A DNA stretch of 64,000 nucleotides from Octopus sinensis (lineage: Eukaryota), in contig NC_042998.1 in assembly GCF_006345805.1 (NCBI RefSeq), positions 174,530,001 through 174,594,000 on the forward strand, read 5' to 3'. Of the stretch, positions 1 to 64,000 are shown one piece after another (within the stretch, counting starts at the first letter, position 1; every line of letters begins with the position of its first letter). Below the pieces are notes generated by a model. The model was given only the letters and a program-made list of their open reading frames with translations, was not told the origin of the DNA and ran no database searches. Made by a program: the position numbers and the translations under genes.

Positions 1-835
1 TTTGTTGTTGTTGGTTGAAAGAATCTAAGCACTTGTAGAGGGGAAATATCTTGAAATTTGGTAAGTCCATTCCTGAGCAGGTTGCAATGTGACTGTTTAA
101 AGGAATTTTCCGTATGTTTTTGTCTTGGATGTGTTGGCGATGGGTCATCAAACTGTTGCATAATGATCTGCCCGTCTGACTTATGTAATTATGTTGGCAA
201 TCATTGCATGTGATTACGTAGACCAGGTTTTCCGTGTTGCAGGCGAGATTGGACTTATATTTGGAGGTTTGGTTACCTTTGAATATATATTCTGGTCTCT
301 CAATTAGCTAACGGCAAGTGCCGCAGTTTGTTCTTCCGCATTTTGGGACAGTTGGGTTGGGGGTTTCTTTGTGCATTTTTGCTCCAGTGAGAATGAATTT
401 TAGTGTTTTGGGCTGCCTTTTGCTTTTGATGGTTTGTTGTTTTTCTAAGATTTTTCTCATTTTTCATCTGCAAATAAGATGGGGAGGTTTTTGTGGATGT
501 CATCAAATATTTCGATATTTCTGGAATTGAAGGTTGACAGGAATGGTAAGACATATTTCCTTCTTTCGTTTTTTTTTTTTTTTGTTTTCCTAAGTTCATT
601 AATATCCATTTGCTTCGCCATGTTTATTTCCTTGGTGATTATGCCAGGAGGGAAGGCTCTTTGAATGAGTGTCTCCTTCAGTTCCTCTAGTCTTTGTTCA
701 CGTAGATTCTTCCATTCATGCTATGTAAAGTTTGGTTTTATGTTTCTATGTTTAATTTTTTCAAAGGGGAAGTCCATAATATATTCACAGTAGGAGTCTA
801 CTGCTTTATTTAACCCTTTATTTGGGAAAAAGTTG
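1..835 (-). mobile_element. Penelope-like retroelement (probably Neptune group) relic: post-RT region and GIY-YIG endonuclease, frameshifted and internally deleted
   Basis: Minus-strand translation gives ...KSKRQPKTLKFILT...CGRTNCGTC...LACNTENLVYVITCNDCQHNYISQTGRSL...HRQHI. This is the PLE Cys-rich motif followed by the VY.I.C..C...Y..QT.R.L GIY-YIG signature. It runs off the left edge and abuts a microsatellite at 840. Confidence 0.8.
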
Positions 836-839
836 CTTA

Positions 840-976
840 TATATACATATATATATATATGTGTATATATATATATGTATGTATATGTATGTATGTATGT
901 ATGTATGTGGTATGTATGTATGTATGTATGTATGTGTGTATGTATGTATGTATGTATGTATGTATGTATGTATGTA

Positions 977-1007
<31 letters not shown>

Positions 1008-1085
1008 ATGTATGTATGTATGTATGTATGTATGTAGTATGTATGTATGTATGTATGTATGTATATGATGTATGTATGTATGTAT
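840..1085. repeat. (TA)n/(TATG)n/(TG)n compound microsatellite
   Basis: Directly visible; it explains the YIHT/MYVC ORFs at 721-1149. Confidence 0.95.
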
Positions 1086-3100
1086 ATTCATGTACATAAA
1101 CGTACATATGCACAACATATTTTCTTTTCAGACATGAGTAAATGTGCATGTATGCAAAATACGCGTTTATGAATACTCAATGTGTATAGAAAACATAAAC
1201 ACACGCGCGTGCGCACAGCTACACACAGTAGAGTCTTATGTAATTCGGTGAGTTAAAAAATTTCAATTAACTGTTATCTTTGAGAATTGAAGACAAAACC
1301 TCCGACAAAGATTATTTAAAATGTACAAGCACCAAGCAATGAGATAACTTCATTGATATCAGGTAGCTCAAATTTTCAGAAAATAGAGAAAACGTAATTA
1401 GCATTGAATCTTCTCTCTAAGGGTCACTGATAAGAGCTTCGAACTTGTTTGGAATGTAGGTCTCATCGGCTAAACATTTTCCAACACACACGCTCATAAT
1501 ATATATGCATTTATATAGAGAGAGAGTGAGAGAGAGACAGAGAGAAAGAGACAGACAGACAGACAGATACATGCAGTGAGTGGCATGTTCAAAATAAGCT
1601 ATGTCTGGCCACTTTGAATAGAGTGCTTAAAGATAAGTCTGAGAATGAATAAAATATTACATCCATTGTAGTCAATTCCCGAAAAGTTATAGGCGAAACA
1701 AAATATATTTGTAGGACTAACTATTATAACTTGTGTGTGGTCACTCATAGTGCTACCTGTTGCATGTAACCTGGCACAGCCTGTCGCATTGTCAGACTGT
1801 CAGCGGATAAACCGACAACACTACTAAGCTTGTTGGTTAGTAGGGTGGTTTCCGTTAGACATCCTGCAGGACAAAAACAAAAGCTGTTGAAATGTGGGTA
1901 ACTAAGAGTCAACGCTATCTAGCAGCTGGGAATGGGAGATCCCTAATCTTTGTTTAAATATCTTTCTAAAAAGAAATATCTGACGTAACACCTGAGACTT
2001 CGTTCGGATACAATTATGTAGACTAGTCCTTCTTGAGCAAATGCATGTTGTTTGGAGAGGAGCCTTGGCTCTGAGCAAGGCCTTTCCTTACTTAAGAGAC
2101 CTTCAAGCGCATGTAAAGTTTGATTTTTAACATCTCTCTTATATATTGCATACTATAGATAACTGAAACTGAAAACAGGCAAAACACTCAATGAAAAATT
2201 CCGCAATAGAATAAAGTTGTGTCAGCGTGGGTGATGAGTTTTTTTAACACGTACTGCAAGATGCACCTTCATCGCTACATCTGTGCAAAAGAGTTTAGGT
2301 CCCTAGCAAAGCGAAAAGCAACATCTGTGATGCTCTCGCTTAAGAGAACAGTCGAGTGGTGACTTTGCTCGAAATCTAGTTAGCAACCATCCATGCTATG
2401 TATCATGTCACACTGTTCAGACTCCAATTTCTCCGGCTATGTCTCCCGCTGGATTTTACCAATTACTATCTTATGATTCACTCCTACTGTGTAAAAATGT
2501 TTTCTTTAAAGAAAAATTTTTGTCATCCATTTTCTCCTCTTTGTTCTAACCCTCCACGTGTGCTTACATCTTTGCTTGCTTTTCTTTATCATCTACTTTC
2601 CCATGCTTTGCATTAATTGTGTAACGCTCACAAACACTTCAATGTCTTTTATATTTTTTTCCCCAGTGTTTTCTCCATCGCTCTCTCCGTTATCTCTTAT
2701 TTCTTTCTATACTTAAACCTGTACTTGCTTTCTTACCAGCTTCTGCTTCAGTTATGTAACTTTCAGAGACTTTTCGCTAATATTTATTTCTTATATTTTT
2801 TTTCATCAGTGAATACCCTCCACAATCTTCTTGCTTCTATTTTCACCTCACACTTTGTTTAACCCAATCTGTTTCTTAAACGAGGAACATATTCATACAG
2901 CACAGAATGCTTCCACTTCCTCGCTTCCGCGCTTTCTTCTCACACCAGCCCCCCCCCACACACACACACCCAATATCCCACGCCACTACACTCCAACACT
3001 GTCACACCACACGGAGACTCAGAGAATGACACTCGTGTTGTACAAGCATTTATCACTATAATCCTATCACATACCGATGTCTCCTTTCGGTGACCTCATT

Positions 3101-3326
3101 TGTCAATTACTGTACTGAAAGTCCTATGGCATTGGAAGAGCGGTGACGTGTGAAGACCTAACCAGTTGGAAGCGATGCCTCAAACCATGCAGATTTGCAG
3201 CGGGACTAAGCAATCATCTGAGAGGTCATGTAGCCTGGCGGTATCTACCTCCCAGAACTACACTTCCACCGTTCCAAACTTTTTTTCCTCTGGCAAGGTA
3301 GGAAATCCCTTGCCAGGTTGGTTTTA
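3101..3326 (-). mobile_element. Tx1/L1-like LINE ORF1 fragment, copy 1 of a local duplication
   Basis: Near-identical to 3915-4149; the translation matches the ORF1 at ~43700-43850. Confidence 0.6.
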
Positions 3327-3560
3327 ATGTGGGAGATCAAGGTCATTGAATATACTGGAGACGTTGTTGGAGATATTTACATTATTGGAGATAGTATGGA
3401 GTACAGAGTTGATCATTTTTAAACAGGCGCCTGGATATTTTAAATACCAACTTACACGGGAAACCTGTCTGAAGAGTCCATCTGTGCGCTCTACCAATCA
3501 GAGCCAAAGTTACCAACATATGGATTGAAACCTGCCGCATAAATAACAAATTCAGCGAAA
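3325..3560 (-). mobile_element. Penelope-like RT fragment
   Basis: Minus-strand ...VSWYLKYPGACLKMINSVLHTISNNVNISNNVSSIFNDLDLPH resembles the PLE RT region ahead of the DV.SLY motif. About 85 bp are shared with 8959-9042. Confidence 0.45.
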
Positions 3561-3585
3561 CGAGAATCGAACAAACAAAAAAGTG

Positions 3586-3914
3586 AGATCTTTTCGGTTT
3601 GAACGGCAGTTTTTTCTAGCGGTGTCATATGAAATTGTCACCCATAATTATGACCCTAATATCGATCTATTGCATTTCAATCTGTTTTAGGGTTAGGGTT
3701 AGTTAGGGTTAGGGGTGGGGGAGGGTATCTTGTTTTCTTCAGGAATATAAATAAACCCAATCTGTTTCTTAAACGAGGGGCATATTCATACGGCACAGAA
3801 TGTTTTCACCTCAATAGACGTCATTGATTGGTTGAAATTGCAGAAATTGAAGGAAAAAAACAACAAATATCTTTCAAACTATAGAATTTTCTCAATAAAG
3901 CCAAGAGAAAGAGA
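3586..3914. mobile_element. Truncated copy of the GGATCTTTTCGG-TIR MITE (Merlin-like), reverse orientation
   Basis: Starts with GATCTTTTCGGTTTGAACGGCAG; the body matches the 13792-14208 and 36462-36870 copies. Confidence 0.8.
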
Positions 3915-4243
3915 TGTCAATTACTGTATTGAAAGTCCTATGGCATTGGAAGAGCGGTGACGTGTGAAGACCTAACCAGTTGGAAGCGATGCCACAAACC
4001 ATGCAGATTTGCAGCGGGACTAAGCAATCATCTGAGAGGTCATGCAGCTGAGTGCAGCCTGGTAGTATCTACCTCCCGGAACTGCACCTCTACCGTTCCA
4101 AACATTTTTCCTCTGGCAAGGTAGGAAATCCCTTGCCAGATTGGTTTAAGTGCCTTTTCAACTTGACCCGTCGACATGACTCCAATTCTCTTGACTGCTA
4201 CTAAGTACGTCCTGTAAATAATGGTTCTTTTTTGTTTCTCCAT
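3915..4243 (-). mobile_element. Tx1/L1-like LINE ORF1 fragment, copy 2
   Basis: STGQVEKALKPIWQGISYLARGKMFGTVEVQFREVD aligns with STEVIEKALRPIWRDITNLARGSRFGTVSVHFKSIK from 43.7-43.85 kb. Confidence 0.65.
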
Positions 4244-4502
4244 TAAAACTTCTTGGAAAAGTCATTGACCACAAGGAAGAAAAACGAGACGTTAATCTTC
4301 TGTGAAGATGGAGTAACAGCCATATGTATATATGCAGTCTTTTAGTAGAGAAGAACGTGTAGTTTCTAGAAATTTTAAAATTCCTCCGAGTTTCCATAAG
4401 CGTGGAAATTACAGACCGTATCCCGAAATTAGTGATCATACTTTACAATTTCCGTAACTGCGAAATCCTGTAACTGATATAACCGTAACGCGAGCATATA
4501 TA

Positions 4503-5026
4503 CAGGGTGTCCCCAAAAAATGTATACACACCTTAAATAATTGTAAATTTGGGGTTTATAATAATTCGAATAATTTTCAACATGTAAAAGAATTTACAAA
4601 TATCATTCTATTGTCTTGTTATCGCATGTTCTCAAACTGATGTCCGTTCTACTCCAGACACTGCTGACAACGCGAAGCGATGGAATGGCACACATCATGG
4701 AACAATTCCCTTGGGATATTCGTACATTCATGTTCAATGGTTGCCCTCAATTGAACGACTGTTGCAGGTTTCTGTGCGTAAACTTTGTCCTTTAGGTATC
4801 CCCATAAAAAGAAGTCTAGTGGTGTGATGTCTGGTGAACGTGGAGGGTATTCGACAAAACCTCTCCGTCCAATCCACCTGTTTGGCAAGATCCCATCAAG
4901 AAAGGATCTAACATCGCGATGGTAGTGCGGAGGTGCCCCATCTTGCTGGAAATAAAACTCTTCCTGTTCAAAGTCCTCTCGAATGCTTGGCATGACAGAC
5001 TGTGTATACATTTTTTTGGGGACACC

Positions 5027-5029
<3 letters not shown>
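4503..5029 (-). mobile_element. Tc1/mariner-superfamily internal-deletion derivative (527 bp) keeping only the C-terminal half of the transposase
   Basis: TIRs CAGGGTGTCCCCAAAAAATGTATACACA / TGTGTATACATTTTTTTGGGGACACCCT, flanked by TA. ORF 4649-5011 has QQDGAPPHY...WIGR...PPRSPDITPLDFFLWGYLKDKVY. Confidence 0.92.
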
Positions 5030-5075
<46 letters not shown>

Positions 5076-5848
5076 TATAAATTAGGGTATCTATAATTTT
5101 AATAATTATTACCTTTGAAGGTTATTTTTTTCCATGCTGACCACTTGATAAAATCGTTATTTTATTTTAGATTAACGATCTTATCCTTATTTATATATGT
5201 GTGTGTGTGTGTCTGTGTGTATGTGTGTGTGTGTGTGTGCACATGAGCCTGCAGCCATACATTCTTACACAAATGTGCGCATGGGCGCACACATATTCGT
5301 GAATATATCAGCATATTCACATAATCACATACACATTACTATGCATACAGATGCGCATATACATATACGACTACTTACACATACATTTGCAGGTATTCTC
5401 TCGCCATGCGTAGATGTGCAAAGATGTACGTTGAGATGGGAACGCTAGATTCAACCGTTATTAATATGCAAATATGCAAAAAATATAATTGGAAAAGTGC
5501 AAAATATGCGAAAAAATATGCAAAATTTATGCAAAATCAATGAAAAATTGCAAAACACAAGATAAGTGAAGTGCAAAACTACGAATTTTCAGAAATAAAG
5601 AAATACAGTCTTGCAAAAATATTGGATTACGAAGTCGCAGAGATGCAAAACTGCAAAATTGCAAAATGAAAACTACAAAACAACTGAAAGAAACAAATAC
5701 AAAATAATTGTTAAGGATGGGGGTTAAGAAGGTTGCTTTGCAAACCACGTGCTTTCAGGGTCTATCTCACTGTTCGGCATCTAGTGCAAGTGTATTTTAC
5801 TATAGCCCCAGGCTGACTAATGCCTTGTGAGTGAATTTGATAGACAGA

Positions 5849-5912
<64 letters not shown>

Positions 5913-5915
<3 letters not shown>

Positions 5916-6740
5916 CCGCTCAGTCGAAGTCGACTCTCGGTCACTCGTTGGATCAGTGTCCTCCAGTCAGTTCTATCCTGGGCCGCTTCTTTCAGATTGA
6001 GTATGTCCATTCCGGTATCACTCTTGATGGTGTTGTAGTGACGCTATATAGCGGCGCGCGCGCGCACCGTCCATTTTCTATCTCGCGCGTGCGAGTGTTG
6101 GTGCCTTCACCAAGGCACAGAAAGGAAGGGCCCTCTCGCGCATGCGCGAACCACCGGAAGCACGACCCTGGCCAAGGCAGGGGGATCGTAGAACGTTTGA
6201 CCACTAGCAGCAGCCAGCGGGGACTTTGAGACATGGCTATCGAAGGCAACGGTCACGTATATTCTCTCTCCGTCAGGAATTGATTCTAGCAGCAGTCGGC
6301 CGAATGCCTTTAACCAAATTGTTGCCGACCACATTCAACTTCCCTGTTCGACGCCATCTTGAACCTGTTCTGGTTTTAGCGGCTGAATATTGTAAATATT
6401 ACAATCGATTAACTTTCAGCCTTGCGCGCCCCGAACCAAGGACATCAGATAACTACTTATTGTTATTGTTACCAAGAAAGAGAATAAAGTAGTATATATA
6501 TATTTTACGTCTGCGTCTTGTTGTTTCTGACTGGTAGAATTCTGGATTATTAAAGCAACGGCTAGTGATTGCTTTCTTGTACCCCGAAAGTACAAGACAA
6601 GATATTCACTATCACTAAGTTCGTTACAGTGTCAAGCCAGCGGGTTCTTGGTCGGCCTCTTCCTCTCTTGCCACTGACCATTCCGAGCATGATGTCTTTC
6701 TCCAGGGATTTTTTCCGCAAAATATGACCGAAATATGCCA
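5913..6740 (-). mobile_element. RTE-clade LINE 3' fragment, split by a solo LTR
   Basis: YFGHILRKKSLEKDIMLGMVSGKRGRGRPRTRWLDT (6629-6740) rejoins in frame with IKSDTGMDILNLKEAAQDRTDWRTLIQRVTESRLRL (5913-6033) once the insert is removed. Confidence 0.85.
6034..6628. mobile_element. Solo LTR (595 bp)
   Basis: TGTA...TACA termini with a 4-bp target-site duplication GTGT (6030-6033 and 6629-6632); CpG-rich interior. Confidence 0.88.
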
Positions 6741-7658
6741 TATGTCATATATATATATAACAAAAATTTTATAATTATGAGTATAATTATAATTAGGGTT
6801 CAGCAAAAATTTGCTTCACCACATACCGAAATTTAAAAATAGCAGTTAAAACTATTTCACTACGTGTTAACCCATGTTAAGTACTGCAGTTGATTTATTC
6901 GACTAAACCCGTCAAGGTAATGCCCCAGCATGGCCGCAGTCAAATGACTCAATCAAGTAAAAGGAAGATATAAGTACATTTTACAATCGATCACTGAAAT
7001 TCTGCTTAAAATTTAAAGTGAAATGAAAATACTCCTAACGATAATAACAGGTTTTTTTTAATCAAAACATACTTATTCCAAACACAGAACGCAACACTCA
7101 GTTTTGTTTGTTGTTTTTTTAATCAAAAACACACAATAAATTTCGTCCAAAGAAATGAAAACTTCGTGAGTAAATGTGGAAAGTGTTGTTCTTTGAGAAA
7201 GAAAATTGTGACCAACTTTTGAAATAAAAACTAAGAAAATTGTGACCAACTTTTGAAATAAAAACTAACTTCAAGCTAAACAAACCTCACCCCCGCTAAC
7301 CAAGCTATTTACGAAGTAAGTTTAAATTTTCGGCAAACGTTTAAGAACAATACTAAAACATTCAAAACGCAAAAATATCTTTATACCATGTGACAAAAGT
7401 CTTCTTTATTAGCCACTGAAGCCAATTACATTCAAAGCATTCGTAAATGTTAAAACTACGGGGCTTTGTAGAACAAACAAGTTATATGATAATGAAGTGG
7501 TGGGTCAACGACGTTAGACAAAGAAATGCATTTAAAATTAGTGAGAAACAAAAGATAGCTATGTGGCTAAGAAGTTCGCTTCGCATCACGTAGTTTCGGT
7601 TTCTATCCCACAATGAAGCCCCTTGAACAGTCTTTTACTATACCCATACTCCAACGAA

Positions 7659-7909
7659 AGGCGGCGAGCTGGCAGAAACGTTAGCATGTCGGGCGAAATG
7701 CGTAGCCGTATTTCGTCTGCTGTTACGTTGTGAGTTCAAATTCTGCCGAGGTCGACTTTGCCTTTCATCCTTTCGGGGTCGATAAATTAAGTACCAGTTA
7801 CGTACTGGGATTGATGTAATCGACTTAATCCGTTTGTCTGTCCTTGTTTGTCCCCTCTATGTTTAGCCCCTTGTGGGCAATAAAGAAATATATATATATA
7901 TATATATAC
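7659..7909 (+). mobile_element. tRNA-derived SINE, family A, full length
   Basis: A-box-like TGGCAGAAACG, B-box-like GAGTTCAAATTC, core GAGGTCGACTTTGCCTTTCATCC, tail ...CCCCTTGTGGGCAATAAAGAAATA(TA)n. 17-bp TSD ACCCATACTCCAACGAA at 7642-7658 and 7910-7926. Confidence 0.9.
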
Positions 7910-8399
7910 ACCCATACTCCAACGAATGATCTGTGAGTGAATTTGGTTGGCAGTAACAATGGAGAAACCTGTCGTATATATATATGTGTGTGTGTGTCTA
8001 TATTTGCATCACCACTCCAGCCGCTTGACAACCGGTGTTGGTTTGTATACGTACTGGCAACTTTGCGACTCGGCAAAAAGAGCATGATAGAATAAGTATC
8101 AGACTAAAAGCATATACTGGGATCGATTTGTTCGACTAAACTCTTTAATGTGGTGGCCTAGCATGGCAGCAGTTCAATTACCGAAACAAGTAAAAGAATA
8201 AGAAGACGTATAATAAATATGTAGCCACCGGACCACATCTCGTTTTTGGTTACTTCGACCGTAACAGCCTTCTCGTATCGGAACCCCATACACACAGTGC
8301 ACATCCATATTGCAACTCAAATTTTGTACTTCAACCTGTCTTATGTTATTTAAGGTAATCCTAAGACAAATCATAAAAGAATATATACCACCAGATTAG

Positions 8400-9042
8400 A
8401 AAAAAGTTGTCCAGGTACCTTTAAGAAATACCAGGTATCTCCAGGAAATACAAAATCCCCCTAATTAAATGGGTCCAAAAATATAACTTGTGTCCCAAAA
8501 CTAACTTTTGTAAGCGGTGCTATTACGTTTAGCATGGTTGGGGTTAATGCTGAACGAAGCATATCAAAGTTGTCTATTTGGTGCACAAATTAACCCTACA
8601 GACTGTCTTCCTGAAAAAATTGGTATTAATGCAGCTTCCCCCTGGGATATTTAATCGAAAATTGGGGATAGGTAACAGATAGACAGAAACCGCATCTATG
8701 GACCATTCTAACTGATCCATACGTGTAATGGCAAATAAACTTGACAGATGGTCCCATTTGTCGTCACTACATTTGTTTACATATGTAGTCATCGGAATCG
8801 AAGTAGGTGTTCCTCGTAATAATAGTCACCGATTGGTGAGCTTCTGTGGGGCAGAAGCAGAGACGATTGCAATAAATGGTGTGATCGGTCACCAGGTTGA
8901 TAACCAAAGAGGCAGATACAAAGACGTAGAGGGGAAATTATGACTGGACTAAAATGTTTTAATGTGGGAGATCAAGGTCATTGAGTATACTGGAGATGTC
9001 GTTGGAGATATTTACATTATTGGAGATAGTATGGAGTACAGA
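8400..9042 (-). mobile_element. Decayed Penelope-like RT fragment
   Basis: Minus-strand pieces LNDLDLPH.NILVQS, TSLY, NTYFDSDDYICKQM, QMGPS and FAITRMDQLE appear in the order of PLE RT motifs (SLY, N.F.F, Q..G.AMG, A.L.M..LE), with stops and frameshifts. Confidence 0.45.
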
Positions 9043-9599
9043 TACACATATATAGTTATGCACACATACACAAATATATATATATATATATATAAAACAG
9101 TACTTGGAGAAGAAGAACGGAACGAAACGAACGAATCGAATCGAATCGACGCGTACCTACATCTACATGTATATATACATGCATATATAAATATATGTAT
9201 ATACATACGTGAGTACAGGACACCACAAATAGACGTAGAACTCAACGAGAAACGAAAACGGAAAAACAAGCATGGAACCATTTTTTTACAGAGTACAAGA
9301 CAAACTACACAAGGAAAAATCCCCTTCATCAGCTGTCCTTAGTTCAACTGCAGCGTGTTTCGAAGGTAGGACAGAAGACGACTCGTCAAACTAGCCCTTC
9401 CTGCGAGAGAATTAAATAAAATTACTTCGCAGAGGGGTAAAAACAAAGAAAGAAAAAAAATTGTAACACAAACAGGACGTAAAAACGATACAAATAAAAA
9501 TACAAAATAAAATACATATATATATATTAATGCCACCCTCATCTCTGCTTCTTACTTTTTTGTTACCTATCTAATTAAAAATATATATATATATATATA

Positions 9600-9648
<49 letters not shown>

Positions 9649-9744
9649 TTCTCTTATATATATATTACAGGCTAGGACTGAATTGATGGAGTGCAATACG
9701 TGTAGAGTTAAATTACTCAAATAGCTTTGCAGAATTCTTTTATT

Positions 9745-9883
<139 letters not shown>

Positions 9884-9995
9884 GACAGAGAGAGTGAGTG
9901 AGAGAGAGAAATAATACATTTCTAAATATCTCAGAGAGATTTATGCAGTAGTGGTATACAAGTACTTTATATATCACGCTCGGGAATTGAAAAAG

Positions 9996-10033
9996 TCTTT
10001 TACGTTTCGAGCGTATGCTCTTCCACGGAAAGA
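9996..10033 (-). ncRNA. Minimal type-I hammerhead-like motif with variant core (CCGUGGA)
   Basis: Minus strand reads UCUUU-CCGUGGA-A-GAGC(AUAC)GCUC-GAAAC-GUA-AAAGA. Stem I (5 bp) and stem II (4 bp) are intact; the core deviates from CUGANGA. Confidence 0.4.
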
Positions 10034-10111
10034 AACAAAGAGAGAAACAAAGAGACAAAAAAATGTGTATAGTGGCTACCGATCTATCATTGCGACTGTA
10101 ATATATATATA

Positions 10112-10167
<56 letters not shown>

Positions 10168-10567
10168 GGGTTTAGCAACAAGCTGCTTCACCTTGTTGCT
10201 AAACCCTTAATTATTGTTATAATTATATATATATATATATATAAAAACATCTTGCATAGGTTTTTACTGAATATGGTTCTTTTCCATACTGAAACTACTT
10301 GGTAAAATTTATATTAATTTATTAAATTAATAATTCTTTACCCTATATCTGTAATGATGATGATGATGATGATATATATATATATAAAGTAGATGTATTT
10401 GTTTCTAACAGATTTCCATGGAAACGGCTACTCTTTGTATGATTAGAATGAGAATTAGATTACATTTCAAGAGAATAATGCGAAATCTGTTTTCTTGCTA
10501 TATAGTTGCTGGTAGAAATAACCTCTTTCATTATTACCTATAGTATTTCCTTTTTCTTCTACAACTT

Positions 10568-10568
10568 A

Positions 10569-10613
<45 letters not shown>

Positions 10614-10625
10614 CACTGCTGCTGC

Positions 10626-10675
<50 letters not shown>

Positions 10676-10685
10676 GCAATAACAA
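10568..10685. repeat. (ACT)n-(GCT)n-(AAT)n compound microsatellite
   Basis: Directly visible; it explains the poly-L/poly-V ORF 10566-10769. Confidence 0.95.
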
Positions 10686-11039
10686 CTTACTAATGTTATT
10701 TATCATTTGCTCCTCCTCTTTTCGTTTCCGCCTCTCTGTCTTTTTCTCTTTATTCTCCGTCTGCTTCAACTCTTCCCCATGCTCTCCAATGCCTCTTCCT
10801 CTCAGTCTTCTTCTTTCGTTTTCTCTTCTTCATTCGCAATATACATACATGTAGTGAGAAAATCGTTTTCGTTTAACACGGTCAAACTTTAACGTGAATT
10901 CTCTTTGTCGATGTAAAAATATATACATTAGTTAATCCAAGACACGAACAAAAAGAGAAAACACAATCAACGCGAGGACGCATGGAACAAGTATAATGTT
11001 ATTGGACGCTCAGGAAAGGAAAGGAAAGAAAGAAGGAGG

Positions 11040-11074
11040 ATTTAACGTTTCGAGCGGAGCTCTTCGTCAGAAAC
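11040..11074 (-). ncRNA. Minimal type-I hammerhead ribozyme motif with intact core
   Basis: Minus strand reads GUUU-CUGACGA-A-GAGC(UCC)GCUC-GAAAC-GUU-AAAU, the layout known for PLE-associated minimal hammerheads. Confidence 0.6.
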
Positions 11075-11146
11075 ATAGAAAAAGGAAAGATCCAAGGAAG
11101 GGAAGACGGAGGGGAAAAAATCACCAACGATACACACGCGGTCACG

Positions 11147-11195
<49 letters not shown>

Positions 11196-11220
11196 CGTGC
11201 GTGCGTACGGACGTACGTAC

Positions 11221-11251
<31 letters not shown>

Positions 11252-11554
11252 CATACATACATACATACATACATACATACTTGCATGGATTATCGGGGGT
11301 TTAGTTGTTTGATCAAACAAATTTTAAAATTGCCTGTTCATTAAATTAGCATATGAAGTGGCTGAGCATTCCACAGACACCTAACTTTAACGTAATTCTC
11401 TGGCAAAAATCAACGAGACACAGTGACAAGACTGTACCTTACAATTACATGTATAATGCAACCGTAGGGTTTCTGTATAATTTTTATATAGAAAGCCCTC
11501 GGATGGATTATTCCCAATTTCACTTACAAGTTTTCGGTAAAAATCTTCGGGCAA

Positions 11555-12071
11555 ACTATATATATAAAACTGTAGTTGTGTGAGTGTCTGTCTCCTACGA
11601 TTTAGATTCCTAACTCCTCCCACATTTTGCGGTACAGTTTAACCAAATTCGGGTATCTTATAGTCGTGATTCATATCGAGCCCGTCTGGCTATTAGCGCG
11701 CGTCTACGATGAGTCTACGATTTTAAAAATAATTTAACATCATTTTTTATTCCATTTTAATGCATAATTTTTCGTGTGTCGATGGCGGTGGAGTTGGCGT
11801 CCACGCTCAAACACCTGCACCTGTGTTTGCTTCTCCCCCTTCTTCCCTCCCTCGTGAAGCTGTGGGGAAAGGAGTTTAAGGAAGTCAACGTCGTAATGCG
11901 TTGTCAAGGAGACCAGCGTTCTTTTAGAACAACGACTTCATGGCTTGAAGACACCAAAACAGAAATGGCTAAGAAAGCCCGAATTGGCATCTATAAGGGA
12001 AGTAACTCTCTAAAAATGCTTAAATAGTTATTTCCCTTACAAACCCGAGCAACGCCGGGCGATACTGCTAG
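11555..12071 (+). mobile_element. Non-autonomous Helitron
   Basis: 5' (A)CTATATATATAAAAC start; 3' hairpin CCCGAGCAACGCCGGG then CTAG|T. Both ends are shared with 24664-25056. Confidence 0.8.
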
Positions 12072-13485
12072 TGATTAAATAAAAACATTGTCCCGCGGTG
12101 CCATACAGCGGGATAAAACCTTTGTATTTCATGACTACAAAGCAAAACTTCTCAGTCATTCGGCCATGGTGCATCCATGTGTGTGTGTGTGTTTATGCTG
12201 TTTACATCATAAGAATTTTGAATCTTCGGGAGACGTGAAATGAATCGTTTTTAATGATGGAAACCGAAGCAGATAAAGCCATAAATAAATATTGAGTACA
12301 TAAGCTTCTAGTTACATCGTTAAAAACTACTTATTTCATGTTTCTCAAAGTTTCCTAAATTCTTACGATGTAAACCACGTACAATTCTTGCTGATAAGAA
12401 CAGAGCTTCTAAAAGGGAAAGAGAAATTACGATTGCTTCGGTACAACGGTGGAACGTCTCTCATGTTTACAGGAGGTATGGATTCGAGTTCCACAGGTAG
12501 CAATCGATCTAAGGAGTTTCTTAAACCAGTATTTCCGTGCTATCATTTATAATTTTACTTAAGTCCCACCGGGTGAGCTTCTCAAAGTACATCTTATCTA
12601 TATAACTCCTTCTATCCCTCACTCACCCATCAAACCCCCATATCACAGCCTTCACCCACCTCCCCACTGCATTCTTCAATCGTCGTCTTCGACCCCCAGT
12701 TTCCCCGTTCATTGCTTCGACTCAGAGATTAATGGATAGCTGACCGACTGCTCTGCTGTTCATACTGCCAGCTACTCAGACCACTTTGAACTAGGTATGC
12801 TCGAACAAGTTACCGGGATTACCTATATATTGGGCCATTTTTAGGAAAATGAATATTCCCTCATCTTTTGATAAAGATATTTTTCTCGTATGTGTATGGT
12901 GTGTGTGTGCGTGGGTGAAAAGATATTCACTGCATAATGATATTATTAACGATGTATAGAAGTATTAAAAAATATGATTAAAAATAGTGACAAAATAGAT
13001 ATACAAAAAAAAATATACAAGGCTATTCAGAAATTTGTTTAGCATTTAAATGATCCACACAAATTTTCTTAATATACTTCCAAAACTGAAATGCATTATT
13101 TTAGATAAGGCTATTAAGTTGCATGCGTGCGTGTGTACGTACGAGCGTGGTTTGGTCCGTTATCATATTCAATAGTTTATTCATCAACTCTAAAATTTCA
13201 AATATCGTGCTTTGTGCGCATAATACTGAAGACATGAAATTATCACGTGCATTTGCATGCGAATTGGTTAATAGATTATGTATTTTACTTATGACAATAT
13301 GAATAGATGGATGTGTGGCATATTTTCTAAATGTTCTTAGCACCCAAATCGTGATCGCTAATCGTATTTTCATATCTTCATAAATATTTCTGTATTGTTT
13401 TGCAGCTTTCCTACTCTACCATTCCAGTGATATGACGTGACACAGTTACGATGCAAGAAGCTCTTTCTCTAGTAATATATATATA

Positions 13486-13520
13486 CTAGCTTAAGGTGAC
13501 CCGCTCTACGCGCGGGTAAG
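13486..13520 (-). mobile_element. Helitron-type 3' terminus
   Basis: Minus strand ACCCGC-GCGTAGA-GCGGGT hairpin followed by CTAG|T; the 5' end was not identified. Confidence 0.55.
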
Positions 13521-13704
13521 AGTGTGGTTGTTACTTTCTATTGCTTCCTTTCAGCACGTAAAAAGCACCATCCGAACGTGGCCGATGAGAGAGAGACACA
13601 CACACAATTGAGTGTGTGTGTACGAGTGCGCTCATGTTTATGTGTAAGGGGCGATGTATGTTAGCCTGTGTATATTATATGCGCTGGTAAGTGAATATCA
13701 ATCA

Positions 13705-14354
13705 TAATAATAATAATCCTTTCTACTAAAGGCACAAAGCCTGAAATTGGGGGGGGGGTAAGTCGATTGCATCGACCCCAGTACTCAACTGGGATCTTTT
13801 CGGTTTGAACGGCAGTTTTTAACATAATTTCTAGGTAACTAAAAAATTTTAAACTTCGTATACTGGTAGAATGTGTTTATAAAACGTCTTTTTCTCTTGG
13901 CTTTATTGAGAAAATTCTATAGTTTGTAAGATATTTGTTGATTTTTTCCTTCAATTTCTACAATTTCAACCAATCACTGACGTCTATTGAGGTAAAAAAA
14001 CATTCTGTGCCGTATGAATATGTCCCTCGTTTAAGAAACAGATTGGGTTTATTTACATTTGTGAAGAAAAAGAGATACCCTTCCCCCACCCCTAACCCTA
14101 ACCCTAAAACAGATTGAAATGCAATAGATCGATACTAGGGTCATAATTATGGGTGACAATTTCATATGACACCGCTAGAAAAAACTGCCATTCAAACCAA
14201 AAAGATCCCTCAACTGGTACTTATTTCATCGATCCCGATAGGATGAAAGACAGAGTTGATGTCGGTGGCATTTGAACTCAGAGCGTAAAGACGGATGAAC
14301 TATCTCTATGAATTTTTGTCCAGTACGGTAATGATTTCTGTCAGCTCACCGCCT
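13705..14354 (-). mobile_element. SINE family A (alternative tail), interrupted by a MITE
   Basis: The core/tail on the left (GACCCCAGTACTCAACTG) and the head on the right (GTACTTATTTCATCGATCCCG...CAGCTCACCGCC) rejoin across 13792-14216. Confidence 0.75.
13792..14208. mobile_element. Merlin-like MITE (417 bp)
   Basis: TIRs GGATCTTTTCGGTTTGAACGGCAG / CTGCCATTCAAACCAAAAAGATCC; exact 8-bp TSD CTCAACTG. Confidence 0.9.
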
Positions 14355-14481
14355 AACCCTAATACTTTGATTTTCTCGATAAAACGTTTAAAAGAAAACA
14401 GAGATTGGAGTTAGGGGTTATTAAATTATTATTATTATTATTATTATTATCATCATTATTATTATTAGTATTATCATTATT

Positions 14482-14705
14482 ATTATTATTAAGGCAGCGA
14501 GGTGGCAGAATCGTTAGCACTCTGGAGGAAATGCATAGCGGTATTTCACTCGTCACTATGTTCTGAGTTCATATTCCGCTGAGGTCGACTTTGCCTTTCA
14601 TCCTTCCAGAGGTCGATAAAATAAGCTCCAGTGAAACACTGAGTCGATATAATCAAGTAGTGCCCTCCCCAAAAATTTCAGGCCTTGTGCCTTTAGTAGA
14701 AAGGG
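14482..14705 (+). mobile_element. SINE family A (alternative tail)
   Basis: Same head and core as 7659, but the tail is AAAATTTCAGGCCTTGTGCCTTTAGTAGAAAGG. Confidence 0.8.
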
Positions 14706-14822
14706 TTCCAAGCAGTGCCGATATATATATATAGGGAGAGTTTACGAAAAAAACAAAAGACAAAGACAGGTGGTGTACAAAACAAACAGATGTATTAGTA
14801 TAATGCTCAGGAATAGAAAAAG

Positions 14823-14859
14823 TCTTTTACGTTTCGAGCCTATGCTCTTCTACAGAAAG
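14823..14859 (-). ncRNA. Minimal hammerhead-like motif with variant core (CUGUAGA)
   Basis: Minus strand reads CUUU-CUGUAGA-A-GAGC(AUAG)GCUC-GAAAC-GUA-AAAG; flanks are shared with the 9996 copy. Confidence 0.4.
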
Positions 14860-17233
14860 GGACACAGAAAAAAAATATATATATCTTCTTCAGCACACAA
14901 GCTGATCATTGATCAACGTACAATTAGCAGTATACGACTCTGTGGACATCGGATATGGGGCGTACTTATCAAGTGTCTCAGCCTCGTCTGCTAGCACTGA
15001 GTATCATACCTTCAATTCTTTTATAGTTGGTCTTTGGATGTTCGTTGTAAATGTTGTTATCCTCAGAGTGAGAATACTTCCCAGGTCTTTGATAAGTGAC
15101 ATCACTGCCTGTTGCTTATCACAAACAGTGAAATCAGTTGCAGTGAGTGGGACACTAGCACTCCGCTTCCTTTTTGGTGGAGTTGACTTTTATTTGGATG
15201 GTGCTGATAGTGACCCTACCCTAGCATTCACTCTCGTTGTTAAGGTAAGGACAACCCGAGGAGTGTTCTGAGAATAATTGTTGTTGTTGGCATCCTTTTT
15301 GTCTCAGGAGACAATGGAGTTGCGCATAAAATAATCTAGTCCGGCTAGCAGGAGGTGTATTAGATCACAGTATTTTGGTGTAATATAACACCAACACTCG
15401 CTCTCTGCAATATCTGATGGTTGCATGGAGCCTCTTGATGTTAGAAGGGTTACCATCTTATCTGAAGTCCACTGTCAGGCTGCTGCTAAGTTCAGTGTCG
15501 GTGTGGAGAAGTCTGGTGGCACACAGGAAAAACATATTAAAGAGCATTACAGCAAGCACAACATCTAACTCACCCTTGTCGTGATTAATAATAAATTCTT
15601 GTGCGTGCAAGTAATCCCTTGTACTCTTGTCTTTCCGAGGTCACCCGAGCAGTTGAACATACACACACACAGTACTCTTTTTAACAGAGACGGTAATTAC
15701 ACAGATGTTCCAATGTTGGTTAAAATAAGATTGTGATAACTTTTGGTAAGAACAGTCTCCAACTGAATAGTCTTGAACAAGATTCAAAAACTTTTCAAAA
15801 GTAAAGGAAAGGAAGTTTTCAATTTATTTAGACTGAAATTTGTGAAACTACAGTCATCTTGCCATAGGCTACATCTGAAAAATCTTCATTAGAAATGCAA
15901 TGATAGTGATGATAGTCGACGAAATTATTTGCGCCCTCCTCTTCATATATTCTTCTTCGTTCTGTTTTGCTTTCTTTATCTCTGTCTGCATCTACCTCTT
16001 GCTTTCATTTACTAAGTTCTTCGGTTAGCTAAGACATACACGCACATGCAATATATTTGTACAGAAAAGCCTGCTTGTATGAGTTTTTATATACTTTAAT
16101 TCTTCTCTCTCTCTCAACACTTTCACCATACTTGCGCTATACTGCTATTAGCTTCATACTTCGTGAATAAGCCAAAAAGCGAATTCATGAACAAACGGAT
16201 AATCAGTTTGCATTGCATGTCACTGATGTGAATATAAAGGTAATTTCGAAACAACGAAGAAGCCTTGGACTGTTAGAAATAGCATCTAAATTTCCTTCTT
16301 AAAAGACACATTGGATAATGTGGTTTTGAATTCCCTGCACATAGAAAAAAGAAAGGATGATCACAGCTGGAATGCATCAGTTCATAGATTTGCTCAATCA
16401 GGGTTGACCTGGGGCTAAACAGCAACAAAAACAATGATTTATGATTTAGATACAAGGCCAGCAATTTAGAAAGGGAAAGGAGCAGTTCATACTGCATTGA
16501 CCCCATACCTAACCGGTACTTTATTTTATTGACACTGAAAGGATGAAAGGCAAAGTTCACTTTGGTGGGATTTGAATTCAGAACGAATGCTGGAAAGTGA
16601 TTTATTCAAACTATTCTGCCAGCTTGCCGCCTTACATACAATAACTACAACTACAGGATACTTTCTGTTCTGCATTCTCAAACTTAGCTACTCTCTATTT
16701 CTGCTGAGGGTAATGTTATTGAGCAAGTAGTGAATTCACCATTTCAGATTAAGATTTCTGTTAGAGTTGCTAAAAGAGAAGACACATCTCTGCAGTTTTC
16801 CAGGAAAATCGGTATATTATTTATAGGAGTAAATTGGTTTGGAGCCTGACAACTACAGAAAGCGACCAAGGAGATATCCATGGCAACTGAAACCAGTTCC
16901 AGGCAGTTGTGGTTAATAAGAGACTGATAATGTAACAAAGACTGATAATGTAACAAAGACTGATAATGCAGACAAAGGCTAATTCAGTGCTAACTATCCT
17001 ATTCAAATGAAGTGTACAGGCTACAGGATGAAAATCTTTTAGCACTGAGATACTTGCTTTCAGCCCTGAGATACAAATGGTTTCCAACATTGTGATAGCT
17101 TCAGTCACCATCAGAAGGAGGGCTTACAATATCTTTAACTAGTTCCTGCTGTTTCTTTGTGAGACAAAGCATCTCTGATGATTAATTTTTGCCTCTGTCA
17201 ATTTGCAACCTATCTCCTTAACTTACAATAGAA

Positions 17234-17610
17234 CATCATCATCATCATCATCATCATTTAGCATCTGCTTTCCATGCTAGCATGGGTTGGACGGTTCAAC
17301 TGGGGTCTGTGAAGCCAGAAGACTGCATCAGGCCCAGTCTGATCTGGCAGTGTTTCTATGGCTGGATGCTCTTCCTAACGCCAACCACTCCATGAGTGTA
17401 GTGGGTGCTTTTTACGTGCCACCCGCACAGGTGCCAGACGGAGCTGGCGAACGGCCACGGACGGATGGTGCTTTTTACGTGCCACCGGCACAGGGCCAGG
17501 CGAGGCTGGCAACAGCCACGAACGGATGGTGGTGCCAGACAAGTCTGGCAAACGGCCATGAACGGATGGTGCTTTTTTTACGTGCCACTGGCATCAAGCA
17601 AAATTGCTTG
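17234..17610 (-). mobile_element. (GAT)n-tailed short interspersed repeat (family C) with internal tandem amplification
   Basis: (CAT)n...TTCCATGCTAGCATGGGTTGGACGG...; the GGTGCTTTTTACGTGCCAC unit occurs three times. Same family as 50822-50978 and 60215-60422. Confidence 0.75.
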
Positions 17611-20014
17611 TGGGAATGATGGATTTTAAATTCCAGCCTTTTATGGTCTGAGTTCAAAACACGCCAATGCCAACTCTACTTTTTATTTTTCTAGACTCAA
17701 TAAGATAAAGTATCAAGCAAGTAAAAAGAAGTCTATAACCGTCACTCGCAAGTGAATATGGCTTGGTAACATGTTCCATGGTTGCTAATTCTTTTAGGTG
17801 CCCATAATGCCACAAGAGGGAGGAAAAGAAATTATTCAGAAATAGTTTAATATTCATACATATTATAAACTTAAACACTAACTTATCAGATGGTATCAAT
17901 GGATATTGATCAATTGGTATATACTGGTATTTAATAAAGGAGTACTTAGGTAAAAGAACATGCTAACTATATATTAATTTAATAATAATCTAAACAGTTT
18001 ATTTTAAGTAGTGAATACACCAGTATTGTTATATATAAGCTAAGTATGAATTTATAAAGGTACAAAAATTAGATTTATTTTATAAATAAATAAAGGCTAT
18101 TATAAAAATAATAAAGAAATAAAATAATCAGGTAGGGCAGAACACCATAGAAAAGGAATAAAATGGCTTAATCATTAAAAACAGGATAAAGTATATGTAG
18201 CTTATTAACCACATTTTAACTTTATACAATATGGCAATATTGTTTGAAATGATCTTTAGAAGTTATTTGATTTATCCCTTTCTTAAAATGCTCTGCCTTC
18301 CTGATCTTAGAATTTATAAGGGCCTTTATATAAGTAGCCCTTCTAATTAAGTACTCCTTGAAAACTATAAATATTGTGTATCGAGTAACAATAATAGATT
18401 CTAAAACCTATAATATAACCCTTAGTTTTAAGAAATTAGTGTAAAATTAGAATGTCCCATAACATAAATATTCCCTTAGCTAATACCATGCATCAGTCTT
18501 TATTAATACTAGCTAAATATGTAAATATATAATTTTTAGTTTAGTATATTTTGAATTATACATTTTCTGCAAATCTTCTCTATTGTGGTTAATAAGCTGA
18601 TTGAGTTAATAAGCTAATAAAGTGATTGAGATATAGAGATTTTGATTGAATAAATACTTACATAGCAATTTTAAAGTATGACTAGTGGAATGTACGACTT
18701 CAAAAGGAATTTAGTGAAATTAAAAGTTGAATGGTGAGAAGTTGCATACACTTAACTATTATTTTTACATGCAGAAGGCATTTCTAGATATTTTTTCCTT
18801 AATGATTTTGACACTAACCATTGGTTAACCATTCAAAGTCATCTAGAGTCTGGCTAGTAGTGATTAGATTGCTTCACTGAAGAGATTCTAACAAGACCGA
18901 AAGATGTCTGGAGTTATAATGCCAAGGATCACACTCGCTATATACTGTAGTCTTTAATTCAATTTTCAATTAGTTTAAATTCTGGAAATGGCTTCCTTAC
19001 CTTTCTTGACATTTAAACATTATACTAAGAGTAATTTTAATTAAAATGGGTTGGCCTTCAAAATTAAGTTTATAACTTCCACTTGAGGGCCTGCTTTGAA
19101 AGTAACGTTATTTGAGTTATTTCCCTTGGTTCAATGTTGTGCATTTGCTTAGCTTTGAAGCACGTAGAAGTATTTTAATATTTGAATGGTATAGATACAG
19201 AGCAAAATATTTTCCTTCAACTGTGATTTAGATATTTTTTAAAACTGTCTGTTTGGGGGAAACTGAAAAGCAGAATAATTTGCAATATCTTCCTACAAGT
19301 ACGATAAATTAATTTATATAAAAGTATTAATGGTCTCATTACTGAAAGTTTAAAAACGATGAAAGACAATGACATTTGATAGTAAATCTACTCGAACATT
19401 GCTTGCAGGAGCTAGAATAAAAATAACAAAAACAAATGACAACATTCGGCTACTGTCTGTCAGTGAGTGTAGAAAGTTTCGTGACAATTTATATCCGACT
19501 TAGATATTATAATATTGATGATTAGCCTACAACCATTTCAAATGATATTCTGAAGTTGAAGCACGCTACATTAGCCTTTGATGATAATTTTCCAAGTTGT
19601 TTACCTCATCTTTAGAGTGTATTTGACAAACAGATTTAACTCGTAAAGAAAAGGTTAAGAAGCTGGAAAAATATAATCTTATTAATGACTACGCATCCTT
19701 TAACTTTTAAATAATTCATTTATTCTATCATATTTTAAATTTCTACTGAAGACATCTTTACGGAAGTCACTAATGATATTTTAACTATTGTGATGAAGTT
19801 TTCCACAACTTTCTGTTAGCAATTAGCAATTTTAATACAAGCGAAACTTCCATGCAAAACTGCAGACTGTATGAATTTGTTTATCCCAAGTATATCCCAG
19901 TATTATACGATAAACCTCTTGAAATTAGTTTCGTATGAACAAATCACCTAAAAGATATTTGTTTTGGTTCAATTGACTGTTTCGGTTAAATGTGATAGCA
20001 TCCATCATTATATT

Positions 20015-20158
20015 ATAATAATGAAATAATGAAATTAGTGTATACAGTGCTCAGGTGCACCACAACTTGTCAGAAAGTGCATATAAAGTACATGCAGTAA
20101 TGTAGAAATGTCTGGAAAGCGAACAATGTATGAGTCAGATACATGCCCGTGCGTGCAT
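20015..20158 (-). mobile_element. CR1-clade LINE 3' UTR fragment
   Basis: Near-identical to 37680-37805 (TATACAGTGCTCAGGTGCACCACAACTTGTC...). Confidence 0.75.
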
Positions 20159-20199
20159 ATTATCATGCATTTGTAAATTAATGTACCTCATGCTTCACA

Positions 20200-22457
20200 T
20201 TAAAAAGAAAAACTATCCTGGGAAAAGCGGACAAAGTGAAAAGAGCCACCAATTTCTATAATGATGACATCCTGGTAGACGGGAGCATAGTGTCGGCATA
20301 AGTCACCCGAAGAGTTTCGGGCTAACTTCCAAACCACCGGAGGCGATGGAAGGAGAGCTGCATTGGGACTCAAGCTACGGAGAGACAAGACCGGCGCGTT
20401 GGTGTTTCGGAGAAGGAATGAGGTCCCAGAATTGGACACTAAGACGAGTAGGCGAGAACTGTTTTCTGTGTGTGTGAACCTGCTGGGACACTACCCGATT
20501 ACAGTGTGGCTCTGGACAGCATGCAGCTTCATCAAGAGGCTAGCTGAAGGAGTGACAAAGTGAGCAAGAAGACAGTTGCTATGGTGCAAGAAGTCTTGAA
20601 GAGAGTGACTGCGGAGGACCCAGTAAGAGGAAACTGATGTGTGCCCAAATTGAAGAATGGGATCGTGTGGTGTGGTGCTTGCAGCATAGCAACGAGGATT
20701 GTCCTGGAAATTGGAGATGTCGTAGTGGAAGATGCGGCCTAGCTCAGGAAGAAGGACGACTGCAACTACATCAACGTGGTGGAGCTGGATGCCGTGTTGA
20801 AGGAGTTCAACCTGGCCCTGAGGTGGGGGCTGCGTACCATCGAGATCCGGACCGATTCGGCCACTGTACATAGATGGGTGGGATCAATAGTCACCGGCGA
20901 GCGAAGGGTGCGAACCAAAGGGGGTGCAGAGATGCTGATAAGACGCCATTTGGGAATTCTGGGCGAGCTAGTTGCTGAGTTTGACCTGAAGCTGAGTGTG
21001 GTTTTTGTACCCTCAGAGAGGAATAGAGTGGACATCCTGACCAGAGAAAGAAAGCCTGGTTGCAGTTGCCAGAGGATCTGGAGCAAGGAGTGGATGCAGT
21101 GTGTCGACTGAGTGACTCGGAGCTGAGGAGACTGCATACCATGCATCACACGGGGGCTGAACCCTAACCCTTTTCTTAGCCCGGAAAGTTGACTCTGACT
21201 TAACCAGGCAGGGTGTGCAGAGAGTAGTTTGGAGCTGCGACAGGTGCCAGTCCACTGACCCCCGTTCCGAGTGTGCATGAGGTAGGAAGCATTCCAGTGG
21301 AACACAACTGGAAATGACTGGCAGTAGACATGACGCACTACCGGCAGGAGACATACCTCTCGATGGTCGCCTGCGGACCGGGGCGGTTGGCTATATGGAG
21401 GGCGATAAAGACGGGGACCGCGGAGGAAGTCACAAGAATGCTAAATGAGATATTCCTAGAACGAGGCCCGTGGATGAGCTGCTAGTGGACAATGGCACTA
21501 TGTTTCGTTCGGAGGTGCTGAGGGAAATGCTCGACAAGTGGTATGTTAACTGTTTCTTCAAGGCGGCATACCGGCCAAGTGGCAATGGGGTTGTGGAAAG
21601 GCATCGTTGCACCATCAAGACCATAGCAGAGAAGGGCCACATCTCACCGGTCGAGGTCGTTTTTTGTTTTATTTTTGTATAATATGTCGCCCATGTCGGG
21701 ACAGGCTGAGGAGTCAGTGTCACACAGGGCAATATTCATATACGAGTGGGAGACAACCATGTACTGCATCGCTGCAACCCGCAGAAGAGAGAGAGCATGC
21801 CTTTGTGCAGGCCAGGAAGAAGTCTGGGTTAAACCGCCAAATGCGCGGTGCACATCACAATAGGTAAAGGGGACAATAACCTCTGCAAATTCGAGGAACA
21901 ATGTTTTCCGTAGATAACATGCTACGTCATGTTTTGGATGTGTAGAGGATCATCAATGCGTCGGAGGATGGAGCCAATAGTAATGGACAAGAGGACGAAG
22001 CCGGCAGCAACATGCCAGGGACTGGGGCTAGTCTTCTAGTCCTGAAGTCCCACGGCGGTCGCAGAGGGAGCGGTGCCCTCCTCACTGGTTGACTGGTTAC
22101 AAGTTAAGGCGTGAAGTCAGGGTTGAGGAGAGGGTGTGGGCAGGTTTGTTGAATGATCTTCAGTCAGTGGGGCGTGTGATGTTATGAGCCAGGCTGTGTT
22201 GTAAGGAAGGGCCGGGAGTGAGGGAGTATGCATGTGCTGTCTGAAGTGGAGCCTGTGGGTCCCACTAGAAGGGCCGCGGTGAGTATGCGGGGTCGGCGAA
22301 GCGCGAGCGGGCAGTTGGCAGTGGACAGCGTATGAGAGCAGACCTGTTAGACGGTACGGCGGCAGACAGAGCACGTGGACGTTGTGAGTGACCCTTCCAG
22401 ATAGACAGGTAAGACTACCCCGTAATTCTCTCTCCATTTCCGTCTTTTCCTCCTTCA
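20200..22457 (+). mobile_element. Ty3/gypsy LTR retrotransposon, 5'-truncated pol (RT end, RNase H, integrase) plus 3' LTR; pseudogenised
   Basis: RT motif FYNDDILVD; RNase H INVVELDAVLKEFNLALRWG...IRTDSATVHRW...VPSERNRVDILTR; integrase LAVDMTHY, CGPGRLAIWR, ELLVDNGTMFRS, AYRPSGNGVVER. The RT-RH-IN order is gypsy-type. Confidence 0.88.
22112..22457 (+). repeat. 3' LTR of the gypsy element
   Basis: TGAAG...CTTCA inverted termini directly after the integrase tail and a short purine-rich run (AAGTTAAGGCG). Confidence 0.65.
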
Positions 22458-22647
22458 CATCACAAAATCATTTAGAATCACCTTTCAACGCAGCCACTTA
22501 GAATACAAGCCAAAATCTACTTCTGCAATTAGCAGTTCTCCTCTCTCTCTCTCTCTCATCATTTCAAATCTTAACGGTAAAGACAAAATGACATACCGAA
22601 ATTCGGAATTACGATTCGAGTAGCTTCTGCCGATAAGATATATATCA

Positions 22648-22674
22648 CTAGCAGTACCCGTGGAAATTCCACGG
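22648..22674 (-). mobile_element. Helitron-type 3' terminus
   Basis: Palindrome CCGTGGAAATTCCACGG sits 6 nt from CTAG on the minus strand. Confidence 0.55.
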
Positions 22675-23999
22675 TTATTTTGAAGATAGAATTGAATTCT
22701 GAAACATTTGATTCTTGAGATGATAATACTATGTCCATATAGATAGTAATCGAGGTTGCAATCCTAAGAAACGACATCTCTGACAGCTATTTTCTTACGT
22801 CTTGAACATCACACTGATTATACATACAGTAATACCTCGCTTTACGAAGATGGCTTTACAAGACCCCGGGTTTACGAGTTTTATTTTTCAAACACAAGAT
22901 CTAAATTTTGAATGAAGTGGAAAACTTTCTACTACCATAACAAATGCTTCTGCATGTTACCGAGAACTTATAGAGAGCGAAAAGATGCTCTCGTAAACAG
23001 CAGTAGCTTTCTTCAACCGAATGCACGTCGTTGGTTGGTTGAAATTACCCAAATACGACAACTTTAACACGAAATAACTTCTAAACTACGATATTTTGTC
23101 AAAAACGTTCAGAGTAAACCGTATTCTACGTGAGAAATTCTACCAGTATTCGAAGTTTCAAACTGTTTAGTTTTAAAAAATTTATTAAAGAATCTGTGAT
23201 TGAGATGGAATAGATCCCGTGAGTATGAAAAACACGTTCTTCAAAGACAAATTCAGCTCGCATCTGAGCGGAATTTATATCTTCATTCAAAGCATTTCAC
23301 TAATCATCGTACTCATTTATTTAACGAACAAAAGTTACCTGTAAAGAACATTGCGGTAGAGCTAACGAGAGCTTCTCTACGCAGTTGCTCTTCAAGCTGA
23401 AAAATAGCAGTCAAATCTCCATCAAATTACACTGGCCAATGTAGTCCAAGATTTACGAAAAGATGGAAGATGTTACTACCTTTTCGAAAAAGTTCAGCAG
23501 TCATGTAGAGCTTCACTGTTTTTTTTGGCGGGGGGGTTTCATACTTTTCTCAGAGAAAAACTAAGAATTTGTGTTGATACTACTCTCATCAAATTAATTT
23601 TATATTATTTTTGGATTGTTTTCGTTTTCTTCCGACTACAAATTTTGATCTGAAAATTTTCAAAAAATGTATTTTTTATATAGATTTACATGCTGATGAC
23701 GAATATCGCATTATTTTGGAAAATCTTTAAGAAATTAGAAGCATTTAAATTACGTAGTTTTAGTCAATGAATCTTAAACCACTCTCCTCACAGTGGAAGT
23801 CAACGCTGTTGGTAGTTATGGCAACTCAGCTCCATTAATTATTTTTGCCTTTGGGCACGAACACGCGAGTAGCCATTCTTTTGAAAAATTTCCATCAATT
23901 TTTCGACATCAATTAAGACGAAAATTAAGCGATGAATATTTTTGACTTTGACAGAAAATTAAGATGAAAATAAAACATTATGGCTACGTATACTGGAGA

Positions 24000-24530
24000 T
24001 GTAGTAGAGAATTCCAAAGGTTGTGTCCGTAGGAAGAGGCACATGGTTGGAAGAGGAACTGAGGTTTTGCAAGGATGAACTAGGGATTGGTGCGACGGCA
24101 AAAGTAGATTCTAAAAAATATTTACGGGAGGACTGCGCAGACGATTTGCTCTGCAATCCAAAGAAGATCGGTGGTCCGGATAGAATTTCAGAAATAGGCG
24201 AAACAGTCTTTTCGAGAGGAAAGTACAACCGGGATGGGAAGCTACCCGAATATCGGGTTTGGGGCGGTGTGTGCCGCGAAACTCGAGGAGTTTTTCTTTT
24301 CGCTGTACATTCTTGAGATCGAAACACACTCGTACATTCTTCAATCAATTCTTCTGGGAACAACTATCTAGTGACATGTGGCGCGCATACTCACAAATTC
24401 CTAAGATACCTGGGCACCAATTTCACCATAGAACGGTGAACCATAGCATTGAGTTTGTAAATTCGGAAGACGGGGGCCCATATTCAACAAGTAGAAAGCA
24501 CTAGGGTTATCTTAAGCGAGGGAATAAATG
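24000..24530 (+). pseudogene. Merlin / IS1595(ISXO2)-like DDE transposase relic
   Basis: LREDC...KIGGPDRISEIGETVFSRGKYNR...VWGGVCRET, then SDMWRAY...HHRTVNHSIEFVNSEDG in a shifted frame. This matches the IGG..VEIDES..KYNRGR..WVFGG..RET / SD.W.AY / TVNHS..FV signature. Confidence 0.85.
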
Positions 24531-24663
24531 ACGCTGTGGCACTCATCATTTTACAGTGGACCCGTATCTCTGCGAGTTTATGTGACTCCGCAGATTTGAA
24601 AACTATGATTTGTTTGAGAAGATAATATCATTGTTTTCGGCAATAATATTATCATTATTCTAA

Positions 24664-25056
24664 TCTTTATATATAAAAGTGAAGTTGTGTGTCTGTCTCC
24701 TACGATTTAGATTCCTAACTACTCCCACATTTTGCGGTGCAGTGTAACCAAAAGCGGGTATCTTATAGCCGTGATTCATATCGAGCCCTTCTGGGTATTA
24801 GCGCGCGTCTACGATGAGTCTAGGATTTTAAAAAGAATTTACCATCAATTTTTCCCATTTTTAATGCATTTTTGGCATATATAAGGGAAGTAACTCTCTA
24901 AAAATTTATTATTAAATCTCAGAACGTAAAAAGCTACAGTAACCCCCCCCCTTTGTGGTTAGCCATATTGAGATGGCTATTATACTTTACATCTCTAAAA
25001 ATGCTTATATAGTTATTTCCCTTACAAACCCGAGCAACGCCGGGCGATACTGCTAG
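24664..25056 (+). mobile_element. Non-autonomous Helitron
   Basis: A|TC 5' end, 3' hairpin CCCGAGCAACGCCGGG, CTAG|T end, no TSD. Confidence 0.88.
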
Positions 25057-25184
25057 TTGTATATAAATATAAATCTTTAAGTAGTTGGAAGAAAGCAAAA
25101 ATGATGTTCATTTCCTTTCATTACACTCCATTTATAAAGAAGAAATATTCATTATTTCATCATTGTCTTCTTTCATTATTGGAT

Positions 25185-25610
25185 TTCACCGCCTATCTCG
25201 GCAGCATGCCGCGTCTTTCGACCAGAGATGCGGAGTTCTGCGAAATACAGATAACAGTTGAAGACATATGGGACACGAAGACGAGCTGCACAAGGAAGAA
25301 TTCACCGGGGATGGATGGTCGGAGTTTTATCTTCATACGCCAGACTTGTTCGGGGATCTCTTGGCAGATGTCTACCGCAACTGGCAACAGAACGGTAGAA
25401 TACCCAGTGCTGTGAGCCGTGGCATGGTGGTACTGCTGAGAAAGGACCCGAACAAGGGGGGTCAAATAGATAATTTTAGGCCCATAACTCTATTGAACGC
25501 AGATAAGATTTTGGCCAAGGTGTTAGCCAACTGGTTGGCGCTCGTCATCAATAAACTGGTCGGTGACAGGTAGACATGCGTTATCCCGAACAGATCTATC
25601 TACGACTTCT
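25185..25610 (+). mobile_element. Tx1/L1-clade LINE ORF2 fragment (start of RT)
   Basis: SPGMDG...EFYLHTPDLFGDLLADVYRNWQQNGRIP...VVLLRKDPNKGGQIDNFRPITLLNADKILAKVLAN. Confidence 0.85.
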
Positions 25611-26702
25611 GCCCTTGTGGCCAATAAAGAAACCATTATTTTGTTTAAAAGAAAAACTCATTTAGTTTACTTTCATGTCTATTTAAGACAATAAGCCTCC
25701 CTTGTTGTTTATTTGCTTTCATTAAATTCCTTTTTAAAAAGAAACAGTTTTGCCTGCGCTTGTGAGGACACGGGACTCATTTCATTGGCTAAAAATATAT
25801 AACTTCAAATGCTTCTGTCTTATTTAAGAGGAAGCAAATTAGGTAAGTGGGACAAAATGAGTAATTTCTGGGGGAGGGGGTGTTATTTGCTTTGAAATTA
25901 TTAACATTGCAAGAATTGTATGGTCATTTTCTACTGTTACGTACTTTGAGGGAGTAAAACTTGGTCAGCATAGTTATTGACGTTGAGTTTGGAACATAGT
26001 TAACTAACAAGTGCGTGTTTCTTTTTTATTTTCGATAAATTCTTCTTCAACATTGACCCGATTATAATTGAAGCTGAATAATTCTTGGTGTTTAACAAAT
26101 CTAAAGTTTCTTCTCTCTGTTGGAGTCCAAGTCAATTTTTTCCCCACACTAATAACTAATTTGATCATTTCCAATATTCAAAGAAATACTTAAACTGGAG
26201 CAAAATGAGTAATGACTAATTTCAATATGGGTCTTTTTGCAAATGTAAAGAACTAAAAAAAAGCAAATTTACCTTAATTCGTAGTACTCATTTTGCCCCA
26301 CCTAAATTTGTCTTTTGTATTCTCAGAGAAGAGAGATAATTTTCTGAAATAGTGTTCTGAATATGTTGCATTATTTTTAATGCATTTAGAGATCATTTGC
26401 TTAGCTGATGTAGTTTTTGCGAAATAGTGAACATCTGTAAAAAAATTTTCTTCTTTTTTCTTTTCGAAAAGTTAAAAATGCAGGAAATATAGCTCATTGT
26501 GCCCCAACCCACATTGTTTTTCCTTTTCGTTGTTTTATTTATACCCCACAATCTGAAATACTTGTAGTTTGCCTTCTCTTCATTGTACCTTTCACGATTA
26601 AAATTATACACTACAAGTGGATGTGTGAAAAACAAAATTAGAATTTTGAATGAAGTATCTATAAAACGATCATTTCAGTCGTTTAAAATGTAGAAAATAA
26701 GT

Positions 26703-27511
26703 GGATCTTTTCCTTTTGAACGGCACTTTGTAACGTAATTTCTAGTTAACTGTACACTTTTAAACTTCGTATACTGGTAGAATGTGTTTATAAGACATCA
26801 TTTTTTTCTTGGCTTTATTGAGAAAATTCTATAGGTTGTAAGATATTTCGTATTTAATTTCGAGCATTTCGGCAATTTTAACCAATCGCTGGAGTCCATT
26901 TAGGTAAATAACATTCTGTGCATAATGAATATGTCCCTCCTTTAAGAAACAGATTGGGTTTATTTACATTTGTGAAGAAAAAAAGATACCCTTCCCCAAC
27001 CCCAACCCTAAATCTAAAATAGATTGAAATGCAATAGATCGATACTAGGGCCATAATTATGGGTGACATTTTCATTTGACACCGCTAGAAAAAAATTCCA
27101 TTTTCCGTTGCGGTGTCGTATGAAATTGTCACCAATAATTATGGCCCTAGTATCGATCTATCGCATTTCAATCTATTTTAGATTTAGGGTTAGTTAGGGT
27201 TAGGGTTAGAGTTGGGGTTAGAGTTAGGGTTAGGGCTGAGGGAAGGGTATCTTTTTTTCTTCACAAATGTAAATAAACCCAATCTGTTTCTTAAAGGAGG
27301 GACATATTCATTATGCACAGAATGTTATTTACCTAAATGGACTCCAGCGATCGGTTAAAATTGCCGAAATATCTTACAACCTATAGAATTTTCTCAATAA
27401 AGCCAAGAAAAAATGATGTTTTATAAACACATTCTACCAGCATACGAAGTTTAAAAGTGTTTAGTTAACTAGAAATTGTGTTGAAATGTGCCGTTCTAAA
27501 GGAAAAGATCC
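26703..27511. mobile_element. Fold-back (inverted dimer) form of the Merlin-like MITE
   Basis: ~385-400-bp inverted arms (26703-27085 and 27110-27511), GG...CC termini, exact 8-bp TSD AAATAAGT. Confidence 0.9.
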
Positions 27512-27626
27512 AAATAAGTTTTAATTGAAAAAAGTATATTGGGATCAAAAATAGCTTTCGTTTCCCTGTTTATCATTGTAAGTTCATCGTAGCAGCACTT
27601 TATTCCAAATAAAACGGTATGTATTA

Positions 27627-28016
27627 TACTCTTTTACTTGTTTCAGTCATTTGACTGCGGCCATGCTGGAGCACCGCCTTTAATCGAGCAACTCGATCCC
27701 GGGACTTATTCTTTTGTAAGCCCAGTACTTATTCTATCGGTCTCTTTTACCGAAACGCTAAGTAACGGGGACATAAACACACCAGCATCGGTTATCAAGC
27801 AATGCTAGGGGGACAAACACAGACATAGAAACGCACACACGCATATATATATACATATATACGACGGGCTTCTTTCAGTTTCCGTCTACCAAATCCACTC
27901 ACAAGGCTTTGGTCGGCCCGAGGCTATAGAAGAAGACACTTGCCCAAGGTGCCCCGCAGTGGGACTGAACCCGGAACCATGTGGTTGGTAAACAAGCTAC
28001 TTACCACACAGCCACT

Positions 28017-28018
<2 letters not shown>
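27627..28018 (-). mobile_element. tRNA-derived SINE, family B, full length
   Basis: Head GGAGTGGCTGTGTGGTAAG...GGGTTCAGTCCCACTGC, internal microsatellite, tail ...CAGTCAAATGACTGAAACAAGTAAAAGAGTA. Confidence 0.85.
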
Positions 28019-28054
<36 letters not shown>

Positions 28055-28058
<4 letters not shown>

Positions 28059-28416
28059 AAAAAGGAGATGTGGAACACGAGTTGTGATATATAAAAAAAG
28101 GAAATGAAGAAAATGCTGACAAAATAATTAAAGTAAGGGAGAGTGTATTAATTAGGTGAAAGTTCTTTTTACCGGTTGCGCATTTGTTATGCTTATCAAA
28201 AGATATTTTTTAAAGAGATATAGAGTTCCTTTCTGATAGATAAGAGAAAAAAATCTTTAAAAAATATCTTTAGATAAGCATAACAAATGCGCAACCGGTA
28301 AAAAGAACTTTCACCTAATTAAATACACTCTCCCTTACTTTAATTATTTTGTCAGCATTTTCTTCATTTCCTTTTTTTATATATCACAACTCATGTTCCA
28401 CATCTCCTTTTTTAAA
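28055..28416. mobile_element. Palindromic MITE-like element inserted in (TA)n
   Basis: ~165-bp near-perfect inverted arms TTTAAAAAAGGAGATGTGGAAC... / ...GTTCCACATCTCCTTTTTTAAA around a short spacer. Confidence 0.85.
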
Positions 28417-28896
28417 TATATATATATATATATAGTCTTGTGTGGGAGATAGAAAACTGGAGATCTTTTCCGTTTTCTTCCAACCACTTGGAGAAAATAA
28501 GAAATCAGAAATTACCAATTTTGTTCCAGCCACCCTTATATTATTTTGCTGGTGACGGAGACAGATGTTTAAAGAACATAGCTAAAAAAAACTTTTTTAA
28601 GGCTTTCGCATAAAATGTATGCCATGCGGCAATCATCGACGAGAAAATACTTTTTAGCCAGCAGTCGAGTGGTTAATAAACCCTTACTGGGTTAAGAAGT
28701 TACACTAGCTTTATTAAACGCGTAACAGCTCCAAATATGTTTTACATCTGCACTTAGAATATTAGATGCTAAGAACTCATGAAATCAAAGCTAAAAATGA
28801 ATAAAGATTAAGCTTGATAAACATAACTATGACCAAAGTTGTTTCAACAAACTCCGTCTTTTTTTTATTTATTTCAGACAGTATTCTTTCATTCTA

Positions 28897-29225
28897 TTAC
28901 TTGTTCCTGTCATTTTGACTGCGGCCATGAATAAATCGGCCCCAGGAATGATCCTTTGTAAGCCTAGCACTTATTCTGTCGGTACGCTTTTGCCGAACCG
29001 CTAAGTTACGAGGATGTAAACACACCAACATAGGTGGAGACACACACACACATATATATATACGACGGGCTTCTTTCAGTTTCCGTCTACCAAATCCACT
29101 CACAAGGCTTTGGTCGGTCCGAGGCTATAGTAAAAGACATTTGCCCAAAGTGCGACGTAGTGGGACTGAATACGGAACCATGTGGTTGGTAAGCAAGCTT
29201 CTTACCACACAGTCACGCCTGCGCC
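28897..29225 (-). mobile_element. SINE family B
   Basis: Same head and tail as 27627-28018. Confidence 0.8.
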
Positions 29226-29243
29226 TTATTAAAGTATACTAAA

Positions 29244-29958
29244 GGTAAATTTCTGTATTAACACCAGCGCAATTTTCACCAAGAAAAAAAAACTCGGATT
29301 TTTTTTCATGGAATCAAGTACCCTGACCTCCTAATATGCTGCAAATCCCTGTTTTTGGTTCGGAAAAAAATAATTGGAATTTTTTTTCGCTTAATGAATT
29401 CCTGTGACCTAATTATGCTACAAAACCCTTTTTGGGGTCCGAAAAACGGAGTGGGGTTAGGTGAAAGCCTCGGAAATTTCACCCCCGACCATCATCGATG
29501 TTTTCATCCGCACGATTTTCGCTAAGGAAAAAGAAATCGGATTTTTTTTTTTTTGCGTGAAATCAAGTACCCTGATTTCCTAATATGCTGCAAATCCCTT
29601 ATTTAGGTTCGGAAAAAAAGGGGGCGTTCCCCCCCCCCCCACACACACTTTTTCGTGCGGGTGAAAAGATCAATGGGTGTGAGGTGAAATTTCCGAGGCC
29701 TCCACCTCACCTCACCCCATTTTTCGAACCCCAAAAATGGATTTTGTAGCATATTAGGTCACAGGAATTCATTCAAAGAAAAAAATTTTCCAATGATTCC
29801 GGGATGCCCCACCCCACTCGCCCTTCTTTTTTTTCCGAACCAAAATAAGGTGTTTGCAGCATATTAGGAGGTCAGGGCACTTGATTACACGCAAAAAATC
29901 CGAGTTTTTTTTTTTTTTCTTAGTGTAAATTGTGCGAATATTAATACAGAAATTTACC
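29244..29958. mobile_element. Second long-TIR non-autonomous DNA element (GG-terminal)
   Basis: GGTAAATTTCTGTATTAA / TTAATACAGAAATTTACC termini, ~250-bp imperfect arms, internal repeat AATCAAGTACCCTGA..CCTAATATGCTGCAAATCCC; no TSD found. Confidence 0.75.
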
Positions 29959-31346
29959 TTTTCTTATTGCTTCAATAGCAAAGAAGATAGCGCCATGTCA
30001 GCCCTGAACGAGCAAAGCTATAAAAGACCATCCTATTTTTCTTTTAGAGTATCTCGGAATATGTTAACCTCTGTGTCGTTCCATTTCTAAAACCGTAGGA
30101 CAATGATTCTCAATTCGTGGAGTGCTTCACATGGAAAGTTTTTAAATAATTGTTATCAAATAAAATAAAAGGAAAGTTAAATGCTTAAGAAAAATCTCTT
30201 TCTTACTTTTCAAAACGCTCAAATACAGTAATAGTTGATTATTTTCTGCTGTTTTAAAGCCTTTTTTTCGAGAAGCGGGTGGCAAGACACGATTCATCAT
30301 CAGGCAAATTGCATTACTGAAAATAGCCTCAAGGTAATTTTTCGTCAGGTCTGCAACTCAGAAATTTCTGGGAGTCGCAGTTTGGCTATGACTGAAAAAT
30401 GTTTTACGTTTTTTTGGGTTTTTTTTTATCTGCGGCACACCGTTTGAAAACCATTGCAAAGGAAGTATGATTTGAGACATTTGGCTTCTATTTCTAGCAT
30501 AACGAGTACTCACATAAGGTTCTATTTTAATAAAGAAGTGTTTTTGGGTGCGAGAAAATTGTGAAGGTAACTTTTTAATTAACTCTTCTGGATAGTAAAC
30601 ATTAGTTAATCAGTTAGCTGTGCATGACAAGTTAAAGCCTTCCAGCTGCACCTAATATGCAGGTAATTAAACGGAATTATTTTTCTATTTCTAGTATTTT
30701 TCCTCGTTTAGCGTTTAGATGCGAACAATTACCGTGTAAAACGTATTTCGAGGTTAAAAAAAAAAACAATGGTCACTTAATAATTATTAATTTAGTAACG
30801 GGAAACAATTTCTTAAAGAATGAAGCAAATAAAAAGAGAAAACTATCAATCTTTTTAATAATCTCATTCATTTAGGAAAAGATTATTAGAAAAGTTTCCC
30901 CGCGAGATGTCATAGGTTAGAGGACACACTTTATAACTTCTCCCTGGAAGAGTTCAAATTTCAAGTGGAGATTATGAAAGGTGGCTTAACTGAATATTGA
31001 GTGGAGGGTTTTGGAATACAGATTCGAACTATGTGGGAAGAAAATGTCAAATATTTACAATCTGTTGAATAAAAACCATTCCATATTGAAGATCGGTCAT
31101 AAAACGAGACAACTAAATAAACCCACCGAATTGTGTATATAAGGAAAAAAATTTTTAACAAATCTGCGAAAAATAATTTGAAATAATGGAAAAAAAGATA
31201 CCATTTTACTGATGTATAAACCTTTACTTTCTTTCTAAACAAGTTTGATGATTATGTTGGTGATAGGAATGGTTGACAGACAAAAATAGTTAAAACAAAC
31301 TAAAAACCAAAGTCGACAAATATGTTCCATCAAGTGCAAGTAATCT

Positions 31347-32309
31347 TCACAGTGGACAATATTCTCGAATAATGTTACCTCCAGAATTTGAAACAGGTCT
31401 TAAATAACCGCTGTTGCCAGAAAGCCATTCTATATATTCTGCTTGTGTTGATGAATCAAATGGTGAGGAGAGAGTTTCTGTCAGTATTTGGTCAGTGGTG
31501 TCGTTGGCTCCATTGAAAATTCCGCTCCAACAGAACAGGTACATGGAGAGTAATTGAATATCCTGCTCATTATCAAACTCGTTCTTAATGTAAGAGGAGA
31601 GGATATCTCTCAGTTGTAGTTTTTTCATTAAACGCTGTCTACTTGACTCCATTTCTGATTGCTCGAACTTGCCATGCTTTGAGTCTAATTTCGAAACAGC
31701 TTCATTGTTAATCTTTGACCGTCTATTTCGAGTTTCTCGTTGCTTTTCACAATGTCCCACATTAGTTAGTTTTCCTTCTTCCAGACTGTTATTGTTTTTA
31801 TTCAGTGCCGCATGGAAATCGGGGGGTAATTCCTCGGAATAATCAAATTCATCAGGGTCCCTCTTTAGTTTCAGAGATCTTCGGCTAACACGTTGACCGA
31901 AGCCGCATTTATAAAAAGGTATGGTTTTCCGCCTGGTCTTTATATTGGCTAATAAATCCTGCCGGCCTCTGCGAAAGTAAGGGTGACTGAATGAAAAAAC
32001 ACCTCTAGAAGACACATGCCAGCCAAAACTATATTCGCGGAAAAGACGCCTCAGGTTAGTAAACTGTGGAATTTGAACAAAGCCTGGATACAAGTCCATT
32101 ACTAAAGCTTCATAATTTTTAGGTCCAGGATTTTCTTCAATTAAGGAATTTGAAGCATTTTGTTGTGTAGGAAAGCCTAGTGATATTCTTACGCCATTAC
32201 TGTCCCACCGAAGAATACGGCCGTCCTCAACTACTGCATAAAGCTTCTCTGGAAATTTGTCACCACGCTGGAGATAAAGGCGGGCCTTTTGCTTTCTTTC
32301 TGGATTCAT
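31347..32309 (-). CDS. Intronless HSF-type DNA-binding-domain protein (divergent; HSFY/HSFX/HSF5-like architecture), 320 aa from the first ATG
   Basis: Longest clean ORF in the window. FPEKLYAVVEDGRILRWDSNG (helix 1/W..G), FTNLRRLFREYSF (recognition helix) and FSHPYFRRGRQDLLANIKTRRK (F.HP.F.RG..LL..I.R) match the HSF fold. The track start at 32336 is a TTG; the ATG is at 32309. Confidence 0.88.
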   Translation of the reverse strand: MNPERKQKARLYLQRGDKFPEKLYAVVEDGRILRWDSNGVRISLGFPTQQNASNSLIEENPGPKNYEALVMDLYPGFVQIPQFTNLRRLFREYSFGWHVSSRGVFSFSHPYFRRGRQDLLANIKTRRKTIPFYKCGFGQRVSRRSLKLKRDPDEFDYSEELPPDFHAALNKNNNSLEEGKLTNVGHCEKQRETRNRRSKINNEAVSKLDSKHGKFEQSEMESSRQRLMKKLQLRDILSSYIKNEFDNEQDIQLLSMYLFCWSGIFNGANDTTDQILTETLSSPFDSSTQAEYIEWLSGNSGYLRPVSNSGGNIIREYCPL

Positions 32310-32397
32310 TTTGACTTGTTGTAATTTAGTTGGCAAACATATATATTGTTTTGTGATTCTTTTTCCGTATACTACATAGCAACATAGTGCAGCGAAA

Positions 32398-32456
32398 CAC
32401 GAGTCTCGCTGAACGCATGTCCGTTAGTTCTTTGCTCGTGGGGTTTTCACGAGTAA
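32398..32456. promoter_or_regulatory. CpG-containing putative promoter/5' leader of the HSF-like gene with a 10-bp stem-loop
   Basis: TTTGCTCGTG-GGGTTTT-CACGAGTAAA at 32431-32457 plus a further CACGAG at 32398, ~90-150 bp upstream of the ATG. Confidence 0.3.
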
Positions 32457-32624
32457 ACCGGATGTTAGCCATGTGACTGCGTTTCAGAAGTAGAACTCAA
32501 CACTTTTTAATATATGTATCGTCAAACACAAGACAAATCTATGAATAAATCTATGGATGTACAAGGCCATTTTTCATCAGTATTTTGTCTCACTGTAATT
32601 AATCTCTTAATAGAACGAAATACC

Positions 32625-32815
32625 TCTATTTCTTTATTACCCACAAGGAGCTAAACACAGAGAGGACAAACAAGGACATACATTGGTATTAAGTCGATTA
32701 CATCGACCTCAGTGCGTAACTGGTACTTAATTTATCGACCCCGAAAGGATGAAAGGCAAAGTCGACCTCGGCGGAATTTGAACTCACAACGTAACGCAGA
32801 CGAAATACCGCTAAG
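32625..32815 (-). mobile_element. SINE family A (5' part replaced)
   Basis: Tail and core match 7659-7909 in reverse. Confidence 0.8.
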
Positions 32816-33223
32816 CTAAAAACGAACACCACATGTTTGAAGTCCTCAAGTGTCGGATAGCAAAGACGTTGCAGGTAAAGAATACGGTGTTTATGGTTAG
32901 GCCGAAAAAGGGGTTTTATGCGTATTCTTTTCCTCCGCCGCAAAGAGAATGTGATCAAGGCTTGAACAGTGAACAGTGGAAGTTAAATTAAACTTTCATG
33001 CTAGACATTCTTATATCTATATTTACGGATATATTCATCGGCTATTTCCTAGCTTCTTAAATCTGGTCGTAAGAACTTTTTTTAAATGGGCCATCTAACG
33101 AAAAATCGATCTCTCAAATGTTTGAACAAAATGGAAATGGAATGTTGTAGTGTCCATGCCTGTACTAATGACCTCAGTATGTTGAAACAACAAAAGGTAA
33201 AAACTGACTATCCTCTTTTTTGG

Positions 33224-33430
33224 CAGAAACGTTAGCACGCCGGGCGAAATGCGTAGCCGCATTTCGTCTGCCGTTACGTTGTGAGTTCACATTCCGCCGA
33301 GGTCGACTTTGCTTTCATCCTTTCGGGGTCGATAAATTAAGTACCAGTTACGCATAGGGGTCTATGTAATTGACTTAATCCCTTTGTCTGTCCCCTCTAT
33401 GTTTAGCCCCTTGTGGGCAATAAAGAAATA
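33224..33430 (+). mobile_element. SINE family A
   Basis: TGGCAGAAACGTTAGCACGCCGGGCG...CCCCTTGTGGGCAATAAAGAAATA. Confidence 0.85.
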
Positions 33431-34162
33431 TATCCTCTTTTATTCTATGAGGTTCGATAATTAAAAATATGGAGAGAATCTGAAAATTTTTATGTAAGGT
33501 TAAATCACTTTAATTCCACTAAGCTTTTGGTAGTAAATGTACACTAGAATTTTCGTTGCCAACAGCATTTTCAAGATCGCTTGTAAATGAAAAAAAATAT
33601 TGTCTTGCTTGTCACATTGAACTCCATGTGAATCATCACAGCATGTCAGAGTGTGTAGCGCGGTCATTGATTAGGAAGAGACATTGTATAAACAATATCG
33701 TTTATGCGTCCACTTGTCTCCGTTTTCTTGCGATAGAACGTTCGGCGCTTTTAGCATATCGAAAATTTATATCAAGGCAAATCAGTATATCAAGCTACCT
33801 GCCGAAAATCTGGACCGTTCGCCTAACGTGACTGATGTTGCATTTATCTATAGCAAAATCAGTCAACTCTTACAGTCCTAAAGTCCTAATTAAACAGACC
33901 CATGATCAAAGGCATTCAAACTGTAACTATCTTCTTACTCCTAGATATATTGTGCCCAGAAACACCTAATATAAGATGTCCTTTTTACGTAGGACACTAG
34001 AGAGAAATTTGGCTCCTTTTTGTTGTTGTTGTTGTTGTTGTTTTGTAGATCGGACGAACTTGTAGATGCTACCATTGATTTATCTCTGATGCAAATATTT
34101 AGATACATTCCCTCAATACTACTACTAAGTGCAAAAGAACAGCTACCGTCGTGCTCGGCTGA

Positions 34163-34307
34163 GTCCACCACCAGAAATTACATTCCTTTAGAAATCAACT
34201 GGACAGTGGAGAGAGAGGATATCTCCGGACTGTCACACTGCACTCCATGTGAATCATCACATTATGTCGGAGTGTGCAGTGCGGTCCTTGGTTAGGAAGA
34301 GACATTG
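34163..34307 (+). ncRNA. Candidate structured RNA with hairpin-H-hairpin-ACA layout (H/ACA-like)
   Basis: Weak 5' hairpin, AGAGGA (ANANNA) at 34214-34219, strong 3' hairpin (GGAC..CACTGCAC..ATGTGA-ATCA-TCACAT..GTGCAGTG..GTCC), ACA at 34302-34304. The 3' part is duplicated at 33610-33690. Confidence 0.25.
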
Positions 34308-36461
34308 TATATCAGGAACAACAAATGTGAACTGTAAAAACCATAGGATATATAAAATATCTAATTTGACATAATATTCACACCTTTACATCTTTTATTG
34401 CTGTGTAATGCTAAGTAATTCATTCCAACAGTAACTTGAAAATTTGCCATTCCCCTAAATGTCTGGCTATGTGCCTATGTTAGAAACTATTTAATAGGAC
34501 ATAAAAACAGAATCTTCTTTATTGTAATAAATTCAAATTAATTATACTTACATTTTACGATTTAAACTATACTTTGAGAGATACTAGCTTTGATACCAAC
34601 TATTGATGTTTATGTAATTGGAAGCTGATAGGTGATTTAACATTAGAACATTAATCTGAGGACTTTGGTTAAGCTGCATCTAATAATTTTTTCATGATCA
34701 CTAATTGCTACAGTTAACTCTATTTTAGGTGGTGGTAGAAAGGGTCATGTTAATAGCAATCATGATAATGGTAGCAGTGTTTGGAATCGTAGTGGTGATG
34801 ATAGTTGGCAAGATCAGAATGATAATATCAGTAATTAGAATGCCAGTGAGTTGCTGTGATCAGTACATTACAGCATGTCACAGTTCTAGTCAGTAGTTGC
34901 AACAGTGAGGTGATTTGGTTGGCTTTGAACAAAACTGTAGCAGTAGGTGTGGCACAGATTAGATCAGACAGGCAACTTTTTATGCAAAGTGGGCTCCATG
35001 AGATATGTCTTACCTGCAGGTGAGTTACACTACTAAAAATTCAAGGTAATTTTTTTATTAGGGATGCTATTCAGAAAGTCCCACAGATTGTCTGTGACTG
35101 TGTTAGCTATTGCCAACCAGTTTTGATACAGAAAATATCTTGTATAGTATTTTGTTTTTGGCAATGTCAGTGTACCTTACAGCTGGAGTAACTAAGATCA
35201 CTTTTGGTTCAGCTGGACTTTCAGAGCACGTGGTCAATTCTGATACAAGTTTCTCACAAAGATTTGCTGAAACAACAGTCTACTGGATAGGGTGTTGGGG
35301 TACCAGTGTGAAATTCAATGCAGGATTTTTGTTACTGCTATGAAGCCCTAATGATCTCTGATCAAACAAAAGTATGATCAAAAGCATTCCAGCCATGACT
35401 ATCTCATCTTGTTTCTATTATTCTGCATCCAGGTCTATATTCCATTTTTTAAAAGAAAAGTCTATAATTATCTTCTGCTGTGTCTGGGGAGAGTCATTTT
35501 CTTTTTGTGCTTTATAATGTAACACACTCACCAATAAAATTTCCACTTTTTTCTTATTATAAGGCACAAAAAGAAAATGACTCTCCCAAGACCCAACAGA
35601 ATATGCTTCAACACACGAACTCATATAAAGAATCTTGCAAACCAAATCCAAAAACGAAAAATCTATATTATCTGTTGTGCTCCTTTTTACCATTTCAGTA
35701 AGGTGACTTAATAATTTGGCTGATATTTGTAGAATGTTGATGTGCCTTGTAAATGCAGCTTGGCTACCATGAATAAGTAATGCACAGGTGTCTATTTAAA
35801 AGAATATATTTTTTGTTAAAACTTGTGCTTAATCCAGAAGCCAATTCAGTCCACTGTCTGTTTATAAAAAAAAAAAAATATCACCTTTTACCTTCCATTT
35901 GGCTTGTTACTATCATCGTTTTAACATCCACTTTTCCATACTTGCTTGCATCAGATGAAGTTTGCGACAGATCTTTTATAGTTGATTGCATTTCCTGTCA
36001 CCAACCACCATTTGTTTCCAAACAAGGTAATATTTCCCTATGGTCACATGTTTCCACAGAATATTGGAAATAAATGATACTGCTTGTGTGACAGTAACAC
36101 AAGGAGAAACAAGCATACATATACACACACCCAATGGGATTCTTTCAGTTTCCATCTACCAAATCCACTCACACGGTCAGTCCAGGGATATAGAAGACAA
36201 TTCCCTAGGTGCCATGCAGTGGTACTGAACCCAAGACTATGTGGTTGGGAAGCAAACTTCTTAATCACATAGCCATCCTTACATCTACAGATACAAATTC
36301 ATTTTAATTAACCTATTAATGATCTTAAAAAATAAAAATAACAAAACATTGTTATTCTTTTAGTGTGTGGAGTGGATGTAAAACTTCCAGTCAGAAAAAT
36401 CTGCAACCAGTTTCAAATCTTTATAGGATCCCAAAAACAGGTCTCAGAAAAAAAAAGATTT

Positions 36462-36870
36462 GGATCTTTTCGGTTTGAATGGCAGTTTTTTAAAATAATT
36501 TCCACGTAACTAAACACTTTTAAACTTCATATACTGGTAGTATGTATTTATAAAACATTTTTCTCTTGGCTTTATTGAGAAAATTCTATAGTTTATAAAA
36601 TATTTGTTGTTTTTTTCTTCAATTTCTGCAATTTCAACCAATCAATGACGTCTACTGAGGTGAAAACATTCTGTGCCGTATGAATATGTCCCTCGTTTAA
36701 GAAACGGATTGGGTTTATTTACATTTGTGAAGAAAAAAAGATACCCTTCCCCCCACCCCTAACCCTAAAACAGATTGAAATGCAATAGATCGATACTAGG
36801 GTCATAATTATGGGTGACAATTTCATATGACACCGCTAGAAAAAAATTGCCGTTCAAACCGAAAAGATCC
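36462..36870. mobile_element. Merlin-like MITE
   Basis: GG...CC TIRs; exact 8-bp TSD AAAGATTT. Confidence 0.9.
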
Positions 36871-37662
36871 AAAGATTTTTAGTTTTTGCCATAAATATTT
36901 TAACCAGAAGCTATATTACAAATCTAAAGCCCGTCACTTAGCAGTTCGGCAAAAGAGACTGATAGAATAAGTACTGGGCTTACAAAGAATAAGTCCCGGG
37001 GTCGATTTGCTCGACTAAAAGGCAGTGCTCCAGCATGGCCGCAGTCAAATGACTGAAACAAGTAAAAGAGAGAGAGTAAACCAATGTGCTTTTTCTTTTT
37101 TAAGAACAGAGTAGCTCAAAAGATTTGGCTATTTTTACCTCTGGGAAATCAGTGCCTTAAGAAATAACAAAACAGACTGGATAGAGGAGAAAATGCAACA
37201 GGCCCAGACTGTTGCCCATACAATAAGGAGCCTCTACATAATCAATTGGCATGCTAGAAATAGCAGCTGAATCATCCTTAAATCATACTTTCTTTAATAG
37301 AAATGTAAGTACACATTGAACAATGTAGCCGTAGATATACAAAAGACTGGATAGTCACAATGGTAACACTCTTTAAATTTTAGGTTCATTTAACTGGACT
37401 TCACTTGGAACAACTATTGTAGGAACAGTGTAGTTTTCAAATTGGCAGAGACTAAATATAGCTAGAGTACTGGCACTACAGATCTCATTAAGTTGCTCAG
37501 CCAACTACCTTTGTGCTATAGTTATCAAATAGAATACGCTACATCTACATGGCATCAAATCATCTTGAAATAAATTGATATTTGTCTCAACATACTTCCT
37601 TTACTTCTTCCTCCTTTTCAGATGTATTTTTAGTGAGATCAAGTAATTAGAATGCAGATTTA

Positions 37663-38270
37663 AATAATAATAATAATAATGAAATTATTGTATACAGTGC
37701 TCAGGTGCACCACAACTTGTCAAAAGTGCGTATAAGCATATGCAGTAATGTACAAATGTCTGGAAAGTGAACAGTGTATGAGTCAGATACATGCTTGCGT
37801 GTGTATGGAGGGGAGAAAATCAGGTGTAGTGTTGGCAAATCTCAGGAAGCATGGAAGTTTTGAAGGATGCAGTGCTCCGACAACTAACAACTGATGCCGG
37901 TAGTTTGTTCCATGCTTCAGCAAATCTTAGCATGAAAAAATGTTTCCGAAAGTCATGGGAGCTGTGTTGTTTTCTGACTTTGTAAACATGTCCACGGGTG
38001 TTAGACAGGTGGAATTTGAAAAGGTGCTCAGAGTTATTGTTTGTAAGATGGTTAATAATTTTATGGATGTCTGCCAAGTCAGCTGCCAGACGTCGGAGTT
38101 TCAATGTGTCCATGCCCAGGGAAGTAAGGCGTTCAGAATATGGCAAATACCTGATGGAAGGTATTCTCGTGGTTGCACATCGCTGAACGGCTTCCAGACG
38201 ATTAATATCCTGGGCAAGATAGGGGTTCCAGACCGGTGATGCAAATTCCAGGTGAGGTCGCACCATTTAT
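37663..38270 (-). mobile_element. CR1-clade LINE 3' fragment with (ATT)n tail
   Basis: ORF 37820-38266: VRPHLEFASPVWNPY...LEAVQR.AT...YSERL..L...LRRL..DL...TRGH...WNKLP. Confidence 0.92.
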
Positions 38271-40276
38271 CTGCCAAAGAATTAATGGTTTGTATTTATT
38301 GAACAAGGGATGCTAAATTTCCTTGTAAAAATACTTCATAAGAATTCACTCCACCAACAGGTTATGGTCCAATCCACTGTTGAAAGAATTGAAGGCTATA
38401 TATTTATTTCTTTATACTTCGAACAACTGTGTAAATAAGGATATATGCTGTAGAATTAGTCGAAGTATAACTTGTATTTTATCAATATAGGAATGAAAGA
38501 CAGGTTTGACTGACAAGTTTTGAAATAAAAACCACAAAGAACAAAACTAAATATTGTTTTGTTTGATTCTCTACAATCTCTATTTCAACAGGCCTTTAAA
38601 AAAATCTGTATAATTAAGTGAATTGTTAGCTTACTGTGCTGAGTTCAAATCAAGTCACACAACTTTAAAAGGCAATACAAAACCAGGGCTATCTTTGACA
38701 TTGCTGGCCCAGAAGTCAATTTAATTTTATCAGATATTTATGAATGTCTTTAACCCTTTCGTTACTAAACTGGCTCTGGTTCTGAGTACAAATGTCTTGT
38801 TTTCATTTTGAATTAAAATCTTCCACCAAACCCTAGTCACAATTTCTGTTCCTAACACTAGCTGAATGATAATTAAGTTATTTTACTAAATTCTTTGTTA
38901 TAGTTAAAGTAATTGAAAGAAACACAGAGCATTTCAAAATACAGTAACAAAAGGGTTAAGTAAGAAAAATTAAACAATTGACTGTTACATATGATTAGAA
39001 AATGGATTTTAATGTTCTTCAATATTTATTTGGCTTGTGAGCATTTGACCAGGAGTTGAGACGTATGGCATTCAATTCTCTGTGGCGGTTACTTAGCCAC
39101 TGTTTGAAAGGCAGTAAACTAGCAGAATCGTTAGCACACCAAGCAAGATGCTAAGCAGTATGTCATCCATCTTTATGTCCTGATTTCAAATTCTGCTGAG
39201 GTTAACTTTGCCTTTCATCCCTTTTGAGGGGAGAGGAGTCAATGAAATAAAGTACTAGCTGAAATACTGGAATCAATGTAATTGACTTACCCCTACCCCA
39301 ATATTTATTTGGCTTATTCCATTATTTGTACTGTGATGATTGTTCAACAGGTTAACATAAAAAGAAACCAGTCATTAGGTTCCAAATTCCTAGGTAATTG
39401 GAGTTCTGACTTTTTTTTTTTATATGAAATTATTTCTTACATGTGGTCTCCTCATGTAAGAGTTATTATAGGCATGTATTTCTCAAAGGAATAAATAGTT
39501 CTAGCTTGTTATAAATTTTCTGACCAGGTTCTTTTATACTTACATTGTACAACATAAAAATAAAAGAAACAAACTAGTTAGAGGGTATGTATGGTTATTT
39601 AAGTCCCTAAAAATTACAGCCAAATTTCCTTTGAATCATACTTAGCCATCTTAAAGAGATTGGATTAATGTAGTCCTGTATACACCAAAGATAAGTACAA
39701 CAAACATTTTTAATCATAGGTCTGCCTTATAACTAAACAAAAGCAACAATAAGATTAGTGGTAATGGTATAAAACTGAACTAAAAACAATGTTTTTAGCA
39801 TCATCTTTTACAGTACCTAAGGAAGAATTATTTTATTCCTACAGAGTTCCAGATGCACAACAGCAATATGTTGGAATTGATCTAGTCAACTATATCACTC
39901 CTAGACTTTTTGAAAGAGTTATGTAATTACGTAATATACTAATAAAATGGTGAAATTAGCTGGTAGAACACAGACTTTATTCCTAACACCCTTTCTCAGT
40001 TCAAATTTTGAATATACACAACTTGGCTTTCATTCCCTTAGAATTGAGAAACACATTAGCTTTTATTAATCTATGTTATCAATACATAGTTTGGTTTGTT
40101 TTAAAATAGCACAAGTAAATTTTGGAAGAGTCATGTTGAGCATTGATATCAGTATATTTCATGTACCGATTTTCATCAACTCAGAAGGGGAGTGGAGCAA
40201 GGTGACTTGAATAAAATTGGAACTCCCTGTCCAATTTTTTTTTTTTTTTTAATTAAGGCTGACCACATGAAAAATG

Positions 40277-40670
40277 GGATCTTTTCGGTTTGACCGGCAG
40301 TTTTTAACAATTTCTAGGTAACTAAACACTTTTAAACTTCGTATACTGGTAGAATGTGTTTATAAAACATCTTTTTCTCTTAGCTTTATTAAGAAAATTC
40401 TATAGTTTGTAAGATATTTGTTGTTGTTTTTCTTCAATTTCTGCAATTTCAACCAATCAATGACGTCTATTGAGGTGAAAACTTTCTGTGCCGTATGAAT
40501 ATGTCCCTCGTTTAAGAAACAGATTGGGTTTATTTACATTTCTGAAGAAAAAAAATACCCTTCCCCCCACCCCTGACCCTATGCAATAGATCAATACTAG
40601 GGTCATAATTATGGGTGACAATTTCATATGACACCGCTAGAAAAAACTGCCACTCAAACCGAAAAGATCC
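40277..40670. mobile_element. Merlin-like MITE
   Basis: GG...CC TIRs; exact 8-bp TSD GAAAAATG. Confidence 0.9.
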
Positions 40671-41210
40671 GAAAAATGTAAGTAAAGTCATCATTGTTCA
40701 AGGAATTCTACAATATAAGCATTCCAGCCATGACCAGTTTATTTTATCTTCAGACAATGCAGTTGAAGACATTATCCAAGAGGGAAAGGCATTGTTGGTA
40801 GGAAGCATTTAGTTAATATTTCGGATCTTTTCTGTTTGATGGACGGAATTTTCTAATTAACTAAACAATTTGAAACTTCGTATACTGGTAGAATGAACAG
40901 TTTTAGTAACTATAATGAGACTTTCTTATTGGTAATATTACACTGAAAATAAAGGTTCTTTTCCAATCACTAAAATACATATCGATAACATACTGAGGTT
41001 GACTTAACTGAATTTTTCAATCACATTCTTCATGTGGTCATTTTAACAAAAAAAAAAAAAAATGAATAATTAAACTGGACAAAGCAGTTCAAATTTTGCT
41101 TCAGTCAACTTTGCCTTCTTAACTCAAATTGATAAAACGGGTAGCTGAAATATACTGCTATCAATGTCCTTTACCTCAGTTCCTCCCTTACAAAACCAAT
41201 TAAAATCGGA

Positions 41211-42700
41211 TTTTATTACAAGCCACAAGGGCCAAACACAGAGGGGACAAAAAACATGAAAAGACGAATGGGATGAAATAATTATAATGAAAATGATTTG
41301 AAAAAAACATCTTGGCCCCACTCCAAGATGTCTACGAGATTTTCTCTTTTTTAAACTTTAAGAAAACTTTTACAAATCTTTGCACTTTTTTTTTTAAGCA
41401 AAGAGTTTAAAAGATTTACCAAAGTCTATTCGCAGTCTTCAAAACAAATGTCACTCACCATTTTATCCTTTCTTTTATCTCCTTGTACGCCATCACCGGA
41501 GCGCGAGGTTTGATGTCCACCTCCGGCCCCAGTGGATTTACGGCTGAAGGGAACGCCTCCTTTAATGAACTGTACTTCACTTCGTCAGTCAAGATACATT
41601 TCATATCTTTGTCATACCCTTCTAGATTTATTTTCACAATTCCTTTCAATTTCGCAATTTTTCTATTTTTAGTGTTGTCCTAAACATTACTAGTAAAATT
41701 TTATTTCTGTTTCTGTCCTGTGTGTCTGTTCTGTGTTTTTGTTTTTACGATTCTGTGTTTGTGCTTTTTTGAGACTTATCTGAATGTTTGTGTATTTCGT
41801 TAGTACGTCTGTGCTTTTCAGTTTCTGTAATTCTGGTTTTTCTAGTGTCTGTTTGTATATATTTCTGCGTCTCTGCCTGTCTTCGTGTTTATGTGTGTGG
41901 GTCTGAATTTTTGTACGCTAAGAAGTCTGTATGTTTGTCTAGCACGGCCCCGTCTGTGTCATTTTTAATTGGAGATCCTATTGGTGTACTCTTTTTACTT
42001 AACATTGCTGACTGGTCTGTTTTTGTTCCATTGTCGTTGGCGACCTCTTCCTCTCTTTTCCTCGATTTTACCGCCACGAAATCTTGTTCCATCGGCTGTT
42101 CCTCCTCTCTTTCCTTTTCAGGATTTTCAGTTTCTGCTATTTCATTCACTGTCCTCGGGCACTTCCTTTTTAAGTGCCCCTTTTCGCCGCACTCGTAATG
42201 CTTCAATCCCGTACCCCTACCAATTCATTAGTTGGGTTCGATTCATCAATATTATCTTCAATTTCTCATTGTTTCTATCTTTATCATCCGAAAAACTTCC
42301 TGTAATAATCCATTCAGGATCAATGCGTGGTGGGATCCTGCCCACCCTAACTGTACACGTCCGTCAAAATTGTATGTTATTGTTCTGTTCGCCATTTTCA
42401 ATTTTTCTCCCTCTGGTAGGGTTAACTTGATATTCGACCCCCCCCCCCTCTCTCCTCACCATGTTTTTATATTTCTTGTACAGCTCTTCCTTACCACGCC
42501 ACAATTCCTGCTTCAGCACCCTCGGGCCGACAGAAGTTCGGCTCTTCGTTGCCGCGGTATAACTTCCTCACATCACCGACAATTCACCACCACCAAACAC
42601 TGATGGCTTTACACAAAAATTGCTGCAAGCAGTACCAAAAACAACAACTGTTTACACAAAAGACTTATAGCAAAAATGAAAGACACGCACCTCAAAAAAA
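41211..42700 (-). mobile_element. Internally deleted Tx1/L1-like LINE, unit 2 (ORF1 with CCHC knuckle, short 3' part, SINE-like tail)
   Basis: RTCTVRVGRIPPRIDPEW..., zinc knuckle YECGEKGHLKRKCP; ends TTGTCCCCTCTGTGTTTGGCCCTTGTGGCTTGTAATAAAA. Confidence 0.65.
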
Positions 42701-42721
42701 GGAGACAAACATAATTAAAAT

Positions 42722-44130
42722 CTTATTTCTTTATTGCCCATAAGGGGACAACACAAAAACGTGTGGGGACACACAACACGAAAAAATACGATAAAATATG
42801 AAAATGCTAATGAAAACGATGCTTGCCCCACGTCAAGCAGCATCACTTACTTCCATTTTTTCTTTTAAATCTCGAGTCTTTCAGTATATCTATACCGTAT
42901 TCTTCCTTTAGCTCCTTGTATGTCACATTGTCCTGTATTTTATTAATATCCACGCTTATTCTCCGGCATTCCTGTCCTTTCTTAAATTTAGTTATTTTTT
43001 CTTTTTGTTTTTCTGACACCAGTATACTATATTCGTGCACTCCTGTAATTCTACAAACTTTACATTTTTCCACGTTGTTATGAAGTTCCTCATCTATATC
43101 CTCCGTAATTGCACAAGCACAGCATATCACACTGGGAGGGGTATTTTGTACATTCTGTGGTAACTGTTTTTCTTTTTCTCTGTGTAGGAGGGGAATGGGG
43201 GTTTGGTGTCTGCCGAGTTAGGGTGGGTTTAAGAGGGCATGGGTTGGGGTTCCTGTTCATCTAGACTTATTTTTTTTCCCTTTTCTCTGCTTCACCACCT
43301 TCCATATTTCTTCCTACTTCTTTGCTATTTCTTCCACCTTCTCTAGTTCTTCCGTTTTTCCTCCTGGTTTTCTTTTTCTCAGGGCAATCTGCTCTGATGT
43401 GGCCTTTTTGGAAACATTTGTAGCAGCGAGGGATTCTACCCTCCACTCATACTCTCAACACCACTTCACATATCGTTATGGTCGACCGTTTTTTCCAAAT
43501 ATTTCGTAGCGCACTGAATTATGATTTCAAGAGCCTTACCTTGCCAGTTCGTGGCCTGGATGACTGTCACTTCCTCTTCGCTTGTCAGAAACACTGCTGC
43601 AGCCACCCAAGTCACGTTTATTTCCTGGGGAATTCCTTCCATCTTGACTCTGGCAGTCCTCCCCAAGTACGTTGGAAGGAGGACTGCTTTGTCTGTCTTC
43701 AGGAGTGTTACTCAGTGTTCCCTTGCTTTCTTGATGCTTTTGAAATGAACGCTCACTGTTCCGAAACGGCTTCCTCTGGCAAGGTTAGTTATATCTCGCC
43801 AAATTGGCCTCAATGCTTTCTCGATTACTTCTGTTGAGTCTAAAGTGATCTTTTCTTCCGCTGAGTACACCTTGTAGACAATGACCTCTCCATTTTTACC
43901 TCGGGCGGTGACAATTTAACATCGCCACCATCCCTATCCACCAGGTTTTCGAACCGTCTCAGATTCTTCACATTTACCTCCTTTTTACGAATTTCTGTGG
44001 CTTCCGCGAAGGTCTTTCAGTCCAAATGCCTATCCATTTTCTTTACAGCTCTCACGAGCTCCTCTTCCAATGACGACAATTCGCTGATATCTGAATAAAC
44101 AGAGTTAATTGAGGAATACCCTGCCATCTC
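42722..44130 (-). mobile_element. Internally deleted Tx1/L1-like LINE, unit 1 (ORF1 start at 44127, Cys-rich 3' remnant, SINE-like tail)
   Basis: MAGYSSINSVYSD..., KALRPIWRDITNLARGSRFGTV, RTARVKMEGIPQEINVTW; ends CCCCTTATGGGCAATAAAGAAATAA. Confidence 0.65.
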
Positions 44131-44418
44131 TCACAGAGAGAAAGCACAATTGAACTGCTGATAAGCAGCAAAATAAGATTACACTTTAAAACTTGTGTGT
44201 TGATATGCAAATTTTATTTCCTAGTCAAAATATTTAAATGAGAAAGAAGCTGCATTATTTTCCTTTTTTATATCTAGAGTGCTTATTACTTTTAATAATT
44301 TCTTTTCTGGAGATTCAGTGTGTGTACTGCACCTAAAAATAGTAAATTTTTACTTTCCATCCATTTTAAATTACTGAACATTCGGGACGTAAGAGAACAA
44401 AACTAAAATTAATTCTCA

Positions 44419-44521
44419 ATGAATGACCTTCAAGATTTTTACAAAGATTTCTCTTGTGAATACTCTTTTATCTTACCACCAATGTATAACTCGCCAAGTT
44501 TAGATATACCTTCCATATCAG
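44419..44521 (+). CDS. MARF1: Candidate first coding exon of the MARF1-like gene (GC donor)
   Basis: ATG preceded by an in-frame TAA; 34 open codons plus 1 nt; donor CAG|GCAAGT. Its phase 1 matches the phase-1 start of the 45127 exon (G|AC = Asp). Confidence 0.5.
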
Positions 44522-45126
44522 GCAAGTATTTTTACAATACATTATTGCTAAGGAAATAAATTTGTTTTAAAATAATAACCTGCATTGTTTTTATGTTCTA
44601 TGTTGAAGATAATTTTAATTATATCTTTAATATAAGTCTTTTGAATTTTGTTTTTTCAAAATACTTTTAACCAAGGTTGTTTTTTTTTTATCAGGAATGA
44701 AATTTTTTTTAAATTTTGTTACATACCGAAGTTGGCTATTTTTCTTTTCTTTTTACCATTACTAAAATTAAAGTAAATATCTGTGTATTGTTTTAAATAT
44801 ATTTCACGTTATGAGGTTTTGTTTAATGTTCTTCATATATTAACTTAAAATAAAGTAGATCATTCTTCAATTAATTTCTGAAAATAGAATTCAATTCCGA
44901 ATTAATTGAAATCAATTATTTACTAGAAATTTTGCTTATTTTATCCTAATTTTCATATCAATAAAGTTACAAGATTACATCTAGTCAATTTCAATGGTTA
45001 TCTTTTTAAATTATACCTCAATCTAAATTTATTCAAAGTGAATAACTTATTTTGATACCGTTTCATTTATAGCATCAAATTTTCATAAAGAATTTTATCT
45101 TCATTTTTTTTTTTTTTTTTTTACAG

Positions 45127-45665
45127 ACTCTAACATATCAGGATCGAATTCAAATAGTAATTTTGATGATGGAACATTTTACCATAACCCAGATAGCAGT
45201 TTGCCAGAGTCCTCACACAAAAATCACATCAATGCTGTTAAAGAAAGAGTCAAGTCTTCCTATAGAACCAATATAGACAAAGATAATTTTTCCAATATTT
45301 TAAAACAAAATAGCATTCAAAAAGAGCTAATTGAAGAAGTCAGTCCTAGTTTACAACCTGGATTACTAGAAATTCCAAAATCCAATACATTTGATCCTTC
45401 AAACAATTTTAAGAATCAATCTGAAAAATATTCTGCCACCCATAGCTTGTATGCCCATCAAAACCCACTTAAAAATTCATTTCATCCTGTGACAGCAAAA
45501 ACAACAAATTCCCAAATAACAAACACCAATCCAGTCTTAATGTCAGACTCTGAAAAATGTACTGCATTAGATTCTGTGGAAGTACTGGTTAGTAATCTTG
45601 ACTATAACATTAGTCCAAGAGAGTGGAAAGAAATTCTCTCTTCAACTTTTCGAGCTGCAGTTATG
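45127..45665 (+). CDS. MARF1: MARF1/limkain-b1-like exon: low-complexity linker and start of RRM
   Basis: Strong acceptor (T)n-ACAG|, open frame ending VEVLVSNLDYNISPREWKEILSSTFRAAVM|GTAAGA; compare vertebrate LQVSNLDYRMSRKELQQ. Confidence 0.85.
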
Positions 45666-46207
45666 GTAAGATTTCCATAAATTATTATTCTTAGTTCTTT
45701 ATAGCAACATAGATGCTTAGTGGATGGATGGTTATGTTCATATGTATATGTATCGTTCAACCACGGTAGTGATTGAATTTATTTTTTAAGTTCACCATTT
45801 CGTCAATCGCAGCAGCTACCAAGCTTCACCACTAATTCAGTTCTCAACTAAATTGCAAACTTAGTTTTAAAGAGGACACTTCCTCAACTACACTTTGGCA
45901 TAGTTTGAGGTTTGGTTCTGTAGAAAAAAAGTTACATTAAAATATCTGCGACCTCAAGGGGCGGGGCGCAGTAAGAAAGATATTCATCTTCAATTAACAT
46001 AAATTTTTTAATTTTAAATTAAAAGTATACTTTGCTTAAATGATAGGAAAATGCATGAAAAATTCAGAATCGTTAGTCACATTGAACAAAAATTAGTAGA
46101 AAAACAGTTATGATGTAAAATGTTATGAAACTTAATGTCAGTAAGGGAGTAATGCTTAAGCAATAACAATAAAGAATATATTTCTAAAATGAATATTTAC
46201 ATTCTAA

Positions 46208-46402
46208 GGTAGCAAGCTGGCAGAAATGTTAGCGCACCGGACAAAATGTGTAGCGGTATTTCGCCTGCCATTACGTTCTGAGTTCAAATTCCGCCAAGGT
46301 CGACTTTGCCTTTCATTCTTTCAGGGGTCGATAAATTAACAGTTACGCACTGGCGTCGATGTAATTGACTTAATCCATTTGTCCTCTCTGTGTTTTAGCC
46401 CC
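46208..46402 (+). mobile_element. SINE family A (intronic), followed by a second partial head
   Basis: Head, core and CCCCTTGTGGG tail. Confidence 0.8.
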
Positions 46403-46952
46403 TTGTGGGTAGTAAAGAAAAAGGTATTTCGTTTGTCTTGACATTTTGAGTTCAAATTTCGCAGAGGTCGACTTTGATGTATAGATTTAGTTTTTTTTTT
46501 TTTTTTAACTAGACACTCTCAAACTTCTGATATTGGTAGAATGTGTCACATAGAACAGGGTTTACTCTTAGCATTTTTGACAAAATTTAGTATTTTAGAA
46601 GTTATTTCATCAGAAGTTAGTGACATTGGACAAATGCATGTTTGATAAGTGCCAATACATGAAACTCTCAGCTTTTTACTTACACTCTAACTTCTGCCAA
46701 TGATACATATACACATACATACATTTTTACACATGTGTAAAAAAAATCTCCTCACGCAATTGAACTGATGAGCTTCTACCTGGTCAGCCAACACGCTAAA
46801 AATAGCAGCCAGAGTATCCCCCCTACCTAAATCACATACCTATTGTATGTAATGTCCTACATAATGCCTAAAAAGACAGTTTGCTGAATGCTGGAATGTC
46901 TTTGATGATAGGTTTGCAGTATCAGGGTTGATTTGAGGTTAAATAGCATTAT

Positions 46953-47165
46953 GGTAAATTTCTATATTAACACCCGCACGATTTTCACTAAGAAAAAAAA
47001 TCAATTTTGATTTATTTTTACGTCGAATCAAGTACCTTGACCTAATATGCTGCAAATCCCTTATTTTGCTTCAGAAAAAAGAGGTGGGGGTCCCCTCCCC
47101 CAATCCCAGAATCACTGGAATTTTTTTTTCGTTGAATGAATTCCTGTGACCTAATATTGCAAAAT
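46953..47165. mobile_element. Partial copy of the GGTAAATTTC-terminal element
   Basis: Matches the left arm of 29244-29958. Confidence 0.7.
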
Positions 47166-47913
47166 TTAGTTAAGGTGAACCTAGTAACTAATGGTTTTGG
47201 GGTCTTGTTTGTAACTTTTTTTGAGCCATGGTGCAACCAACAGCATGGTAAAAATCCCTGCCATTAATTTGGTGTGGATGGGTAATATCAAATAATTCAA
47301 TCACAACATATATTTGAATTAAACATGAAAAAAAAATTGAAATATTATCACTTACATGGAAGTAAAATATAAGGTAAAATCTTAAATTATTGGTACATTA
47401 TTATCTTATAACAGCAATGCCTGGAAAAATGGGAGCATGAAAAAATAATATTCTTAAGATTATAAACCTGGAAAAGTACAGGACAAGATATTACATTTAG
47501 CACAAGCTATTATTTCTAGTAAAGTAAAGAAACATTTTACTTAAAATATTGCTGCTAAAATTAAAATTTGAATATTAAAACTTACTTTATTATAGTTTAC
47601 AAATAACACTATACTTAAGTAAAATTTGGCTAATTTATTACCTTGAATACAGAAAAACGTGACTAATTAGACAAACTTACAAATTAGCCGAACAGTTTTG
47701 TACAATAAATTTAAAAGATAACTGTAAAGAGTGATAAATTAGAACTGGCATTCTTTGCAATATTTTAAGGAAAAAGTTTCTTCTTTGCTAGAAGTAATAG
47801 CTTGTCCTATACTTTTACAGGTTTATAATCTTATTACTTTTCATACTTGCATTTTTCCATGTAATATATATATATATATATATGATTGTCTGGGGAGAGT
47901 CAAATATAAAAAG

Positions 47914-47955
<42 letters not shown>

Positions 47956-48539
47956 TCACTCTCACACTCTGATGTAGTTGTTTGTCTTATAGTAATAAGA
48001 CAAACATAGAAGTATTAGGATATATATTTAGGGTGTCCTACATATTCCCATACACTATAATCATTCTCATCATTTTATATTCTTCATACTATTGTGTTGG
48101 ACAAGTCTCAAACAGATTGGTGAACAATGACTCAATGTAAATTTCATTTTTGGTTTGGCTTCTGCAGCTGGATGTTCTTTCTGATGCTAACCACTTTACA
48201 GTGCACTGTGTGCATTTTATTGCAGCACCAGCATTAGACAGAATGGGAGTGTGGTGGATAGAAAAAGATGGATAAATGAGTGAATGATGGCCATTGATAC
48301 TACAATGCCAGTGGAAGGCAATATGGGTCAAGTATATGGTGCACAAACTGATCTGAGGTGTCCCTATATGCATATACATCAAGATAAGTGTAAGCTAGAG
48401 TGATAAAGTTAAAAGTAGTATTTTACATTTACTGTGCTATTTATAAAATATCTTTTTCAGATATTTAGTGATTTGATTTGAGATTTTAGTCCTGAGACTA
48501 AAATAATTACATTGTTGTAATCATTTTAGCCATTAAGTT

Positions 48540-49000
48540 TTGTTAGACATTGTCTGGAGAAACATGGGCAAGGAATAAATTCCAGAGTGTTGGTATTCTA
48601 GATAGGAACAATTGGGTATAATGCTTGGAGGGGAACAGGAGTATGCAAGAGTCAGGTAATCCTAGATATGGGTAAATAAGAACTGGCCAGCTCAAAGAAT
48701 AGAAGCCACTATAATAGCAGTGAAGACAGTGAGATTTCACATTTGTGAACCAAAAGTTGAAAATTCTATGCTAATTAATTAGATGGCATTTTGTATGTGG
48801 TTTATGTGTGTATTAGCAACAGCACTCTCTCAGATTGGGAGAAGTACTGCAATGTATGTTCGTAACTGTTGGAAAGATAGAGAATTTTATTCTTGATGAA
48901 GGCAAGTCTTTGAGATATAGGTTTGCTATGTTGTAGATGTGACATAGTTAATGTATTGATACAATGGCTAAATCATAAATCTATGATGAAAGACTTTTAC
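48540..49000 (-). mobile_element. Old CR1/L2-like LINE 3' fragment
   Basis: Minus-strand remnants such as SLSSLLL*WLLFF / HCYYSG and RIPTLWNLFLAHVSPDNV resemble the FYRYY.G.CS / RT..LWN.LP..VFP C-terminus. Confidence 0.5.
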
Positions 49001-50281
49001 ATCCATTTTTTTCTGATTTCATGAAACTGCTGTAATGGCTACATAATGCAAATAATAGAAAAATCTTAAGGTAACATATTTTTAAAATACTGCTTTTCAT
49101 TTTCTTGTCAGTATTCAGTACATTATTTCTGTCAAGTCATTCTCATAGCATTTTTGCCATTGGGGCACTTCAATTTTGTTTTTAACAATTCTATTCCTTT
49201 GTCTTTGACTTTCAGTTGAGATGAGTGGAAAGTAATGCAATTGTTATAAAATTTTCTACAAGAATTGTAAAAGTGACATATCTTAAAAAATGTTCAGTAT
49301 AGAATTAAATATTGATGTAACTTTCATTCACTTGCTTCATGAGTTTGATAATCCATCTCTTCCCCAAGGTGTGGTGCCATAATCAAGCTCATCTGCTTTT
49401 GATAAGTTTGGTTTTTTAATCCTCCTGAATGGTCAAACTCTTTGTGAAAATTCTTTTGGGAACTGTTTATTCACCATTCACTTAACTATTAACAGTTAGT
49501 ACTGCTGTTGGTAGCAAGTTTCCATCAACCTGTAATAGAATTGGTCCTGACCTGACAACTATTTCTGTATTATTGCTGTATAAAATTGCTACTTAATTCA
49601 CTTAAGTAGGCTCAGTAATCAAAAATCTAATTGGTAGAATATTTGTTTTAGCATGGTTTGACCAAATAATTGCCAAGTCCTGTTTCTTAACCAGTTGCAA
49701 AAAGAAAAGAAAATCCATACCATGTTCCCTTTTCTATGCTGGCATAGGTTGCACGGGAGTTTTTGAGGCAGTTTTTTTTTTTTTAAGCTAGATGCCCATC
49801 CTGATGTCTACTCTTGGTAGTCTAACACTGGGATTCAGTTTGCTTATTAGGTTTCTCGTTGATAAATATTACATTAGATATACTGACTGTAACTTTATGA
49901 AGCAGAAGAAAAATAATGTAACTATCATGTAGTCATCTACAGTTCCTTCACTTCAGTTCTGTCTAAAGCTCTCTTGAAATAATTGTATGGTGTATACAAT
50001 TTGGTGAGCAAAAAGCTTAGGCTCCAAATCATAGCTTCCAGTAAAATCAATGTTAATTTTATTTTCTGCAAGTTTTTATTTTTTTATTACCACCATGGTA
50101 TTTTCAGAAGGTTATTCAGCCACGAAAAACAAATTATTGAAAGGCCACATTGTAACAAAATTTTGACATAATACTGAAGTGACCAACAACCAGTGTGTTG
50201 TCAAAATGACCCACCTAAAGTATAACATTATCTAATCTTTTATCTCTGCTTTAGTTTCATTGTATAGTTTTTTTTTATCAG

Positions 50282-50457
50282 GTTATTGATGTAACAGTCA
50301 AAGCACAATCTGACAATTCAAACTTGGCCATTGTGCGGGTACCAACAACTGATGATGCCAGATTTGCAATATCTCAATTTCATGGAAAGAAAATTGGTTA
50401 TAAAAGAGTACATGTGTGTTTAAAGTCTGAAGGAAATCTAAATCAGTCTAGCATAAG
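50282..50457 (+). CDS. MARF1: MARF1-like exon: remainder of RRM
   Basis: TCAG| phase 0; VIDVTVKAQSDNSNLAIVRVPTTDDARFAISQFHGKKIGYKRVHVCLK; AG|GTACGT phase 2. Confidence 0.92.
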
Positions 50458-50821
50458 GTACGTTTTCTCTTTTTCATTGTCAGAAAGAGTTCTACAGATT
50501 TAAACTAATTTATAAACTTCCTTATTAAATTAACCTCAAATGTTTTGTTTTTATTTTTTTAGACAAGTGGCTTCTTATAGAGGGATTAAGAAATTATGTA
50601 ACACATAATTTTGTTTGACCCCAGGTCAGTCCTAAAGAAACAGACCTATGATCAAAAGCATTCCAGCCATGTCTTTCTCATCTTAAGAATTTCATATCTG
50701 GGAATACATTGTCTTCAAGTTCAGAGGTGTAATATAAGGAAGATTTGCCTATTTCTTGTAGGTCAAGTGACTAGACAGTGGCCCTATTACTGGCTAGTTT
50801 ATAATATTAACAATGATGGTA

Positions 50822-50978
50822 GTACGTAAAAAGCACCCACTACACTCACGGAGTGGTTGGTGTTAGAAACACTGCCAGATGAGACTGGAGCCTGGTGCAG
50901 CCTCCTGGCTTCCCAGACCCCGGTCAAACCGTCCAACCCATGCTAGCATGGCAAACAGACGTAAAACGATGATGATGC
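50822..50978 (+). mobile_element. Family C (GAT)n-tailed repeat
   Basis: ACGTAAAAAGCACCCACTACACTCAC...CCATGCTAGCATGG...GATGATGATG. Confidence 0.8.
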
Positions 50979-51239
50979 TGAAATTGATACAACTCCAACC
51001 ACAAATAAAATCTGAACCATAAACTTAGTTTGATAAATTTACTCTACAGTATTTGTCTAACTTAACATATAAGAGCAATAAAATACTAAATAATTTTTAC
51101 CTGTTATGTAAGTTATGAAACAGTGAAAAAAAAAAGCACATCATCACTTTGCTACTTCTCGTATGAACTTGAATCAACAAGCTAATTGCAGTAAATTTTA
51201 GATGTGCAAGACTTGTAAGATTTTCTTATACCAATACTA

Positions 51240-51613
51240 GGTGTAGGCATGGCTGTGTGGTAAGAAGCTTCGTGACCACATGGTTCCAGGTTCAGTCCCA
51301 CTACATGGCACCTTGGGCAAGTGTCTACTATAGTCTCAGGCTGACCTAAGCCTTATTAGTAAATTTAATAAATGGAAACTGAAAGAAGCCTGTCATATAT
51401 ATGTATTTGTGTGTGTTTATCTCCCCACCATCAACTGACAACCGATGCTGGTATGTTTGTCCTCTTAGCAGTTTGGCAAAAGAGACCGATAGAATAAGTA
51501 CTAAGCTTATAATGTTCAGGCAGGGAGTCGATTTCTTCAAATAAAACCCTTGAAAGTGGTGCTCCAGCATGGCTGCAGTCAAATAACTGAAACAAGTTAA
51601 AGAATAAAAGAAT
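51240..51613 (+). mobile_element. SINE family B
   Basis: Head and tail as in 27627-28018. Confidence 0.8.
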
Positions 51614-53049
51614 CTTGCCAAAATAGATATTAAAATGAAAGCGAAATTAGATATGATAGAGCAGGCATCACTTTGGTTCAGGCATGGCTGGTTAAGAAGT
51701 TCACTTTGCAGTCTCATGGATTCAGGTTCAGTCCATGGTGTGGCACTTTGGGCAGCATCTTCTACAGTAACCGTGAGCCAACCAAATCAATGAGTGGATT
51801 TGGTAGATGAAAACTGAAAGAAACACGTATTTGTGCTTTGTTTTGACATTGCATGATAGTTGTAAAATGAGTATTCTGTCATACAAGCAATGTCATTTGT
51901 TTCCAGTCTTCTATGAAAAACGTCTGACAGGAGGGGAAAAAATTCACCTTGCTTGGAAACAGAGGTTTGGTGACAGGGAGGATATCTGACCATAGAATAT
52001 CTGCCTCAAGGAATTCTTACACATACAAGCATGGAAATTAGGTTAAAATGATGAATAGGTAGTAAGGAAGGATGGAAACACATCAAGTTAGATGCTTTAT
52101 TGCAGCCATTTGGATTCCTTGGTTCTGTATCGAAGCTCTGCCATGTCTTTTTTTTTTTTTTTCCTGTTAACTTCTCTGAAGTTAAAATATATAACACGGG
52201 CTTTATTCTGTTGGTTATATGTGGTAAAGTAGAAAATTATCCTGCCTTATCAAAAAATAGTCTACTTTATATTTATCATGGAGAAGGGATGTTAACACTA
52301 GAAGGACCAGACTTTTAACCTATCTTTAAGGACCAGAATGTGTCAATTGAACCAAAGATGTTTTCCAGTTTGAAAGAAAAAAACCTTTATTAAATGTATT
52401 AATCTATTGAATTTTATGAATTTAGTTTTTGAATTGTGTGCAATTAAGATTTCCAAATGCATCAATTGACACACTTGATCCTTCTATTATTGAATGATAT
52501 GTAAGTAAAATGGTTTAAATTATTTTGGTAATTAACTTTAAATTTTTCTTTAGAAACCATTTGCTTCTTAGTATTGTAACTTATTTTATTCCAACGGACG
52601 CTAAACGATGATGATGATGATGAATTCAATTATGTCCTTTTAAATAGTTATATTTAGTCACAAAAGTAAATTGATGGCAATGTAAACAGCTGCAAATGTT
52701 TTCTAGTTGAATGCTAATCTTTTGATTTTTTTTTTTTTTTTTCCATTCCATTCTAATATCAATTCATTTTCTTTATAAACCTGAGAGCTTACTCCATGTA
52801 AGAAATTCAATTCTACAAATTGTTAAACATTTAAATTTGCATGTAAAGCACAAGGTAAATGTTTGTGATGTTGAAAAGAAAGCAAATTTTATTCATTCTG
52901 GTAAACATTCCAAACAAGATTTTGTTCAAGTTATAAAAATGTTGAAGTCAATACTTTTATAGTTTGTTGTTATAACTCTTTTTTCTGCTATTGTTTAATC
53001 ACATATTAGCTTTAATCAAAAAGACTTGCAAATCAGAGCTGTTCCAGCT

Positions 53050-55190
53050 GTGACTGTCCCATATTTTTCCAAACCATTTTGTCAATGATTTGATCTTGAA
53101 GAAGCCATGTCCAAAGTGCTTACTGACCCTCTAAGAGTATCATAACTCATCTAGGACTACATTATCTCATGTCATTAAGAGTGACTTTCTGATTGGGCAA
53201 ACAGTGGAGGCAGAATCTTCCTTGTTGCCTTCATTACTTTCCAACTAAAAGCACATTTGATATAATTATCTTCCCTTTTCTGAGTATTACCAATTCATTG
53301 ACCACTGACACAATACCACTTGCCTTGCTGCTGCTGGTCTATCTTCCGACAAGGGCCATTTAGTCATCCTAAGATAGGGCGATGTTTGGGATGTGTGATA
53401 CTTTGACCATAGCAATGAAAGGCCACTGTTTGTTCAAGAAGTTTCAGCCATCAGTAATCAGTCAGTGGCTATGCAGCTCTTCCAAAAGGGATGCAGTCAT
53501 GAGAGGAGGACCAGAGAAATGCAATTGCTCCCACCTGTGCTGCTACTTCTATGTGCTTGAAACCATGGAAGTGAAGGTATTTCATTGTCGTAGATGTGCT
53601 ACAAGACTATCCAGCCTTTAGTTGCAGATGTCAGTTGTGTGCTTGCAATCATACTTGAACGGTGGGTGAACAATGACTAATGACTTGTGCAACAGGTTTG
53701 ATTGAAGTAATAATGAGTTATGCACTTTCACCCTCACTTTTCAAGTTCCCATGTTGATCAAGTGGCAGGACAATTGTTGCAATGACTGGAGATGAGGTCA
53801 GGTAGAGTAGAAGAGCCAGTCATTGGGATATGGCCTTGTGGTTAGTGTACTTTTCTAGGGAGTATTCCTCAAAAGTGATATTCAAGAATTGGAGTAATTG
53901 TGAAAGCTCAAGTTAAATGTAGTGCGATGCAATGATGTTTTTATGAGTAACATTTGGTATATCTTTATTAGAGGATGCTTTTGAGGTCTCTGTTCATGGA
54001 GCTGGTGTAGGTTTAACATAGTTTTGAGATTGTAATGGATGATATGTAGTTAGAGAATGTTGGGAGGAATAAAAGATAGTGTCATCTACGTAAGAGTAGG
54101 TGTTGTTGGATGTGACAGCAAGTTAGTCATTGATGAATAGAAGGAAGATGGAGATGAAACTGAACCCTATGATATGTTTTTATAAACAGAATGAGCTCCA
54201 TCAAAACGTGCAACACTGCAATTTGATAGGAAGCTTTTAATCCAAGAGATGAGACATGTGGAGCCCATAGGTGATCAGTTTTATTCATATGCCCAGCACA
54301 GTCAAAAGCTTTGCTGACATGGAGGGTAACCACATTGCTTTCACCAAATTTGTTCAAGGTACAAGCCAACTGACGAGTGATTAAGCCACTAGTGAATCTG
54401 GCTTTACTGTCATTAAGAGTAAGATTAAAGTCGTTGGAGAGGCATTAATGACTCTACATTGCTTAAGATTTTAGGAGTGAATGTAAAATTCCAATAGACA
54501 GCAGTGAGGGTGCTGTTTTTGAAAGTGGGACACACTGTAGCATATTTCTAAAGAAAGGGATAGATACTTGTAGAGTGTGAGATTAAAGAGCTTGGTGAAT
54601 AGAGGGGCAAGTTCTGGAGCACAATGCTTGAGGTTTACTAGAAAAGTCATTGTTAGGACTATGTCAGGCTATAAATTAGATTCAGAAGAGAGGAAAAGAT
54701 CACTGGTGTTTTGACTCTGGGTATCAATCTGGGACAAGTAGTGGGTAAGACAAATTGATGATAGAGAAGTTGATGATTGCAAGAGGTTCAGATTTTGCAC
54801 AAATGGCATCAATGTGGAATAAATGAGAATCACAAGGAGTTGTGAATGTTAAAGCCACTGAGAACAACTTTAGAGGGAGGTGAAGAAAGATGTCTTCAGT
54901 GCAAGAGGAGACAGGGTCAAAGATTTTGGTGGTTTGAAGAATTAGAAGAGTAATAAAAGGTGCAGCTGTATTTGGGGGGGAGTGAAGGAGGGAGACTTGA
55001 ATCCTGATAACTTGTATAAATATTGCTTGCATTTATAGTTGTCTCAAAGAGGACTAGGTTATATGGTCTGTGTATGAGTAGGATCTAGATTGGAATGAGT
55101 TTAGATACTGGAGGGAAAATTGTCTGGAGGTTTTACTTTTGTATTTTGAGTAAGGAGGTGGTGCATTGAAAGCAAGGTCATGACAACTCC
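53050..55190 (-). mobile_element. Old CR1-like LINE, endonuclease to RT, heavily decayed
   Basis: EN remnant VVLSGFNIHNSL...DLFLSS at ~54.7-54.9 kb; RT remnant LHVSKAFDCAGH at ~54.3 kb. Confidence 0.6.
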
Positions 55191-55468
55191 TGGACTAAAT
55201 GCTTGCAATATAGCAAACTCTACTTAAGGCACTCGAGCACCAACTTGTACATGGCTCCTTCCTCCCCCCCCCCACTACAAAAAATGTCTTTAACAAAGGT
55301 ATTTTTTGCAAGACTGAAGAATATTTTTTGATATTCATTAAAATAAATAATCCAGTGTATGACAATGAACTTTTGAGAAAAATAACTTGCCGTGATTGGG
55401 AAGTCAATGTAATTGTGTACATCAGTAATAAATAATACTTCATGAAGACATAAATTTGTTCCAAGCAG

Positions 55469-55549
55469 ATCAGAAGCAATAGCCATACTAAAAGAAGCAA
55501 AAGGACATGTTTTGCCACTGTTCAAGTTCATTGAACACTTTGACAAAAG
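55469..55549 (+). CDS. MARF1: MARF1-like exon: start of first LOTUS/OST-HTH domain
   Basis: AAGCAG| acceptor; (R)SEAIAILKEAKGHVLPLFKFIEHFDK(R); AG|GTAAGA; phases 2/2. Compare vertebrate [22 protein letters not shown]. Confidence 0.92.
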
Positions 55550-58500
55550 GTAAGATATACATATTTCAATCTGACATCTATTTTTGTTAATGTGAAATTC
55601 ATTATCAGTTGTGATGCCCTTACTCTGAGTGAGTTTGGTGAATAAATGTTACTATCTTCTGCTGTGGTGGTAAATAGAGAAGCTGGATCTCTCTCTCTCT
55701 CTCTGGTGGAGGCAGCAGTGAAGGGTGTGTGTGTGTGCAATGAGGAGTGAGAGCAAAGCTGCATGCCTCTCTCTCTCTCCTTTTGGCAGCAAGTAAAGCC
55801 ATGTATGTATCATTGTTGCAGGGGAAGAAATAAAGGTTATGCAATGCTATTGCATTTCTTCTTTTTTTAACTTTTCTCTTGTGCTTTGTATACTGTGATC
55901 CAACAATTTGCTAATTTCCAACATTCAGGACCTATTCCCAGCCCTACATTTTCAGTAGGTCAGTATTTTCCCAAGAAAATATAAGAAGCAGCTTTCTGTA
56001 TTTATCTGGTGTAAGAGAATGCTTGTTTTGAGATGTGTGGGCTATCTATCAAGTCTTATTAAAGATAGGATTACAAAGAGAGTTTATCCATTATCTTGAT
56101 TGTAATTAAGCTGAATACACAAATAACAATGTCTGCAATATTTAATGTGAGAAATGTAATTATCACAACTTCCAAGATGTAACATGTAATTAGTAAGAAA
56201 TGCATAATTAGTGTGTATGATTTATTTCAACTCAAGATTGAACTGCTTAATATTATAGCACAGTTAGATGATATAATTTAGTGTCTAGAGTTTGATCACA
56301 AAATTTCAGTCAACTTCACCTGCTATTCTTCTGGAATTGAAATATGTATCAGTGTCAACTATAATCTAGTCTCTTAGATATAGACCCTTGTTACTAGACA
56401 GTATCATAGACCAACTTCCAGCGAGCAGTTCATAACTTAATTCAATTTCCTGATTAAAGATATTTCAATTAACATTTGCTAACCCTTACAAAGGCCATCA
56501 ATGCCATTTCCACAAATTGTAAATCATTGTGTATCAAAATATTAACTACTAATGCTTCTTTCTAAGATAGATGTAAAGCCATAAATTTGAGGAAGTATTG
56601 TGATGTTTTTGCTTCTCTCCATCTCAGTGGCTGACTGATGTAAAATTGAATACACTGAAAAGCTATAATCTCGACACAGTATACAATTATGCTAATCACA
56701 ATGCCACACTGTTGACCAGAATCACACTAGGTTCTAATTCAATCATTTCCAATGACTCTTGTGTATCAAACTATTTTTGCAACAAACTCTCAAGTCCACC
56801 TTGCATATTGCACTGTGACAGCCACCAGGGCTTCATACAAGAAACTGAGAAGCAAAATACACAGTATTTCCAGACTGCCGTCTCACACTCCAAACTTTGT
56901 GAAATGTATTGTTCTCAACAGCTAGCTAGGGCTACTCAAAATCTGAAAATTGATTTTATATGGGTGCAAATATAGGTGTGTGGTCAAGAATTTTTCTTCA
57001 CATCAAGAATTTTTCCACAGCTTCTTGAATAGATTTTTTTTTTTTTTTTAATCTATCAGGAACCATTCTTGTATTTAGATGATGGACTGACTATATTGCT
57101 TAAGACTATCAACTGGTCCATGGCTGCTTTCAGCTGAGCCTACTCTGTTACAGACATTCAGGCTATTTTGAAATAATTCTCTCACTGGTCTTTGAAAAGA
57201 GTCAAAAGTAGCCACAATTTTTCCTTAGCTATAAAGAAAATTGACAGGTTTTTTAGGAGGCCTGCATGAAAATTCTGACTTTCCACTATGCATGCCTTTC
57301 TCAAAGGAATCAATTATTACAAAGTGGTTTTAAGTTGAAATCAGAACCAGCTCAGCTTCCTCTGACCTATGAGAATATGCAGTCAAGTGTTTGCATTTAT
57401 AGTATGATTTTTTTAAAATTTTTGATTTAAGATGAATAAATCAAAATTCGCATGAGCTGGTGTAATGCAGGCACTTTGCTGATAAAATTACACATAGTAA
57501 TTAAAATAGTAATTATAGCCAATTTAAGAAGTTCTGATAGAGCTGGCATTTTCTGTGTTTCAGGTATTAGCATTAAATAAAAATTAGTTTTAAAATTTAG
57601 ACAGCAGCCTCATATGCAAATTCTCTAACACTGAAATCCATAAATATCCACTCATTTACAAACCTTCACTCTCACACTCTCTCTCTTTCTCCCCACTCAA
57701 CTCCTCCCATATCCCAACTCCCCCCCACACACACACACACTTTGTATATCTTCCCTCTTGCTATCCATTTCCTTCTACCTCTATACCTCTTCGTCTCTTT
57801 TCTTTTCCCCTTTCTGGTAATTGCTTGATGTCAGTTCTAATTGCAGAGGTGTCGGATAATGATTCATGACCAAAAACGAGTGGGTAGGATATTTATGAAA
57901 CCATAGTTTGAGATTTGACAGCTACATTGTGCAGGACAAGCAAAACTGTCTGAGGTTGTGTTGTTGCTTTATCAAATTAAGAAGAAAAGAACTTGTAACA
58001 AAATTTCTTCCATTTTTAGAACAGTTAGGAGGGCTACTATAGAACTGGTTTGAAATTAAATTTCATCCAAAATATTTTTTTTACAAGTGTGGGCAAGGCT
58101 GGGTGATTAACATTCATTTCCTGACCACTTAGTTCTGGGTTCTGTCCCACTGTGTGGTACATTGAACAAATGTCTTATACTATAGCCCTGGGCCAACCAA
58201 AGCCTTACAACTAGGTCTAATAAATGGAAGCTAAAGAAAACTTGTGCGTGTATGTGTGAATTCATATTTTCAACATTTTTACATGTGTTCACTGGTTATA
58301 AACAATGGCTTCACTGTGGTGCCATTTGCTTGCACCACAAAACGTCCAGGCTTGTTAACATGTGCAACCTTTGTAAATGAAACAAAGTGCACATTCATAC
58401 AGTATTGTTTGTTTCCAGTTCTCTATGTAATTATGTTCAGGATGTTGGTTGTTTGATAGACTGGGAGATTATTACCTTGCTTGGAAACAGGTGAGGGGTG

Positions 58501-58846
58501 GCATCAAGAAAGGTATCCAACTGTAGAAAATTCTGGAGTTAGTGTAATTGACTCCACACCCCGTCCTCAAAATTTCAGGATTTGTGCCATAGTAAAAAGG
58601 ATTGTATAGTAAAGTATATGTCATTATGCTATTATTTCACATTATTTAGCAATGCAAATATTCCAGGTAGACTGCACATTGTGGCAAAAGTCACACAGCT
58701 TTATCAACCACTTTACCCCCTGACAATACTGCTTCAATAACTTTTCAAGACCTTTAGTAGTTCATTAAATCCTTCTGTTGGTAATCTCTTAGTAAATTTT
58801 AAGACATTTTAGATTTTTTCAATTAATGACTAGAATCAAATATTTT

Positions 58847-59088
58847 GGAGTGGCTGTGTGGTAAGTAGCTTGCTTACCAACTACATGGTTCCGGGTTCAG
58901 TCCTACTGCATGGCACCTTGGGCAAGTGTCTTCTACTATAACCTCGGGCTGCCCAAAGCCTTGTGAGTGGATTTGGTACATGGAAACTGAAAGAAGCCTG
59001 TCATATATAAGTGTATGTATATGTATGTATATGTATATGTATATGTATATATATATGTATATGTATATGTATATGTATATATATATGT

Positions 59089-59130
<42 letters not shown>

Positions 59131-59347
59131 GTTTGTGTCTGTGTTTGCCCCCACCCCCCCACTCCCAACATCACTTGACAACTGATGGTGGTGTGTTTAC
59201 GTCCCCGTAACTTAGTGGTTTGGCAAAAGAAACCGATAGAATAAGTACTAGGCTTACAAAGAATAAGTCCTGGGGTCGATTTGTTCAACTAAAGGCAGTG
59301 CTCCAGCATGGCCACAGTGTAATGACTGAAACAAGAGTAAAAGAGTA
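58847..59347 (+). mobile_element. SINE family B with expanded internal (TATG/TA)n
   Basis: Full head, microsatellite and tail. Confidence 0.85.
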
Positions 59348-60214
59348 ATTTGTTGAAGCAGTTGAAACTTTCTTTTTGGCAGATATATTTGTATCTCAAA
59401 CTGTAGTTGGTCATACCTGGGGAAATGAGTAAAATTTCTTTCCATGGTTAAGGCACAAACGAATTTACAAAACATTTTTTCAAACATGATAATAGTGATA
59501 ATCTTAACATTTTCTGTGTCCTTTCAATACTCTTGAATCAAATACATTGTTCGTTGATGTTGTGGCAAAACAGATTGTAATTTAATTTGTATGAAAGAAT
59601 GTGAAATTGGAAGTCCTTGAGTACTTTAGATAGAAACTATTTCCTAATATTGATTAGGAAATGCTATAGGCTACTCTTTCATTTCTTTAAATTTTCTCAC
59701 ACTCACTCAATTTTAGTTGTGCTAATATTCATTTTGCTATCTTGTTACATTAAATTTTCAATTTCATTTTCTCCAAACTATAACAGTAAATAATAGGCTA
59801 TGAGAATCTTTTCTCCCTCTTTATTACTCTCTCCCACCTGTGTTAATTTTAGACGAATATTCAATGGAGGTGGAGAACATTCTCTAGAAAAAGAATCTTT
59901 AGTTAATAAATACCAAATCTGGAGAATGCTTGCTCTAAATGCATTTCAATACTCTTGTCTCTAAGTTCAAATCCTATTACAATTTCCTTTTTATTTATCA
60001 CTTTGGGTTTGAAATATTACAACTGATTCCAGTTTTATTACAGCCCTAATCTAACTAAATTATAATTGAAATTATTTGTAAACAATTTTCAGTTGTTAAC
60101 AAATATGTGAAAATTTAAGAAAATATTGTATTCAAACATAGTTGTAACAGTTATAGTAGGATCTTATTGTTACTCAATTTTAGATGACTTTTTTTTTTTT
60201 TTGCCGTTGCCAAC

Positions 60215-60422
60215 GCCACCTCGACTGGCCTCGGTGCCGGTGGCACGTAAAAAGCACCCACTACACTCACAGAGTGGTTGGTGTTAGGAAGGGCATCCAG
60301 CTATAGAAACACTGCCAGATCGGACTGGTGCCTGGTGCAGCCTCCTGGCTTCCCAGACCCCGGTCGAACCGTCCAGCCCATGCTAGCATGGAAAACGGAC
60401 GTTAAACCATGATGATGATGAT
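60215..60422 (+). mobile_element. Family C (GAT)n-tailed repeat
   Basis: ...CCATGCTAGCATGGAAAACGGACGTTAAACCATGATGATGATGAT. Confidence 0.8.
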
Positions 60423-60934
60423 AAAACAAAGCCATTTTAAAATGGAAATCCTTTATTTTTGAGCAAATATGGTCACTTTTAGTGCTGGAAATTAATATCC
60501 AAATCAACATCAAAATCACTTATCTAAAAGACTCTTTTACCGGTATTGGACTGGTTTATAATGGTTCACTTGATTCTTCTTTCCCCCCCCCCCCCCACAC
60601 ACACACACACCTTTAAAAAAAATAATACTCACTAAACATTCAACCTCAAGAACTGCAACTTTTTGGAATTCCTTCTTTGCCCATATTTTCTCTACAGGTG
60701 TCAGCTTCTTAGTAAAGTTGATAGGCATTGCACTCCTTTTTTGAACATAGTGTACAAATAAAATAGAAATATCCCTCTGAAAGTCTGAAATAAACTAGTT
60801 ATAAATATAAATAATTTTATTTTACTGTTTTGCCAATCACACAACTGTTTTAACATGAAATATAACCTTTCTCTCATATCTTAATTGAATTCTACATTGC
60901 TTTACATTAGATTTTTTTGTTTTTTGTTTTACAG

Positions 60935-61067
60935 GCATCACCGTTCTATCACTGTATCAGAATTGTATAAAATGAAAGGTATTCTTGAGATTAGAGAACA
61001 AGGTGGAGCTGGAAGAATGGTTCATTTAACAGCGTCATTTATTGCATCCCAAAAAGAAGATACCAAG
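60935..61067 (+). CDS. MARF1: MARF1-like exon: rest of first LOTUS domain
   Basis: ACAG| phase 2; HHRSITVSELYKMKGILEIREQGGAGRMVHL...; AAG|GTAAAG phase 0. Compare vertebrate [26 protein letters not shown]. Confidence 0.93.
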
Positions 61068-61380
61068 GTAAAGTTAACATTTATCTCTTTTTACTTCATT
61101 GTTCCTTACACTTAGATTATCTCTAGCATTTTCTTCATTCCCAACTGTCATTTCATTCAATTTGCTAGTATGCTTTGTAGAAGTCATGAATATTACAATT
61201 ATCATTTCCTTTTTCTAAGGTCAATACTTCTAATTACCCATTGATGGGTTATATCACATTAATGCATTATACAAATATTTATCAAAAATAGTTTTCTTTC
61301 ATTCACACTGAAATAGTTCTTAAATTCTAAATAGGTCTTCATTAACACACCTATGAATTTTCTGTAAACTTATTTTCCAG

Positions 61381-61556
61381 ATACAAGACTCTCTAGAATC
61401 TTCTATTTGTCCAATCCATTGTATTGGAAGTATGACTGAAATAGTGGAAACGCTTTCAAGTAACTTTCTCCCAAATGTGAAAATCAGACGCTCTGATCTG
61501 GCATCCCAGCTGAAAATTCTATTAGAGAAACATAGAGGCAGCATCCCATTAATGAG
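61381..61556 (+). CDS. MARF1: MARF1-like exon: linker and start of next LOTUS domain; gene continues beyond the window
   Basis: CCAG| phase 0; ...CPIHC...LPNVKIRRSDLASQLKILLEKHRGSIPLM; AG|GTATGT. Compare vertebrate [20 protein letters not shown]. Confidence 0.92.
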
Positions 61557-61789
61557 GTATGTTTTTGTTTTGTCTTGAATTTTTTTTTTTGGGGGGGGGG
61601 AGGGTTGTTTTCCAACCTTTCAGTATCAAAATAAACTTTTGTCAATCTTGTTAACCACCAACATAAATGAACATGTTAACTGTTGTGGCATGTTACAATG
61701 TATTAATTTTCATCCTAGTTTCAAGAATTAAAAACAGAAGCTTCAATATCATTGCATTGATAAGAACTTCCACTTTGAACATTTATCTG

Positions 61790-63010
61790 CAGGTGGAAGC
61801 GTTATCAAATGGTTAGAAGAATATACTTGGTTAAGCATGAGGCAGAAAGGAAGGGACTTGCCCATGATTGCAACCTGAAGTTCAGAATCATGAAATGTTT
61901 AGAATTACAAGACTGTTAGTGAGAAGGAAGATATCGTGGGTGAAAAGTGTTTATAGAATGATAAATGCATAAGCGCCATTGATATGGAAGACAAAGTGGT
62001 ATGAAAGTGCATTTATGGGAGATTGCTGAATGTGGAGAATTCCTTGGAAAAAGAGGGGCTTCCTCATGCTGATCCTACTCGGGTACCAGCAATTCAAGCT
62101 GACAGCAGCATGTTAGATAAAGCTATTAAGGACCTGAAGAGAAAGTTAAGAGTAAACCACTATCTCTAGCATTTGTTGACTTGGAGAGGGTATTTGAAAG
62201 GATACTACATTCAGTATTTGGTGGTCATTGAGGAATCTGTAACCAAATGGCTTGTGAGGGCTGTACAAGCTATGTACAATGATGCAATGAACAGTCGACA
62301 AAGATTACAGTGACAAATTTAGCATGAAGGTAGGACTCCATCAAAGGTAAGCACTCTCTTTTTCATCATATTCCTGCAGCTTTCAGATTGGCTGTCTATG
62401 GGAACCCCTGTATACTGATAGTCTAGTTCTCATAGCTAAATTTAGAGTAAAATTAGAGGAAATTTCAATCATGGAATCTAAACCAAGAATTAAGATGTCT
62501 TGTGATAAACTTAGCATAGCCTATGGTATTAGTAAGTAGGAAAGAAGACAGGACTCTGATATCATCAGGGTTCTGCTCAATATGCTTAAAAGGAGTAGGT
62601 ATAAACTACATATGTTGTACCCATTGTAAGATTTAGCACAGGAGATATAGTAGAACCTCAGGCAAAATAACAAAGTTGCAGATGTGACAGATGCACTGAA
62701 GTAGTATGTGTTATGAGCATACCAGAAATATTCCCTTAAATGTCCAGATGGTTCACTAGAATTAGTGAATAGCTTTTTGTTACATGGGTGTAATTATCAA
62801 GGGAGATCGTGGTTCAGAAAGTATTGCAGCCTGAATAAGAACAAGTTGGGAAAAGTTGAGGGAGCTTCTACCACTGCTGGAAACAAGTCTTTTCCTTCAG
62901 AGTAGAAGTGTGACGTTTGTATTGGAACTGCAATGTTGCATGGTAATGAGTTTTGGAACTTAAATGCAGAGAACTTGAAGACTGGAAAGAAATGAAGCTA
63001 ACATTTACAG
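61790..63010 (+). mobile_element. Decayed RTE-clade LINE RT region (intronic)
   Basis: AFVDLER.F, WLVRAVQAMYNDA, YSDKFSMKVGLHQ and later SWEKLRELLPLL remnants. Confidence 0.7.
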
Positions 63011-63074
63011 CATGTACTGAGCATCTTTTCACCTGTTAAAGAAAGTATGGAGCACAAGTGTAATTTCAATAAAG

Positions 63075-63530
63075 AACAAAATAAGAATTTTTAACACTAA
63101 CGTAAAAGCGGTGTTATTGTATGGGGCTGAGACATGGCGAACAACAGTTAAGTCAAATAAGCAAATACAATCATTCATCAACAGATGCTAGCATAGTATA
63201 CTTAAAATTAGATGGCCCGAATACATAAGCAATATGGGGCTATGGCAAAGAACAAATCAAGTTTCGATTAGGGAGCAAATATTTAAGAAAAAGTGGAAGT
63301 GGATTGGTAGCACAATTAGAAAAGACACACCAAATGTAGCGAAAAGTGCTTTACAGTGGAAACTGGTTGGATATAGAAAGATAGGTAGGTCTAAGCACTC
63401 GTGGTGTAGATCAACACAAAAGGAACTAGAGAAAGGACATTCATGGCAGTGTAAGTACAGAAGTGAAAAATTATGTGACATGGAATTCAATTATGTGGCC
63501 TATACTCTGTTGGAGGGTTAAAGGCAGGAA
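63075..63530 (+). mobile_element. RTE-clade LINE 3' fragment (second family)
   Basis: FNTNVKAVLLYGAETW...ISNMGLWQRTNQ...KWKWIG...ALQW...RKIGRSKHSW. Confidence 0.85.
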
Positions 63531-64000
63531 AAGAAAAAAAAAATTGTAATAACTGGTCAAATTGAGTAAGGTTAACTTACAATTAAAACTGAATTTCTTA
63601 CTTTTGAAATATTATTAATTAACTTGGAAGTGGTAATCCATCATTTGCATAGATCAGAAGGAATTTCTCAAGACACAATTTTCTCACAGCCAGATGCTTG
63701 TCACCTTCACCAAAGTCCAAGCAAAGTAATATTTCCCTATAACCAGACATGTTTTCATGGAAGACTGGAAATGAATGACACCATTTGTATGATGGTGATA
63801 CTCATTTGCAACCATCTCAAACACAGAGGCCTCTTTCAGTTTCTTTGATTGGCCTGGGGCTATAGAAGACATAAAAGATATTTATTCAAAGCAACCACAG
63901 ACATGGATGTATAGCTCAGTACTATTCTCAACCACATGGTTTATGGTTCAGTTTTGCTGCATGACACCTTGCACAAATGTCTGCTACTATAGCCTGTACT

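What the first reader, a model, noticed from the sequence alone, without database searches (positions are those of the whole stretch)
31347..32309. Intronless, highly divergent HSF-family factor with a rewired recognition helix
Seen: the HSF scaffold is present, but the canonical SFVRQLNxYGF helix reads NLRRLFREYSF (central Arg kept; Ser to Asn, Gln to Leu, Asn to Arg). There is a ~20-aa insertion (FPTQQNASNSLIEENPGPKN) before helix 2, the wing loop is very short, and no long HR-A/B trimerisation heptad is evident. Known: these helix residues read the nGAAn heat-shock element, and HSFs lacking HR-A/B (HSF5, HSFY, HSFX) are germline factors in vertebrates. Inference: a lineage-specific, possibly retroposed HSF paralogue with altered DNA specificity. 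A 320-codon intact frame amid decayed repeats suggests selection.
Basis: partly seen in the sequence, partly recalled or inferred. Interest (0 to 1): 0.72.

Follow-up and report, generated by a model that had tools for sequence, protein, structure and literature searches.

The report
Conserved atypical HSF-like factor in octopus
This is a real, intact octopus gene for a heat-shock-factor-type DNA-binding protein with an altered DNA-reading helix, but it is not an octopus novelty: the same single-exon gene with the same helix is found in other cephalopods, snails and a pearl oyster, and the family appears never to have been studied.

Summary
Window 31347-32309 (minus strand) is an intact 320-codon ORF. 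Residues 19-125 match Pfam HSF_DNA-bind above the curated cut-off, and the predicted fold superposes on solved HSF1/2/4/5 DNA-binding domains. The recognition helix reads NLRRLFREYSF, the wing is short, a 17-aa loop insertion is present, and there is no HR-A/B heptad region.

- **Selection:** purifying selection is strong. dN/dS is 0.10 against Argonauta and 0.014 in the DBD core.
- **Not lineage-specific:** the same helix is invariant in orthologues from Argonauta, another cephalopod, Littorina, Nucella and Pinctada. A sister clade (NFRRQLREYGF) includes an annelid.
- **No recent retroposition:** the CDS is single-exon in every orthologue whose locus I read. The head-to-head MARF1-like neighbour is shared with Argonauta. 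Only the loop insertion is cephalopod-specific, and it evolves faster.

Best reading: an orthologue of an uncharacterised, mollusc-wide, intronless family of HSF-type DNA-binding factors. It keeps the guanine-reading Arg but changes the neighbouring residues, and it lacks the trimerisation domain. It is therefore probably a constitutive transcription factor that is not heat-switched and has a modified half-site. DNA specificity, oligomeric state and tissue of expression are untested.

The parts
31347..32309 (-). Complete single-exon coding sequence, 320 codons plus stop, of the atypical HSF-type factor
   Evidence: ORF list. It differs at one residue (L181V) from the annotated O. vulgaris protein P0001. 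The Argonauta orthologue is 75% identical, with nucleotide similarity ending 4-6 nt outside the CDS. dN/dS is 0.10.
31935..32255 (-). HSF-type winged-helix DNA-binding domain (residues 19-125)
   Evidence: Pfam PF00447 scores 29.1 bits against a cut-off of 22. AlphaFold core pLDDT is about 87-97. Foldseek top 42 PDB hits are HSF1/2/4/5 and Skn7 DBDs, TM 0.66-0.81 normalised to target except the HSF1 NMR model 2ldu at 0.63. dN/dS is 0.014 with the insertion excluded.
32121..32171 (-). Cephalopod-specific 17-aa loop insertion between strand 2 and helix 2 (residues 47-63, PTQQNASNSLIEENPGP)
   Evidence: Present in the three cephalopod sequences and absent in gastropod and other members. pLDDT is about 52. 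dN/dS is 0.43 over residues 43-64.
32025..32057 (-). Recognition helix NLRRLFREYSF (residues 85-95); R88 corresponds to HSF1 Arg71
   Evidence: Read directly from the sequence. HMM alignment to HSF1/HSF4. These residues are invariant across 30 family members.
31998..32012 (-). Very short wing loop (residues 100-104, SSRGV) between strands 3 and 4
   Evidence: Secondary structure of the model. HSF1/HSF4 carry 7-8 extra residues here relative to the family profile.
31542..31661 (-). Predicted long helix (residues 217-256) carrying the family's second conserved motif, h..hh..[FY]hKNE[FL]..[DE][DE] (KNEF at 242-245)
   Evidence: Model helices 217-244 and 247-256, pLDDT about 69-76. The motif was found in 45 of 115 family representatives, nearly all of them in the RRL clade. 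This segment is acidic, pI 5.1.
31353..31424 (-). C-terminal beta-strand module (residues 296-319, ...GYLRPVSNSGGNIIREYCPL), conserved among cephalopods
   Evidence: Model strands 296-298, 301-307 and 313-319, with block pLDDT rising from 67 (residues 291-300) to 80-84 (301-320). It aligns with P0002 and P0003. dN/dS is 0.14.

Best explanation
The ORF is the octopus orthologue of an ancient family of atypical HSF-type DNA-binding proteins with a single-exon coding sequence. The family is conserved in cephalopods, gastropods and bivalves, and a sister clade reaches annelids.

Shown:
- The N-terminal 130 residues form an HSF-type winged helix-turn-helix domain.
- The recognition helix keeps the arginine (R88) that in HSF1/HSF2 makes the bidentate contact to the G of nGAAn.
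- The helix also carries family-invariant changes at the neighbouring positions: Ser->Asn85, Val->Arg87, Gln->Leu89, Asn->Arg91.
- The wing is minimal.
- The helix 2-helix 3 loop is 3 residues longer than in HSF1/HSF4.
- There is no HR-A/B or HR-C.
- The gene is under strong purifying selection.

Inferred:
- It acts as a sequence-specific nuclear transcription factor.
- It reads a G-containing half-site related to, but not identical with, nGAAn.
- It is not regulated by the heat-driven monomer-to-trimer switch of HSF1.
- Its acidic C-terminal half, with the conserved amphipathic KNEF helix, serves as the partner-binding, activation or self-association module.
- A germline or developmental role is a guess. 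It rests on the conserved head-to-head MARF1-like neighbour and on the precedent of testis-biased 'HSFY' genes in bivalves.
For: Identity and fold:
- Pfam HSF_DNA-bind above cut-off.
- The family profile hits HSF4, HSF1 and HSF2 DBDs at 2e-9 to 9e-8.
- AlphaFold model plus Foldseek give TM 0.72-0.81 to HSF DBDs.

Conservation:
- Named orthologues exist in O. vulgaris, Argonauta hians, Littorina saxatilis, Nucella lapillus and Pinctada imbricata.
- Helix residues are invariant.
- 76 representative clusters score E<=1e-30.
- 115 of the 168 best hits carry the N-x-[RK]-R helix, split into RRL and RRQ clades. The RRQ clade includes Ridgeia piscesae.

Selection:
- dN/dS is 0.10 overall and 0.014 in the DBD core.
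- The CDS differs at 4 of 963 nt from the O. vulgaris reference, against about 4% in the flanks.

Gene structure and synteny:
- Single-exon CDS in Argonauta, Littorina, Pinctada and an annelid-type member.
- The MARF1-like neighbour is shared with Argonauta and O. vulgaris.

Expression of an orthologue:
- Eight sequencing runs give the same 3.1-kb contig, ending about 20 nt after an AATAAA.

Role of the HSF residues: PMC8379338.

No HR-A/B.
Against: No DNA-binding, oligomerisation or expression data exist for this protein or for any family member I could identify.

Four residue changes in the recognition helix could abolish DNA binding rather than retune it.

The Pfam score is modest, 29 bits.

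Model confidence outside the DBD is low to moderate: mean pLDDT 64.8, and residues 143-208 are below 50.

No octopus transcript was found in the collections. Only genome-derived records hold the protein.

The distance to the MARF1-like gene is uncertain, between 2.5 and 12 kb. The near end rests on a doubtful 2-codon first exon in the O. vulgaris gene model.
Confidence: 0.7

Rival explanations
1. One reading: a cephalopod- or octopus-specific retrogene copy of an HSF gene that acquired a new recognition helix in this lineage.
For: The CDS has no intron. It lies among repeats. Two A13-14 runs sit on the coding strand 1.4-1.8 kb downstream of the stop. The 17-aa loop insertion is indeed cephalopod-specific.
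Against: The same helix and the same single-exon structure occur in gastropod and bivalve orthologues. The locus is syntenic between octopus and Argonauta. No intron-bearing parent with this helix was seen. The A-runs cannot be tied to the gene and are not conserved.
Confidence: 0.04
2. It is the spiralian orthologue of one of the vertebrate atypical germline HSFs (HSFY, HSFX or HSF5). It would then work as they do, as a meiotic or spermatogenic transcription factor binding short HSE-like sites.
For: It shares the N-terminal FPxKL[WY] motif. Vertebrate HSF5, HSFX and HSFY are testis factors (PMC12366260). A gene annotated HSFY is a testis-module hub in the clam Mulinia (PMC9716669). The neighbour is a MARF1-like germline-type gene.
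Against: The family profile scores HSF4 (39.9 bits) and HSF1 (37.5) above HSFY from memory (28.5) and HSF5 (21.2; 21.9 for the PDB chain). HSFY and HSF5 keep the canonical [FI]RQLNLYGF helix. High-confidence HSFX/HSFY orthologues are reported only in mammals. I could not show that the bivalve 'HSFY' or the oyster gonad HSF belongs to this family.
Confidence: 0.15
3. The HSF-like fold has been repurposed and no longer reads DNA sequence. It might act as a protein- or RNA-binding adaptor, or as a non-specific chromatin binder.
For: Four of the positions around the key Arg are changed, including the loss of Asn74 and Gln72 equivalents. No oligomerisation domain is present to give avidity. The Pfam score is modest.
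Against: The guanine-contacting Arg and the C-terminal basic T-R-R-K stretch are retained and invariant or nearly so. The helix gained two Arg and the DBD has pI 10. The helix is under extreme constraint. Relatives with two tandem DBDs exist, which suits binding to paired DNA sites.
Confidence: 0.1
4. A chance open frame or decaying pseudogene without function.
For: No octopus transcript was found in the collections.
Against: About 1.4e-5 such ORFs are expected by chance. dN/dS is 0.10 with dS about 1.2. Conservation holds across mollusc classes. A cephalopod orthologue is recovered as a polyadenylation-signal-terminated 3.1-kb contig in eight runs.
Confidence: 0.01

Closest known systems
Canonical heat shock factors (HSF1/HSF2/HSF4; Pfam PF00447 DNA-binding domain)
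   Same: Same winged helix-turn-helix fold (TM 0.72-0.81). Same invariant Arg in the recognition helix. Same Y-x-F end of the helix, the F-x-HP-x-F-x-RG...LL...I-K motif after the wing, and the basic stretch at the C-terminal end of the DBD.
   Different: The helix reads N-L-R-R-L-F-R-E-Y-S-F instead of S-F-V-R-Q-L-N-x-Y-G-F. There are 3 extra residues (PGF) between helix 2 and helix 3. The wing is 7-10 residues shorter. There is no HR-A/B or HR-C. The C-terminal KNEF helix is not found in HSF1-4. The CDS is single-exon.
Vertebrate atypical germline HSFs (HSF5, HSFY, HSFX)
   Same: These are also divergent HSF-type DBD proteins that do not drive the heat-shock response (PMC12366260). They share an FPxKLW-type start of helix 1. 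HSFY appears to share the longer helix 2-helix 3 loop, based on a sequence from memory, so this is a lead only.
   Different: They keep the canonical RQLNLYGF helix. HSF5 and HSFY have long loop or wing insertions, where this family has a minimal wing. Profile scores are lower than to HSF1/HSF4. Orthology is not shown.
Skn7-type fungal response regulators with an HSF-like DBD
   Same: Another case of the HSF DBD fold used outside the heat-shock trimer context. It is also recovered by fold and profile search (5d5x/5d5w).
   Different: Skn7 has a coiled coil and a receiver domain, and it is fungal. Nothing of the kind is present here.

Membership tests
HSF-type DNA-binding domain superfamily (Pfam PF00447) | Profile match above the curated gathering score over the whole domain | tested here: met
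   29.1 bits against a cut-off of 22; residues 19-125 cover profile positions 1-99 of 100.
HSF-type DNA-binding domain superfamily (Pfam PF00447) | Winged helix-turn-helix fold superposable on solved HSF DBDs | tested here: met
   Model core pLDDT is about 87-97. Foldseek gives E 3e-6 to 2e-4 and TM 0.66-0.81 to HSF1/2/4/5 DBDs, with the HSF1 NMR model 2ldu at 0.63.
HSF-type DNA-binding domain superfamily (Pfam PF00447) | Invariant arginine in the recognition helix (HSF1 Arg71 / HSF2 Arg63) | tested here: met
   R88 aligns to it. It is invariant in alignments A2 and A3. Its role is described in PMC8379338.
Canonical heat shock factor (HSF1-4 type) | Recognition helix S-F-V-R-Q-L-N-x-Y-G-F, including the Asn that reads the base preceding GAA | tested here: not met
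   The helix is NLRRLFREYSF. The Asn74 equivalent is Arg91 and the Gln72 equivalent is Leu89.
Canonical heat shock factor (HSF1-4 type) | HR-A/B heptad-repeat trimerisation domain after the DBD | tested here: not met
   No Pfam hit beyond the DBD. Residues 131-216 have no predicted secondary structure and residues 143-208 have pLDDT below 50. The best heptad occupancy is 0.33 there and 0.45-0.5 in helix 217-256; this is a crude test.
Canonical heat shock factor (HSF1-4 type) | Heat-inducible trimerisation and binding to inverted nGAAn arrays | not testable with these tools
   Needs EMSA or DAP-seq and SEC-MALS or cross-linking, with and without heat.
Atypical germline HSFs (HSF5 / HSFY / HSFX) | DBD closer to HSF5, HSFY or HSFX than to HSF1-4 | tested here: inconclusive
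   HSF5 scores 21.9 bits against 40.7 for HSF4, so it is not closer. HSFX was not tested.
Atypical germline HSFs (HSF5 / HSFY / HSFX) | Germ-cell-restricted expression | not testable with these tools
   No octopus expression data were reachable. The O. sinensis gonad paper and its supplements do not list the gene.
Processed retrogene (recent, lineage-specific) | Intronless copy whose orthologues or parent in related lineages contain introns | tested here: not met
   The CDS is single-exon in Argonauta (960 nt), Littorina (1500 nt) and Pinctada (906 nt), and in an annelid-type member (1404 nt).
Processed retrogene (recent, lineage-specific) | New genomic location, poly(A) remnant and target-site duplication | tested here: not met
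   The head-to-head MARF1-like neighbour is shared with Argonauta. Only two non-diagnostic A13-14 runs lie 1.4-1.8 kb downstream. I did not search specifically for target-site duplications.

The most novel reading that the evidence does not exclude
Molluscs, and probably Spiralia more widely, carry a second, undescribed and intronless family of HSF-fold transcription factors, in two clades. One has the helix N-x-R-R-L-F-R-E-Y plus a KNEF helix and often a C-terminal PCGxCxCC motif. The other has N-F-R-R-Q-L-R-E-Y. The family would read a DNA element different from the heat-shock element, work without the HR-A/B trimer, and control a germline or meiotic programme next to MARF1. That would contradict the textbook view that invertebrates have a single HSF.
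Probability: 0.3. Interest if true: 0.6.

Novelty: new variant of a known kind. Interest (0 to 1): 0.4.

Why it matters
The HSF field treats most invertebrates as having one HSF, and treats the atypical HSFs as vertebrate or mammalian inventions (review PMC12366260).

Here is a strongly constrained second HSF-type family. It is conserved across mollusc classes, has an annelid sister clade, has a systematically changed DNA-reading helix and has no trimerisation domain.

If its binding site and targets were determined, two things would follow. It would show how the HSF fold can be retuned, since the Arg is kept and every neighbour changed. It would also add a candidate regulator to mollusc developmental or germline networks.

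For the octopus genome itself the gene is an ordinary orthologue that is already annotated, not a cephalopod innovation. Only the 17-aa loop insertion is cephalopod-specific.

Tried and rejected
1. **Oyster gonad HSF link.** I tested whether the oyster gonad-differentiation HSF (LOC105331364, PMC12111275) belongs to this family. Its four primers match none of the fetched loci. Their translations match none of the 196 fetched proteins. One primer has no match in the metagenome contigs. This was a dead end because no C. gigas orthologue was in hand.

2. **Mulinia 'HSFY'.** No sequence or identifier is available in the supplement, so its family membership is unknown.

3. **Third homology search.** It added no new taxon names.

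4. **Cluster look-ups.** Twenty representatives yielded one organism name, Ridgeia piscesae. The taxonomic range outside molluscs and annelids therefore stays open.

5. **Octopus expression.** The exact window protein is not on record, and P0001 is held only by the genome assembly. The O. sinensis gonad paper has no entry.

6. **Literature.** Searches for the motif strings and for LOTGIDRAFT_159233 found nothing relevant.

7. **RNA genes.** Rfam and tRNA scans of the window were empty.

8. **Transposon-borne gene.** Rejected. The CDS region of the O. vulgaris locus matches the window only at this site. Only the CDS is conserved with Argonauta, and synteny is kept.
Full report
**1. What is there**

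The feature lies on the minus strand. An ATG at 32309 opens a 320-codon frame that ends with the stop codon at 31347-31349. The frame stays open for only 9 codons upstream, to a TTG at 32336. It is by far the longest ORF in the 64-kb window; the next is 190 aa, in a GC-rich patch. At 36% GC the chance that 320 codons stay open is about 1e-10. That gives about 1.4e-5 such frames expected per window.

The protein differs at one residue (L181V) from an annotated Octopus vulgaris protein that UniProt calls 'HSF-type DNA-binding domain-containing protein'. The window is about 96% identical to the O. vulgaris reference chromosome OX597815.1 across 6-7 kb around the gene. The CDS differs at only 4 of 963 positions, 3 of them synonymous. 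The window therefore comes from a close relative or a divergent haplotype of O. vulgaris. At this short distance the CDS is already about ten times better conserved than its flanks.

**2. The observation checks out**

- **Domain match.** Pfam HSF_DNA-bind matches residues 19-125 end to end (profile positions 1-99 of 100), at 29.1 bits against a curated cut-off of 22.
- **Fold.** An AlphaFold model built on a 30-sequence family alignment gives a confident DBD core: block pLDDT 87-97, with helices 19-29, 63-73 and 84-92 and strands 33-35, 41-44, 96-99 and 105-109. The 42 best Foldseek matches in the PDB are all HSF1, HSF2, HSF4, HSF5 or Skn7 DNA-binding domains. E-values run from 3e-6 to 2e-4, and target-normalised TM-scores are mostly 0.66-0.81.
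- **Recognition helix.** A profile of the family aligns to HSF4, HSF1 and HSF2 at 2e-9 to 9e-8. Arg88 corresponds to HSF1 Arg71, Asn85 to Ser68, Arg87 to Val70, Leu89 to Gln72 and Arg91 to Asn74.
- **Loops.** The same alignment shows three extra residues (PGF) between helix 2 and helix 3. It also shows a wing 7-8 residues shorter than in HSF1/HSF4. Octopus is two residues shorter again than its gastropod orthologues, leaving a 5-residue loop, SSRGV.
- **Insertion.** The insertion before helix 2 is real. By alignment it is 17 residues (47-63), it is modelled with low confidence, and it occurs only in the three cephalopod sequences.
- **No trimerisation domain.** Nothing resembling HR-A/B is present. 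There is no Pfam match beyond the DBD. Residues 143-208 are predicted disordered. The only long helix is 217-256. Its best heptad a/d hydrophobic occupancy is 0.45-0.5 in a crude scan.

**3. It is not lineage-specific**

A word-indexed search found seven relatives:
- the O. vulgaris record;
- an Argonauta hians orthologue (75% identity, full length);
- a 326-aa protein from eight sequencing runs (40% identity over 99% of the query, and carrying the same loop insertion, so presumably another cephalopod);
- proteins from the gastropods Littorina saxatilis and Nucella lapillus;
- two unnamed proteins from assembled sequencing runs.

A profile search added the bivalve Pinctada imbricata and some 20 unnamed clusters. 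NCBI named the octopod proteins after Lottia gigantea LOTGIDRAFT_159233, which implies a Lottia homologue as well.

In the 30-sequence alignment the invariant positions include P75, G76, F77, N85, R87, R88, L89, R91, Y93 and F95. The 'rewired' helix is therefore a family character, not an octopus change.

An exhaustive HMM search of 1.84 billion representative proteins gave 885 hits at E<=1e-3, 124 at E<=1e-10 and 76 at E<=1e-30. Of the 168 best hits, 115 carry an N-[FLIV]-[RK]-R-[LQM] helix. Canonical SFVRQLN helices appear only below about E=1e-20. Two clades are visible:
- **RRL clade.** This clade contains the octopus gene. Most members share a second motif, h..hh..[FY]hKNE[FL]..[DE][DE], which in octopus is residues 232-250 inside the predicted helix. 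Twenty-nine family representatives also end in PCGxCxCC, which cephalopods lack.
- **RRQ clade.** This clade has the helix NFRRQLREYGF and lacks the KNEF motif. It includes a protein of the annelid Ridgeia piscesae.

**4. It is not a recent retrocopy**

The coding sequence is a single exon in:
- O. vulgaris;
- Argonauta, 960 nt for 319 aa;
- Littorina, 1500 nt for 499 aa;
- Pinctada, 906 nt for 301 aa;
- an annelid-type member, 1404 nt for 467 aa.

The gene sits head to head with a MARF1-like gene (LOTUS/OST-HTH domains) in both Argonauta and O. vulgaris. Exons of that gene can be placed in the window at 44394-44522, 45589-45672 and 50271-50439 on the plus strand, and two of them encode the two halves of an RRM.

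Nucleotide similarity between octopus and Argonauta stops 4-6 nt outside the CDS. Two A13-14 runs lie 1.4-1.8 kb downstream on the coding strand, but they are not diagnostic. If the family arose by retroposition, that happened before cephalopods, gastropods and bivalves diverged.

**5. It is under selection**

A Nei-Gojobori comparison with Argonauta over 317 codons gives dN 0.126, dS 1.20 and dN/dS 0.10. dS is close to saturation, so the ratio is if anything overestimated.

| Region | dN/dS |
|---|---|
| DBD without the insertion | 0.014 (4 non-synonymous against 38 synonymous differences) |
| Insertion region, residues 43-64 | 0.43 |
| Disordered linker | 0.13 |
| C-terminal 30 residues | 0.14 |

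The contigs that carry the third cephalopod orthologue are 3094-3097 nt in the six runs listed, from eight runs that hold it. They have 388 nt upstream and 1.7 kb downstream of the CDS, and they end about 20 nt after an AATAAA. That is what assembled mRNA looks like, so that orthologue is very probably expressed. No transcript-derived record of the octopus protein itself was found.

**6. How it probably works**

In HSF1 and HSF2 almost all base-specific contact comes from the bidentate hydrogen bonds of Arg71/Arg63 to the guanine of GAA. Asn74/Asn66 makes a water-mediated contact to the preceding base. A C-terminal Arg adds auxiliary contacts. The wing does not touch DNA (PMC8379338).

This family differs as follows:
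- The Arg is kept and invariant.
- The basic stretch at the end of the DBD (T-R-R-K) is kept.
- The Asn is replaced by an invariant Arg.
- A second Arg is added next to the key Arg.
- In the RRL clade, Gln72 becomes Leu.
- The DBD is strongly basic, pI 10.

I therefore infer a DNA-binding transcription factor that still reads a G-containing half-site but with a different flanking preference.

Without HR-A/B and HR-C it cannot use the heat-driven monomer-to-trimer switch. The acidic C-terminal half (pI 4-5), with the conserved amphipathic KNEF helix, is the obvious candidate for partner binding, activation or self-association. Relatives with two complete DBDs in tandem exist in the same family (P0004, P0008-P0011, P0032, P0033). 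This suggests the DBDs work in pairs on DNA.

A germline role is only a guess. It rests on three points:
- the conserved MARF1-like neighbour;
- the fact that vertebrate HSF5, HSFX and HSFY are testis factors (PMC12366260);
- a clam gene annotated HSFY that is a hub of a testis/meiosis module (PMC9716669).

I could not show that the clam gene, or the oyster gonad HSF of PMC12111275, belongs to this family.

**7. Comparison with known families**

The protein is a member of the HSF-type DBD superfamily. The profile, fold and key-Arg tests are all met.

It is not a canonical heat shock factor. The helix signature and HR-A/B were tested and are not met.

It cannot be assigned to HSF5, HSFY or HSFX. 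The N-terminal FPxKL[WY] motif and the helix 2-helix 3 loop length do look HSFY-like in the hhalign alignment, but this is a lead only.

A recent review states that most invertebrates have a single HSF, and that high-confidence HSFX/HSFY orthologues are known only in mammals. Full-text searches for the helix strings and for the Lottia locus tag found no paper on this family.

**8. Verdict**

As an octopus feature, however, it is an ordinary and already annotated orthologue.

What remains of interest is the family: an apparently unstudied, intronless clade of HSF-fold proteins in molluscs and annelids, with a retuned recognition helix and no trimerisation domain. I rate interest at 0.4 and novelty as a new variant of a known kind.

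Noticed in passing
window 44394-44522, 45589-45672, 50271-50439 (+); annotated start near 34840: A MARF1-like gene (LOTUS/OST-HTH in the O. vulgaris and Argonauta models) lies head to head with the HSF-like gene. Two of the matched exons encode the halves of an RRM (VLVSNLDY... / ...LAIVRVPTTDDARFAISQFHGKKIGYKRVHV). The O. vulgaris model starts with a doubtful 2-codon exon (ATGCTA|GTGAGT) only about 2.5 kb from the HSF-like ATG. The first exon shared with Argonauta is 12 kb away.
   Followed up: partly
P0004, P0008-P0011, P0032, P0033 (unnamed, from sequencing-run assemblies): Relatives of the same family carry two complete HSF-type DBDs in tandem, both with the helix NL[RK]RLLREY[SG]F, on one 320-380-aa protein. 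Pfam finds two stretches at 79 bits.
   Followed up: no
29 of 115 family representatives, e.g. P0016, P0031, P0036, P0043: A C-terminal PCGxCxCC cysteine motif, possibly metal-binding, is common in the family but absent from the cephalopod, Littorina and Nucella members. Cephalopods instead end in a conserved GYLRPV...G.I.R.Y.PL beta module.
   Followed up: partly
P0111 (1091 aa, unnamed): One protein among the weaker hits carries six tandem canonical HSF DBDs, five with the helix FLSFVRQLNFYGF and the sixth a divergent IIDFVRQLDAFGF.
   Followed up: no
L003-L008 (3094-3097 nt contigs listed, from eight runs ERR123703xx/ERR124087xx): Near-identical contig ends across the runs and an AATAAA about 20 nt before the 3' end indicate assembled mRNA of the third cephalopod orthologue, with 388 nt of 5' UTR and 1.7 kb of 3' UTR.
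   Followed up: partly
window 32627-32813, 33251-33430, 7670-7893: Copies of a short interspersed repeat of about 190-220 bp, 86-93% identical to copies in the O. vulgaris locus. Two of them sit in the region between the HSF-like gene and the MARF1-like gene model.
   Followed up: no
window 4649-5011 (-) and 37820-38266 (-): ORF remnants that read like a mariner/Tc1-type transposase C-terminus (...PDITPLDFFLWGYLKDKVY...) and a LINE reverse-transcriptase tail (MVRPHLEFASPVWNPY...). Neither reached Pfam at E<=0.01, so this rests on reading the sequence only.
   Followed up: partly
window 20001-22000: A GC-rich island (GC 0.50 against about 0.36 elsewhere, GC skew +0.21) with overlapping minus-strand ORFs of 126 and 190 aa. 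Not examined.
   Followed up: no
window 28413-35266 vs L010 (O. vulgaris OX597815.1): Flanking DNA is only about 96-97% identical to the O. vulgaris reference, with many indels, while the CDS is 99.6% identical. The window is therefore probably from a sister taxon of the O. vulgaris complex or a divergent haplotype.
   Followed up: partly
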